DNA of 64,000 nucleotides from Blastocladiella emersonii ATCC 22665 (GCA_025594325.1 JANHCV010000005.1:1736001-1800000); one strand, 5' to 3'; shown: positions 1 through 64,000, counted from the stretch's first letter. Notes: generated by a model from the letters alone, not told the origin. Translations and numbers: made by a program.

Positions 1-1
1 G

Positions 2-1543
2 ATGAACGGGACGTGCGCCGCGGTGACCTACGAGTCGCAGCCCATCATCAACCGGTGCCTGCCGTCGGGCGACCTGGCGCTCGCGTTGGGGCTGGGTCTC
101 GCGGGGTCGTCGGCCGGGTCCGCGCAGACGAACGCGAGCACGAGCTCGCTGCTGACGCAGGGCATGGATTTCGCGCGGGTCTTTGTGCAGGACATGCTGA
201 CGACGTGGCCGTGGATGCTGGGCGCGCTGGGCGCGTCGGTCGTGGTGTGTTTCCTGTGGCTGCTGTGCCTGCGGGTGTTCGCGGGCGTGCTGACGTGGGT
301 GTCGCTGGTCGCCGTCGAGGGCGGGCTCGCCGGGTTCGCCTACTACACGTTCACGCTGTGGCAGGCCTCCGCCAAAACAAACGCGGCGGTCGCGTCCCCG
401 TCGGCGAGCGACGTGCAGACCGAGAAGATCAACCTCGGCCTGTTCATCTTCTGCGTGTCGCTGGCGTCGCTGTTCCTGGTGATCATGGTGGCGCTGCGCA
501 ACCGGATCCGGATCGCGATTGCGATCATCAAGGAGTCGTCGAAAGCCGTGACGGCGATGCCGCTGATCGTCGCGTTCCCGCTGATCCCGTACGTGCTGAT
601 CGTGCTGCTCACGGCCTACTACGCGATCGTCGCCGTGTACATCGAGACGTCCAACGACGTGACGGACCTCGGCAAGATCGGGATCCAGCAGTCCATTACC
701 TACATCAAGTACTTCCAGTGGTACCACCTGTTCGGGTTCCTGTGGACGCTGGCCTTCCTCGTCGCCATCAACCAGACGACGATCGCCGGCGCCATCGCGA
801 CCTGGTACTGGGCCCGCGACAAGCGCCAGATGCCGCGAACCGCGGTCCTGCGCTCGTTCTGGCGCACGGTCCGGTACTCGCTCGGCTCCCTCGCGCTCGG
901 ATCCTTCGTGATCGCGGTCACGCAGCTGATCCGGTTCGTCCTCGCGTACCTGCAGCGCCAGCTGCGCGGGTCGCCGAACAAGGCGGCCAAGTTCCTCCTC
1001 GCCTGCCTGCAGTGCTGCTTCGCGTGCCTCGAGCGGTTCCTCAAGTTCCTCAACAAGAACGCGTACATCCTGATCGCCGTCAACGGCACCTCCTTCTGCA
1101 CGTCGGCGCGGACCGCGGGCGAGCTGCTAGTGCGCAACGCGTTCCGGCTGATCGCCGTCGATTTCGTCGCCGGGTTCCTCCTCTTCCTGTCCAAAGTCGT
1201 GGTCGCGGGCGGGACCGCGTTCGGCCTGTACGCGGTCCTCAACTACACCAACTCGACCAAGGTGACGGCCGCGCAGACGGTCGGCGGCGTGTGCCTCGTG
1301 GTCCTGGTCGCGGCGTGGATGGTCGTCAGCTGCTTCTTCGGCGTTTACCGCATGGCCATCGATACCGTGTTCCTGTCGTTCTGCGAGGACTGCGAGCGCA
1401 ACGACGGGAGTCCCGCGAAACCGTACTTCATGTCCGAGGGACTCGCCGCGCTCACGTCGGTGCGGGCGACGGGCGCGCCGCTGATCGCGAACCAGGGCGG
1501 CGCGGGAGCAGCGGCGCCGGTCAAGAAGATGAAGCAGGTCTAG
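2..1543 (+). CDS. Choline transporter-like (CTL/SLC44, Pns1-family) membrane protein, 5'-truncated by the window edge
   Basis: Open frame with many TM helices and CTL motifs (RIRIAIAIIKESSKAV; AGAIATWYW; SLGSLALGSF; KFLNKNAYILIAVNGTSFCTSA; AIDTVFLSFCEDCERNDGS..PYFMS). Confidence 0.88.
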   Translation: MNGTCAAVTYESQPIINRCLPSGDLALALGLGLAGSSAGSAQTNASTSSLLTQGMDFARVFVQDMLTTWPWMLGALGASVVVCFLWLLCLRVFAGVLTWVSLVAVEGGLAGFAYYTFTLWQASAKTNAAVASPSASDVQTEKINLGLFIFCVSLASLFLVIMVALRNRIRIAIAIIKESSKAVTAMPLIVAFPLIPYVLIVLLTAYYAIVAVYIETSNDVTDLGKIGIQQSITYIKYFQWYHLFGFLWTLAFLVAINQTTIAGAIATWYWARDKRQMPRTAVLRSFWRTVRYSLGSLALGSFVIAVTQLIRFVLAYLQRQLRGSPNKAAKFLLACLQCCFACLERFLKFLNKNAYILIAVNGTSFCTSARTAGELLVRNAFRLIAVDFVAGFLLFLSKVVVAGGTAFGLYAVLNYTNSTKVTAAQTVGGVCLVVLVAAWMVVSCFFGVYRMAIDTVFLSFCEDCERNDGSPAKPYFMSEGLAALTSVRATGAPLIANQGGAGAAAPVKKMKQV

Positions 1544-1636
1544 GGGAAGGAGGATATTTGCTGTTGTTATTCGATTCCAATTACACTACTACTACTATGC
1601 TAGGGTGGGTTCCAAAAAGGCGGTGGTGGTGCTGGT

Positions 1637-3288
1637 CTACTCGTCGTCATCGTCAAAATCCTCGTCATCATCGTCATCGTCATCGTAATCCTCCTCATCC
1701 TCCTCCTCGTAACGCTCAACCTCCTCCTCTTCTTCCACATGCTGCCCTTGGCGCTGCGCCATCTGCTGCGCCCGCGCGCGGTCGCGCTGGACACTCCGCG
1801 CGTGCTCGATCGCCTGCGCAACCCGCCGCTCCTCGCCGCCACGCACGACGACGACGTACGCGGCGAGCATCGCGATGCCCGCGCCGATCGCGGCGATCGA
1901 CTGGACCGTATCGCGTGACACGGAGGACCGAGACGACGCGACCGCGGTGCGGGCGGCAGTCACGGCGCCGCGGACCGAGTCGGCGACCGCGGTGGTGAAC
2001 GGCGGGAGGTCGCGCTCGACGTGGATGTCGGCGATCCGGGCGACGCGGTACACGCGGTCGAGGTACGTGACGAGCGACGGGAACTCGGTGCGGAGGAGCG
2101 AGGCCAGGGACCGCGGGCCGAGCGGGGCCGGGGCGGGGATGCCGCGGACGGGAGTCTCGGCTTCTGCCACCGGGGTTTCGTCGGCAGAGTCGCCGGCGAG
2201 GATCGGGTAGTAGTGCAGCGCGAGGTGGCCGAACACGACGGCGTCGACGGACGTGGGCACCTCGCCGGCCATGAACTCGTTGTCGGCGAGGTACGAGGCG
2301 AGGGTGCCGTAGACGTAGCGCGCGAGCCCCAGGATCTCGTCGAGCGACCACGTGCACTCGTCGTCCTCGAGCGAGATGGAGGGGGGCTTGAAGGTGCCCG
2401 GCTGCGCCATGGGTTTCCCGTTGACGCTGCGCTGGTTGGGGAGCGAGGCGTCGGGCGTGATGCCGGTCGACGTCGCGGACACGACGCTCGGCGCAGGGAG
2501 GAGGATGTCCTCCTCGTCGATAACGCCGTCCTCGCGCACGGCGGGCAGCGCGACGGGGGTCCGCGTGCCGACGCCGACGGTCGACGCGTTGGTCGATGCG
2601 TCCGAGACGCGGCGGCGCGACGGCGTCGAGCCCGACGACGCGGACGAGCTGCGGGTGCGCGCCGTCTCAGCCGCGGACGACACGGGCGTCGGCCCAACCG
2701 CCGCCGAGCTCGTCAGCCGCACGGTCGGCCGGTCGGGCGTGAGGAGCATCGACGACCAGTCGCGCCGCTCATTCAGCCGCGCCACCACCCGCCGGCGGAC
2801 ACGACGCGTGTGGATCCAGCGCGGGACGAGCGAGAGGAGCGGGCGGAACCGGTCGGCGGTGGTCTTTGCGTTTTCGGGGTGGACGAACCACGCGTACGCG
2901 AGAATGTCGTTCAGCTTGTCGTCGAGCAGGGCGCGCAGGGCGCGCGCGTCGGCGAGGCGCTCCGGGCCGAGCGTCATGTCCAGCATCGAGGCGCGGTCCG
3001 ACTTGCGCGCGAGCACCGCGGCCAGGCCGTGGTACATGGACGTGTCGTCGCGGAGGACGGGGAGCGCGCCCGTCTCGGACAGCGCCGCGTCGTTGGTCTC
3101 CTGCACCGAGAAGCTTGCTTTGCACAGCGAGAGGAAGGTCTGGTTTGGGGGTATGTGTGAGTGGTTGTGATAGAGCAACAGGGCGTAAGAGAGCATACAA
3201 TGGCGCTCAGGCACGCCGGGTCGCACGACGGCAGCGGGCGCAGGGCGGGGCCCTCGAGCGGGCCCCAGGAGTAGACGAGCAGGCCCAT
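1637..3288 (-). CDS. Metaxin/Sam37-like mitochondrial outer-membrane protein (2 exons; intron 3140-3198)
   Basis: Spliced N-terminus MGLLVYSWGP..LPSCDPACLSAI|TFL..SETGALPVL matches the metaxin N-domain. The GST-C-like PTSVDAVVFGHLAL motif is followed by a C-terminal TM helix and an acidic tail. The GTATGC..CAG intron restores the frame. Confidence 0.75.
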
Positions 3289-3589
3289 TCTCGCTAAACA
3301 AGATGCATGGAGTGGCCTCGTGCGAGGTTCTTGGGGGTGACGAGCGGAGGGGAGAGGGAGCCGAGGGATCGGAGGCGATCAACGCAGCCCGAATCCGAAA
3401 GCGTCACCACTTGTCACGTTGCCCGCCCGCCCGCGCGTTCTTTCCTCTGCTCGGTGTGGCGCCGGCGGCAACGCGCTTCTCCCCTTCGCGCCGGTTGACT
3501 TCCCCTCCCTCCCACTTTGCTCATCGCCCCCCCTTGCATGCATCTCGTCCGCGCCGCTGCACCCGCCGCCGCGCCCTGATCCACCCACC

Positions 3590-5551
3590 ATGTCGTTCCA
3601 GTCGCGCCTGCGCGGCCTGGTCGGCGGGGGCAAGGCCGACAAGAACGACAAGCCCGACAAGCACCACAAAAAGGACAAGGACAAGAAGAAGCACGCCAAC
3701 GGCGCCGCTTCCTCGGTCGGAAACCTGCCCGCCGCGTCGAGCGACGAGGCCCACCCGCAGTCGCACCTCGGCGCATCGAGCCCGAACCTCCTCCACGCCG
3801 GCGTCGACCTGCCCATCACGGCCGACGTAAACGCGGCGACGGCGTCGGTCGCGAGCCGCGCCAACTCGGTCGATCCACTGGCCGCCGACAGCGGTCCTGC
3901 GTCGGCGGCGGCGTCGCCCGCCCTCGCAAACCACCCGCTCGACCGCCACACGTCACCGCCGCCGCCCCCGCCACCACTCTCTCTCGACGACCACGCGGCC
4001 GCCGGCGCGCACACGCGCGCCAGTACGCCGTCGCTCGCTGGGAGCGCCGAGTCGCTGACGGCTGCAGCGGCCGCCGCCTCGGACGCGGCGCACCCGCCGC
4101 TCCCCGCGGTCGAGGTCGACGGCAAGGCGCCCGCCGCTGCGCCCGCCAAAGAGGGCAAGCCAGGCAAAGAGCCCAAGGAGCCCAAAGACAAGCACGGCAA
4201 GGGCAAGCTGTCCAAGTGGAAGGACATGGCGATCCAAAAGTCGGAAAAGTGGATGGTCAAGGCCTCGGAGATGCGCCACCACGACGACCCCAAGCACGCC
4301 CACCACCGCGGCGGCAAGAAGGGCGGCCTCGAAGAGCACGCCGTCGCGCAGCGCGTCTTCTGCGCGCCGCTCGAGCTCGCCGTGGCCGCGTCGCAGATCG
4401 ACGAGACGTGCCCGCTGCCCGCGGTCGTGATCCGGTGCATCGAGTACCTCGAGGGCCGCGGCATGTACGAGGTCGGCCTGTACCGGATCCCCGGTTCCAC
4501 GTCGACCGTGACCAAGCTCAAGGGCGTGTACGACCACGGCGTGGACCTCGACCTGTTCCTCGAGGACCCGCCCGTCGACCCGCACGCCGTGGCGACGCTG
4601 CTGAAGCTGTTTCTGCGCGAGATGCCCGAGAACCTCTTGGCCGACCACCTGCCGCACTTCACGCACCTGGTCGCCACCGAGCGCGACCCGCTCCCGCTCC
4701 TCGCCGCGCTCGCCCGCCAGCTGCCCCTGCCCAACTACTACCTCCTCTCGTGGCTGTGCGCGCACCTCGCCCGCCTCGCCTACTACGCCGACGTCAACAA
4801 AATGACCCTCAACAACCTCGCCCTCATCTTCTGCCCGACCCTGCAGCTCGACTCGCAGCTGTTTTCCGTGCTCGTCGAACACTCGGTCGAGCTGTTCCCG
4901 CTCACCGAGGACGGCGCCGTACCCGACGCCATCTACCGCGGTCCTGGGAGTGCACCCCTGGAAGATGACGACGCGCACCCAGCAGAGTACGACGAGTGGG
5001 CCGCGCAGGCCGAGATGCTCGAGCTCGCCGACGGCGGCACTGCTGCTGCCGCCGTGTACTCGCCCGCGACGGCACCGCCCGAATCCCCCAAACCCGAACT
5101 CGAACCGATCACCGACCACCCGCACCGCTCGTCCAGCAACTTTGACCTGCACGCCGAGGAAATCGACCCGTCGCTCCTCGTCAGCGTGCGCGCCAAACGC
5201 GACGCCAACCACCACCACATCGTCGACGTCTCGAGCGAGTCCCCCGCGGCGGCGGCGGCGGGGCTCGACCAGGGCGAGCCCCTGTCGAGCGACCTCGCTG
5301 ACCTCTCTCCCACCACCACCGCCGCGCCGGCGCCCGCGACGGGCGTGCCGCCGCCCCGCCCCGCGTCCGCCCACAGCAACCGGTCCGCGCGCTCCGGCAG
5401 CGGCGAGGACGACGACGACGACGCCACGACGCCAAGACCGCAGGCGGTCGCGGCCGCCGTGGCCGTCGCGACGTCGTCCCCGAAACCCGCGCCGCGCCCG
5501 CTCCCGTCCCCGCCGCCGCCCGACCCGTTCGCCGACCCGAGCGGCGCGTGA
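3590..5551 (+). CDS. RhoGAP-domain protein with low-complexity flanks
   Basis: PLPAVVIRCIEYLEGRGMYEVGLYRIPG (arginine finger present), DPHAVATLLKLFLREMP, NKMTLNNLALIFCPTL. The likely start is ccaccATG at 3590. Confidence 0.9.
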   Translation: MSFQSRLRGLVGGGKADKNDKPDKHHKKDKDKKKHANGAASSVGNLPAASSDEAHPQSHLGASSPNLLHAGVDLPITADVNAATASVASRANSVDPLAADSGPASAAASPALANHPLDRHTSPPPPPPPLSLDDHAAAGAHTRASTPSLAGSAESLTAAAAAASDAAHPPLPAVEVDGKAPAAAPAKEGKPGKEPKEPKDKHGKGKLSKWKDMAIQKSEKWMVKASEMRHHDDPKHAHHRGGKKGGLEEHAVAQRVFCAPLELAVAASQIDETCPLPAVVIRCIEYLEGRGMYEVGLYRIPGSTSTVTKLKGVYDHGVDLDLFLEDPPVDPHAVATLLKLFLREMPENLLADHLPHFTHLVATERDPLPLLAALARQLPLPNYYLLSWLCAHLARLAYYADVNKMTLNNLALIFCPTLQLDSQLFSVLVEHSVELFPLTEDGAVPDAIYRGPGSAPLEDDDAHPAEYDEWAAQAEMLELADGGTAAAAVYSPATAPPESPKPELEPITDHPHRSSSNFDLHAEEIDPSLLVSVRAKRDANHHHIVDVSSESPAAAAAGLDQGEPLSSDLADLSPTTTAAPAPATGVPPPRPASAHSNRSARSGSGEDDDDDATTPRPQAVAAAVAVATSSPKPAPRPLPSPPPPDPFADPSGA

Positions 5552-5813
5552 GCGAGGGCGGGGCTCGTTAGAGTAGACGTTCCCCCTTGCTCGTTTCGGT
5601 TCTGACATGTACTGCTGCTGCCGCTCTGGTCTGGTCTTGGTATACACATAACGTACACTTGGTCGGACGGTTGCTGGCGTGAGAGAGGGAGTCACGGTTA
5701 GGTCGGAGGTCGGCGGAGGTCGCGCGCGTCGCTCCGCCGCGTCCACTCTCTCACGTCGATCCCGGCGCTTTCGGGAAACTGCAACGTCACACCTACTGCA
5801 ACGCATCTCTCCC

Positions 5814-7141
5814 ATGGCAGCAAGCTTCTTCATGAAGGCCGGCAAGGCCAAGTCCGCGGGCAGCGGGGACGCCAAGCAGGCGCCCGCGCAGCAGCCGTGG
5901 ATCGAGAAATAGTACTTGGGGGTTTGATCGTGTACTTCATCGACCTCGAGCTTACGGGCTGCGGATGTGTAGCCGGCCAAACTCAATCAACGACATCTCG
6001 TCGCAGGGCCAGGTCACGCAGGTTCTCCGCCGGACGATCGAGTCCAAGAACGTACGCCTGACGTGACTGTTTGCTGAAGGGGAAGAGCAGCTGACCCGAG
6101 GATGTGTAGCTCCCGCACCTGCTCTTCTACGGGCCGCCCGGGACCGGCAAGACGAGCACCATCCTCGCGCTGTCCAAGGAGCTGTTCGGGTACGCCCTCT
6201 CGCACGCACGCTCTACCCCGGCGACTACTCACCGCGCGCCCACGTAGCCCCGACCTGTACCGCTCGCGCATCCTCGAGCTGAACGCGTCGGACGAGCGCG
6301 GAATCGCCGTGGTGCGCGAAAAGGTCAAAAACTTCGCCAAGACCGTGGTCTCGACGGTGCCCGCCGACTCGGGGTACCCGGTCCCGCCCTACAAGATCAT
6401 CATCCTCGACGAGGCCGACTCCATGACCCCGGACGCCCAGGCCGCGCTGCGCCGCGTCATGGAAAACTACTCGAACGTGACCCGGTTCTGCCTCATCTGC
6501 AACTACGTCACCCGCATCATCGAGCCCCTCGCGTCGCGGTGCGCCAAGTTCCGGTTCACTGCCCTCGAGGCGGGCGAGGTGAGTGCCCGGCTCGCGCATA
6601 TCGCCGCGGCGGAGGGGGTGCAGGTCGATGACGAGGTACGTTTCTGGGCTCGTATCCGTGTTGATCGTGGAAACTGATGTTCGTGATCGTGTAGGCCCTC
6701 GACGCCATGATGCGCGTGTCCGAGGGCGACATGCGCAAGGCCATCATGCTGCTGCAGTCCGCGAGCCGGCTCGTCGGCTCCTCGGGCGCCGTGACCAGCG
6801 CCATCGTCCACGACATTGCCGGCGTCGTCCCGACCGCCACCATCCGCTCCCTCGCCGCCCTGTGGCACGCGAAACCCGCCGCGACCTACGCCGCCGTGTC
6901 GGGCGCCATCACCAACCTCGTCGCCGACGGATGGTCCGCGAACCAGATCACCCATCAGCTGTACGCGCTGCTCCTCGACGATGTCGAGTTGACGTCGGTC
7001 CAGAAGGCTAAGATGGCGGCGGTGTTTGGGCGCGTCGACCATTGCCTCGTCGGAGGTGCTGACGAGACGCTCCAGCTCATGGATCTCGTCCTGGAGACGT
7101 GTTTCATCGCCGCGACGGCGCCCGTCGGGTCCGCGGCGTAG
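5814..7141 (+). CDS. RFC2: Replication factor C small subunit (yeast Rfc2 / human RFC4 type), 5 exons
   Basis: Spliced PWIEKY|[19 protein letters not shown] (Walker A), [24 protein letters not shown] (Walker B), SRCAKFRF. Four GTAC..TAG introns restore the frame. Confidence 0.92.
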
Positions 7142-8747
7142 TGGGCGTGACGAGTAGAATACACGGCTGTTTTGGTTTTGTGCTCCAGACTTTCAATCTG
7201 TTCCGGTCTTGAACAGCGCGCTCACGGGCGCTTGTACACACACTTCCACGCGCTGAATCCAGGAGCGAACAAGGCCACCATGGTCGCCGACGACTCTCGG
7301 CGCTGCGAGGGAGAACAACGGAGGAACGAAACGGTCACGCTGACATGAGCCGCGCGGTTGGCGGTTCCAAAGCAAGCCGTCAGCCTCGCCCTCGGTTCGC
7401 GCTCCCCACCACTTGCACATGCATCCAATGTTGACTGATCCACGCACCACAACTTGCTGCAATGTTTATTCTGCCGCCGCGCCGCTGTTCTGGCGCCGTG
7501 TGCGCCTGGTCATGACGAGGTTTGGATCGTTGAGTGTCAAACAACTTGATCGCCGCGAGGTGATGTAAGGCCGACGAGAATGCACAGCTCTTGCCACTTC
7601 CCGTCGACTTCAGTCGAGCTTTGGGTACGCTTTCGTTGTTGCGTGTCGCAAGCCGCAAGCCGTCGGTAGCTCATGGGGCGGTGATGCTCGGTTTCGCCAG
7701 GTTCCGGGGCTTAGGCGCCTAGGATTCGACAGCGACATCAAGGGTCCCACCGCTTTCTTGCCGCGTCGACACTTGCTTGACGGTCGTGGGCGACTTCATG
7801 ACGCTCGCCGCCAGGGAAAGCACAAACTACATGCATCGCAAACGTACGGCTTATCCTGCCCGTCGCCCTCACTGCGCTCGCATCATTTAACGCTTTGCTA
7901 ACTCAACAGGCATACTCGACAATTGATAGGTTCGGTTGTGCGGGACCGCAGACGTTTATCGCTTTCTACGGTTCCGAAGCATGGTTCACAAACCATTAGC
8001 ACAATAAAACGCGAGCACAGCGGCGCGCGAGCCAGAGCATGCAAAACGCATCGGCATCGCGCTGAACTGGCAGAAACTGCAGCTACTACGCCATCAGCAT
8101 CGCCAATCACGTCAAACCCGCAGGGTCATCACTCCAAATGAACAGGTACGCTGCGCCCCAGCTCCTTGAGCCGCTGCGGGCCGACGTGAACGGAATCTCA
8201 CCCCTCGATTCGTCTTCGCCCAGACTCGTCCGAATCCATCAAGCCCGGTCCAGGATCTCGCGCACGCGTCGGCCTTCCTTCCCGCTCGACCGCGTCGCTC
8301 GCTCGCTGCGGCGGCTCCCGTGGGCGTGTCCTCGTGCGTGTCCTAGTCGACCGCCCGCTATGCGCGCGAGCCCTGATAACCCGGGCGGAGGCTGTGGGCG
8401 CACGGGATGTCGTTGAGGGCGGGAACGGGCCATTGGGCGCGTGCGCGGGGCCGTGAATCGGTCCAGATTGGGATTTGGGATCAAGCGGTTCATGGTCGGC
8501 GGAACGGGTGTCGAGGATCCGTGATAGATGCTCGGTTTTGCTCGCTTCGCGCAAATGAATGGTTCGAGTCGAGTGAATCTCTCTTGGTCACTGGCCACGA
8601 CCACGAGCCAAGCGCGACGGTGGCCAGTGTGCTTGCTGCGTTGAGCAAGCCGATGTTAACTCATCGCGAAATCGCACAGTCACAGCTCCTAGCTTTTAGT
8701 CGACATATATACACCCTTCAAGAACACGAGATCCAAAGTCACAGCGA

Positions 8748-11700
8748 CTAGCGACCAGCCGCGGCCTCGCTCTTGATCGCACGGCGGAACGGGCTCATGG
8801 CCGGCGACACGGGCTGCGCGACCCCGGATCCCTTGTCAACACCCGGCGATACCGCGTCCACGTCGTCGACAACGATCGTGGCGTCGGCCGAGGCCGCGAG
8901 CGACCGCTGCGACACGACCATGCGGTCGATGATCTTGAGGTCGGGCTCGAACCCGTCGAGGCCGTTCAGCCAGAACGTCTCCATGGTGCCCTTGCCCTTG
9001 ACGGGCACCTCGCCGCGGCGCTCGAGGTGGAACCGGGCGGCGGCGGTCGCGTCGGCGAGGCGCGAGTGCGCGGCGGCGGACAGGTGGATGCGGCTCGGCT
9101 CGCCCGTCGACTTCATGCGCGACGCCGTGTTGACCGTGTCGCCGAACAGGCAGTACCGCGGGCACTTGTTGCCGACGACGCCGGCCACGACGGGGCCCGA
9201 GTGAATCCCGACCTTGAGCTTGAGCTCGAGGTCCGGGTTCGACCGGAGCCGAATCTTGGTGATGGCGCGCGAAAAGTGCAGCGCGAGCTTGGCGATTTCG
9301 GCGGCGTGGTCGACGGTCGGGTCCGGCACCCCCGACACGCACACGTACGAGTCGCCGATCGTCTCGACCTTGTACACGTTGTAGCCCAGGGTGATCTCGT
9401 CGAAAACGCAGTACAGCGTGTCGAGCAGGTCGACGACGTCGAGCGCCGACGCGGTGCTGGCGAGCTCGCCGAACCCCTCGATCTCCGTGAACATGATGGT
9501 CGCGTCGTCAAACGACTCGGGCGGGACCACCTCGCCGCGGATCATGCGCGGCGCGATCGACCGCGGGAGCATCGAGTGGATCAGGTCCGCCGACTTGGAC
9601 CGCTCGCGCGCGAGCTGCTGGATCAGCGCCTCCATCTTGACGCGTTTGCGCTCGGCCTCGCGGTGGTTGGCCTCGCGCGCCGCCACCTCCTCGGTCAGGT
9701 CGCGCACGATCGCCGTGAACAGGTGCATGTCGTTCTCCTTGACCTCGGAAATCGACAGGTGCAGTGGGAAGTTGGTCCCGTCGCGCTTGCGGCCCGTCAC
9801 GGTGCGCCCGTGCCCGAGCGTGTACGTCTCCGAGGTCAGGTAGGTCGCGAGCTTGTCCATCTGGTCAATGTTCTCGGGCTGCAGCATGGCCACGTTGCGC
9901 CCGAGCACCTCGCCCGCCGCGTACCCGAAGATGGTCTCGGCGCGCGCGTTGAACCGCGTCAACACGCCGAGCGGTGTGATGTTGATGATCCCGTCGCCGA
10001 CCGTCTCGAGCACCGAGTTGAGCGTCTTGCGCTCCATGAGCATCTTGTGCTCGGCCTGCAGGATGTTCTCCTCCATGGCGGCCTCCTTCTCCTGCTTCGC
10101 GCGCAGCTGGTCGAGCTCGTCGACCTGGCCCTTCTTGAGCTGCCCGGCGCGCGCCTTCTGCGCGCCCTTGAGGTCCTGCACCTGCGCCGCGATCGTCGAC
10201 TCGAGCCGCGCGATATCGGCCGCGTGCTGGCATTCCTGCTCGCGCACCTGCACCGCGTGGTGCGCGCGCAGGTCCGCCAGGTCGCGCCGCATCCGCTCGA
10301 GCGCCTGCTGCAGCCGCTCCTTCTCCTCGTGCGCGACGCGGTCGGTGCCCGGCCCCGCGAGCGGCGACGACGCGGAATGCGGCGACTGCCCCGCCTTGCT
10401 GCCGCCCGACGCGCCCGTGTACCCGCTGACGTTGGCCTCGTGCAGGATCGGCGGCGGGACGGGCGCCGCGCCGTCGTCGGCGTGGATCACGTCGCTCAAG
10501 ATGTTGGGCATGAGCGGGATCGGCGGTGCCTTCGGGTTCGGGTCGATGACGCGGTGGTTCGGAATGTCGAGGAACCGCGTGATGGTGGTCTGCGGGTCCA
10601 TGTACAGCGACGTGTTGGCGACGCGCGGGTCCGGGTCGTTGAAGAAGGTGGCGTCGAGCCCGGACTCGCGCTTGAGGACCACCTTCCACTTGGAGATGCG
10701 CGCCCACCGCAGCTGGTCCTGGCGCGCGCGCACCGAGTCGGCCGCGGCCTTGTGGCGCGCCGCGACGCCCGCCATGTACTCGGCGTGCTTGAGCTGCAGG
10801 GTGACGCCCTTGAGCTGGAACTCGAGGAGGCGGATCGCCGCCTTGGACCGCTGGACCTCGCGGCGGTGCAGCTCCTGCATCTCCATAGCCTCGCGCGCCT
10901 TGGTCGCCTTGAGCGTGTGCGACTCCTCGAGCGCCTTGATCTGCAGGTCGAACATCTCCTTCATCTGGCGGATCTCGAGCGACTGCGTGTCGCGGCGCTG
11001 CTCCGACTTCTTCTTGTCAAAAGCCTTGAAGTGGTTGATGCGGAACTGGAAGTCCTTGATGCGCTCTTGGCGCGCCTCGACCGACAGGTGCGCCGTCTCG
11101 AGGTTGAAAAGCTTGCGCTTGTCGTTGAGCTCGCGCTCCGACGCCTGCGAAAACTTCTTGCGCTTCTTGGTGTGGCGCGCTTCGACCTGCTGCAGGTACT
11201 CCTCGAACGCCTGGCGGTGATCGTCCAGCATCGCCTTGACCTCGGCGTCGATGCACTGCGCCTTGTCCTGCTCCCTATACCCGCGCGCGACGATAAGTAT
11301 CAGTGGCGGTCCAAGGGCTTCAAGCACGGCGCAAAGGAGGAGAACACGTACTGGATGATGATATCGCAGTTTTTGGCCGTAAAGTTCATGTTGGCCTGCA
11401 GCACCTGGCCGCGCTGGCGCGCCTCGCGCGACTCCAGGATGGCCTTGAAGGCGCGGTGCTCGCGCTGGATCTCCTGGTCCTGGCGCGCACGGAGGCGGAG
11501 GAGCTCCTTCTCGTCCTGCTTGGCGAAGAAGGCCATCTCGGTCTACACGCGGTGTGAGTGAGCGGGGTCGGACGCGGTACAAGTTCGCGAGGCGTACCTT
11601 CTCGAGACTCGAAACCATGCCCGCGGTGATCCGGACCTCCATCTTGTTGAGGTCCGTGCGGAGCCCGTCGAACAGGCCCTTGACCGTGCTGTTCAGGTTG

Positions 11701-12145
11701 AGCCGGAACTCCTTGGTCGCATCGTTGCCGAGATTGGGCGAAACCGCGCGGCCCGCCTTGGCCTTGACCGAGTCGCCGCCCGTCACGGCACCGAAATCCG
11801 AGGCGGACTCGTCGGGACCGTCGCTGGCCGAGTCATCATCGTCGTCGTCGGACGCGATGCCGTGGTCCCAGTTCCCACCGCCGCTGTTGCCGCGCGGCAG
11901 GTCGTCGGACGACTGCCCAGCGGACCCCGAGCCGGACCCAGTCGCGGGCATGCCGAGGTTGGCCAGGGCCGCGTTCTCGGTGGCACCGACGCTGAACGTC
12001 GGCCTACACGCGGGACGCGGGACGCGAGACGGGTGAGGGATGGCCGGATCGAGGCCGGCGGCGAGACGCAACCGTACTTGAAGTTGCCGCTCTTGCGGGC
12101 GCCGGGCTTGGACAGGCCGCCGGGGACGGGTTTCGGCTGCGACAT
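8748..12145 (-). CDS. Soluble class III nucleotide cyclase (guanylyl-type): long coiled coil + FixL-like PAS + cyclase domain; at least 3 introns
   Basis: VYKVETIGDSY and PRYCLFGDTVNTASRM carry the GTP-specifying Glu/Cys. The PAS reads GDGIINIT..FNARAETIFGY..EVLGRNV..GRKRDGTNFPLHLSISE..FTAIVRDLT. GTACG..TAG introns near 12.0, 11.57 and 11.3 kb join MSQPKP.. to the long ORF. Confidence 0.88.
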
Positions 12146-13357
12146 GGCGTTCAAAGATGAGGGGATGGTGTGTGTGCGGGGATGGAGTGCCAGTCGTTCA
12201 AAAACGAGAGTGGATGCCGAGGATCGAGTGAGCACAAGAGGGCGTGCAGGCTTCCGCGCGAACGGGGAGAAACTATCGGGTGCGCGGCCGAGCAGCCGGC
12301 ATTTATCGCCTCCGCGCCTCGGCGCGTCCGATTGCGGCGGGTGGGCAGTGGGCGGCGGCGAGCACCGGCGCCATTTCCTTCCAGAAGCGTGCGAGACGCC
12401 CGCGTCGAACGCACAGGGGAAACTCTCGTTCGGTTCGCCGCTTGAGAAAACGGGTGCGCGGCCAGTCGGCCAGTCTGAGGCGTGTCGCAGCGGTGGGAGA
12501 CGGCGCACCAAGCATGACAAATCCCACCGGGCCTGAGTCAGCCCGAGAAGTGGGGTGGGAGACACGGAGGGTACCAAAACGCGTCGCAATTTAGCCTGGG
12601 ACGCGTTCGAGACGTGGGCGAGTCGGGTGTTCGTGCGGACGCGTCTCCCACCGCGTTGTTGATGTCTCGCACTCGTGCTTGTCTCGCAACTGGTAAACTA
12701 AGACGGGTCGCGTTGAGGGCACAGACACTTGCCGAAGCAGACTTTTGCGCTAGCGTGGCCGAAATAGCTTTCCAGCACGTGATATGAGCCGCGACGCGTC
12801 GCTTCGGACGCGTGTCGCAAACGCCACGTGTTTGTCGTGTTGCCCTGTCCAGCGCGCGATCCGGGTCGAGTTACAGGTTATCAGATTTGTGAGCATGAGT
12901 AGATGGCACTTTCGGTGTGTCGCTGTGGAGTCAAGGTGGGAGACTCGTTCGCCAACCATGACAAATCTCTCCCTCGGACTGAGTCGCTCGGTCAGCTTTG
13001 GGTGTCTTCGGGAGACAGCGGTGCATGTTCGCCAAAAACAAAGGCGGACCCGATACGCATCGCCGCTGTGGATTGCCCTCGATGGGTGCAGCCGGCTGCG
13101 ACGCGTTGCGCCACACACGTGACCAGATGCTTTCACTCATTTCTTCGCGCGCAACCTCCTAGTCTTCGGTCCAATCCTACGGGAGCTCATCTGCGCGCCT
13201 GCTTTGCGTTTAATGCAGGTTCAATCGGGTCAAGCACGCACATCAGTCCGTCCCCTCACAGCGCTCACTCATTTGGTTTCTCCTTGCGCGGTGACGGGGG
13301 AAGTAAGTCGAGCTTGGTGAGGCGAGTACAAAAGGCAAATGATGCAATGAAGTGTAT

Positions 13358-13846
13358 CTATTTCGCAAAGCACCGCTCGAGCTCCAAGAAGTTGCTGAAG
13401 AACCCAAGCACCGCGTTCCCGATCGTCTTGACCAGATCGCCGTCCACCTCGCCAACGTTCTCGCCGACATAGTCCATGACACCATTCGCGCCTTCGCCGC
13501 CGAGCACCTGGCCAGCGTTGTAGATGTGGTTAACCGTGCCAAGCCCGGGAACGAAGTCGCCCACGAGCTTGAGCAGCGTCTCGCCCACACTCGCTGTCTC
13601 CGCGGACGTGATGACACCGTCGGCCAGCACCTTGTTGATCCCGGCGCCAAAGTTGAGCGCCGTCCACGCGGTCATGCCCGTGCCGATGGCGGCGCCGAGC
13701 GCGGCTAGCTTGCTGACCTTGCGCTCCGAGACCTTGCGGTGGCCGTCGCTCCCGATGATGATGTGCGACGACTTGTGCTTCTTGAGGCACTTGATCGGAC
13801 ACCGCAACCCGGACTCCACGTAGTGGCCGGAGAACTTGAACTTCAT
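13358..13846 (-). CDS. Small orphan protein (162 aa): basic N-terminus plus Gly/Ala-rich hydrophobic helices
   Basis: Intronless ORF with GC3-rich codon use like the core genes and a TATAAA about 120 nt upstream. No family recognised. Confidence 0.65.
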   Translation of the reverse strand: MKFKFSGHYVESGLRCPIKCLKKHKSSHIIIGSDGHRKVSERKVSKLAALGAAIGTGMTAWTALNFGAGINKVLADGVITSAETASVGETLLKLVGDFVPGLGTVNHIYNAGQVLGGEGANGVMDYVGENVGEVDGDLVKTIGNAVLGFFSNFLELERCFAK

Positions 13847-13966
13847 GATTGAGTGAGTGTAGGCGACGAGCCAGTGGGAGTCGGAGGGAGGGGAAGTGCA
13901 AGGCAGCTTGTGCAACGGGTCGCGGATGGTGAGGCACGCTGATCCGAGCGGGAGGCGCGCCGACGC

Positions 13967-13972
13967 TTTATA
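13967..13972 (-). promoter_or_regulatory. Putative TATA box of the 13358-13846 orphan gene
   Basis: TATAAA on the minus strand in otherwise GC-rich sequence upstream of the ATG. Confidence 0.4.
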
Positions 13973-14589
13973 GGGGCTGAGTCGCGGGCGCCGCTCTCGG
14001 AAACGCGTCGCCAGCTCGAGCTGTGCAGTTTGGGAAGGGTCTTGCCCCGGAATTAGAGCGGCCGAAGCTCAGGGGAAGCGGGGTGAACCAGGGTGCCCAC
14101 CAGATTGCACCGGCCTCTCAGCCCCGCGCCAGACTTCGCCGTGTTCTCCGCACCCCGCGAACGTGTTCTTTCGAGATCGCCCCGTGGTTCTGGTTCTTTC
14201 CTGCCCGACCGGTTTCCGTGACCCGAACTCGAGCCGCTGCCGCATCCGCAGCACGTTCTGACCGCAGTCCGCAGTCCGCGGCGCGCAGCCCGCACCCCGC
14301 AGCCACGACATGTGCCTTGGAGATCGCGGACGTGCCGTTGCGGCCATCGGCGTGTCCCAAGCGGGTCCTCTCGTACGGGCAACCAGTACACCCAACCTCG
14401 CGTCGCGAGCGAGAGCGCGGGACGCGTCGGGAAATCATGTGACGGTCAGCTGAGCGGCGAGGTTTGACCGCCGCCCTTTTTGCTTCAGCCACGCGCGCGT
14501 CGCTTTTCGCCCTGCCGCTCTCTCAGCGCCGATCGCAGCGAATGAATCCGGCCATAAGTGCCTGCAACGGCTAAGAAACACGCACCGCA

Positions 14590-17073
14590 ATGACATCGCT
14601 CTTCTCGCGCGCCGCGACCGTGGTGCAGACGGCGGCGCGGCTGTCGGCCGACGTCATGGAGCGCGCCAAGGACTCGCTGCCGGGCGTCACCCACGCCATC
14701 ACCGCGCGGACTGCTCCGGGCACGAGCGCCGAGCGGATCGAGACGCTGCTCGACTCGCGCTTCGACGTCGAGAAGCTCGAGGGCCTGCGCGCCGTGCTGC
14801 AGCTCATGTCGCAGCCGCCCGCCGCCGCACCCGCCTCGTCATCCTCGTCGCCCGACGCCGACGCGGCCTCCCACTACTTTGCCCACGTCGTCAAGAACGC
14901 CGTCAACGCAAACCCGGAGCTCCGCCGCCACGTCTACGCCTACGTCGCCGTCTACGCCACGGCGCACCCGGACCTCGCCCTGCTGTGCATCAACGCCCTG
15001 CAGCGCGACCTCGCCGACCCGAACCCCGCCACGCGCGCGCTCGCCCTCCGCACGCTCGCCGCCATCCACCTCGGCCCCGTCGTGCCCGTCGTCTCGGCTG
15101 CGCTCCTGACCGCGAGCAAGGACATCAGCCCGCTCGTCCGCAAGACGGCCGCGCTCGCCGTCGCCCGCGTCGCGCCCGCCATCGACCCGGATAACGTCGC
15201 CGACCTGCTCGACGCGTTCCTCAACGACCGCGAGCCGGGCGTCGCGGGCGCCGCCGTCCAGGCCCTCGTCGCTATCGACCCGCGCCCCGAGTCTCTCGCG
15301 TGCCTCCACCCACACTACCGTCGCCTGTGCGACCTTGTTGTCGGTATGGACCACGTCGCCCAGGCCGCTACCCTCAACGCGCTGCTCAAGTACGCGCGCG
15401 CGTTCCTGCCGCCACCCGCCGCGCTGATGCTCGGTGCCACCGCGCCCGCCAAGGGCAAGACCAAGGTGGGCGCCGCAGTTGCAGCGGACCCGGACCTCGA
15501 GCTCCTGTGGCAGGCCGCCGCAGCGCTGCGCGGCTCCTCGCACGCGCCCGTCCTGTACGCCGCGGCGACGATCCTTTCGACGACCGCGACGCCCGAGTAC
15601 CGCGGGGACCTCGTCGACGCCCTCGTCCTCCTCGTCGCCGCGCACCCGGTCGCGCAGCTGCCCGCGCTGCACCTCGCCCTCGCGTACGCGCAGTCGTACC
15701 CGTCGGACCTGCGCCCGCACCTGTCCCTGTTCCGCATTTCGGGCGCCGACGCCGAGCCCGTACGCGCGCTGAAACTGCGGGTGCAGGTCGCGCTGCTGAG
15801 CGACGCGACGGCGCCCACGGTGCTCGGCGACCTACGCCACGCCATCTACGCGGCCGAGTCGCCCGCAGCCGCCGCGCTGCTCGTCCAGCTCGCGAAACGC
15901 GCCGAGTGGCGCGACCGCGTGTTCCCGCACGTCCTCGAGCTGCTCACCCACCCGAACCCGCTGCTCGTTGCGCAGGCGATCGTCGCAGTCAAGTACCTCT
16001 TCGCGACGACATCGGGCGCCGCCGTGTTGGCGGAACTCGACACGATGCGCGCGCGCGTCCTCACCGAGCTCGTCCGCGTGCTCCCGGATTGCACCCACGC
16101 CGCCGCCAAGGCCACGCTGCTGTACCTGTGTGGCCTGCACCTCGCCACCTCGCCGCTCGTCCGCCGCCTCCTCCCGGACCTCCTCCGCATCACGGCGCTC
16201 TCGTTCAACGCCGACGCTGACGCCGTCAAGTTCACGGCGCTCGCGCTCGCTGGCAAGGCGAAAGCCGCGACGCACCCGGACCCGCGCGTCGCGCAGCTCG
16301 CCGAGTACATTCTCGCGCTCGGCCGTGCCGCCGCCGCTGTCGAGGTCCGCGAGAAGACTCGCCTGCTCGACGCCGTCCTCGACCCCGCGCGCCCGCACGT
16401 CGATGGGGTCCGGCCCATCGACCTGATCCTCGGCCCACACGCGCTCACTGCGGCGACAAAGAAGTCCTCGAGCACCACCGCCTCGTCGTCAACCGCGCGC
16501 GGCCCGCTCGACCCCGCCCTCGGTCCCTGGACGCCCATCATCGCGACCGACGCACACGTCCGCGACCCGCCACCCGCCCCCGCCGCGCCTACCGTCGCCC
16601 AGCCCCGCGCCCGCTCGCCGTCCCCCGCAACTGCCGCCGGGTACCGCGTCCCGCTCCCGCGCTCGCGCAGCGTGTCGCCCGTCCGCCCCGCGCTCGTGCC
16701 CGGCGCGCTCAGCGCCGCGGCGTCAAGCCACCACTACGTGGTGAACGAGTCCCGCGAGGAGGCGGCCAACCGCGAAGCTCGCGCGGCGAGGCAGGCGCAG
16801 CTCGAGGCGTTCCTTGGCGGTGATTCGGACGAGGAGGACGAGGACGGGGTAGAGGGCAGTGAAGAGGAGGTGAGCGGCGCGGATCTGATCGAGGATCTGC
16901 TGATGCAGGCCGGGTTCGACGACGATGATGACGACGACGAGGAAGAGGAGGAAGTAGCGGACGAGGTCGACGTCGCTGCGGAATCGGGTTCCCCTGCTGC
17001 TGTAGCCGCTGGTGAGCCGGCGGGTGCGGACGGGTTCCTGTTGACGCTTCCAGCCGAGAACGTGTGGAAGTAG
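14590..17073 (+). CDS. APL6: AP-3 adaptor complex beta subunit
   Basis: Adaptin N-terminal motifs (LLDSRFDVEKLEGLR; YFAHVVKN; DLALLCINALQRDLADPNPATRALALR; SKDISPLVRKTAALA) and an acidic C-terminal hinge typical of beta-3. Confidence 0.85.
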   Translation: MTSLFSRAATVVQTAARLSADVMERAKDSLPGVTHAITARTAPGTSAERIETLLDSRFDVEKLEGLRAVLQLMSQPPAAAPASSSSSPDADAASHYFAHVVKNAVNANPELRRHVYAYVAVYATAHPDLALLCINALQRDLADPNPATRALALRTLAAIHLGPVVPVVSAALLTASKDISPLVRKTAALAVARVAPAIDPDNVADLLDAFLNDREPGVAGAAVQALVAIDPRPESLACLHPHYRRLCDLVVGMDHVAQAATLNALLKYARAFLPPPAALMLGATAPAKGKTKVGAAVAADPDLELLWQAAAALRGSSHAPVLYAAATILSTTATPEYRGDLVDALVLLVAAHPVAQLPALHLALAYAQSYPSDLRPHLSLFRISGADAEPVRALKLRVQVALLSDATAPTVLGDLRHAIYAAESPAAAALLVQLAKRAEWRDRVFPHVLELLTHPNPLLVAQAIVAVKYLFATTSGAAVLAELDTMRARVLTELVRVLPDCTHAAAKATLLYLCGLHLATSPLVRRLLPDLLRITALSFNADADAVKFTALALAGKAKAATHPDPRVAQLAEYILALGRAAAAVEVREKTRLLDAVLDPARPHVDGVRPIDLILGPHALTAATKKSSSTTASSSTARGPLDPALGPWTPIIATDAHVRDPPPAPAAPTVAQPRARSPSPATAAGYRVPLPRSRSVSPVRPALVPGALSAAASSHHYVVNESREEAANREARAARQAQLEAFLGGDSDEEDEDGVEGSEEEVSGADLIEDLLMQAGFDDDDDDDEEEEEVADEVDVAAESGSPAAVAAGEPAGADGFLLTLPAENVWK

Positions 17074-17119
17074 CATTTGTTCGGCCAGCGTGAATAGACA
17101 TGATTTTCACTTATTCGAC

Positions 17120-17490
17120 CACGATGCGCTGAGAGGACATGCTGCTGCGGTCATGCAGCTTGCACCTCGCGGCCGCGCCGCTCGTCTGCCACCTGCTCCC
17201 TGGACCTCCTCTGCATCACGACGCCGTCCTTCAACGTCGACGCCGACGGGATTAAACTTACGGCGCTCGCCCTCGCCGCGAAAGCCAAGGCCGCGGCCAG
17301 GGGCCGGCGACTAGCCTAGCAGGGCCGCGGCGTAGCTGGACCCTCGCGTCCGCCAGCGCGTCGCGCAGCTCGCCGAGCACATTCTCGCGCTTGGCCGCTC
17401 CGCCACCGCCGTCGAAGTCCGCGAGAAGGCGCGACTCCTTGACGTCGTACTCGACCCAACGCACCCGCACATCAACGGGGTCCTGCTGAC
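17120..17490 (+). pseudogene. Degenerate local duplicate of an internal AP-3 beta segment (~16100-16415)
   Basis: Direct nucleotide similarity (cacctcgc..gccgctcgtc..gacctcct..gcatcacg..ttcaacg..gacg; gcgcagctcgccgag..cattctcgcgct; gtccgcgagaag) with indels and stops. Confidence 0.8.
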
Positions 17491-17653
17491 GGCGAGAATG
17501 CCCCCTTGCGGTAATCGCCGCCACGATCAAACGCGTCTTGCGGCGGTCACATGATAAATATCTCAACGCGTCTCCGAGGTTCGACTCTGGCAGAAAATAA
17601 AGGCTCGAATAATTATTACCGCGTTTACATAGGAATGAGACCAACGCAATAGA

Positions 17654-19948
17654 TTAGAGGTGCTCCCCATAGACCTTCATGAAAGCGGGCCGAAGTACGG
17701 TGCGGGGCGCGAGGCGACGCAGCCCGGCGATAATTTCCTTGAGAAGCGAACTGCTCTGGTCCTCCTTTTCGAGGGCGACTCGGGTCACGAGCCCAACAAG
17801 CTCTTCAGTGGCAACGGCCCCGTCAAAAACGCCAGCCGGAAGGTAGTTCCACGCGGGAATGGCATCGCGCCCGCTTGGGTTTTCCACGAGAGCTTCGAAC
17901 AAGGCACGCGGATCGGCCGTCGCGAGAGCACGTCCGAGGCCGTGCACCGTGGCAGTCAAGTCGCACACACAGTCACACGAGTCGCGGGCCTTGGGGTCCT
18001 CTTCATACTGTAGATCGGACAATTCTGCGGTCCAGACGAGGCCAGACCAAACCTTTTGAGCAAGCGAGAAACCTATTGCCTCTGTGGGATTGATTGGGAA
18101 CGCGCCAAGTAAAATTGAAAGCGTGTCGCGCCAAATTTGTTGCCAAAAGAGCGGACAGTGGGTGCAAACGTGAAGGACAGGCAGAGCCTCGACCTCGGTC
18201 CGGGAAGCATCATGAACCCTGCCCAGCCGCGTAATTGCGTCTACCCTGTATGATTCAATCATCGAGTTGCGAAACTTGATTTCGCAGCCAGCGGCTCGGA
18301 TCATTTCAAGCGCCGGGTGGCGGGTCTGCAAGTTGGCTAGGACTCCCACAGCAAGACGTGCGAGATGCAACGATGTGCCCATCAAGGGCTTGTCTCGTTT
18401 CTTGGAGAGCCGTCGAAGGGTTATGGCAAGCAGGTCGAGCGGGTCGACAAGCATGGTGCCGCCAAGGAGGGGTCCGTACAGGTCAAAACCATACCCTGAT
18501 ATCCGATTCCTCTGGCTGATTTCGGAGAATGCATTGCATATTGCGTCAAGGTCGACGACACCAATGCTGAGGATGGAGGCCATGACGGCCTGGACATTTG
18601 CCCTCATTAGCACCGCGTCGCTGAAAACTACACAGTGGCTCCCCGGCGTTAGTATTTGGAGCTGTCCGAAGTGAACAACATGGCGACGCACCTTCCAGTA
18701 GCAGCGTGCTCCATTCTTGATCACTGCGCTGCTCTCTCAAAGCAGAAACGACGTCGTGGTTACCGCGCTCCAAGGCGACATGAAGGATTTCAAGCCGTGA
18801 ATGATCCCCAACGAGGTTGTGCGACAACAGAATGTGAAGATCGGCCAACGAAAGTGTGTCCGAGCGAAACCACTGCGAGAATCCCTTATCGACTTCATCG
18901 TGCAGCATGTGGTCAAGCGATCCGTTGATTTGCAATACCTCGATGTGGTTTGTGAGGAGGGGAATCAAGCAGCGCGGGCCGCGCGAAGCCGCGGCAATAC
19001 CGATCTGGCGCGGCACCAAGGTATCGCGCCAACCGTGGAAATGGAGCCAGAGAACAGCCTGGAGGAACTGGTCACAGTCGCTGCCATCACTGGCTGGATC
19101 TGCGCAATGCCTGAGCGCGGGGTCTCCAAGTCTGTCGGTGGACATGAGCTTGACGAGCACAGCTGTCATCGGTTTGTAACATTCGTTGAGTTCCAAGGTC
19201 TCAAGCGAGAATACTGCCAGTTGGCGATGGCAAAGAAACCAACGGCATCAGCAAGTCGGACAGGGAGAGGGGCAAGCTGTTCGCTCTCGTGCTGCAGGAA
19301 GCGGGGCAGCGTGAAGCCGTCCACGGTTGCGATAGCGCACCAGTGAGAAAGCTCCGTAACCATTTCGAACACGTCGGGGAAGGTCTCGAGCGCAGCAGCA
19401 AGAATTTGCTGAAGTAGGTGAACTCGGCCAGTCATGGCTGCTCCAAACAAGAGATGGAGAAAGCTCGGAAGCGCGTGAAACCGCATATGGTCGTTCGGTT
19501 GAGTACAGTAGCGCTTGATCTGATGCTCCAACGACTCCGCCTGCAATTGACCAAGATGGATCCGGCGCGAGAGACGGCGGGCATATGCGGCAAGAATCGC
19601 GGACTGGTGATTCCAATACGAGCCTTGAGGGAGCTGAGAAAGTAAGCTTGGGTCCATGCTGCGCAGCAGATAGTGGCCCGCAGTTCTGCTCGCATCAAAC
19701 CCGAAGCGGATGATCTCGAAGCCTCCCGCGTCTGAGGCACGCATCTGAAGCACAATGGGCCCAGTAATCTGGTCAACCCAGTGAAGCGTGACGCGAGTGT
19801 CGTGAGCCGAGTGGTAAAGACACGCCGAAGCTGTGCACAAGGTGGCACACGGCGCGGCAAGCGTGAGGACTTGCTCAAGGATCTCGGGCGGTAAACTCGC
19901 AAGAGTGGGCGGCCGAGGGCCTGCATCGCATTGCATGAGGTGCTTCAT
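17654..19948 (-). pseudogene. F-box-like N-terminus / helical-repeat protein, frameshifted into three overlapping ORFs
   Basis: N-terminus TLASLPPEILEQVLTL is F-box-like. ORFs 19166-19948, 18546-19196 and 17654-18724 overlap end-to-end in successive frames. Paralogous motifs occur at 45130 and 55726. Confidence 0.6.
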
Positions 19949-20059
19949 GGTGAGCTGTGATACCCGAGGAGGTAGAGGAGAGAGTACGGGTGAGAGGGGT
20001 CGGCGCGTCTGAGAAGCCTGCCCTCAAACTCGGTCACATGATAAAAAATCGCGCTCAAG

Positions 20060-22520
20060 CGGCTCGCGGGTCGCGAGCGTGCTCGCGCTGCCGTGCCGGT
20101 ACAATCAGCCTGTTTATGTCCACGTAACATGCTCAAGAAATTGAGAGTCAGAAGTGAACCTGAACAATTTCTCTAATCAGAGCAGAAACAAAACAAACAA
20201 AGCGCGAGTCTGTGGCCTAGTTGGGGAACAGGGGAAGCAGAACCGCATGCTCGAGCCGACCATCGAGAGCGAAGCGTGCCGACATCGAGCCAATGACCTT
20301 GGGGGTAGGCTCCGATTCGAGCGACATGACAGTGTCGACCACCCTGCGGTCGACCATGGCCGTGCGGCAGAATGCGAGGTACTCAGCGAGCGCGTCGCTG
20401 TCGCCCTCCCACTCCATGGCAGGGTACGGTTCCTTGCAATAGCGCGCGTAATCTTCCTCGGCCACCCCGGCGAGGGCGAGCGGCATGGCGGCTTTCATGC
20501 GCGCAGCCATGGGTAGGTGCCTTGGTGGGAGCGGCGGCACATACAAGTAGCCGACGTCGAGCCCCGGCGTAACCCAGTCAGACTTGCCCTGCGGCGCGAT
20601 CACGACGGGCCAATTGACGAACAAGACGGCGATCAAGCCGCGCGCACCGCGGCCCATCAATTTCATAGTCCACGTGCCGTGGGTCTCATTGCCGATCCGC
20701 AGAAGTTTTTCGAATAGTTTCTTGAGCGCAAGTGCGTTCGCCGCCGCAGAGCCAGAGTTCAAAGGGAGCGCCGTCGTCAAACCCGCGCTCTTGGACGAGC
20801 CGTCGGCCACGGCGTACATGTCCGAGAGCGTCGCGAGCGCGACCTTGTGCATGAAGATGGGCGCGGGCGGTCCACGTTTCGCAAAATAGCCCGGGATACT
20901 CGCGAGCTGCGGGATCAGCGGACCAAGTCCAAGCGCAGGTGCAACGGCGTGCGAAAGCTTGCGCACCGTCACAGTCACAATCCGCTTCTTGCGGCTGGTC
21001 ACGACACTCGTTACACGCGCCGAGTAAGGCAAGCGGACGGTCATCACCTTGTCATCGACCAGTAAAGCGACGGCGCCGCTGTACTGCGCAAGATCATGGT
21101 CTGGGACGGGCTGGACCGAGACGCGCTCACGCCTGCGCGAAATGGTAAGCGTGAGCTCGGAAGTGTCGTCTCCTCGATCGGCGAGTTGAGCGATAGCTAG
21201 ATACCAAGCCGGGCGGCGAGCGGATCTGGCAGCGGAGAGCGCAGCGTGCTCCATAATCCCGCGCAGCGCACCCTGCGCAATGGTCAGCGGAACGAGCCGA
21301 GCGCGAACAGCAGGGGTCGACGATTGCGTGTCGTCGTGGGCAAGCGGAAGCCAGTTGGAAATGCAAACGGGGTTCGACTTGGCATAGTTGCGGGCCTGGA
21401 CAAGAGCAGTATTTGCATGGAGCGCGAAGCGAGCATGGGGAAAGTCCTCCGTCACCTTGGGATCGAGGTACCATGAGACAGTCGCCGTGCCGCTAGCAAC
21501 GTCGTGGGTCAAGTTCAAGCTCTCAAAGAAAGTAAGAGTCTCGGACAAAGGATCCAGTTTCGCGGCAACGCGAACGCAGCAAGAGCTCAAGTCAGTGGGC
21601 AAGTCGTGAAGATTGAACGAAGCGGTAGCCTGCGCGACCATGAGTTCACCCGCATCAGGCTGAGCGAAACCGTGGAGCTTGGAAAGCAACAGACGCTCCT
21701 CGCCCACGACGTCAGTCGCGTTGGAAAAGTAGCTGATCCAGTCCTCGCTCAACGAACAAGGTGGGAACGGAAGGACGGTGTAGGGTGCAGAACCTGTCCA
21801 CACAAGACGACGCGAAGCCATGGCGTAAGCGATCGCTTTGACGCCAAACGCGGGCGTCGAAAACGAACCACCTATAGAAACGCGTGAATTAATGGCCATC
21901 TAACTAGTGAAACAAGCGGACACACGTACCCAGCGTGAATTTGAGATCATCGCTGTGACCGGCGAAGCTCGAGATAAACTTGAGTATGGGAAGCAGCTGG
22001 TCCGACTCAGCCATGGAAATCGGAACGTCGGGCGTGCCAAGCTTCACAAAGGTGATGCTGCGGTAAGGCACGATACCTGAAGTACCGCCCTTGTTGGGCG
22101 CAAATGGACGAACTTGCGCCAACCAATGGTCACATTTCGCGTCTTGCTGCTCGTAAAGCGCGACGCCAAAGAGCGTTGAAAAGGCGTGCGGGGGAAGCGC
22201 GTAGTGCTCTTTGAAGTAGTCGAGCGGATGCGAGTAGCGGGCCATCGCCCGATTTGAGCACAAGCGTAAAATCGACTTGTCGGTCGCGGTGGCACTGCTG
22301 TGCTTGAGCAGGTGCGAGCCGTGAAGCGCAAGATTGAGCGGGCCGCAGCGGTCCATGAGAGTGGAGGTGTCGATTACGTCAAAGCGCTGCTGCGGGTCGT
22401 CAGTGATAAAGAAAGACGTCGGAAGCGTGCGAGTCGCGGAACGGATCGAAGTGGTCGGCCGGGTCGGAGTAAATCACCGACGCGCTCGTCCGAGTCGGCA
22501 CAAAATCAGCCGGTGAATCC
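20060..22520 (-). pseudogene. DUF4470/MYND-type gene paralog, 5'-truncated, with an in-frame stop and a decayed zinc finger
   Basis: RFDVIDTSTLMDRCGPLNL aligns with RFDVVDTNNLMDACGLLSI of the plus-strand paralog. A stop separates ORFs 21904-22356 and 20217-21899 in one frame. Cys-relic sequence follows LLPLFPN. Confidence 0.6.
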
Positions 22521-22720
22521 ATTGCGCAAAGTTATTCCATGTGCTGAGCATCAGTAGGGATGAGGTGTGCAAGTCGAGCCGACCCGAGGCGCGGCGAAGG
22601 CAGACATCCTGCCTCACCGCGATGTGAGTGGCAGATTAGTGGCGTGTTGTGGCAAACGCCACGGCCGCTCAACTTTCGCGACCCGGGGTCACGCCGATCT
22701 GCTCTCCCCCACTCGCAACC

Positions 22721-24260
22721 ATGAAGGCAAAAAAGAAGGCTAGGAAGCCCGCAACTTGCGGCAATGCATCGCCCACCACTAGAGATCACGCTATTTTGGA
22801 CGAGCGACCTGTGGCGTCGATCCCGCCGATGCTGACATGTCGCGCTACGAACCGCGGCAACACCGTCTCTTGGTACCATCCATTCCGCCGGTTCCCTCCA
22901 CGCGACCTCCTTCTGTACCACGACCCTTGCACGCGTACCGAGCTGAACGCGCTCCTCTGCGGCTGCGGCGACCTAGCCGAAGTTGCTCGGACCGTGTGCG
23001 AGGCGGCGAGCAAGGGCGCCACGGCGACGCTCTCATTTACTCTCAACGACTGGAACCCCGAGATCCTCGCGCGAAACCTGCTTATTCTTCACGCCATCGC
23101 TTCCGCATCTCCAGCCGATATCGAGGCGGACACGCTTGCCCGCCGCGTCGGCCAGCTGTGGTACTCGCCGGTACTTGATCCCGAAGCTCGTGATTTTTGG
23201 AATGCCCAGATGCGCGCTTGTATCGAAACTGACTGGCTCGATGTTGCGCCGCACGCATCGCTCCGCGTCATCAACAACGCGACACTTGGCGAGCTACGCT
23301 GCTGCTGGCGCGCCTGGCTTGATGTGGGCTGGTCCATCGACACGCTCCTCAAGAAGCGGGCCCAGTACATCGAGAAGTCGAGTCTCATGACCGAGCCCAC
23401 CACCGACGCTCAGCTCTCGACGAGCGCGGCCATAGCTGTCAACAAGTCAACTCTCAGTTTCCCGGTGTCTTCAAAACGGCTGATCTTTCGCGCATCACTT
23501 GTAACCTTGACCGCCTCATGTCGTCCGGTGCCTTCACGCAGGCAGCCTCGCCTGTTGTGAGCTCAACGTTTCTGCTCCGCTCAGCCGATGGTGGCGCATA
23601 TTATGCCGTCGATTTCAACACGTTTCCATCCAATGCCTTTGACTTCATTCTTGAGCAAGAGCTTCCTGAGGATACCATGCTCTCAAGGTTTCGGCAATGG
23701 GTCAAGGCGCTCCACGATGGCCTGAGTAGCGACAACTCCAATCCGCGTGTCCGAGTGGCCTTGATTCACGGCCACGCGGTCACGGCCATGGAGCAGCTCA
23801 CAGCCGACCCCACCATGCGGTTTGACGTTGTGGACACGAACAATCTCATGGACGCGTGCGGCCTGCTCAGCATCCTCAACCACGGATCGGCGCTCCTTCG
23901 CCACACTGACGATTCTCGTGATCGCGCTCGCTTGCTCGCATACTCGCGACTTGACTGCGCCGAGGAGCTGCGCGATTACAACGAATACTTGCTGGGAAAG
24001 ACGGGACTTGACTACGGTGCATTTCCAGCCTTCTTTGGTGTTTCTCTTGACGAAAAACCAACTCCCTGCGAGCCAGCAACGTGGCACAACCGCTTCACCT
24101 TGAGTCTCCTTCACCTTGAAAAAGAACCTGTCACTTACCTCACTTTTACCAAACTTCCGCACCCGACTGTGCCAACGGCGCTGCTCGGATCTTAACTTTT
24201 GACGGCGAGCCTGCAGGCGTGTGTCCAGTTTCACGTCAATCTTCAGGACCAAAGTACCTA
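22721..24260 (+). pseudogene. 5' half of a DUF4470-type gene, interrupted by the transposon at 24261
   Basis: LLCGCGDLAEVART..SFTLNDWNPEILARNLLIL matches the DUF4470 N-terminal motif. There is a frameshift near 23520 and a stop at 24193. Confidence 0.65.
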
Positions 24261-24295
24261 CACCCATTTTCACTTCCGATGAGACAGTCAGCGAC
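24261..24295 (+). repeat. Left terminal inverted repeat (35 bp)
   Basis: CACCCATTTTCACTTCCGATGAGACAGTCAGCGAC. Confidence 0.95.
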
Positions 24296-24299
24296 CAGA

Positions 24300-24980
24300 A
24301 CGCGACTAAATTGCGACTAAACCGCGACTGAACTGCAACTAAACCTCGACTGAACCGCGACTGAACCTCAACTAAACCGCGACAGAACCATGACCAAACC
24401 AAGACCAAACCGTGACTGAACCTCACTAAACCTCGACTAAACCTCGACTAAACTCAGACTAAACCTCGACTAAACTCAGACTAAACCGTGACTGAAACTC
24501 AACTGAACCATGACTGAACCACGAGTAAACCTAGAGTAAACCTAGAGTAAATCTAGAGTAAATCTAAACTCAACCAGTACTGAACTCAGAGTAAACCTCG
24601 AGCAAACCGGAAACAGAATTCTATTCGACTTGAGTCAGACTATGAGCAGACCCTGAAACTTCCACATCAACCCCAAAGTAGATTCAGACTGAACCCAAAG
24701 TAAACTCAAACTGAACTGGAACTAAACTAAAATCAAACTCGATCAAAAGCTGACCAGACCTGGACCAAACGCAGACTAAACTGAAACCAAAACCAGACTA
24801 AACGCAGACCAAACGCAAACTAGACTCGGACTATACGCAAACTAGACTCAGACCAGACTGAAATTGAATGAAGCCAGCGCCGAGACAACTCGGAGCAAAC
24901 CTGAATATGACCTGAGTGGACTGAAAGCAGACTGAAAGCAGACTTGGACCAAAACCAGACCAGAACGTGACCAGACAGTC
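24300..24980 (+). repeat. Left subterminal array of ~10-11-bp units (ACTAAACC[GT]CG / ACTGAACC / AGACTAAA variants)
   Basis: Dozens of degenerate tandem units immediately inside the left TIR. Confidence 0.9.
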
Positions 24981-24981
24981 T

Positions 24982-25625
24982 GCTCCCATTTCACTTATTT
25001 CACTCCCCTGCTTAATAACTCCCAAAGAACAACTCAAGAGACCTCCATGGCTTCTCGCGTAGTAGTAGATTCCGTCGAGAAAATACGCGATATCGCAAGG
25101 GTTGGGCACCTGAGGTCAGCTACCCGCCACAAGGCCAGCCTGCCTACACCCCATGTATCTCACTGCCCTGCTTGATAACGCCCAACGCACAGCTCAGAAG
25201 ACCTTTATAAAATTACGCGTAGTAGTAGATTCCATTGCGAAATTATTTGATATCGCAAAGGGAAAGACACGCAATGTCAGCTGCGTGCCACAAGCACGAT
25301 CTGCCCTTTCCCCCCATATTTCACTTTCCTTTTTAACACCACCCAACTCTCTTCTCAGGAGCCTTAAAGAGCACTGCAGTTAGTAGTAGATTCCGCTCAG
25401 AAGTTACGCGATATCGCAACGAGGTGAGCACGCGAGGTTAGTTACGCGTCACAAGGCAGTCCCGCTCAGACCCCACTTTTTTCTCTTTCTTGCTTGGTGT
25501 CGTACAACTCACAGCTTAGAGAATCTCTAAAGCCTTGCGAGAAGTAGTAGATTCCGCCGAGAGGTCGCGCGATAACGCAAAGGGGTGAGCACGCGAGGTA
25601 GTTACGCGACGCGGGCCAGGCTGGC
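24982..25625 (+). repeat. Four diverged tandem copies of a ~161-bp unit
   Basis: The core AGTAGTAGATTCC recurs at 25061, 25221, 25382 and 25543, each followed by similar GCGATATCGCAA..GCAC..CACAAG sequence. Confidence 0.85.
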
Positions 25626-26450
25626 TTGCCACGCTGCGAATATCGATGGACCACTCGAGCGCAAGGCTTCGGCAGCATGCTTGGCAACCCAGTAAGAGCG
25701 CGCCCGAGTGTCCATCACGTATCCTCAGACGAATTGTTTGAGCTGACCATGAGCGGGCCAAACGTGCAAGGGTGCAGTCAAGTCTGCGCTCAGCGGCGTG
25801 CCCATAAAGTAGTTGCCTGGCCCATTTTACTGCGCGGAATCGGCCAAGCTCACTGAAAAGCCGTGAGGGCGCGATCTACGGGGACCGTGGCAGCGCGCCA
25901 CGAGCCCCGCTCCTTGCAAGGGCAGCGACAAAAGGCGAGTCGTGGTCGTGCTTCGGGTTGGGCACCACTTGTTGCAAGAACTCAAGACAATGACCTTCCT
26001 CTCAAGCCATCGTTTGGGCTGCCGCGGCGGTGGCTCTACCCGCTACGTGCACGCCAACAACGCTGCCCCACAGTGTGGCGACGGGTCGGGGCGTTCGGGG
26101 CGTGGGACCGCTCTCCGCGGCGTAAAGGTCTGTGCCAACGGCCCATAAACAGAATGCATCAAGTTACATGGGCATAAGATTCATGAGAACAGGTATTTAT
26201 GGATGTCCGCGGTCGCTTGGAGGAGCGGGGCAGGGAGCGGGGCTCGGCGCTCGTTTCGTTTCAGCCGCCGGCTCGGTCGCGTGCACTTGAGCCACGCGCG
26301 GGACACGGCGTGCCGACCTCGACCCCGGCGTCGCTCCCAAACACCGCATCTCGCGGCCCGCTCACTCCGTGCATCGGCGTAACCATCTCAATAGCAGCTC
26401 GCTTGGCCGTCCCACCCGCCGCTCCCTTCGCTCTGTCCGACTTCCCTGCC

Positions 26451-27140
26451 ATGTCTTAGAACAAGCATCTGCTGCGCCTGCAACTCGCGGCATGTAACAT
26501 GGTCTTGAACGATGGAATGTCGGTGCGCGAGGTCGGGAACAAACTTCTCTGCAGCCACTCTACGATTTCGCGCTGGGTGGTCGCTTACAGGGCGGGTGGA
26601 GTCGCTGCGTTTGAGCCCGTCCCGCGTCCGCCGCGCGAAACCAAGCTCGACGCCGACGACGATGAGGTGCGTCGCGCTCCACGAGGTATCCGCCGCGTCG
26701 GGCACGGTGCTCATCTTCAACCCGCGCCCCTGCCCCTGCAATCTAGTTTGTGCGCGCTGCCATCACCAGCACCCCGTGGCTCACCCTACGCGACCTTTCC
26801 GAGCTGCTGCGCGCGGAGCGCAACAAGTCGGTCTCCGTGTCGACGCTCTCGAGGCTTCTCGACCGCCTTGGCTTCTCGAAGAAGGTGGTCAAGTCGCGCG
26901 GCGCCAACTACAACGAGGAGGCGCGCGCCGCCTGGCGCCAGTACGTCGAAACCGCTGGCTTCAGGGCCGACCAGCTTGTCTTCTGCGACGAGTGCGGCAT
27001 CCAGCCGACAGCGGCCAACCACCGCTTCGCGTGGAGCGAGACAGGGGTCCCCGCCGTCATTGTGCAGCCGCGCGCGCCCACGAGCACGCGTGTCAACCTC
27101 GTTGCAGCCATTTCCACGTTGGGGCCCCTCCTCGCGCACG
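26451..27140 (+). pseudogene. IS630/Tc1-mariner-type transposase, intron-containing, 3'-truncated
   Basis: HTH (MSVREVGNKLLCSHSTISRW), second HTH (TLRDL..SVSVSTLSRLLDRLGFSKK) and first catalytic motif LVFCDE, then NLVAAIS. A GT-AG intron 26667-26746 joins the frames. Codon 3 is a stop, and no second or third acidic motif is seen. Confidence 0.8.
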
Positions 27141-27960
27141 CCGCGCCGTTGACGCAGACGCGGTTGACGCAGGCGACCGCAGGGCCGGCGGCTTGCGCGA
27201 CGACGTTGGACCAGGAATACGGCGAGTAGCAGGCTGGCGACTCGAGCTTGCGCGCGCGGGCTCGTCAAGCTGCTCGTACTCGTCGTGGTCGTGGTCATCA
27301 TCTCCATCGCTCGCCTCCTCACCACGGTCAGCGCCAGCGCCAGCGTTGCTTTCCAGCTCCGAAAGCGTCGAGTCGCCGTCGTTGTTGTCGACAGGGTGAT
27401 GGAGGGCGGGCGCCGTAGATGCGCCGAGTGGAACCGAGGACAAACTAGACTCGCGGCGCACGAGAGGGAGTGAGTTGTCACGAAGACAGGGTGGTGCGCC
27501 AGCGAGTCTGCGTACCAAGCAGCTGAGTACTCCTTGTCGCACGTCGAGCACATGTTCACGGCGACCTTGCTTGGACTAATGATGCCGAACACCGTGTTGA
27601 GGTGCTTGAACAGCGTGGTACCGTTGGGTTTCGACTTGAGAAAAGCGCGAGCACCGGCCGGCATCGTCTTGGTAGTGCCGGGCCAAAATTCAATGGCTAC
27701 GCGCGGAAGCAAGGGGCAAGCGCGTTAGTTGCAGCGCGACGGCGGCCAAGCTGGATGCACGTACTCTTCTGCCCAGGCGGCGGAAGCAGCATACCGCTGC
27801 AGAAAGGATCGCGGCAGTCCCCTCGCCGCCCATGAGGCAGATGCCGCAGCTGAAGCAGCCAGTGGGGCCGACTCGAAGCGCCTTTTTCGAGCGCCGGACG
27901 TTCATGGCGAGCACCGCAGCGGGTAGGTCGTCAAGTTCGTACGTCGGCATGGCGGAGGGT
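27140..27960 (-). pseudogene. Cys-cluster (CxC5-like) fragment of the kind found N-terminal to KDZ transposases
   Basis: WPPSRCN*RACPLL...TLFKHLNTVFG..NMCSTCDKEYSAAWY resembles the CxC5 pattern (P..C..C...T..G...C..C...Y...Y). It has stops and frameshifts, and no KDZ core is seen. Confidence 0.42.
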
Positions 27961-28289
27961 GGCCTGCCGTTCCAGCGCCGACGCGCGACCAACAGCAAAG
28001 GAGGGGGAGGAGGAAGGGCGAGGACGGCGGTGACTCGGCGCGCGGGTTGGGTTGCTGGAGGTGTGAATGGTGCGGTTGCAACACGGCGGCCGAGAGTGGT
28101 GGTTGAGCAGGAGCAGGAGCAGGCGCTGCTCGAATGCGGGAGAGAGGACGGGCAGAGGAGGTCGGAGGTCGAAGTGGAGCCAAGCCGCAGGCGAGCGGGA
28201 AGGCCGTGGCGGTGGCGGTGCGCGCGCGTCGCCTCAGCGTGGGTGGGCATTTTCAGCTCGCCGCGCCGCCCGAAAGCGCGCCGCCACAC

Positions 28290-29080
28290 GCAAAGCAGGG
28301 GACCAAGGACAGTAATGCATCGAGTGGGCAACGGGATGCGCGGCCGACCCCGCGCAGTTGAACGGGTAGAGCAGCCACCGGTACTCGCCGTCGAGCTTGA
28401 AGTTGGCTGCGCCTGCGGTCGTCGGCGCCGCGGGCCAATTGGAGTCGGGCACGACGTGGACGAACGTCTGGAAGTCTGTCACACTCACGGCGTGGTACCG
28501 ACCGAGGCCCATACCCGGTTCCACGGGATGCAGGGCGAGCGCCTGCACGGGAAAGTCCTTGCACGTCGCGGTGCTGCCCGGCGCGTCGTTCTGGACGCGG
28601 ATCTGTTTGACGATGGCCACGTCGTGCTCGGTGCCGTTGTGCGTGGAGTGCAGCGCGTCAGCCAGCTTCCCGACGCGGTACTTCTTGTCCGACGTGAGAT
28701 ACTACCGTACGCGAGATAGCAGATGTTAGCGACCGAACGATTCGGGTATGAGCACAGCCAGCAGCGTACCATGACCCAGTCCGTGTGCGACTTGCCGTGG
28801 GTTGGGAACTGACACTTGCCCGTGAGCTGCTTGTTGCGGAACCCGCCGAGCGAAAAGGCCTCGAACGAGATCGCGCCTTGGACATGGAGAACTTCACGTG
28901 CCGCGGGTCGAGAGCGTCAGTTTCTTGTGCTTGCGATACAGATCGCGCGCACACGGGGTACCTTGACGTCGTCGGGACCCAGCAGCGGGTTGTCGGCCTC
29001 TCGCTGCGCCGAGCGTCCGGAACCCACTTGTGCGCTGCTCCCAGAATGCGGTCGTTCATGAGCTCAAGCGGATGCTCGAA
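28290..29080 (-). pseudogene. Relic resembling the C-terminal region of Plavaka/CMC(EnSpm)-type transposases
   Basis: Fragments QFPTHGKSHTDWVMVR and HDVAIVKQ...YHAVSVTDFQTFVHVVPD...WLLYPFN recall the D-x-V-x-V and V-H-V-V-P-D motifs of that region. Multiple frameshifts. Confidence 0.35.
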
Positions 29081-30239
29081 CAACGCCTGAGAATCAGGGC
29101 AAACATCCAGTCGGCGCTGATGCGCGGATCAACGTTCAGTTGAACTCCCGGCGCGTGAAAATCTTGAGCTCGACGGGTGACGACATTGAGGTCAGGAGCC
29201 TTTAAGGGCAATCACACGGATTCGACATCTCCAGGGACGGTGTAAGTAGAGCTCGACACTTTGAGTTGGTTGCATAGAGTCAGTGGATGGTTTGAATGGT
29301 ACGTCGAGCGGTGAGGGAGGCGAAGGACGCGAAGGTCACGCCACGTGACGCGTTCGACTTTTGCCGATCGCTCTTGAGCGCGCGCGTTCGCCGCGGATGG
29401 CTGCGGCTCCCGCCGAACCGCCAAGTACTCAACTCACCCCTCTATCACCATGAACACGACGCATCCACCCCCTCCGCATCGCATGCGGCTCTCGTCTGTC
29501 TGTCGCCCGCGCCGCGGCGGCGCCCGTGTCGTGAGGCCGCCTTCGCCGCCTCGCTCGCCATGCCAGAGTCGTGTCCGCGCCCTCCACGCTCGCCTAAGAC
29601 GACGAACCGACCCCCGAGACGTGCCCGGGGCCACCAAGGAGGCGTACGCCGCCGCTGCGGCGGTGCATCCGTGTCGTGCTGAGTCGCCGCGAGCGCGCGT
29701 ATTCCGTCCACTCATCCGCCCCACTTCCGCCCTTCCCCTCGACACTCGTCGACCTCGCCACGCGCGGGACCGCTGCCGATCGTCCTCCGCGGCGGATTGG
29801 CTCGGTTCCGCCTGCCATCACCCCCTTATCACTCGCCGCCTTGAACACGTCGTTCGAACCACGCTGACCCGTGTCTTTTCCCACCTCAGTAGTCCAGATC
29901 TCCGCCCACCGAGCGCTCGTGCTGACCAGTGCCAAGCGCGCCTCGTGTGACACGCGATCGGCCGTCTCGGCGACGCGTCCATGGCCACGCAGCGGACTCG
30001 ACCGGGCTGTTCGACAAGGGCCTCGCCAAGCGCGTGCACGGCCGAGTTCGGCAGGGTGTGCGCGTGTATCGCTGAGGCTACGGTGCGACCCGCGTTCTGA
30101 CGCGTCCTCGGTGGTGTAGCGACCACGTTCCTCGCCGTTGTGATTAAGGCCGCCAAGCTGCTCCGCGATGCGGTACGCTTTCTCACTCGCTGTGGGCGTT
30201 TGCGACGCTCGGACCTCGTGGCCGTCGTCGCCCGCGTGC

Positions 30240-30620
30240 CCGTGGTGCCGTCAAGGCCGAGATCGGCTCGACCACCGACTGCATTGCCATGGTCACCAAG
30301 GACACGTCCACGACGGCCATCAAGACCTCGAACAGCGTCAACAACGGCACTGACCATGACCATTGACTCTGACGTGCTGTTCCTCGGCCTCGCCAAGGCG
30401 ATCAAGGTCAAGTACCGCGCGATTGAGGGCAACTTCGGTCACGGTGCGTTCCCGACCTGGTTGGCTGCAATGGACGCGCACCTTGAGCACCTTGCTGACG
30501 CACACACACCTCCCGCTGCAGATCAAGCTGTCGGGCGCTGGCGCCGAGATCGACAAGTCCAAGTTCCTCGACTCGCTGTCGTGCGCGGACAAGTGGGACT
30601 GAGCGACCATGACCTCGCAG
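30240..30620 (+). pseudogene. Possible Ty1/copia gag-like relic
   Basis: MDAHLEHLADAH..LQIKLSGAGAEIDKSKFLDSL resembles the copia gag pattern (M..HL......L...G..I......L.SL). It is frameshifted and has a stop. Confidence 0.3.
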
Positions 30621-30937
30621 TACGTCTCTCACGCACGATCATCTCCCCCGCCCGGCTTTGCTGACCTTACGTCCCTCACCACCAGGGCGACGGCTGTCGG
30701 CGGCGCAAAAGTCCAAGTTCGATCTGCTGCGACGGCCGGCGACCACAGCCGTTGAGAGTTCAGGGATCGTTCGCGACGACGAAGTAGTGCGAGGAGGTGG
30801 ATCTCGGTCGCCGTGTACACGAGAAGACGAGAAGACGAGAAGACGGCGCGGCGCGACCACGGAACGTAACCTTCCGCGGCAGAGGTTCCCGATGGTGGCG
30901 GCAGCACAAACACTAGAGAATAGATCCGCGGCCACGA

Positions 30938-31334
30938 CTGGATCACGACCGCGAACCGACCCGACGCGGCGAAGAGGCAGAAGGTCCAGCACAACGAGGG
31001 TCAGATATATGAACAGTACGCGAGGGATTTCCACGATCGAGAGGGGAGGGAGAGCGAACACGGCGACGGCAGCGGCGTCGGTGTAGAGATGGAGAACGGG
31101 TGAGAGGCGGGAAGCGCGGGGTGACGACGATCACGGCCAGCGCGGCCAGAGAGACGGGCGAGAGAGCGAGGATGGCGGGAAGAGCGAAATGGTAGAGCAG
31201 GGCGACGAGGGACAGGGCACCGCGGTGACGAGCGGAGCGAGACTGGGCGAAGAGCTTGATGTAGACAGACCTGGATCACGACCGCGAACCGACCCGACGC
31301 GGCGAAGAGGCAGAAGGTCCAGCACAACGAGGGT
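30938..31334. repeat. Perfect 64-bp direct repeat (30938-31001 and 31271-31334)
   Basis: CTGGATCACGACCGCGAACC...CAGCACAACGAGGGT is identical at both positions. Confidence 0.9.
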
Positions 31335-32334
31335 GCTGACCAACGCCAGGGCGCGGGCGGCGGCCGGTACTTATCGTGGTCGTGGGCGAGGCGAGGCCGC
31401 TGCTGGCGGAGGCGGGCGAGGGGCGCCGAGCACTGCGGTGCGGCAGCGACGATCGAGTCGAACAGGATGGGCAGATGATCTTGGGACACGGCGCGAGCGG
31501 GCCGAGCGGGTTGGGGCACACGGCGCGGGATCATGGGGCGAGAAGCGCGCGAGCACGCGAGTTGAGGGTCGGTACACGGGCGGGGACGCAGCGCGTGATG
31601 CGCCGAGTGGCACGGCGGGTGAACACGGCCGAGATGAGGAACACGGGGTAGCGGCGGAACGGGGCCGGGGCGCGCGAGAAGGCGCGATCGGGTGGTCGGC
31701 GGCGCCACATCACGTGCGATATGCGAGACAGCGTGCGAGACAGAAAAAAGAGAGAGGAGGAAGCGTGTAGACAGGGAGCGAGCCACCCACTCACACCGTC
31801 GCCAGCGTCAAGTTTGAGATCAAGTCGCTCAACATCAAGGAGTGGTAGCGGCGGCGGTGGTGGCCGCGGACGAGCTCGGGCCGCGAGCGCCACACAGGCG
31901 CGGCGGTGGCCGCGCGTGGCGGCTTACTATGATTATTCTAGCGCTTTTATTCGAATGGGTCTAACGAAATGCCTATCAGAAGAAGCACGTGATTCATTAT
32001 TGAGGCGCATCGCGTCTCGCTCCGCTGACCCCAACGCGACCTCTTAGGAAAGAGTGGCGTAGCACATTGCCTGTGTCTGTGCGCGCTCCAAGTCCTGACT
32101 CCGCCTCACATCGCCCGCAAACTCTTGCGCAACCCCACATGGCCGGGAGCTGTGGTGGCAACTGAGAGCAGCGCTAGCGGTGGGGAGCTTGGGTTCCCGC
32201 GCGTATGGTTACGCAATTCATGTTCGCATCGTGTAACCGTGGGTGGTTACAAGCCATTACCTCAAGGATCATTAAGCAGGAAAGAGAAAAATATGGAGTT
32301 CACGATGTGCCGTCTGGTCGTGGTTTGATTGTGG

Positions 32335-32930
32335 TCTGCTGCAGGTTCAGTCGCGGTTCAGTCGCTGTTCAGTCGCGTTCAGTCGCGGTTTACTCCGAGT
32401 TCAGTCGCTGTTCAGTCGCGGTTCAGTCACGGTTTAGTCGAGGTTTTGTGGAGGTTCAGTCACGGTTTAGTCGAGGTTTAGTCGAGGTTTAGTCACGGTT
32501 TAGTAGCGGTTCAGTCGCGTTTTAGTCGCGGTTTAGTCGCAGTTTAGTCGCGGTTTAGTCGCGGTTTAGTCGCGGTTCAGTCGCAGTTTGGTCGCGGTTT
32601 ACTTCAGGTTTGGTCTTGGTTTAGTCGAGGTTTAGTCGAGTTCTGGTCGCGGTTTAGTCGAGGTTTAGTCGAGTTCTGGCCGCGGTTTACTTCAGGTTTG
32701 GTCTTGGTTTGGTCACAGTTCAGTCAAGGTTTAGTCGCGGTTTACTCCGAGTTCAGTCTGAGTTCAGTCGAGGTTTAGTTGAGGTTCAGTCACGGTTTAA
32801 TCAAGATTTTGTTGAGGTTTAGTCAAGGTTCAGTCGAGGTTTAGTCACGGTTCAATTGAAATTTAGTCAGTGTCTGATCTGAGTCTGATGCGGGTTTGGT
32901 CCGAGTCTAGTCAGGGTTTACTCATGGGTT
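32335..32930 (-). repeat. Right subterminal array, inverted relative to the left array
   Basis: Tandem GGTTTAGTCG[AC] / GGTTCAGTC units, the reverse complement of the left units. Confidence 0.9.
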
Positions 32931-32932
32931 TA

Positions 32933-32967
32933 GTCGCTGACTGTCTCATCGGAAGTGAAAATGGGTG
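32933..32967 (-). repeat. Right terminal inverted repeat (35 bp)
   Basis: GTCGCTGACTGTCTCATCGGAAGTGAAAATGGGTG followed by TA. Confidence 0.95.
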
Positions 32968-34250
32968 TATCATCATTACCTCACTGTACCATGTCCGTCA
33001 AACTAACCAGTTGTTTTGGCGCTCTGTAGTTTATCATTGGATTTCACCCGTGTTCATTCCCAAACTTGTTTCCTTTGCACTTGCTGCCGGGCGACTGGTC
33101 GTAACGGATTCCAAGCTTGACGCTTCGCCATTGTGGCCCAACCTCGCCAACTTCACACGCGCGCTGCTTAAATCCTTTGAAGGTGAGGGGTGTGAACACG
33201 AAGTGCAGAGTTCAGCTTCCATGTATGGTTTTCGCCAGCTGGGCGAGAGCGGTGGGGTTTGTTCCGTCGAACTCGAGATTTCTGCTCAACAAGCCACCTG
33301 GCCTCCGACTTTCCTAGTTCTTGGCGTGGTGCGAGGCGGTTCGACTGTTTGGATTGACAATATCTTTGCCGAACCGGCTCGTGGCGACCCTTCGCGCGTG
33401 CGTGTTGTAGCCATCGGTTCCGCGTCGCTGTTTGAGCTTGCGCCCAAAACCATCAAGCTTGGCGTGTATCGGCAGCGCTATTTGGCCAGCTTAGACGCTC
33501 CCGAACGTGAGCTTATTGACGATCAGCTCCTTCCACTCTCAGCTGCGACCAGCACGCGATATTTGACAGGTCAGTTTGCTTCCGTGCTTCGCGGCTTGAT
33601 CCAATCACAGCCGCCGCCGCCTTGCTCATCGTCTAAAAATCCCAGCGCGTGGCCACTTTCGGTACTTCACGTGAACGAAATGGAGGGTGCAATCGAGGTG
33701 CTTGCCCATACCTCTTCCTCGATGCCCAAGGTTGAGTCCTTGAGCGAAGATGAGGCAGCCAGCGAGCTTGGTGCAGCGGTCTTGAAATTCCGCAGCGGCG
33801 CTCGTCAGAAAATGCGCTTTACCACGCCGGTGCTTCCCGTTGGGACTATCAAAACTCTCGCTGACTCGAAGAGTCATGTTCTCGTCACATTTACGCGTCT
33901 CGTGGGTTACGCCTCGAAGTTTGGGCTCGCTCCTTCGACGCCTCGCGTTGGACGCCGCGTGGCCGTTTCGCCTGACAGCCCGCTCATACAGCACTTTATT
34001 CGCGCGGCCATCTGCACCAGCTCGGACCTGATCAACGTGTTACACCCGCCAGCGTCGGGCGCCGTGTGTCGCGCAACGCCACATGAGCTGGCCGGCCGAA
34101 TTCTGCCCTCGTTTTCTCCTCCACACTATATCCGCTCGCTATAATCGCCACGTATTTGCTACAATCGCTCAGAGCCCCAACCTCACATCCGCTTGCTCGG
34201 CTGCAAGCAAGGCGTTAGCCACCAGTACCATCCCCACGTCGCACTATAGG
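32968..34250 (+). pseudogene. 3' half of the DUF4470-type gene, ending in a decayed MYND-like finger
   Basis: SPVFIPKLVSFALAAGRLVVTDS aligns with TPAFGVKAIAYAMASRRLVWTGS of the minus-strand paralog. After the stop at 34144 the frame reads ICYNR..RLLGCKQ. Confidence 0.65.
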
Positions 34251-34410
34251 TCGTTGGGTCTGCCCTTACACTGACGTGACTTGAACCACACTCTATTCGC
34301 GGTCAACCGCAAGATCGCTGTTGGACAGGGACTCGCCAGTCAGAAATGTACTTTCCCTGATATATTGGCAACCGGTAGCGTTAGGAACTGCTCCCCTCCG
34401 TGCTGGGCTT

Positions 34411-34520
34411 TCAACCCCATCCCTCCCACCCCACCCCACCCCACCCAACCCAACCTCAACTCACCCTCAACTCACCCTCAACCTCAACTCAACCTCAACC
34501 CGAACCTCAACTCAACTCAA
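34411..34520. repeat. C/A-rich simple repeat (CCCCA grading into CTCAA units)
   Basis: Direct reading of the sequence. Confidence 0.8.
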
Positions 34521-34759
34521 TCCACCAGCGCGTCAATGAGTGATACATGCGCTGCGGCGTTGTGGTTTACGCGTCGTTTGCGAGAGAACGCAGGATCAGG
34601 GAGGGATCTGAGAGGCGATCAAATCGAGCAAGGAGAGTAAGTATCACACAATAGGCGCGTCGGTTCAGCGGAGCGTCGTGATGCGGGACACGGGATATGG
34701 CGGCGAGACGACAAGCTTGCGAATCCTTACCGCGTTGCAGGGATAACACGTGCGCAGCA

Positions 34760-35490
34760 AATGCTCATTGAGCGACGTGGAGGGGCCAGCGGAGTTGGCG
34801 TGAAAGGAGCCCAATGCGGCCACGCTCATAGGGATCAACGCGGCCGCGATGGCCTGCTCATTGTTCGTCTGCGGAAAGTGGGGGCGGGGAACCGCATTGC
34901 GGGGGTTGACCTCAAAGTTGCCGAGCATCTGCGCGAGCGCGATGGCGAAGAGCTCGAGCTACGTCGCGTCGTCAACCAAGGCGGCGAATCCGATGCAATC
35001 ACCGTCCACGATCGCGAACATGGGCGGCTTCTGCACCAAGTTGATGTGCTTCTCAATCGTCTTCGCGGCCTCTTTTGAGGGAAACGAGCGCCTTCTTCGA
35101 GATGATGACGGCGGGCACCACGTCCATGGCGCGGAACGCGGCGCAAGGGACGGCGAGTCCAGTGGACCGCCAATCGCAACCAGATGCACCGTAGCACGCT
35201 TTCGGCTGATCGAGACGGGCGTGTGCCACATCGGAGCCCCACACAAAGCAATCGGTGACGAGACCCACCGCACAGCCGTCAGAATCGTCGCGAAATCGCT
35301 GCTCCTTCAACTCGAGCTTGGGCAGCGGGAGCGGGAAGGTCTCGGCCAGTTCGCGGTGGCGGACATGGGGCAGTAGGCCAGCGGTGTTACGCGCAGCGCG
35401 GCGAGCACGTTGGTCGGCGCCGCGCCGCGCAAGAAAAGCGACTAAAGCCACGATCCCGCCCCGCTGGAGCGGCCAGGCAGGTGTCGGTGG
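34760..35490 (-). pseudogene. Possible ankyrin-repeat gene relic
   Basis: TPAWPLQRGGIVALVAFLARRGADQRAR..NTAGLLP fits an ankyrin consensus. The surrounding frames are broken. Confidence 0.3.
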
Positions 35491-36450
35491 CTGCCGAATA
35501 TGATCGTCGCGGCCTTCCGCCTCTGCTTCGCTAGCCCGAGCGCGAGCGAATCTTCAGCCTCGCAAGGAGCTCGCAGCGCTTGTGCGAGGCAAGCGGCCAA
35601 CACTGAGCTAGAAGCGTGTAGTCGGCGCCGCACCTAGCCGAACGGTCGGTTTGCCCGTAATCACGGACAATCGAAATGGATTGACGAGCCCAGGTCTTGT
35701 GCGAATAATGAACTACACTTGATCATCAGTTACCAGTTACTCATCCCCGCCGCGATACACCCCCCCCCCTCCCCCAAAGTAAACTCTGGTTTACCTTCGG
35801 CACGTTATAGCTTGACCGCAATAAAGAGCTCCAGATTTTCGATTTGGTGAGTTGGTTTTTCCTAAAAGTACACAGCGTTCGAATCCGGGCGAGTTGATCA
35901 ATCTGTGGCGCAACGCGTCTCGCACACGGCGCGTGATCCGATCACGCGTTTTCGCGACGCGTCACACCACCTGTCTCCCGCGGTGAGCTTGCACAACGCG
36001 CGCGGATCAAATCGGCACGAAGTATGGCCCAAAACAAGAACGCATAAGCATGAAAAAAAGGTTGCAACCTAGTGAGGGGAGGAGTGGAAGCTGGCACGCT
36101 CGATGCGCGTCCAGGAAGCCCCTTGAGGAAATTCAACTTCGAAGCTTGATCAGGGCTTCGAAACGGGGTCGTCCTGCGCAAGGCCATCGACTAGGATGCC
36201 GCACTTGCCACTTCGACTCCCACTCACCGATTGTGGTCGCGCGACCACAGCAGAGTCGCTTTTGCCTCTGTGAGGATTGTTGAGAGGGTTGGCCTTCGTC
36301 AGTGCTATGGGAGTTCTCGAATACTTGTGTGCGTTTGAACGCGGCAGCCCAAAGAAGAACAAACAATTGATAATTTGAGGCCTTGGTGAAGAGCACCGCG
36401 GGGGGGAGCACGGCGCTGATGGTGTCGAGCCCACACGATTCCCGAGACAA

Positions 36451-36745
36451 CTGTATGATCCGGAAACGGGAGCTTTATTCAGGAGAATGATGGGGGACAA
36501 GATGGAGAGGAAACAAGAGGGAAAAGGAGGGTGAGGAGGCCGCACACACCTGTATGATCCGGAAACGTGAGCTAAAGAGAGCTCACGTCCGCGGCGAGGG
36601 TGCGGCCACCTTTTGAGGGCGACAGGAAACGGGCGGCGAGTCACCAGCTGCGGCCGGGCGCGAACAGCCGTGTTCGCGGTGGTGGGAAATGTGGCGCGAT
36701 CAGCGCTACGCGCGCGCGTGACCCGAGCATCACGCGCGTCGCGCG
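36451..36745 (-). mobile_element. ~295-bp non-autonomous element, copy 1 (internal direct repeat + 9-bp-stem hairpin)
   Basis: Colinear similarity to 54044-54339. Hairpin ACGTGAGCT/AGCTCACGT at 36565-36588; flanks ACAA / ACAT. Confidence 0.7.
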
Positions 36746-37183
36746 ACATTGGTTGAATTAATATAGTAGTTTCGCATTAGCACAGACCACTCGGGAGTAG
36801 AAGCTCATGAGGCTGGTCAGCTCATTGGTCCCTGTAATAGAGTTCTAGTGTGCGTTGCTGGTACACGCTTACCTTGAAAGTAATTCTATACTGCACTCTT
36901 TCAAGCGGAGAAAGTCGTTTGAAGTTGTCCGAGGGCTCCAAAGCGCGAACGGAAACGTGTTGCGCCACACCGTGACCACGGCGAACGCCGATTGGCCGCC
37001 GCGATTCCAGTCGATCAGTTCGCGTCTAGCCATACCTCCCTCGCAACAACGGCTCCAAACCAAGTCAATTTGCAGCGTGTTACTCTTGACGAGTTCACAA
37101 GTTTCACAAGGCATCAAAGGTTGAGGGCTTAAATGTTTATCAATGTTTTTGGGTTTTTCTGTTTTCATGGGTATACAATAACA

Positions 37184-37891
37184 TCACAAGTTCGAAGCCT
37201 TGCGGCACGTCATGCGCGACGTGAGCGACTTCCACGAAGCGGAGATGTGCGACGAGATCTTGCACGACTCGCTCGCAACGCCAGCGTTGACGAGCGTCGT
37301 ATCGGATCCCGACTCGCCCTTGGCCGCAATGTCCGACGGGGACACGGCCGCATCCTCGGGGCTGCGGCGGTGGCCCAGACCGGCCACCCACCGCTTGGTC
37401 TTGGCCGCGAAGCCCGCCTGTTTGCGCTCCTTTTTCTCCTTGCGCGCCTGCTGCTCCTCGAACTGGAGGTCCATCATGAGCTGCATCATCTCGGCGCGGT
37501 ACTTTTGCGTGTCCGACAAGTACAGCGCGAACTGGTTGCTCTGCTCCTTGTCCTTGTCGGTGAGCGTCGCCTCGGGCCACATGCCGCCGATGCGGCGCTT
37601 GAGCGACTTGGCGCCCGTCGAGCAGCGACGCGCGACCTTGGCCGGGGCGGCGGCGACCTTGTGCGCAAGGCCGTGGCCGTCGCGCGGGGCCGAGTGGTGC
37701 TTGTGGCGGCTGCAGCGGGTCGCGGGGAAGACGGCGAGGGGCTGACCGTCGAGCGTGTACGTGTAGCCGGTGCGGCCGCTCGTCGTCGGCGGCGAGTAGG
37801 CGGCGATAACACTGTACGTGGTGGCCTCGACAGTGGGGGTCGAGGCGAGGATGAATTCCTGGGTGGTGTTGAAAATGGTCGAGGTGGCCAT
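37184..37891 (-). CDS. Orphan protein (235 aa) with a charged helical segment
   Basis: Uninterrupted ORF with GC3-rich codons and a caccATG start. No family recognised. Confidence 0.55.
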   Translation of the reverse strand: MATSTIFNTTQEFILASTPTVEATTYSVIAAYSPPTTSGRTGYTYTLDGQPLAVFPATRCSRHKHHSAPRDGHGLAHKVAAAPAKVARRCSTGAKSLKRRIGGMWPEATLTDKDKEQSNQFALYLSDTQKYRAEMMQLMMDLQFEEQQARKEKKERKQAGFAAKTKRWVAGLGHRRSPEDAAVSPSDIAAKGESGSDTTLVNAGVASESCKISSHISASWKSLTSRMTCRKASNL

Positions 37892-38595
37892 GGTGTCGAT
37901 GTCTTGACTACGTGGCGGATTGAAGAGTCAGGAGCGCCCTTAAAGTAACTGAGCGAGGAGATGCATACATGTTGAGGTCTTGCTTATCGGTGAGGAGACA
38001 GAGCGCGGCTTGCGGGGCGGCCCACGGCTTTTGTAGGCTCCAGAGTGCATACCAAAAGGCCTGCAGAGCGAGACCTCATGCATACACCCAACTCACCTGA
38101 GCTCATGGTCGACGCCACGACGCGTAATTTTATCACGTGAGGTGCGAGACACTCCGTGAGACGCGTTTCAAGTCTTTGGATGAACGCCGCCGCACTCCTT
38201 CTCTCCCTGCATTCATCACTCATGACTTGATGCAAACTGACTTTGACATGTCAAGATCCCCTCGTGCACCTCCCCGAGTTGGTCCGCCGGCGTTCCTCAA
38301 CCCGCGTTGACGACGCGCGATCCCCGACCTCCGACCTCGGCGCGTCCGCGAGCTGAATGTAAAGTCTCGCGGGACACGTTGCCGCGCCCGAAAACATGGG
38401 AACGCGCTGCGGATGCTGGGGGATAGGCCTTGTCCACGTCCTGTTCATCTTGCCTATCCAGATCGGCGCGGTTCGCGAAAGGTCTCATCGGGCGCGCCGA
38501 CCGTAGAAGAGGCCTCCGCACTCGCCCCCCCCCCCCGTACCCGCACGCGCTTCGGACACGAGTCGCCATAGACGTTCACCTCACACACCATCACC

Positions 38596-39965
38596 ATATC
38601 CGCTACGCGCTTCACGCTCGGGCCCGCCCCCTTCACGACGCGCACGTTTGTGGGCCGCCCCGCCGTCGGCAAGGTCGGCACGCCCGTCCGCGTCGTCGCC
38701 AACCACTACGCGCTCTCGCTGCTCAACAACATCACCGTGCACCACTACGACGTGGTCATCTCGCCCGAGCCGACCAAGTCGCTCGCGCGCAAGGTGTGGG
38801 CCGAGTGGGAGCGCGCTCACGGCGCCAAGCTCGGCGTCATGGCCGCCTACGACGGCGTCAAGAACCTGTTCGCGCCCAAGCCGCTCCCGCAGGACCACAT
38901 GCAGTTCGACGTTGTGCTGCCCGCCACGACCGAAGGCAAGCGCGCCAAGGAGTTCAAGATGACCGTCAAGCTCGCCTCGACCATCAACCGTACGCTCTCT
39001 CTCTCCCTGCGCTCGTCCTCGCCGATCCGCTACTGACTCGTTTTGCGCGTGTAGTGAGCGAGCTGACCTCGTTCCTCGCCAAGCACACCTCGCTGCCCAA
39101 CAACGTCCTGACCTCGATCATGGCGCTCGACGTCGTGTTCCGCAGTCGCCTCTAAAGCGCATGCTGGTACGCTATCTTCGCTTGCCTCCGTGTCAGAAAC
39201 CGACTCTGACACCGCCCATTCTCTAGCCCGCTGGCCGGTCGTTCTTCGACCCGACGTCGCGCCCTGTCGACCTCGGCGGCGGCCTCAACCTGCTGTCGGG
39301 CCTGTTCATGTCGGTGCGCCCGGGCGTCGGCACCATGACGCTCAACACCGACACGGCGTATACGGCCTTCTACAAGCCGCTGCCCATGGTCGAGTTTGCG
39401 CGCGAGGTGCTCGGCCGCGCCATGCCGCCCGCCACCCAGGAGCTCATGCCGCGCGACCTGATCCGCCTCGAGAAGATGGTCCGCCTGCTCGTCGTCACGG
39501 CCAAGCACCGCGGCGCGCTCAACCCGCGGTCCCGCGTGCTCAAGCTCACGCGCACATCGGCCGCCAAGACCAAGTTCACGCTATCGCCGCCCGCGCCGCC
39601 CGCCGAGGGTGCCGCGGCGGCGGCGCCCGCTGGTGCTACGGGCTCGCCGGCCAAGGGCGGCAAGAAGGGCGCCGCCGGCAAGGCCGCAGCTGGTCTTCTC
39701 TCCAGTCACTTGACGAGGCCATGGGCGCCGCGGACCTCGCGGGCCCGCAGCGCGGGTGGCTCACAACGTGCAAGCGCACCTCGTCTCTGCGCACAGAGAC
39801 CGCTGCACCAGACATCCGCGAAGCAGTACAGGATCGGCCGCACCGTCGGCAACTTCCTGCTCAAGCACGGCGACCGCCTCGAGTCTTTCGTCACGGCCAC
39901 CACGACCAGCTATCGCCTTCTCGACGCTAATCCATTTTTTTTTGAGAAAACCATGTATACACATG
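38596..39965 (+). pseudogene. AGO: Argonaute pseudogene: N, L1 and start of PAZ plus the extreme C-terminus, with a large internal deletion
   Basis: GTPVRVVANHY..HHYDVVISP..AAYDGVKNLF (N domain); GGGLNLLSGLFMSVRPG..TLNTD..AFY (L1); AHLVSA and EKTMY (PIWI end). Two introns are retained, the start reads ATA, and there is an in-frame TAA and a frameshift. Confidence 0.85.
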
Positions 39966-41965
39966 GGCCTTTTGTAGAGCAGACCGGAGAGTCAAAGCTA
40001 TGAAACAGAGGAACCGGAGCCGAACCATGCCATCGCGGGTCAGGAGTACTACGATACAGGTCCGATTCGCCTACGTCGCGGCCGCAGCAATCGCGCACCC
40101 GCCCGGCGGCCATGCCGAGCACCTACTTTCAGGGCAGGTCCTCGTTTGCTCTTGATTTTGGTGTTCAGCTCGGCCATGATGTGCAAAATCAGACCGAAAT
40201 GCTCTAGGCAAGGACTCCTTCGAGAGGAGAGATGTTCAGTACAGCGAGAACAAGCGTAATTTCGGTTGGAGGGCTGTCCGGTGTTATCAAGGCGAGGGGG
40301 CTGGGCAGGCCGCGGGACGTTCGCCAGCTCGGACGGCCACGTTCGGCGTAGCGTCAGCAACGAGCACGCGGTGCCATGAGAGAATGGCGGTCGAGAGGAT
40401 TCACGCTATTTGAAGCCGACGTAGCGGAAGCGGTCCCGCCACACGAAGCAATTAAAAACTTGTCGCAAACGTCCGAGGAGCGGGTGTTGATGCGGTCGGC
40501 AGTCAAGCTAAGGCAGTTTAGAGCGTTTGCGATGAGAAGAAGGCCGAGTCGCTGGGACAGCGGGGAGCCTCGCTGGGGGCGGCGAAGGGGTCCGAGTCGG
40601 CGCCGGAAGGACGCGGGGATGAGGCACCTAGTCTTCATTGGATCCATGGCTATCATAGCATTGCATCAAGTCGTACTCCGCGAAACGGTATGGTGTAAGC
40701 GTCGACGAGAGCGAGCGACCGGACAAGCGACCGCCGATGCCGAAGCCGCCTTCGGGGCGATCACGCGGCCGTGTTCCACGCGTCGCGACGCGCGCGCGCG
40801 CACCTGCTCCTCAACCGCGAAGGTTGTGAGGCCGGGAGCGCGAGTAATGGCGTCGAGGCAGCGGAAGTGAATCATGGAGCAATCGACGAGGTCGGGTGTG
40901 GAGTACAGGATGCCGAGCACCGGAAGCAGTCGGGGCACACTCAACGATGAGGTGGCGGTCGATCCCAATGGCGGACGCGGTCCGTGCTCGGAATGCAGTC
41001 GGGCACACACGCACAATAAAGGGCGCCGTCGGTTGTTGGATGAGGGGCTCAACCGCGGGCGTGGACGCCCAGCGCGAACTTGGTCCCGTGCTGGTGTCTC
41101 GGAACGCGACCACGCGGCGACGGTCACCATGAGAGTGCGCTTACGGGCAGCCAAGTTTGATGCGCTCGATGAGCTGTTGTGGTCGAGCAGGCGAGAAGGG
41201 GCCTGAGAAGGTGCGGCCGGTCGACGTACGCGGGCCGACCAACGCGGCGAGCGAGACCGCACGCGCGCACTGCCAGCCCAAACCACACTTCCACTGGCCG
41301 CCCCGCGCTGCCGGCGGTGGCGAGCTGGGCCAGCTCACGGTCAGCTTGCACCGAGTCGCGCCATCCATCAAAAGACTGCATTCCGTGATCCATGGTCGGC
41401 CGGCAGCCGCGGCGACTGCGCGCTGCTGTGACTCGACGCCGGTCACGGCGGCCGCCCGGCCCGCGCTTGCGGCGTCGAGTCTCATCGAGTGCATGCAAGT
41501 GGCATCGATACATGATCAAGCGCTGGGTGCGATGCGGGAGGGCGAGGAGGTGGGGGACACGGCCGCCGACCTGGCCTTGGCCCTTCGCCGCGACCTCACG
41601 TGCGCTGAATACCACGCTACCGCGCTCGAGCATCCAGCCATACTCGCTTCTGCCCGACACCATCTACGACGCCTCCCACCCGTCTCGCACTTGATGCAGC
41701 TACTGGCCCATTCGCTCTGAATCGTGGCCGCCCGCGGCACGGCGCCCCGCGGTCCGCGCTGAGCAGTACGACGTTGCTCTCTCCTCTTGCACACTCGTCG
41801 ACGAACTCAAGTATTCATCGCCTCGCTGCCCCCGTCGCCACCCACCGCTACGCACCTCGCCGTAGCCGTACACCCGGTATCCTGCCGCCGCTCGCCGCAG
41901 ACCCCGTCCTCGACAGTACCACGTCGCCATCGAGTCGACCGACCTGTCCAAGACCCACCGCAACC

Positions 41966-43830
41966 ATGGATCTCTTCATGATCCTGTGTGCGCTCGCCCT
42001 CGCGGCCATCATCGGCCTCAGCGCCGTCGTGCTCGCCGGGTCCAACTTTGCCGTGCCCGCCACCGCCACCGCCTGCTCGTCCTCGGACCTCATCATCGCG
42101 TCGACCGCCACGCGCAACCTCGCCACCCGCAAATTCGCCACCGTCAACCTGTACTCTGTCTCGGCCACGACCACGGTCGCCATCGCCTCGCTGCTCGCCA
42201 AGCCCTCGCGCATCCACGGCTACTACTCGCTGCTCATCACCACGGCCGTCTCGCACTACCACGCGGACCACCTGGCCGCCGTCTTCACCAACTTCGCGTC
42301 GCGTCTCTTCGCCATGCACCTGCTCCCGTCCATCGACTCGATCTTCGCCACACTCGCCCGGCGCCCGGTCGCCAAGCTCGTGTTCCGCTTCGACTTCTTC
42401 ATCTCCACGCACCCTGGCTGGCTCCAGGCCCACGGCATCGCCACCCTCTCGCTCGCCGAGTACCGCAACTCGCGCTCGGCGTACTTTCACGGCGGTCTCC
42501 TGCACCTGCGCGTCTCGGCCACCGCCATCGTAATCTTCTGCTCGCACGCGACCGTCTGCCTCTACTCGATCACGTTCACCGGCACCAACATCGTCTTCGG
42601 CATCTCCGACGACGGCAGCCTGTACCTTATCAACCTGATCGGCTGCAAGCCGGCATCCTCCAACCTCATCGCCGCCTGCCCTACAACACTTCTCGGCAAC
42701 ACCTTCTCGGTACTATATCGTTTGATACTAGACATGTGCGGGCAATCGCTCACCCCTGCTCTCCGTGTAGTCTCCCGCGCCTCGTGCGCTCACGATCCTG
42801 TCGCGGTCCATCTCTGCCGGCTCGCTCGGCATGGCCGCCGACCTGTCCCGCGACCTCGTTCCCGTGCGCAAGTCGCGCTCGGCCAGCATGGTCGCCATGT
42901 ACCCGATCAACGACGAGCTCAAGATCTCGGTCGAGTCGGGCGAGGCCGTCCACTCGGCCCTCAGCGACACGTGCAACAGCGTGTCCTCCGTCGCCGCCAA
43001 CACGAGCGCCCGCGCATTCCACCTCGGTCCCCACGAGGATACGATCGAGCGCGATATTCCGTCCGACATGGCCGTCAAGTCGGCGTTTGGCGAGGTCGAC
43101 TTCCCGGCCCCACTCGCCGCCGCGATCGACGAGCCGGCCAAGCAGCAGCAGCAGGTCGCGGCGCAGACCACCGCCGCCGACGTCAAGAAGCCGGCCCAGC
43201 CCGCGCTCGTCAAGGTGGACTCGGGCGTCAAGGTCGACGCCGCCACCATGCCGCCCGCCGCGGCAACTACGACTGCCACCAAGCCCGGCGTCCTCGCCGC
43301 CATCATCAAGCCCGCGCCGACCGTATCGGTTACGGGCCACGACAAGTCGACCATCGCGGTCGAGTTCTGCGGCATCTCGGTACGCTCCCCTCTTACGCGT
43401 CCACAAAATTCGACTCTGACGCTCGTACCGCCGAAACCCGTAGCATGTTCCGCACAAGCGCTCCTCGGCGCCCGTGCGCCTCGCCAAGGGCATCCTCAAC
43501 CGTCTCGGCCTGCGCACCAGCAGCGCCAAGGCCGCCGCCGAACCTGCTCAGCAGTCGGCCGTCGTCGGCTCCAAGTCAAACACTTTGGTGCGTTCTGCGG
43601 TTCTCGCCTCGTCCGTGTCCATCGTTCGGCTGACTCGCGCAACTGTGTAGATCCATACCATCAAATCCGTCAAGTCGGTCCATCACCATCACCAGCAGCC
43701 GCGCGAGCTGGCCTCGTCGCGCGTGTCCGTCAAGTCGGTGCCCTCGCGGGTCGAGCACCACACCGACGCGGCACGGGTACGCGTTCCCTCTTCGGTCGTC
43801 CTGAAAACCTGTCCGACGTGTACTGACATG
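41966..43830 (+). CDS. Multi-exon orphan: N-terminal signal/TM segment, hydrophobic first exon containing SHYHADH, low-complexity C-terminus (3' end uncertain)
   Basis: caaccATG start and GC3-rich codons. GT..GTAG introns near 42710, 43380 and 43590 keep the frame open. Confidence 0.5.
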
Positions 43831-44049
43831 CGGGCTCCAGTTCTTCCCGACGCGCATCCAGTGCTAGCTAGCGCCTCGGTCAGAGCATTGTCGTCGCGGG
43901 CGTGAGTGCACCACGTCCGCGGCGCGTGCCGTCGGCCACCTGGCCATCACCGAAAATCAACAACACAAACCGCGCGGGTGCGGTTCAACAAAGTCTCAAA
44001 GGGCGTGGGAGAGAGTGTAAATAGTAATCATAGAGCGAGGCGAGAGTGT

Positions 44050-45130
44050 ATAGAGAATGGTCATGAGCTGGATTAGGGCTGCGCCATGGGAAGCTGGGCC
44101 ACGATGGCCGCGACGACCGACGTGAGCACCGTGGTCGGCATCTATTCAAGCGAGTGCCTACGCAATAAGTGACATACGACGCCCAAGGTGTTGAGAGTTC
44201 CCGAAGCGTCGGTATCAAGCGAGAATCCAGTGCGGTCATGCCGATTCCTAAAAGGTTGGCGGACAAACTGGGCCTCGTATGATGAGGCGGACGAAGCGGT
44301 ACGCGATGCAAGCAGCGGCAAGTAACCGTGGAAGCCGAGCTCGTGGGACTCATGATCGAGCTAGTTGCCAGCACGTCAGCGAAGCGCAATATCAATGGTC
44401 TCAAGCAAGCCGAGCCGAACTGGCGGCTGAGTCCGTCAGCGAAGCTGTCACGGGTCAGTGGAAAGCATACTTGAGCGCGAGAATAGGCAAACTGGCTGTT
44501 TCGTGGGAGCGTATGCAGCGAAGAGTACTGACAGTGCGAGCACCAAACAGCGATTCCCGCGGGAAGGTCAAAATGCTTGGGAAAGGCCGCAAGCGTGAAA
44601 TCGATGGGGTGGCTCAGTCCGGCCCGTCGCCGTCGCTCCGAGCCTGACGTGAAGAAGAGTCGATAGCATGTGTGAAGGCGTGGGTAGTTAAGTGACCGGA
44701 CACAGCGGCACCGGACCCGTTCCTGCAAGAGTGGAGCGTCGAGCCCGTCAAGCTGGACCCGGTCAAACACGCAGCGCGCAGGAGATGCGAAGAGCGAGCA
44801 GCGGTGGTTCCAAACAGTCTTTTCCGGGATCGGGATGATCGTTTCCCGTCGGCGAGTGCGCTAGGTGGTCGTCGTTGAAAGTGGCTCAAGCGGCAGGCAC
44901 AGCATCGACTTGCATGAGGGTCGCAGCTGCTGTTAGAGCGGACTGATGCACGGATCCGCTGATCAAAAGGACTCGATCGCCTCTCGAGCTACGGAACCAA
45001 GGCACGTCGAAGCGGGGCAGAGAGTGGCGAGCGGTTCAGCCAGCGCAAGGACCAGGTCAACGACGCCGGACGGAAAACTCGCAAGCGTGAGCGGTGGAGG
45101 ATCAGCCTCGCTTTGCATCATGTCTATCAT
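44050..45130 (-). pseudogene. Second F-box-like paralog, heavily decayed
   Basis: PPLTLASFPSGVVDLVLALAEPLATLCPASTCL matches PPTLASLPPEILEQVLTLAAPCATLCTASACL at 19948. An early stop follows. Confidence 0.55.
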
Positions 45131-45305
45131 GGCAGTTCGCTGGGGATGGTGGGAGGATGAGGAGGATCGCCTCGGTGCCCAGTTGGCGGGCCGGACGTGG
45201 TCGGCTCGTGGGGAGCGCCGCACGCGCACACCCGAACAAGTCACCGCGATGCGACGCTCCCGCCGCTTCCGCTCCTTGTCGACTGCTCGCAAGCAATGGG
45301 AACCA

Positions 45306-45906
45306 ATGGAGGCAGGACTTCACTTGCTGCATATCGTCGAGCGAACGCTTTGCCATGTCGTGGCGGCGCACGACGACCCGAACGACTTGCGCGGGCTCGC
45401 CGAGTACGCGCGGGTCATTGGGCGTGCCGACGTCCCGCACGTCACGCGCACCATCCTACGACGCTGTCCGCTGCTCTCCATGGACGAAGCAAGCGCTCGC
45501 GAACACGTTGCTGCACTCGACTTGTGGCGTCAATCGGGTCTTCCCTTGAGTTATTACGACAGCGTACCCAACGCCATCCTGCAGCGAGCGGACAACCCGA
45601 ACCGCCGCGAACTTGTCCTCGACATTGCCCAGCTTCCTCGAATCCGCAGAGTTTGGGCTTCTCGGGTTGGGTCGGACCGACGCCGATCTGGAGTGCTTGG
45701 ATTTGTTCTCTTGCGCCGTGCACGTGTTAGCCCTGGCCGAGAACCCGATCTCGGATGCCTACCTTGCTTTACTCCTCAACTTCATCGGTCGTCAAACGAA
45801 CTTGATCAAACCGTGCATCAGCAATACTCTACTCACTCCCGACGCAATCCGCACGCTCGATGATGCGGCAACTGAGAACGAGCGCTTTGAAATGATTCCG
45901 TCGTGA
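45306..45906 (+). pseudogene. Ankyrin-like / LRR-like repeat gene relic
   Basis: MDEASAREHVAALDLWRQSGLPLSY resembles the MD.AS..GHV.VLDWW..SGL.L.Y repeat I recall from Blastocladiomycota expanded families. A shifted frame gives LRR-like LALAENPISD. Confidence 0.45.
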
Positions 45907-46084
45907 GAGGAGCTGAATATGAACGAGTGAATTGAGCAGGCAACGAAATCAAACGCTCGAATCACGACCAGGATCGTGCTCAAGCTTTCGGCGCCTCTAG
46001 TTTTTCCTGCCCCTCAGTGGCAGATTGTTGACCGTCGCAAACAATGAGGAAGACGAGGGTACATGTATGTAAATGCAAAGGCCA

Positions 46085-47353
46085 TCAAAATCCATTGCGG
46101 CTGAGCGCGATCAGGTAGTACATGACCACCAGCGAGTCCCGGTTGAGCTCGTCCACCTCGCGGTTGGACATGACCGCGGGCTTCTCCCAGTCGTTGTGCT
46201 TCGAGTCGTGGACATCGACGCCCGCCAGGTGCTGCACCGCCAGCGCCGCAAGCGCACGCGCCGTGAAGCCCTGGCCGCCCGACCCCTCGAGCCGCACCAG
46301 CGAGTCATGGACGCGGCCCATGTACCGCACGTAGTCCTTGAAGTCGGCCGCGTGCTGTTGCGTGTAGAAGATGGCAATGTGCGGCTTGATCGGGTCGTGC
46401 CGGAAGAAGCCCGTGATCATTCCGTCGAGCTTCTTGATGGCCGACCGCATGGACGGCGTAAGCGTCTCGCGGGGCACCTCGCGCGGGAGCGTCGCGTCGT
46501 TCTTGGCGTCGAGGCGAAGCGCAACATAGTTGCCGAGTTCGCGATTCTCGGTGCGGATCAGGTGCGCGATGTGCTTGACGGTGATGCCGTTCAGCGACTG
46601 GCGGCACCGGAACTCGCCAACCTCGGGACGCAGGTGGTCGACGAGCAGCCCGGGGATGTGGCGCTCGAGATGGACGTGCGTCTCGTACTGCCACGACGGC
46701 TTCTCGCCGTCGCGCGGGAGGTACACCGCCGACCCGAGCTCCTGATCCGCTCAACGAGGGCCGCAAACGCCGGGGCACGCGAGCGGGTCGCCCTTGCGCG
46801 CCATGGAGTCGAGGGTCGCAGCGACGCCGGTCAGCGGGGCGGCCGGCTGCTGCTGTTGGTGGCTGCTACGGCGACTGCACAGGTTGCGGAACCGCGCAGC
46901 CGCGATGGTACCGGCGGCGGGAACGGTGAGGGCGGCGCGGCGAACGGCACACGAGGCCGACTGCGCCGCGTGGCGAACCGCGGCAGCCGCCGCATGCGCG
47001 CGCGCGCCGGCCTTGGCGGCGGCGGCCTTGGGGCCCGACGACGCCGACGCGCAGTGGATGCGCTCGGTCGAGGCGGACGGGGTGGAAGCCACGATGCCCG
47101 AGTCGGCGAGGTTGCCGACGTGCGCGAACGGAAGTGGCTGGGGCCGAGTCTCGGTCGAGGTGGCCATGGCGGGATGGCCGGCCGAGACGGGGCGAGTAGG
47201 TGCAACTGCATCGGAGGCGGCAGCCGAGTCCTTGGAGAGAACATGGGCCGCCATCGGAGCAGTGCGAGTCGGCGACGAGAAAACGTTCTTGCGCGCGCGG
47301 GTACCGGTCGGGAACGACGACGAGACCATGGAGAGCTTGGCGAGGAGCGACAT
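46085..47353 (-). pseudogene. ~420-codon gene of unknown function broken by one in-frame TGA (46751-46753)
   Basis: The ORF from ATG 47353 and ORF 46085-46726 are in the same frame (CGPR*ADQELGSAVYLPRD). The C-terminal half has strong coding-like codon bias. Confidence 0.6.
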
Positions 47354-48049
47354 GGTGGCGGTGGTACGAGGTGCGCGGGTGCAAACGTGTGTGGTACGTC
47401 GTGCGGGAAGCTTGTACGAGACTGTACAAGGGGGTACTCGGGGAAGCTTGCGTGTTGAAAGCGAACTTGGGAGTACCGGGTAACCAAGGCGGGGCAAGGT
47501 CGAGAGAACGAGAGGAGGGCACCGGGGCGGGCTCGAGCATTTGTAGGGTTCCCTCTCGGTCGAGGCTGGCCGCAGCGGACATGCATACACACTCTCGACT
47601 GGCTTGCCCTACATCCCACTCGTTGTCTCGAGCCTGCTAATGATGCAGCAAGGGCTTCTCTCCTTCGCCGTTCGGCTCAAGAGACCTCTGGTCATGTCGA
47701 GGTATTCCTCTCAAAAGGTTCATATTCTTCACGCAAGCAGCTGGCGCTCAGAGTAGTGGAGCCGCACAGCGCTTCTGCCCGGATCGCTCCACTCCTCTGT
47801 ACTCCGTTAGCTTCGGTGAGGTGTGAGCCAGTGTGAGCGAGCAGCATGGTCTACTCAGTGCGAGACACTTTGATATGGGCGAGGTGAAGACGCGTAGTGG
47901 CTTGCGCCCCAGTCACGCGGCGGGTGCGAGACACTTTTCACTCCATCCCTCTTTGCGCTCGATCGAGTGCTTTGAGCAGCGTGGCGACTGCTCCGGCGTT
48001 CGTGGTCAATACCAATGTATTCGTAATCCATCCACCATCGCCAAAGCAT

Positions 48050-49940
48050 CAGATCTGGAACTGGACGCGGTTGCCGCCCTCGGCCAGCTCGATCGCGTGC
48101 TTGGACACAGCGAGCTGCACCATCATCCACCCGCTCGCCGCTGCTGCACGAGACGGTCTCGTGTAAGCAAACGCCTTGAGCGAGTTGCTGCCCGCCACCG
48201 CGCCGACGAGGTACATGAGCCCGGACGGCGGCGACCGCACCTTGACCGCGGCCGCCAGGGTCCCCAAGCGCGGCGCTCACCACGCTGCGCCCGTCGGGCG
48301 TGTACGCGACCGCCGACTCGGGCGCGTTGCGCGGGTACGCGTCGCGGTGCGCATGTCTCACGCGACCACGCGGCCGTCGGTCCCGCCCGTCGCGAGTCGC
48401 TGCGCCGCCGCGTGGAACGCCACCACGGGGTACCGCCGCACCATCTCAAACAGCGTCGCCGTCGCCGTCGCCGGCTGCAGCGGCACGTCGCGCTGCACCG
48501 CGTGCGCCGGATCGAGCACCGCCACCACAGCCTCGGCGAGCCGCGGCGCGCTGCCTGACGTCGCCCGCGCCGCCGCCAGCTTGTGAACCAGGCACGACAC
48601 GAGCCGCAGCATCGTCGCCTTGTCGACGGCCACGACGCCCGCTGCTGCACCGGTACCCGCCGCACCCGCCGCGCTCGAGGGCAGGAGGAGCCCGGACGCC
48701 GCGTGGCTCGCGGTCCCGCTGCCTGCTGTCACCGCCGACAGACCGGCGAGACTGCCCGCGTTGCCAAAGGCGACCGCCGACAGGGCCGCGAGGATCGACT
48801 GGTTGGTCAGCGGCTGCCCGTGCTCGAGGTCCGTCGTGACCGTCTGCACGACCATGCGCAGGTTGTGCGTCGCGACGGCGAGGAGCGCCTGCCGTGACAT
48901 AGCGTCCACCGCAGTGCCCGGGTGCGCGCTGGACGAGGGGACCGGCGGGACCGGCGGTAGCTTGTGGTAGTCCTGCTGCTGTTGCGGCTGCTGCGAGTAC
49001 CCCCGCGTACGATACGGACGAGTTGGTATGGTGATGCCCGTGTCCGTGGTGGTGGTCCTGGACCGCGGCGGCCAGCAGGGGCAGCTGCACCCCGAGCGCG
49101 ACGAGTGTGCGGACCACGGCGGCACCGTGGACGTGCGGCTACCAGTGGGCGAACCCGCGGCCGAGGAGCTCGAGTGCGCTGATCCGGTACACGAAGATTA
49201 CACCGCCGCTGGCACCGGCTGACTCGCCCTGCGCGCCCACGGACGCGCCGCCCTGGTCGGCCATGAGCAGCGTCAGCGAGAGCGCCACTTCCTTGGTGAT
49301 ACCGATCGGCAGCAGGCCCGGCCGCTCGCACTCCATGACCCCGAGGACGATGGTCGCGCGAGCCATGGTCTAGGTTACGCCGCTGGCCGAGATCGCCGGA
49401 GCCAAGATCTGCGGCATTGACATGACCACGGTCCCGCCGGGCGACGATGCTGCGGATCCACCGCCCGTCGCTGCAGCCGCGGCAGCACCCGAAGTCAGCA
49501 GGTGCGACGCCCCGTACAGGACCACCTGATGGATCCGATCGGCGGACATGGCCGCGACAGCCCACTGGAACACGAGGCGGGCGCCGAGCTGGAGCGCCAG
49601 GAGCGAGCCGTTCCAGTAACGCGCGAGCGACGCGAGTAACGCGAGCGACGCGAGCGACGCGAAGCAGAACCCGTCACCAGCGCGCCTGGAAAGCCCCGCG
49701 AGGTACCGCGGAAGCACGACCTGTACGTTGGCGTTGGTGCGGGCCAGGTCGGCGTGCTTGACGAGCGCGCGGGCCACGAAGAACAGGGCGAGTAGCCGCG
49801 TCGCCGTGGCGGTCGGCGAGGTGATGAGTCCCTCGCGGTGCTGCAGCGCCATAAGCGACAAGTTCCCGCGGGTTCCGTGGATCTGAAACATGATGTGCGA
49901 CGGAGTTGCGTGGGGCGTGAGGGCGACGAGGTCATTGGTG
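48050..49940 (-). pseudogene. WDR7: C-terminal fragment of WDR7/rabconnectin-3 beta-like gene
   Basis: ATIVLGVM..LLGRGFAHW*PHV and LFEMVRRYPVVAFHAAAQRLATGGTDGRVVA*DMRTATR..AVAYTPDGRSVVS match the WDR7 C-terminus. It has three in-frame stops and several frameshifts; the 5' portion is absent. Confidence 0.72.
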
Positions 49941-52900
49941 GATCAGTCGCACGCGTGGTCGGGCAAAATGCGTTCCCAATACTCCTCGCGCTCACGGCGA
50001 AGGAATCGCAGGTGTACCTGGAGAAGGGTGAAAGCGAGTAGTAAGCTCGAGCGATTGTTCAGAAAAGCAACCCGCAAGTGGCCTAAGCGGCAAATGAGGC
50101 AGGCAAGGTGGTGGTCAGGGTCAGTCGCAATGATGACCAGCTCGGACGGCACGGTGCAAGAGCAGAGGGCGTGGACCGCATCGCGAACCAGAGTTCCGGC
50201 GCATAGGCCAAGCTGAACCTACGCTGCGCATATTTCGAGGTGATCGAGACCAGCCCGTCCGGTTTGCGGACCGAGTCCGTTGAAGGAGACGCGGCGAGGC
50301 CAACCGGTACATTCGATGTTGCCATGAAGAAACCGCGACAAGCGAGAAAGTGGACATGAAAACGTTTGACTCGGCCCAAGCTGGCCGCATCCCCCGTGGA
50401 ATGATCTAGATTGGTCTTGACGGTTGCCTTAAAATCGTTGAAGGTGTCCTTGCGTGTAGGGTGGAAGCGCCGAAGCCCAGCGCCGCGAAAGCTCGCGCCC
50501 GTCCCTCTGCTGCGAGGTTGAGCGGGACAAGATCGTCCGAACGCGACATGCGTCAAAGCAACTGTAAGGTAACCGAAGCTGCCCGGTGGAAGCAACGGTC
50601 AAGGAGAAATAGCCCGGTACAAAGTGGTTGATTTGTGAGCCGATCCGTTTAGAGTTCACGGGCTTGGAAACCGTACCAGATTGGTCGAGCCGCTTGTAGA
50701 AGATGCCGATCCAGTCAGTGACGTCGTCCTCAGGCGCGCGGAGGCCTTGCGGGATGAGAAGCGGTCGGCGCTGCGCGGCAAGGCAAGACACCTCACCAAA
50801 CGAGAACCACCTACCGGTTGCAGCGCGCTCAACAAGCATGCGAGCCGCCATGTACTTGAGCAAAGGTTGCTGACTTGTAGAAGGTAGAAGTGCGGGCATC
50901 GATCGGTAGCGGACATGACGGTCTAGTTCGGGTCAAGCAGCTCTCGCCATGCTCTAAGCAACACCCACACTCCCGCCCTTTGAGTGTGGGAAAAAGGACT
51001 GAGTTAAGCCGCGGATCATCGTCGCGGCCGTCGAAATCCAAGCCGGTCTTCGAGGTGGACTCGTGCACGGGGTCGACGGCAACGTAGGTCATGTCGGGCT
51101 CAGCCAACAGACAGGCCGACCTTCGGCGCATTTACGGTCGGGAACATAAGAGAGCTAGTGTAAATCTAGTTGCGACAAGTCGCGTTAATCCATTCGATGC
51201 ATAGAGGTGAGGGGGAGGAGAAGAAGCAGGGGCGCAACGGCAACGTCGATGTCTCGCAAGCCGCACGTGATGGACGCGTCGGCGTCTCACACCGCTCCGA
51301 CGCGCTCGCGAAGCCTCAAGAGAGCGCCCGAACGCAGACACGAATAAGAGTAGCAACACATGTTCCGACCTGAGACGGGAACGAAGTTAGCCACGACCGA
51401 CCGGCGGCGACCCACCGATCGATCAGGCACCGCGAAATAAAGTAGCAACGCACAATCATCCCGCGCGCGAACGCACGGGACGAGAGGAACGCTGCACATG
51501 CGGAGCATGTGCGTCAATCTCGTCTGCACATGGTGCAAACCCCTTGCAAGGGCACGACGTGGCGGTCATCGACATGAGGCGCGCGAGGATGGGCGGTGGA
51601 GTGCGAATGGGGAGGGCGAGCGAGGGCGGGAGTACGGGAGAAAGCGTACCGAGGGTAATCGAACGGCGGCACCGAGATCCCCGAGCAGCTTGACGATCTC
51701 GAGTGTCGAGTGTCGGGAGGTCGAGTGGTCGAGAGTCGCGGTCGAAGCCGTACCTTGACGAGGAGCTGGTGGTCGATGAGGATGATGAAAAGTAGTAGTG
51801 AGAGGCTTCGCGCTGCACGAGTCCCACCTCCCTGCGTCCTTGCGTCCTACAGACGTCCCGCCCGAGGATAACGGTCCGCTGCCGTGGCTCCGGTTTTCAG
51901 TGGGCCAACACCGACTGGTTCCACGTAGCCACGACGGATAGCGCAGGGGAGGGGGGAACACGAAACAGCGCCTTCCGCAGGCACCCGGTCGCGCTCAGGG
52001 GAGCGGAGGGTAGAAGGCCATACACGGGAGCGCGAGATTGGTGCGACTCGTGTTGATCTCGGTCTGGTCCTAGTCCGGGCCGCGCGCCGTGCGCCGCACC
52101 CCGCGTCCGTCCGCCCACTCACCCATCATCCACGGGCGCGACGAACACGGGGACGACGACGGCAGCGACGACCCAGACTACCGTCCACTTCGCTACGATC
52201 CGGCGTCACCGTCCGTATAGGCATTTGCCCCACGGGTGATCGTGTTGGACGAGAGTGGACAGCATCGGCGACTACCGCGGCACTCACCACAATGGCCCGG
52301 CCGTGAGCGCCCGGACGGGACGTGTACTTGAGTGCTCGAGAGGATCTCGGGGTGTGTCGATACATGGTTCCATGGTGCCTACACGGCGGGCGAGGCGGCG
52401 GGCGAGGCGAGAGCGCGTGGTGGTGGGTCAAGGGAGGGGGGCGATGCGTTCGTGTTCGGAGAGCCAGAGGGTGAGCGGGGATCTTGCCCGGTTTTATAGG
52501 TCCGGGCACGCGAGGGAGCGTGGCGGTGGCTGAGCGTGGCGGTGGCGCGGCGCGCGACGCGTCCCGCGAGCAACAATGCTCCGCGGGCATTGCGGCCAGA
52601 CGTATCAGGCTTGGCTCTCCCACCGCTCATGCGCCATCCCTTGTCAGCAATGCACGGCGGGACCGTTTGCGCGCACCGAGGCCGAGGGAGACGGCGTGGG
52701 CCGCGCGGTGGGAGGAGCGTGACACACGATGAGCACGGCGAGCGCCAAGACCGCGGCGCTGTGGCCAGACTCTGTGCAACCAGCAAAACTCTGCATCGAG
52801 AGCGCCAGGAAGGTTGCCCGAACACGCGGTTGTCGCCCACCGCGTCGTCGTGCATGCGTGCCACGTCACAGGTGCTGTTCCGCCGGATCCCTCGGAGCGC

Positions 52901-53099
52901 CAAGATTGATGCTCCCGCGTGCCGAAAGTTGCGCGAAGTGGGCGCCTCGGTCTTTCACAGGTGGCGGTGAAGAGGGGACGCGTCGCGGGTCACGCGTCGT
53001 GGTGCGAGACGCGTTTTATTTGCTTCACGATTCCTGGAGACACTCACCGCTGGAGCGCGTTTGCATTCCCTGATCCCTCAACCGCTCAGTTCAAGTTGG

Positions 53100-55726
53100 C
53101 CACAGTCATCGAGAACGTGTTCCGTAACGATCTCGCCAACGCACGACGTGTATTGATTGAACGCAGGCGTCAACACGCACTCGCTCACCAGGTCCCGGTG
53201 CGCGATCCCGGAACCGCCTCCATAAACTTACGTGCGTCGACGAGTCGCGGCGCAACGCGGCGCACGTCGTGCAAGATTTGGTTGAGCGAAGCCCTGGACC
53301 CACAGCGTTGAAAATGGACAAAGCGGCCCAAGTCCCGCGCGCGGACGACGTTGTCGATGGCAGCGGTTGGGAGGAGCGCCCAAACCTCGTCCGAGCTGTT
53401 TTGCTTGAGGAAGCTATCGGTCGCGAGCGCCGGGTCTGCTTCGAAGCACGCGTGATCGACCATCTGGCGAGCCTCAGAGACCGAGCTGTCGCAGCTCCCA
53501 GCCCGGCAAGATGCAAACTTGACTTTGACGCCTATGCTGAGACAAGTCCAGATTTGCCCGCCCGGGTTGCGTAAGCAATGAAGAAGAGCATCGGGAAACG
53601 CCTCAAAGACCAGCGCAAGCGCGCTGCAGAACAGCTGCTGGCCGGCAAGAGGGCACCCCATACAGATGTTGAGATCAGGCATGCCGGGTGTTACCAAAGA
53701 ACACGGGGCCGGCCGCAGGACTTATTCGATCATGATCCACATGACCAAAGTCTGAAACGACAGCTCCGAATCGTGTCAAACGCGCGGCTGCGATTTTCAG
53801 AGTCAGCAAGCGCGGCCATGACCAAGTAAGCGAGGATCGGACCCGCTAACACGTCACGACCTTTTCTGTCGAACTGGTCGTAGTGCGGAACAAGCAGCGC
53901 AAGGAGGTGCACGGGATCCAGGACAAGTTCCCCGTGCAGCAGGTTGGGCAAGACAAGATTCGCATACAAACCGACGGAAGCTGAAGAGCGCCGTGGGGAA
54001 ACGGCGTTCTAGGCAGGAAGCCCGTGTACGTAGACTGGTACAACTAGTGATAACGGAACGTGAGCTTCGATTACAGAGGAATGAGGGGAACAAAACGAGG
54101 GGGAAACAAGAGGGAAAGGAAAGGTAAAGGGGCCGCACTAACCTAGTGATAACGGAACGTGAGCTTAAAGAGAGCTCACGTCCGCGGCGGGGGCGCGGCC
54201 GCCTTTTGAGGGCGACGGAGAAATGGGCGGCAAGTCACCGGCGACGGTCGGGCGCGGACGGCCGTGTCCGCGGCGTTGGGGATCACGCGGAGATCAGCGG
54301 CGCGCGCGCGCGTAGGTCGAGCTTCACGCGCGTCGCGCGACAAAGCTTGAATCAGGTCGGACAAGTCAATCGCGGGCGTGATGTCGATCTCCAGCGCAAA
54401 CTTGGCAACACGCTGAGCGGACGCAAACTGTTGAACTTCTTCGTTACCCGGTTGTTGTTTTGGTCGCTCTTGAGAGCAACTCACACAAAAACCTGCAACC
54501 TCTGTACTCCAGCCAGCTGTTTGTGGACGGAACGCTCCGGAAAAGTGGCGGTACGAGCCATCAAGAACGAGCTGCCTCCACTTCTCCAGTGAGCGGACGC
54601 GCAGAGCGATTGTAAACTCGGTGTCGCCCCGCGTCACGGCGGTGGCGAGTGCAAAGGGCCACGGAGCGCGGTCCATGACTCCACACGACTCCGAAAGCTC
54701 GAGGATTGGCACTGAGACGCGCCCGAAAATCAACTTCTTCAAGCTTTGGCGAAGCTCCTTGCCAATTGCCGAGTCCAGCAGCGGCGATTCCAAACCCAAC
54801 TTTTTCTTGACGCGACAAGGAAGCCGCTCGATAAGCGGGCGGAAGAACTGCGGGCCCGACTCGACAGCAAAGTTCAGATAGCGCGCGCGAACAGGTGCCG
54901 GCATGTTGGCGGCGCGCGCTAGTGCGAACGCGAGTACGTCGACGATCCGGGCGTCAAACTGGGAGTTCTCAAGCGCAGCGGCGCGGAAGCAGGCCGTGAT
55001 GAGCCGCGCCGGGAAATTGGCGGCCAGGATGGCGGCGATACGCGCCTCGTTTATCTGGAAATCGCGATTGCCCAGGAGAGACTCGAGCACGGCGGTACTC
55101 GCAAACATGCAAGCGCGGAAGGCGAGAAACTCGGTGAGCGACATTGGGTCCCGGTACGCGTCGGTTGAGCTGTGACGCACGAAGCTGTATCGAGCGGACT
55201 CCTTTTTGTCGACGTGAAGCCAGCACGCGATGTCAATACGCGTGTTGAAGAGCTGCGGCCGGACCGTCCAGGCGCGGTCAAGGAGACGCATCGGGAGAGC
55301 TTTGCAGTTGAGCGCCATGGCCAGGCAGAGCAGTCGGATAAACGCGACAAGCGCCCGTCCCGAACAGATCTGTACCAACTTAACAACATGACTCGCGAGA
55401 ACCACTCCGACGTTGGACTCGTCGGTCGGGTCGATTCGGCGGAGCAGCAGAATCCCGAAGTGCGCCACGAAAAGTTCGCGAGCTGGCTCGACGTGGTTCG
55501 CGGTCCGCAGGATGCAGCAGACGTCAAACTTGCTGGGGCCGTCAGCTGCTGCAAGACACTTTGTGGCCAAGGCGCGGGCCCAAGAGGTGCGGGTGCACCG
55601 GTCGCGAACTGCCGCGAAAAGGACCGATGAAGAGGCAGGAAGGGCCGGCCGCGGCGTCGTCAACTGGAGGACGCGGGTGTCGAGCTCGACGGGCAATGCA
55701 GCAAGTGACAAGTTCATGTGCTCCAT
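53100..55726 (-). pseudogene. Third F-box-like paralog, interrupted by the ~295-bp element and frameshifted downstream
   Basis: N-terminus LSLAALPVELDTRVLQL. Downstream PNLLHGELVLDPVHLLALL aligns with GPLLGGTMLVDPLDLLAIT in 17654-18724. The frame rejoins across the insertion (IQA|LYQS). Confidence 0.6.
54044..54339 (-). mobile_element. ~295-bp non-autonomous element, copy 2, with Helitron-like hairpin + CTAG end
   Basis: On the minus strand, hairpin 54157-54181 is followed 10 nt later by CTAG, and a second partial copy of that end finishes in CTAG|T at 54044. Flanked by ACAA on both sides. Confidence 0.75.
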
Positions 55727-55917
55727 GTTGATGCATTGCTGTGGAGGAGAGATGAGCGAGAAAGATCGGCAGCGGGAGGAACGCCAGAACGCGAGAATGG
55801 AACGGCATCAGATGACGCACGCGTCAAAGCTCGCAGGGTCGCGCCACGCCACACGAGCTGGCCCGGCGACTGCCGCCCCTCCTCCCCTTCCTCTCGACCC
55901 CACCCGCTTTCGTCGTC

Positions 55918-57738
55918 ATGGAACTTGCCGCAATCGTTCGGAGACCCGATCTCGCACCTGCCGACGAGCCCGCCCTGGCAACAGCTGCGGGCAAAGTGCT
56001 CGCCGCGGGTACCGTCGCCGTGTCGCGCGATGGGTTTTCGGGTCTGTCCTGACACCAACGTGTCTAGGTAACCTGAGCGGTTGGACGGCGGAAGACACGA
56101 CTAGACTCCTCAATGCAGCGAGTCTGCGCCATTCATGGAGCACAGCAAGTACGCCATGACGGGCAACGCTGCGTCTATTGCAAGTCAACTCACGCGGGTC
56201 CCGTGTAGCCCGGACCGCACTTCTCACTGCGCTGAAGCTGGCCGCCCGTGAGACGCAGCTCGGCGCGCCGCTGTACGCGTCCGAGGTACGGATCCCGCCG
56301 CTGCGCGCCGAAAGTCGGATCTAATCCTCGACTCGTAGGGCTTCCACGCGCTCGCCGTTCTGGCCGGCCTGTCCGACGACGGCGCCGACTCGCCGCGACC
56401 CGACGCTGCGTGCGCGAACGAGGCGCTCAAGATCAACAGCAACCTGCTGCTGCTCAACCGCCAGGCCGCCATGAACGTGTTTGCCCACGAGCAGTGTCTC
56501 CCGCGGCTGATCGAGATGAGCAAGGTACGGATCTCCGGGCGGTGGATGGCGATTCTTCGGCTTACGTGCGCCCGTCGTCTAGTCCGAATCCGCGTCGCTC
56601 GAGACCACATTCCTCGTCTTCCGCGTCATGTTCCTGGTCACCGCATCGCCGGACCACGTCGAGACCATCACCAAGGCCGGCGTCGACCACTACGCGTCGG
56701 TACGCCCGCCCGTTCCAGCCGGAACCCAAGCCCCGCTCACACTTAGCACCCGTGTAGACCATCGACCGCATCCTCGCCGCGCCCGACTCCCCGCCGCCCT
56801 TCACCCGCGCCGCGACCGTGTCCGAGGTCCTCAAGACCATCTTCAACCTGCAGTCCTTCACGGGCGCCGACCACGACACGCCCTCCCCCATCTTCCCCGC
56901 CGCCACGATGCGCGCCGCCGCGCGCGTCCTGACCGCGTTCCCGCTCGCGACCCCGAACCCGCTCGCCCCGCCGCACTCGCACGCCGTGCACGTGCTCATG
57001 TGCGGTCCCGCCGGGTGGTGCACGCCGGCACTCGTGCGCGTGCTCGCCAAGGATATTCTGGAAGTCGAGCTCGCCTTGCTGTTCCCGCTGGTCCGCGGCA
57101 ACGACAGCAAGGTCGTCCGCGACGACAGCGTGGCGAGTCCGGACGAGCGCGTCCCGCCGCTCATGCACCTCCTCGCGCAGGTGTACGAGCGCGAGCCTGC
57201 GGCGGGGTCGGACGTGCGGCGCGCGGTTGTGGATGCGCTGACGCCGGCGGACCTGGATCGGAGCAAGTCAGCGGAGCAGGGGCGCAGCGTCACGCACTTT
57301 TTGATCCGGCTGCTCACCAACGTCGAGTTCCCGCGGATCCGCGAGGCCACCGAGACGCTGTTGTTTGCCGTGTGCGACAAGGACGGTACGTTTTTTTCCG
57401 CACTCTGCTCGCCCCCATCTCTCACTGACCCTCGCGACGCGTGTGTAGCCTCCAAGATGGTCGCGTACACGGGCCTCGGCCCCGCGGCGGGCTTCCTCGT
57501 GAACCGCGGCCTGCTGACGCCCGACGTGCTCAAGGGCCACGGGCGCGACCCGGCCGTGAACCCGATCACGGGGCAGACGGAGCGCGAGGCCATGGCCGAG
57601 GCGTGGAACCAGATGACGGACGAGGAAAAGGAGGCCGAGGCCGAGAAGCTGTTCGTCACGTTCGAGCGGCTCAACAAGCTCGGCGTCATCAAGGCCGTGG
57701 ATCCGACGACGGGGAAGGAGTTTGCGCGGCCCAGCTGA
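55918..57738 (+). CDS. RIC8: Ric8/synembryn G-alpha guanine-nucleotide exchange factor, 7 exons
   Basis: Spliced ALLTALKLAARE, LKINSNLLLL, YTGLGPAAGFL, VNPITGQ..MTDEEKEAEAEKLFVTFERLNKLGVI. Six GTAC..AG introns. Confidence 0.85.
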
Positions 57739-57870
57739 TCAGGTGCCGCGCTTGCTGCGCCACCATGGTTTCTCCAAGGCGAGGTTGAGTGGGCGCTAAT
57801 AAATGGAAAGTGTATTACATCTGATGGTTATCTGGGCGTACTGAGCGCGCCCTCACACGTGCGGGACTAT

Positions 57871-59465
57871 TTACAGGGTCGTCGAGCTGGTCGCAGCGAG
57901 CTTCTCGGCGCGCGACAGGAAAAAGTAGGGCACGAGGCCGAGCGCCATGCACGCCCACGCGAGGGACGAGGACAGCACCATGGACTCCTGGAAGTACGGG
58001 AACACGACGAGGAACAGCGACACGACGATCATGATCATGGGCGAGAGCGCCGAGACCTGGAACCCCTCGAACTTGGTGTCGCGCTTGAACACACTGCCAG
58101 TCGCGCGGTGCTTGATGACCAGCAGGCCGAGCGCCGTCAGCCCGTAGAAGAGCCAGATCGGGTAGCTGACGAGGTCGATGATGAACCAGAACGTGTCGCC
58201 CTGCGGGATCAGCAGCAGCAGCATCGACATGACAAAGTTGAACAGCAGCGCGTTGATGGGCGTCCCGAACCGCGTGTTGACGTTGGAGAAGAAGCGCGTC
58301 GGCATCATGAGCCCCGACTCGCCCGTCGCCTGCGCGACGCGGGAGGCGGTGAAGAGCGTCACGAAGCAGCACGAGCACACGCACAGGAAGATGAGCATCG
58401 TGACGACCGTCTGGCCCGTGGCCCCGAAGATGTTGGTCGCCCACTGCGCGGCGATGCCCGTGCCGAGCGTCGAGATGTCGGCGTAGCTGAGGACCACAAG
58501 GTACGACACGTTGGCGAGGAGGTACAACCCGCAAACGGTGCTGATGCCAATGATGGTCGACCGGCTGACGTTGCGCTCGGGGTCCTTGAGCTCGCTGAGC
58601 GAGGTGGCCAGCGACGCGAACCCGTCGTACGCCCACAGCACCTTGTACAGGGCCGAGGCCCAGTCGCCCGGGTTGGTCGTGGTGCCGGCGAACAGGTGCG
58701 CGGCCGAGAAGTTGTCGAGCTGGCGCACGCTGGGCGCGACGCCGAACAAGATGAACAGACCGACGCCCGAGAAGGCGAGCAGGCACAGCACGGCGACGGC
58801 CGTCACGAACGTGATGAAGGTGCCCGCCACGTTGTTGGACGGGATGCACGCAGCGGTCTGGATGACCAGGATCACGGCGCCGATCAGCTTGGCGTAGAAC
58901 TCGCCGCCAGCAACGGCCGGGTCCTCGGGGAACGCGGCGGGGAACGCGGACGCGAGGTACGACCCCGCGACCACCGCCAAACTCGCGTTGTAGCCCGGAT
59001 TGATGAGGAAAATACGCGTCCACGAGTACATGGTGGCGAGGAAGCGCTTGGGCGTGCGGAAGGCGGCGTCGAGGAAGGGTGCGTCGCCGCCCGAGGCCGT
59101 GATGCGCGAGCCCAACTCGGCGTAGTTGAGCGCACCCGTGAAGGCGACAAGCGCGCCGACCACCCACATGATCATGGCGGGCCCGACGGCGCCCATGGTG
59201 CCCACGACCTTGCCCGGGTTCGAGAAGATGCCCGACCCGATCATGCCGCTACACGGTTGGGGGTGGGTGGGATCAGCGACGGGTCGCGGCGTCGAGTGGA
59301 GCACAAGTCAGCGTACCCAGCGATGAGGGCAGCGCCCTGCACCATGCCGAGGGACTTGCCAAGGGCGCCCTTCTCGAGCACGCTCTCGCACTTGACCTGG
59401 TTCTCGCCGAGGACGCGCGGGCCCAGCAGCGGCGTCTCGGTGGCCGTCGGTGAGGAGGAATGCAT
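57871..59465 (-). CDS. APC-superfamily amino-acid permease (LAT/Mup1-like), intron 59249-59316
   Basis: G|GMIGSGIFSNP, ALNYAELGS..SGGD, LWAYDGF, ELKDPERNV, NTRFGTPINAL; about 12 TM segments. Confidence 0.9.
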
Positions 59466-59572
59466 GGTGGCGACGGCTGGCTGGCTGGGGGCGCACGGCG
59501 CGTGTGGGGAGGGATGTGTGCAAGTGTGCGAACCGAGGGACCAGAGAGAAGGGACCCGCGCGCCCGCCCGTC

Positions 59573-59579
59573 TTTTATA
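59573..59579 (-). promoter_or_regulatory. Putative TATA box of the permease
   Basis: TATAAAA about 110 nt upstream of the ATG in GC-rich context. Confidence 0.4.
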
Positions 59580-60932
59580 GCCAGCCGTGTGACTAGAACG
59601 GGGAGGAGGTCCGAGAGAAACTAGCGACGCGAGCTGCCGACGGCGGCGAACACGGAAGCGGCTTTCCGCGTGGCGCGGCGGGGCGGCAGGGCCCCATGAT
59701 CCGTGGCGGCGCCCCCGCTCATCTCGGAAATGGGCCCTTGTCGCGGCTTGCCCCGCCGTCACGGCTGGTCAGAGATCATCAGCCGGTCGCCTCGGGATCG
59801 CGGGATTTTCCGTGAGCGACGCGTCGTCGGCGTCGGGGCGGCGGTTTGCACGCGGCGCGCCCGTGGCGAAAAAGTTAATCTTGGCGCGGGATCGAGGGCA
59901 CTCGATGTGACCCACGCGGGCCGGGCAGCTCCCCGTTTCCGTTTCGAGGATGCATGAATGATGGAAGCATCGTCGTTGCCACCCGATGATGCCGCTGATG
60001 GCTTCCTCCCCGTTTTCGTCGGATTTAAGACTCGAGGGCGACCTCGCGCTCGCGTGCCCTCCTCCTCGCGTGGGACTTCCCGCGACGGGCTCGAGGATGG
60101 CGCGTACGGGTCGACCGAGATAGGACAAGCGCACGCACATACGTCGGAACGTATCGGGCGAGGTGCTCGAGGAGGAAGGCGAGCGGACGGCGAGCGAACG
60201 GCGGGCGCGCAGGACGGCGCTTGTCGCTTCGAAAGTCGCGTGGTCCCGTGCTGCGCGAACTTCCACCAGGGACGCTTCCACGCGGACATTCAGGTGGGCT
60301 CGAGACAAGAGCCGGCCGCATGATTTTGAGCGGCTGCAGACATGTCACCCATGCAGAGGCCCAGCTGATGCCAGGATCGCCAGGTTGCGACGTCGGCGGG
60401 CCAGCTTCTTTGAGCGGGCAGCAGCAGCAGCGCACCCAGTTGGTCAAAACAGCCGATGAGTCGCGCTGCCAGCAGTCACAGTGCACTGCGGCTTTGCCGT
60501 CGGTCGGATCAGCACAGGGCCATGGTTACGACCTTAGCAATGACACGATCATGGGCCAAATGAAGCGGGCGGCATGAGGATGCGCGGGTCCAAGTTGATC
60601 GTCATCAGCCTGCTCGACCGGCCTCGTTAGGCTAGAGCACGCGGTTCTAAGCAGGCGGTCTGATCCGAGGCAGGGTAGATTCCTTGGTGGCCTGGTTTGG
60701 GACGCGTTCCGGCGGTGCGAGACGTGCGAGACGCGTTGGAGAATCATGTGACGCATCGCCACCGGTTCTGACCGACGCGACTCAGCGCCCCGTTTCGCTG
60801 CTGCGCCGCTCGCTCCCCCAACCCCCGCCGCCGGGCGCCATGCACGCTGATCGCAACCTTGTAACTCGCTGCAACTCGTCGCCACTGTAATCTTACTCCA
60901 CGCGTGCCCGCCCGGCGCCCCACCCCGCCATC

Positions 60933-63900
60933 ATGTCCCTCCACGACGCCATTGCCGACCTGGTCAGCACGCGCCAGCGGTCGCGCCACAACGGCTACGA
61001 GTACCTGGCCTCGGTGCTTGCCGAGGACGAGGTCGCCGTGACCGTGCGCGGCCTCGTCCACGACCCGCAGCTCGGCACCAGCCTGGTCCGCGCCCTCGTC
61101 AAGGCCAACACGGTCGAGCGCAACGACCTGATCACCAAGCAGGCCAAGCAGGCCGCCGCGGGCAAGGCCGAGAGCGTCGCCGCCGTCACCAAGCTGCGCA
61201 ACTTTGCCCGCCTGTTCCACGTCCTCGTCGACCGCCTCATCGCCTACGTCGACGGCGGGCCCACCCTCGACGCCGACTCGCAGTCCGTCTTCGGGTCGCA
61301 GTCCATGTCCGCGTCGTCGCTCTCGCCGTCGCAGCCCGACTCGCAGGGCCGGTCCCGCGCCGCCGCGTCCGCCGCCGCCAAGTCGGTCGACCGCGAAAAG
61401 GTCGTGTCCATGTTCGTCAAGACCATTGCGCGCGAGGTCGTCGTGCACATCTGCGACTCGCTCGAGCACAAGACGGGCCTGTTCCCGCCCTACGCGACGC
61501 ACTACTCGCATTTGCTCGCCCGCATCGCCGCGTCCTCCGAGGTCCGCGGCAACGTCACCCCGGACAACGTGCGCCGCGTCCTGCGCCTGTGCATGCGCCA
61601 GCTGCAGCCCGTCGGCCCCGACGGCGAGTCGCCCGGCACCGGCACCGCCGACGGCGACGCGGATGCTTCGGCGGCGACGCCGCTCGCGCGCCGCGTCACC
61701 CACACCCACCCGCAGGAGAACGAGCTCGCGCGCGCGTTTGCGCGGTTCTTGACGTCCCCGCCCGCGCCGTTCCTCGACGAGTGGGGCCTGTACGCCGGCT
61801 TCTTCCACGTCTATTTCGCCAACATGTCACCCGCGTCCGCCGGCCCCGCCATGCTCCTGTCGGGCCTCAACTTCATCCTGCTGCGCACCATCAACTCGGC
61901 GTCCGAGACCGTCTACCCGTTCCTCGTCGCCGTCGCCCCGCACCTCGCACGGTACTGGAGCGCGAAACCCATGCCCGCCGCCCTCACCCGCGAGCTCGCC
62001 GTCTTCTTCCGCATCACCTTCTGGACCGCGCTCGGCGAGTCGACCGACCCCGAGCGCACCCAGGACCCCGTTCGTGATTTGGGACCGGCGCTCACCGTCC
62101 TGTGGACGCGGCTCACGTCCGACCTGCGCCGCGGGCTCGCGGGCAACTGGGTCCCGCTCAAGAGTTCGGCGGTTGCGCTGCAGTGGCCCACGGCCGCCCC
62201 GCCGGGTGAACCGACATTCTCGCCCATCCTCCCGTGGCCCGTGCGCGTCCGCGACGAGGCTATGATGGCGACCCGGGACCGCCCGTTCGCCGCATGGTCC
62301 ACGTTGTGTTTCGCGTCCGAAGTCCTCCTCCGCACCAACATGCTGCCCGCCGCCTCGGTCGCCGCCATCTCGACGCTGCCCGTTGAGACCATCACCCAGG
62401 CCGCGCCCAAGCGGCTGCGCCGGTTGAGTCCCCTCGAAGAACTACTCAACGTACGTTCGCTCTTCTCACTTGATACCATGCGTCTAACCCACAGTGCCCC
62501 GAATAGGACGACGGCGTGCAGGCCAAAGACCTCGAGTTCTGCCAGGTCTACGCGGCGCAGCTCGTCTTCTTCGCGTCGATGCGGTACCGCGACGCGTGGT
62601 CGGCGCAGGACATGATCGCCATCCTGTCGGCGCTCGGCAAGCAGCTGCAGGCTACGAGCCACGAGGTCTTCTTCTGGGCGTGCGTGGCGCTCGCCGCCGT
62701 CGTGCGCCAGACCAACTGCCTCGCCATGCGCGCAGACGACCCCGCCGCCGCCGCCGAGCGCACGCAGTGGGTCCAGATCACGGGCACCGTGGTCCGCCGG
62801 CTCGCCTCGCAGGTGTGCGCGCCCGCGTTCCACCTGCTGCTCGCCATGGAGCTCGCGGGGATCACCGCGGCGCCGAGCATCGCCGCCGAGCTCGACGCCA
62901 TCGTCCCCGGCCCGCTCGCCCTGTTCTCGACGCAGGGCGCGGTCCCGACCGGCCCGCTGCTCCGGTACGCCGTGCACATGGCGACGACCAACCGCCCGAG
63001 CTGGGCGTCCGTCGACTGGACGCCCGCCGCGCACGCGTGGCTGTTCGCCGACCGCGCGGCCCTCGACGCGGCGGCGACAGACGACCCGGATGCCGTCGGC
63101 GCGTTCCTCGCGGCGATCGGCGGCGACTCGGCTGGCGCGTACGACCTCGCGCGCGACGTCACATTCCCGACCGCGTGTGCGTCTGACGAGGTCATCTTCG
63201 AGCATGAATTTGTCACGTTCCACGCCGTCGGACGCGCGCTGTTCGAGGGCGAGCTGATTGAGCCGCGGCCGTCAAAAAAGGAGGTCGCGTATCGTGCAGC
63301 GTCCACGGCGACGACCAAACCCAACTTCATCCTCGCCGCGACCGTCATGGGCATGCTCGACGCGTTTGCCGGCGTCATGGCCGGCCCCGCCACTTCCGCG
63401 GGGCACGTCCGCGTCGCCGCGCACCTGCTCGACCTAGCACAGCGGTCCGGCGTCGTCCCGCCCGGCGCGCTCGAGTCGCACGTGCTCCTCGACGCCGCCA
63501 AGACCATTGCTCGCGCGCTGTTCGGCGAGACCGCGCCGCTGCCCGCGGGCAGCGACGACGAGGCGCACCGCGCCCTCGCTGTGAAACTGCACCAGCTCGC
63601 GCGCCTCGTCGGCGTCACCGGGTACCTCGCCGAACACTACCTCGGGTTCGGCGCCGTCGTCGCCACCGACCTCGCGCCGATCCGCGCCCCGCCCGTCATG
63701 TTCTCGTCGTCCATGTGCACGTCCATGGTCGACGTCGCGATCCGCGTGCGCGAGGTGATCCTCGCCGGCCGCGAATACGACGGCTCGGCGGCGACGATGA
63801 CACGCTCCGGGTCCGCGCGCGCGCCGGCCGTCCTAACCACGGCGCTGTGGAACGTGGCCGACGACGAGTTCCCCGCGGCCGGCGTGACGGTCGCCGCGCT

Positions 63901-64000
63901 CGTGTTCCGCGCCACGCTGGTCCAGGCGTCGCGCAGCGCGTACTTTTCGATCGAGGAATCCGCGCTCGGGCCCGCGCTGCTGCTCGATATCAGCAAGCTG
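60933..64000 (+). CDS. TEL1: Probable ATM/Tel1 kinase, 5' portion (TAN-like N-terminus plus helical repeats), continuing beyond the window; intron near 62450-62508
   Basis: MSLHDAIADLVSTRQRSRHNGYEYL resembles the TAN motif (L...K..ER...L..L), followed by a long helical region. The kinase domain is not in the window. Confidence 0.5.

Follow-up and report, generated by a model that had tools for sequence, protein, structure and literature searches.

An 8.7-kb transposon within a DUF4470-family gene

The analyzed window comprises 64,000 nucleotides of the Blastocladiella emersonii ATCC 22665 genome, and an element of 8,707 bp occupies its positions 24261-32967; together with the flanking TA dinucleotides, this corresponds to C17:1760259-1768969. 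The element is bounded by 35-bp terminal inverted repeats (TIRs) that are identical without a single mismatch (left, 24261-24295, plus strand, starting CACCCATTTTCA; right, 32933-32967, minus strand). TA lies immediately outside both (24259-24260 and 32968-32969). Exact matches to the 35-bp TIR were found at seven sites in the 32.65-Mb genome, corresponding to three pairs and one solo end, while the reversed TIR, used as a control, had none in the same sequence. TA adjoins every one of these ends. The family comprises three full copies in this genome (the window element, one on contig 5 [C5] and one on contig 20 [C20]) and one truncated remnant. Copy sizes range from 8.7 to 11.2 kb, the latter being that of C5, and the sequence belonging to the family itself, including orphan open reading frames (ORFs) and long repeat arrays, amounts to approximately 8 kb. 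A previous sequence-only reading of this locus had reported perfect TIRs with TA on both sides and had proposed a genome-wide search with both TIRs, pairing of the ends and tabulation of target duplications; the results of that search bear the description out, and the feature is indeed a TIR transposon flanked by duplicated TA. The family TIR pattern was not detected in metagenome contigs. No mutation bias resembling RIP was found, and the mutation spectrum was balanced.

The element interrupts a plus-strand gene of the DUF4470 family, the upstream part of which lies at 22640-24258 (Pfam PF14737, E 3e-15) and the downstream part, recognized by alignment with paralogs, at 32970-34141. In the paralogs, the counterparts of the ORFs on the left (23323-24192) and right (32972-34141) flanks are collinear and 146 to 147 bp apart, and one paralog contains both within a single ORF of 1,103 amino acids. 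When the empty site was rebuilt computationally by joining the flanks, residues 271 to 543 of this paralog aligned before the junction and residues 577 to 924 after it. Near the junction, the local gene shifts frame by +1, and its reading frame is also interrupted by a TAA (24193-24195). The proposal that the empty site rejoins the host gene is therefore correct in that a gene is split, as the paralogs indicate, but the two parts do not form a single clean frame. The flanking DUF4470 gene is best annotated as a transposon-disrupted pseudogene.

The transposase gene

The plus-strand transposase gene was delineated by Pfam searches, alignment and comparison of copies, with searches run exon by exon and exon translations concatenated only for the phylogenetic tree. 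Exon 1 (26451-26666) encodes HTH_28/HTH_29 and contains a TAG stop at codon 3 (26457-26459) in the window copy, so that it begins MS-stop-NKHLL where C5 reads MSQNKHLL. Intron 1 (26667-26746; 80 nt, GTGCGT...CTAG) is also spliced in NCBI gene model H9P43_005235, which joins ...DADDDE to FVRAAI..., and the sister family described below has an intron at the matching position. Exon 2 (26747-27148) encodes HTH_33 with a weak HTH_Tnp_Tc3_2 match, which makes the helix-turn-helix (HTH) region bipartite, followed by the first catalytic D within DECG; a deletion ends it at position ~50 of the DDE_3 profile. Gene model H9P43_005235 is a truncated transposase.

In C5, the gene has three exons encoding HTH_28/HTH_29, HTH_33 and DDE_3 (~324 amino acids), and PF13358 (DDE_3) is matched over profile positions 1 to 77 and 73 to 135. 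Of its two canonical introns, one is backed by the NCBI model. A nonsense mutation was considered as the cause of the apparent break in the C5 gene and was rejected, because the stop falls within a 75-nt GTACGT...CTGTAG intron; this intron is conserved in the sister family, whereas none of the homologs has the sequence. When the protein is aligned with Tc1-like sequences from Puccinia and with IS630 sequences from bacteria, the D, D and E residues are invariant columns, and 35 residues separate D191 from E227 (DD35E). However, Asn replaces the second catalytic Asp in C5, which has the only full-length gene of the family. The window copy keeps only the first catalytic D, and the solo remnant, although it bears Asp at the position of the Asn in C5, lacks both of its ends. 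Judged from these sequences, no copy in the assembly now encodes an intact enzyme. The DDE_3 gene occupies the same place in every copy, and a search for an inner pair of TIRs bracketing it found none.

Internal deletions and mobility

Two deletions distinguish the window copy from C5 in the copy alignment. The first (junction at 27148/27149) removed 2.48 kb, corresponding to C5 element positions 2889 to 5372, and with it the second D and the E; the second (junction at 28337/28338) removed 0.97 kb, corresponding to C5 positions 6561 to 7530, and is common to C20. The stop at codon 3 and the 2.48-kb loss of the catalytic C terminus leave the window copy non-autonomous, in agreement with the sequence-only reading. 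Both deletions are shared by the window and C20 copies, which form one contiguous alignment at 97% identity and have different flanks. As the doubly deleted derivative is present at two distinct TA sites, it must therefore have moved after losing the catalytic domain. Such movement would have been of the cut-and-paste type, with transposase supplied in trans. Neither an excision event nor a polymorphic empty site was observed.

Passenger sequences and nested insertions

The segment between the two deletion junctions (27149-28337) is present only in the three copies of the family and includes the first ~222 codons of a Cys-rich, minus-strand orphan gene model (H9P43_009017 in C5). This ORF had no Pfam match, a comparison with 5.8 billion proteins yielded no homolog, and its atlas scores (0.81 to 0.83) were within noise.

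This segment is followed by a nested, 5'-truncated TIR element of ~3.85 kb on the plus strand, with termini CATCGCCGAAACGG, which is unrelated to the host element and matches at least 12 other loci in the genome. Its first part lies at 28338-30752 and its remainder, with the right end, at 31796-32162. The two are separated by a 1.04-kb plus-strand sequence (30753-31795) with the traits of an LTR retrotransposon, i.e., TG...CA termini, a 4-bp duplication (CCGT at 30749-30752 and 31796-31799) and dispersed copies. At least four full-length and many partial copies were found, with CCGC/CCGC flanks on contig 2. In the other two family copies this insertion is absent and the site is still empty. 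Pfam detected neither gag nor pol domains within the 1.04-kb piece, which fits a solo LTR.

The interior had been read as a mosaic of transposon relics resembling IS630/Tc1, CxC5-KDZ, Plavaka/CMC and copia gag. Foreign transposon material is indeed carried, but as the nested insertions described above. The IS630/Tc1 sequence is also present; it is not foreign, however, but the element's own truncated transposase. The remaining relics were ruled out: KDZ, CxC, Transposase_21 and gag gave no Pfam match at E ≤ 0.1 in any of the 99 six-frame segments (each ≥ 52 amino acids) of the window copy, so that neither the KDZ domain nor the CxC zinc clusters of KDZ/Plavaka elements were detected. Pfam searches of the 10 longest interior ORFs and then of these 99 segments yielded no domains other than HTH and DDE_3, and a CMC transposase was also not found by Pfam in the ORFs of C5.

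Subterminal repeat arrays

Both ends contain arrays of 11-bp units, as the sequence-only reading had noted in describing mirrored subterminal repeats of ~600 to 700 bp. The left array (about 24296-24950, with the tandem units spanning 24303-24944; 45% GC) is oriented forward and the right array (32344-32920; 46 units in Tandem Repeats Finder) in reverse. With up to one mismatch allowed, the 9-mer core GACTAAACC occurs 21 times in forward orientation, at the left end only, and 35 times in reverse, at the right end only; the remaining 55 kb of the window contain 3+3 matches. The commonest spacing between cores is 11 bp. A diverged tandem repeat with approximately four units, each ~160 bp long (24982-25625, plus strand; self-match offsets of 160, 321 and 482), lies just inside the left array.

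Paired HTH domains of the enzyme probably recognize the terminal 35 bp for cleavage, and the phased arrays may act as auxiliary multisite binding platforms that help the ends of such a long element to come together. Alternatively, under the same classification, the arrays could be neutral, satellite-like expansions that arose when a single ancestral subterminal motif was multiplied by replication slippage. This explanation is possible, if somewhat improbable. Consistent with neutrality, the number of units varies among copies (35, 53 and 48 at the right end and 21 to 25 at the left), the units are only 65 to 85% alike, the short motif of the sister family is a different one and extends over only ~100 bp, and the nearest metagenome relatives have plain TIRs of ~120 bp. 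However, the arrays are present at both ends of all copies with strict mirror polarity, their AAAC core does not vary, and their phasing of 11 bp approximates one helical turn; selection acting on both ends would explain this pattern more easily than two separate slippage runs. If the arrays do bind transposase, they would provide a natural example of how a superfamily from which gene-transfer vectors are made might gain cargo capacity.

A sister family with a homologous terminus

A second family is represented on contig 20 by a 5.6-kb element that has TA at both ends and TIRs reading TA followed by CAGCCATTTTCAG..GAGACAG. Its TIRs begin 300 bp from a DDE_3-type transposase gene, which has the same intron positions and DD35E spacing as that of the window family. 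The two families group together in the tree (support, 99/98). Their common terminus is TA followed by CAsCCATTTTCA; the genome contains 10 instances of this motif, all of them at ends of the two families, and its control had no match. By tblastx, the transposase alone is conserved between the families, and no second gene common to both was detected.

The sister transposase segments are open and retain D, D and E, the terminal 12 bp of the two families differ at a single position, and the only full-length gene of the window family carries the Asn substitution described above. Each of these observations is compatible with past or present cross-mobilization of the window family by the sister transposase rather than by its own enzyme. 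We nevertheless consider this quite unlikely, as the two proteins are only 31 to 44% identical, the TIRs diverge beyond the first 12 bp, and the defect in C5 may reflect recent decay.

Classification and significance

The window element very probably belongs to a low-copy Tc1/mariner-IS630 (ITm) family of unusually large size, of which it is a non-autonomous copy with internal deletions, inserted at TA inside a DUF4470-family gene. This assignment was made because the sibling C5 carries a full-domain HTH_28/HTH_33/DDE_3 gene and because the sister terminus closely flanks such a gene; a cognate transposase, previously thought unassignable from the window copy, can thus be named. The ITm traits found here include the TA duplication (at the three full copies, the solo end and both sister ends), a DDE_3/Tc1-type transposase with a conserved triad (from the C5 profile match and the alignment) and the N-terminal bipartite HTH. 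PF13358 has been assigned to Tc1/Mariner in fungi (PMC5751038). The plain organization of TIRs around a single transposase gene in a compact element was not found, as copies of 8.7 to 11.2 kb carry orphan ORFs and arrays of 20 to 50 units, a size and array length atypical for Tc1/mariner. A compact size of about 1.3 to 2.4 kb is a typical but not a defining trait of the superfamily. Likewise, the DD34E spacing of the Tc1 family proper was not found, both Blastocladiella families having 35 residues. Identity between the transposase and outside proteins is only 33 to 38%, and in the tree fungal Tc1-like and bacterial IS630 proteins are not cleanly set apart.

The ancestor would have had ~8 kb of its own sequence, with 35-bp TIRs, ~650-bp polar arrays of 11-bp units at each end, a three-exon gene for a ~324-amino-acid transposase (HTH, HTH, DDE_3; DD35E) and ~3.7 kb of orphan sequence, and would already have carried the nested 3.85-kb TIR element. 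It is conceivable, though we regard it as unlikely, that the two Blastocladiella families form a distinct deep ITm lineage (DD35E, introns, 5.6 to 11 kb) with convergent CACTA-like ends of dozens of helically phased 11-bp sites, in which the orphan minus-strand ORF may encode an accessory protein. If so, such a protein would enable an enzyme of the Tc1 type to mobilize elements of great length that are laden with cargo.

The sequence-only reading had left the element unclassified, as a CMC/EnSpm-related cargo carrier with its own transposase unassigned and the IS630/Tc1 gene as one captured relic, and had stated that it would fall if other copies clearly belonged to a known family, which is largely what was found. 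A CAC start and long subterminal arrays are indeed classic CACTA/CMC traits, and the element is far bigger than a typical Tc1/mariner; however, with no CMC, KDZ or Transposase_21 signal in any frame by Pfam, a DDE_3 gene in the same place in every copy without TIRs of its own, a homologous sister TIR closely flanking such a gene, an invariant TA duplication, and CAG rather than CAC at the ends of the sister family and TA plus CAG at those of the nearest outside relatives, this view is largely refuted and has become very improbable. The element is an unusual form of an already known type of transposon and not a new class.

DNA transposons of Blastocladiomycota are almost undescribed. In the main fungal survey, Allomyces was the sole representative of the phylum, and very few DNA transposons were found (PMC5751038). 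Literature searches on blastoclad transposons and on Tc1/mariner elements with subterminal arrays returned nothing specific. The present family indicates that a Tc1/IS630-type enzyme can go with passenger-carrying elements of 8 to 11 kb that have CACTA-looking ends, and it cautions against classifying TIR elements by their termini alone.

Comparison with known systems

Among outside proteins, those closest to the transposase come from fungi and other Holomycota and are annotated as Tc1-like transposase DDE. Fungal Tc1-like elements (Puccinia graminis, Paraphaeosphaeria minitans) and the metagenome elements L024 and L026 share with the Blastocladiella family the TA duplication, TIRs beginning with CA and an HTH-HTH-DDE_3 transposase of ~320 to 340 amino acids with invariant DECG, DNASxH and SPDxNPIE motifs. 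In contrast, the relatives are DD34E in the alignment, whereas the Blastocladiella family is DD35E. The metagenome relatives are elements of ~3.5 kb with TA plus CAG ends, plain ~120-bp TIRs and an intronless gene, compared to ~8 kb of own sequence, 35-bp TIRs with ~650-bp arrays of 11-bp units, and two introns in Blastocladiella.

Bacterial IS630 elements, which are ~1.1 to 1.2 kb and intronless, share the Pfam architecture and the TA target, and their 28 to 31% identity is about equal to that of eukaryotic relatives. However, the Blastocladiella element has spliceosomal introns and eukaryotic relatives. Traveler is reported to be a vertebrate DD35E Tc1/mariner family near DD34E/Tc1 (PMC7093834); the spacing shared with Blastocladiella may be coincidental. 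The only PDB sequence match to the transposase was the SB100X catalytic domain (5cr4), and it was weak (E 0.56). Tc1 elements of the IR/DR type, such as Sleeping Beauty, have long ends that each contain multiple repeats bound by transposase, with two sites in ~230 bp, whereas the Blastocladiella element has 20 to 50 phased units over ~650 bp per end.

CACTA/En-Spm elements likewise have CAC-initial termini and long, mirror-oriented arrays of short repeats. CMC elements end in CACTA or CACTG and generate duplications of 2 to 4 bp (typically 3 bp) without a fixed sequence. In contrast, the terminus here is CACCC, the 2-bp TA duplication is invariant and a CMC transposase is lacking, which leaves the subterminal arrays as the only CMC-like trait. 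The resemblance to CACTA elements is architectural only.

Terminal structure and genomic copies

The window element, an 8,707-bp transposon at 24261-32967, is bounded by perfectly complementary 35-bp terminal inverted repeats (TIRs; 24261-24295 and 32933-32967) that start CACCCATTTTCA, with TA directly outside each end. Subterminal arrays with an 11-bp period occupy 24303-24944 on the left and 32344-32920 on the right, the latter with 46 copies as detected by TRF. With at most one mismatch allowed, 21 forward units of the 9-mer core GACTAAACC were found in the left array and none at the right end, and 35 reverse units in the right array and none at the left end; only 3 + 3 further matches occur in the other 55 kb of the window. 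Units are mostly 11 bp apart, and the arrays have a GC content of 45-50% versus 64% for the whole window. In a self-comparison, about 350 bp of mirror symmetry between the arms is traceable on the diagonal; just inward of the left array come about four diverged tandem units of about 160 bp each. The coordinates, perfect TIRs, flanking TA and mirrored arrays described in the sequence-only reading were thus all recovered.

The exact 35-bp TIR occurs seven times in the 32.65-Mb genome (21 contigs), while its reversed control is absent. Pairing of the ends yielded an 11,212-bp copy on contig 5 (C5), the 8,707-bp window copy on contig 17 (of which the window covers 1736001-1800000), an 11,088-bp copy between an inverted TIR pair on contig 20 (C20), and a solo right end, also on contig 20, with a single exact TIR. 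Flanks differ at every copy and TA adjoins every end, so TA duplication characterises the family as a whole rather than arising by chance at a single site. The same observations exclude a local inversion or assembly artefact, previously raised as an alternative.

Two deletions relative to C5 (C5 element positions 2889-5372 and 6561-7530) are common to the window copy and C20, which align contiguously at 97%. Over 5,749 aligned columns, pairwise divergence was 2.3% (window-C20), 4.0% (window-C5) and 4.9% (C5-C20), with a balanced substitution spectrum lacking RIP-like bias. As the doubly deleted form is present at two unrelated TA sites, we infer that it moved after loss of the catalytic domain, i.e., in trans. 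Furthermore, all seven 35-bp ends are identical although the unique sequence of the copies differs by 2 to 5%; by a rough estimate, the 245 bp of TIR should have accumulated about five substitutions, which suggests that the termini were under selection for mobility.

Transposase gene

In the window copy, transposase exon 1 (26451-26666) matches HTH_28/HTH_29. Exon 2 (26747-27148) matches HTH_33, but its DDE_3 match is limited to the first ~50 profile positions. The break between 27148 and 27149 is the exact place where C5 has 2.48 kb of extra sequence, which carries the frame on through DDE_3 positions 73-135. Intron 1 is 80 nt long (GTGCGT...CTAG), and the NCBI model splices there (...DADDDE/FVRAAI...); gene model H9P43_005235 matches window-family sequence at 97-100%, which identifies the source as B. 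emersonii ATCC 22665. An apparent stop in the C5 transposase lies within a 75-nt GTACGT...CTGTAG intron, which corresponds to a 24- to 25-residue insertion missing from every homolog. The predicted spliced C5 product (~324 amino acids [aa]) is similar in length to its relatives (300-340 aa).

In an alignment with Puccinia Tc1-like and bacterial IS630 proteins, the Asp of DECG, the Asp of DNASFHH and the Glu of NPIE are invariant. The latter two are separated by 35 residues (DD35E), one more than in the aligned relatives. The second catalytic Asp is Asn in C5; it is kept in the solo remnant, a truncated copy on contig 20 (1675310-1677521; L013:2311-4522), where Asp is the ancestral state. This remnant, annotated in part as H9P43_006958, begins precisely where the splice acceptor of exon 2 lies and is cut on its 3' side too, with transposase codon ~266 joined to the right arm by a large deletion. 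The window copy carries a TAG at codon 3 besides its catalytic-domain deletion. Given the catalytic Asn in C5, the truncation of the remnant on both sides, and the stop and deletion in the window copy, the family appears to have no enzymatically competent copy in this assembly.

Sister element and classification

A 5,584-bp element of contig 20 (899226-904809; L014:4226-9809) encodes a distant paralog of the transposase (31-44% identity) and has TA flanks and perfect 25-bp TIRs that read TA followed by CAGCCATTTTCAG..GAGACAGGAC. Its transposase ATG lies 300 bp inside the end, and the transposase segments are open, with introns; it agrees with the window family in its DD35E spacing and in where the two introns lie. 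The terminal 12 bp of the two elements differ at one position, and a GAGACAG block is common to both. Indeed, all 10 genome occurrences of TA+CAsCCATTTTCA (control, 0) are at ends of these two families, which are sister groups in a maximum-likelihood tree (99/98 support) computed from concatenated exon translations. Subterminal motifs of the GCAAGC type cover about 100 bp of the sister element, which also contains about 4 kb of additional sequence with 48- to 144-bp tandem repeats and long ORFs; the latter had no Pfam matches and hence no Pfam support as cargo genes. Of the clade members in this genome, it alone may be potentially autonomous. A further solo end is located at contig 2:1166348.

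The element had been considered unclassified and its cognate transposase unassignable. However, every copy carries the transposase gene at the same place and in the same orientation, and the gene is not bracketed by inverted repeats of its own. TA duplication is a hallmark of the Tc1/mariner-IS630 superfamily. Together with the homologous ends, introns, spacing and tree position of the sister element, these features argue strongly that the DDE_3 enzyme is the element's own and that the element belongs to Tc1/mariner-IS630. Target site, domains and catalytic triad likewise place it in this superfamily.

Interior of the element

The interior contains nested insertions rather than the relics named earlier. 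When all 99 six-frame segments of 52 aa or longer were scanned, Pfam recovered no transposon families other than HTH_28/29/32/33, HTH_Tnp_Tc3_2 and DDE_3, leaving the proposed KDZ, CxC5, Plavaka and copia-gag relics unsupported. Positions 28338-32162 are an unrelated, 5'-truncated TIR element of about 3.85 kb with termini CATCGCCGAAACGG (also at L015:3005-7048). It is present at no fewer than 12 other loci (at least 12; 77-92% identity), has GACGCCAG-type subterminal repeats and no long ORF, and is non-autonomous; its target duplication may be 2 bp. As it is whole in C5, it was gained before the copies diverged. Within it lies a 1,043-bp solo LTR (30753-31795) with TG...CA termini and a 4-bp CCGT duplication, for which C5 and C20 keep the empty site. 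At least four full-length and many partial copies of this LTR occur elsewhere. It contains a 64-bp direct repeat, and full and internally shortened relatives are located on contigs 1, 2, 5, 19 and 20, some paired 5 to 14 kb apart, which may represent full retrotransposons.

An insert of 3.25 kb (L009:8092-10000 and L012:1-1340), gained independently, lies in the left array of C20; its TIRs read GGGCCCGTTTGG...CCAAACGGGCCC, and the duplication flanking it is TAA. This insert looks PIF/Harbinger-like and, given at least 40 genome copies at 98-99%, very recently active. Family-specific sequence of the window copy (27149-28337) overlaps the first ~222 codons of the minus-strand orphan model H9P43_009017 (411 aa, five exons), annotated inside C5 (contig 5, L008:4863-6675, minus strand). 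Its N terminus is Cys-rich and its middle acidic and Ser/Pro-rich; no Pfam match, homolog or sister-family counterpart was found, and atlas scores were at noise level. The model may be a genuine accessory gene or an artefact of gene prediction.

Interrupted host gene

The two parts of the host gene lie at 22640-24258 and 32970-34141, and the left one codes for a DUF4470 domain (PF14737, E = 3e-15). In paralogs, 146-147 bp separate the collinear left- and right-flank ORFs, and in one case both belong to the same 1103-aa ORF. That paralog aligns over residues 271-543, ending 26 bp short of the junction, and again over residues 577-924, starting 81 bp beyond it; the insertion was therefore within coding sequence. 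The linker across the empty site is 106 nt locally versus 102 nt in the 1103-aa paralog. The proposal that the empty-site frame rejoins the host gene was correct in that a coding gene was split, but the frame is broken by a TAA (24193-24195) and, close to the junction, by a +1 shift, and the local gene is a pseudogene. The DUF4470 family is massively expanded, with >130 six-frame genome matches on contigs 4, 5, 15 and 17-21. Many of the matches form clusters on contigs 4 and 5. ORF lengths lie between ~500 and ~1,200 aa, and stops occur in several copies.

Transposition and comparison with known systems

Transposition most likely proceeds by ordinary Tc1-type cut-and-paste into TA: the two N-terminal HTH domains would bind the terminal repeat, cleavage would fall to the DD35E domain, and the window copy serves as a passive substrate. 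We give an even chance to the phased 11-bp arrays being putative auxiliary binding platforms that help to synapse the ends of very long elements. Neutral expansion by slippage is a somewhat less likely alternative, supported by the variable number of units and by the absence of such arrays from the sister family and outside relatives.

An exhaustive HMMER search of 1.84 billion representatives returned 4,997 matches (E ≤ 1e-3), the best outside this genome no better than ~1e-25 (33-38% identity). Named top matches were the "Tc1-like transposase DDE domain" of Puccinia graminis and Paraphaeosphaeria minitans and a protein from Lithocolla. Bacterial IS630 proteins are almost as close as these eukaryotic matches, and the tree leaves the place of the blastoclad clade among fungal Tc1-like and bacterial IS630 proteins unsettled. 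The sole PDB sequence match, a weak one, is the Sleeping Beauty catalytic domain. The exact window-family terminus was absent from metagenome contigs, where relatives of the nearest clade are ~3.5-kb elements with termini reading TA followed by CAGCGA and plain ~120-bp TIRs. The window element is best regarded as a variant within a known superfamily, of interest to transposon specialists and of use in annotation of the B. emersonii genome. It differs from Tc1 proper in spacing (DD35E), size, introns and end architecture, and resembles CACTA elements in end layout only.
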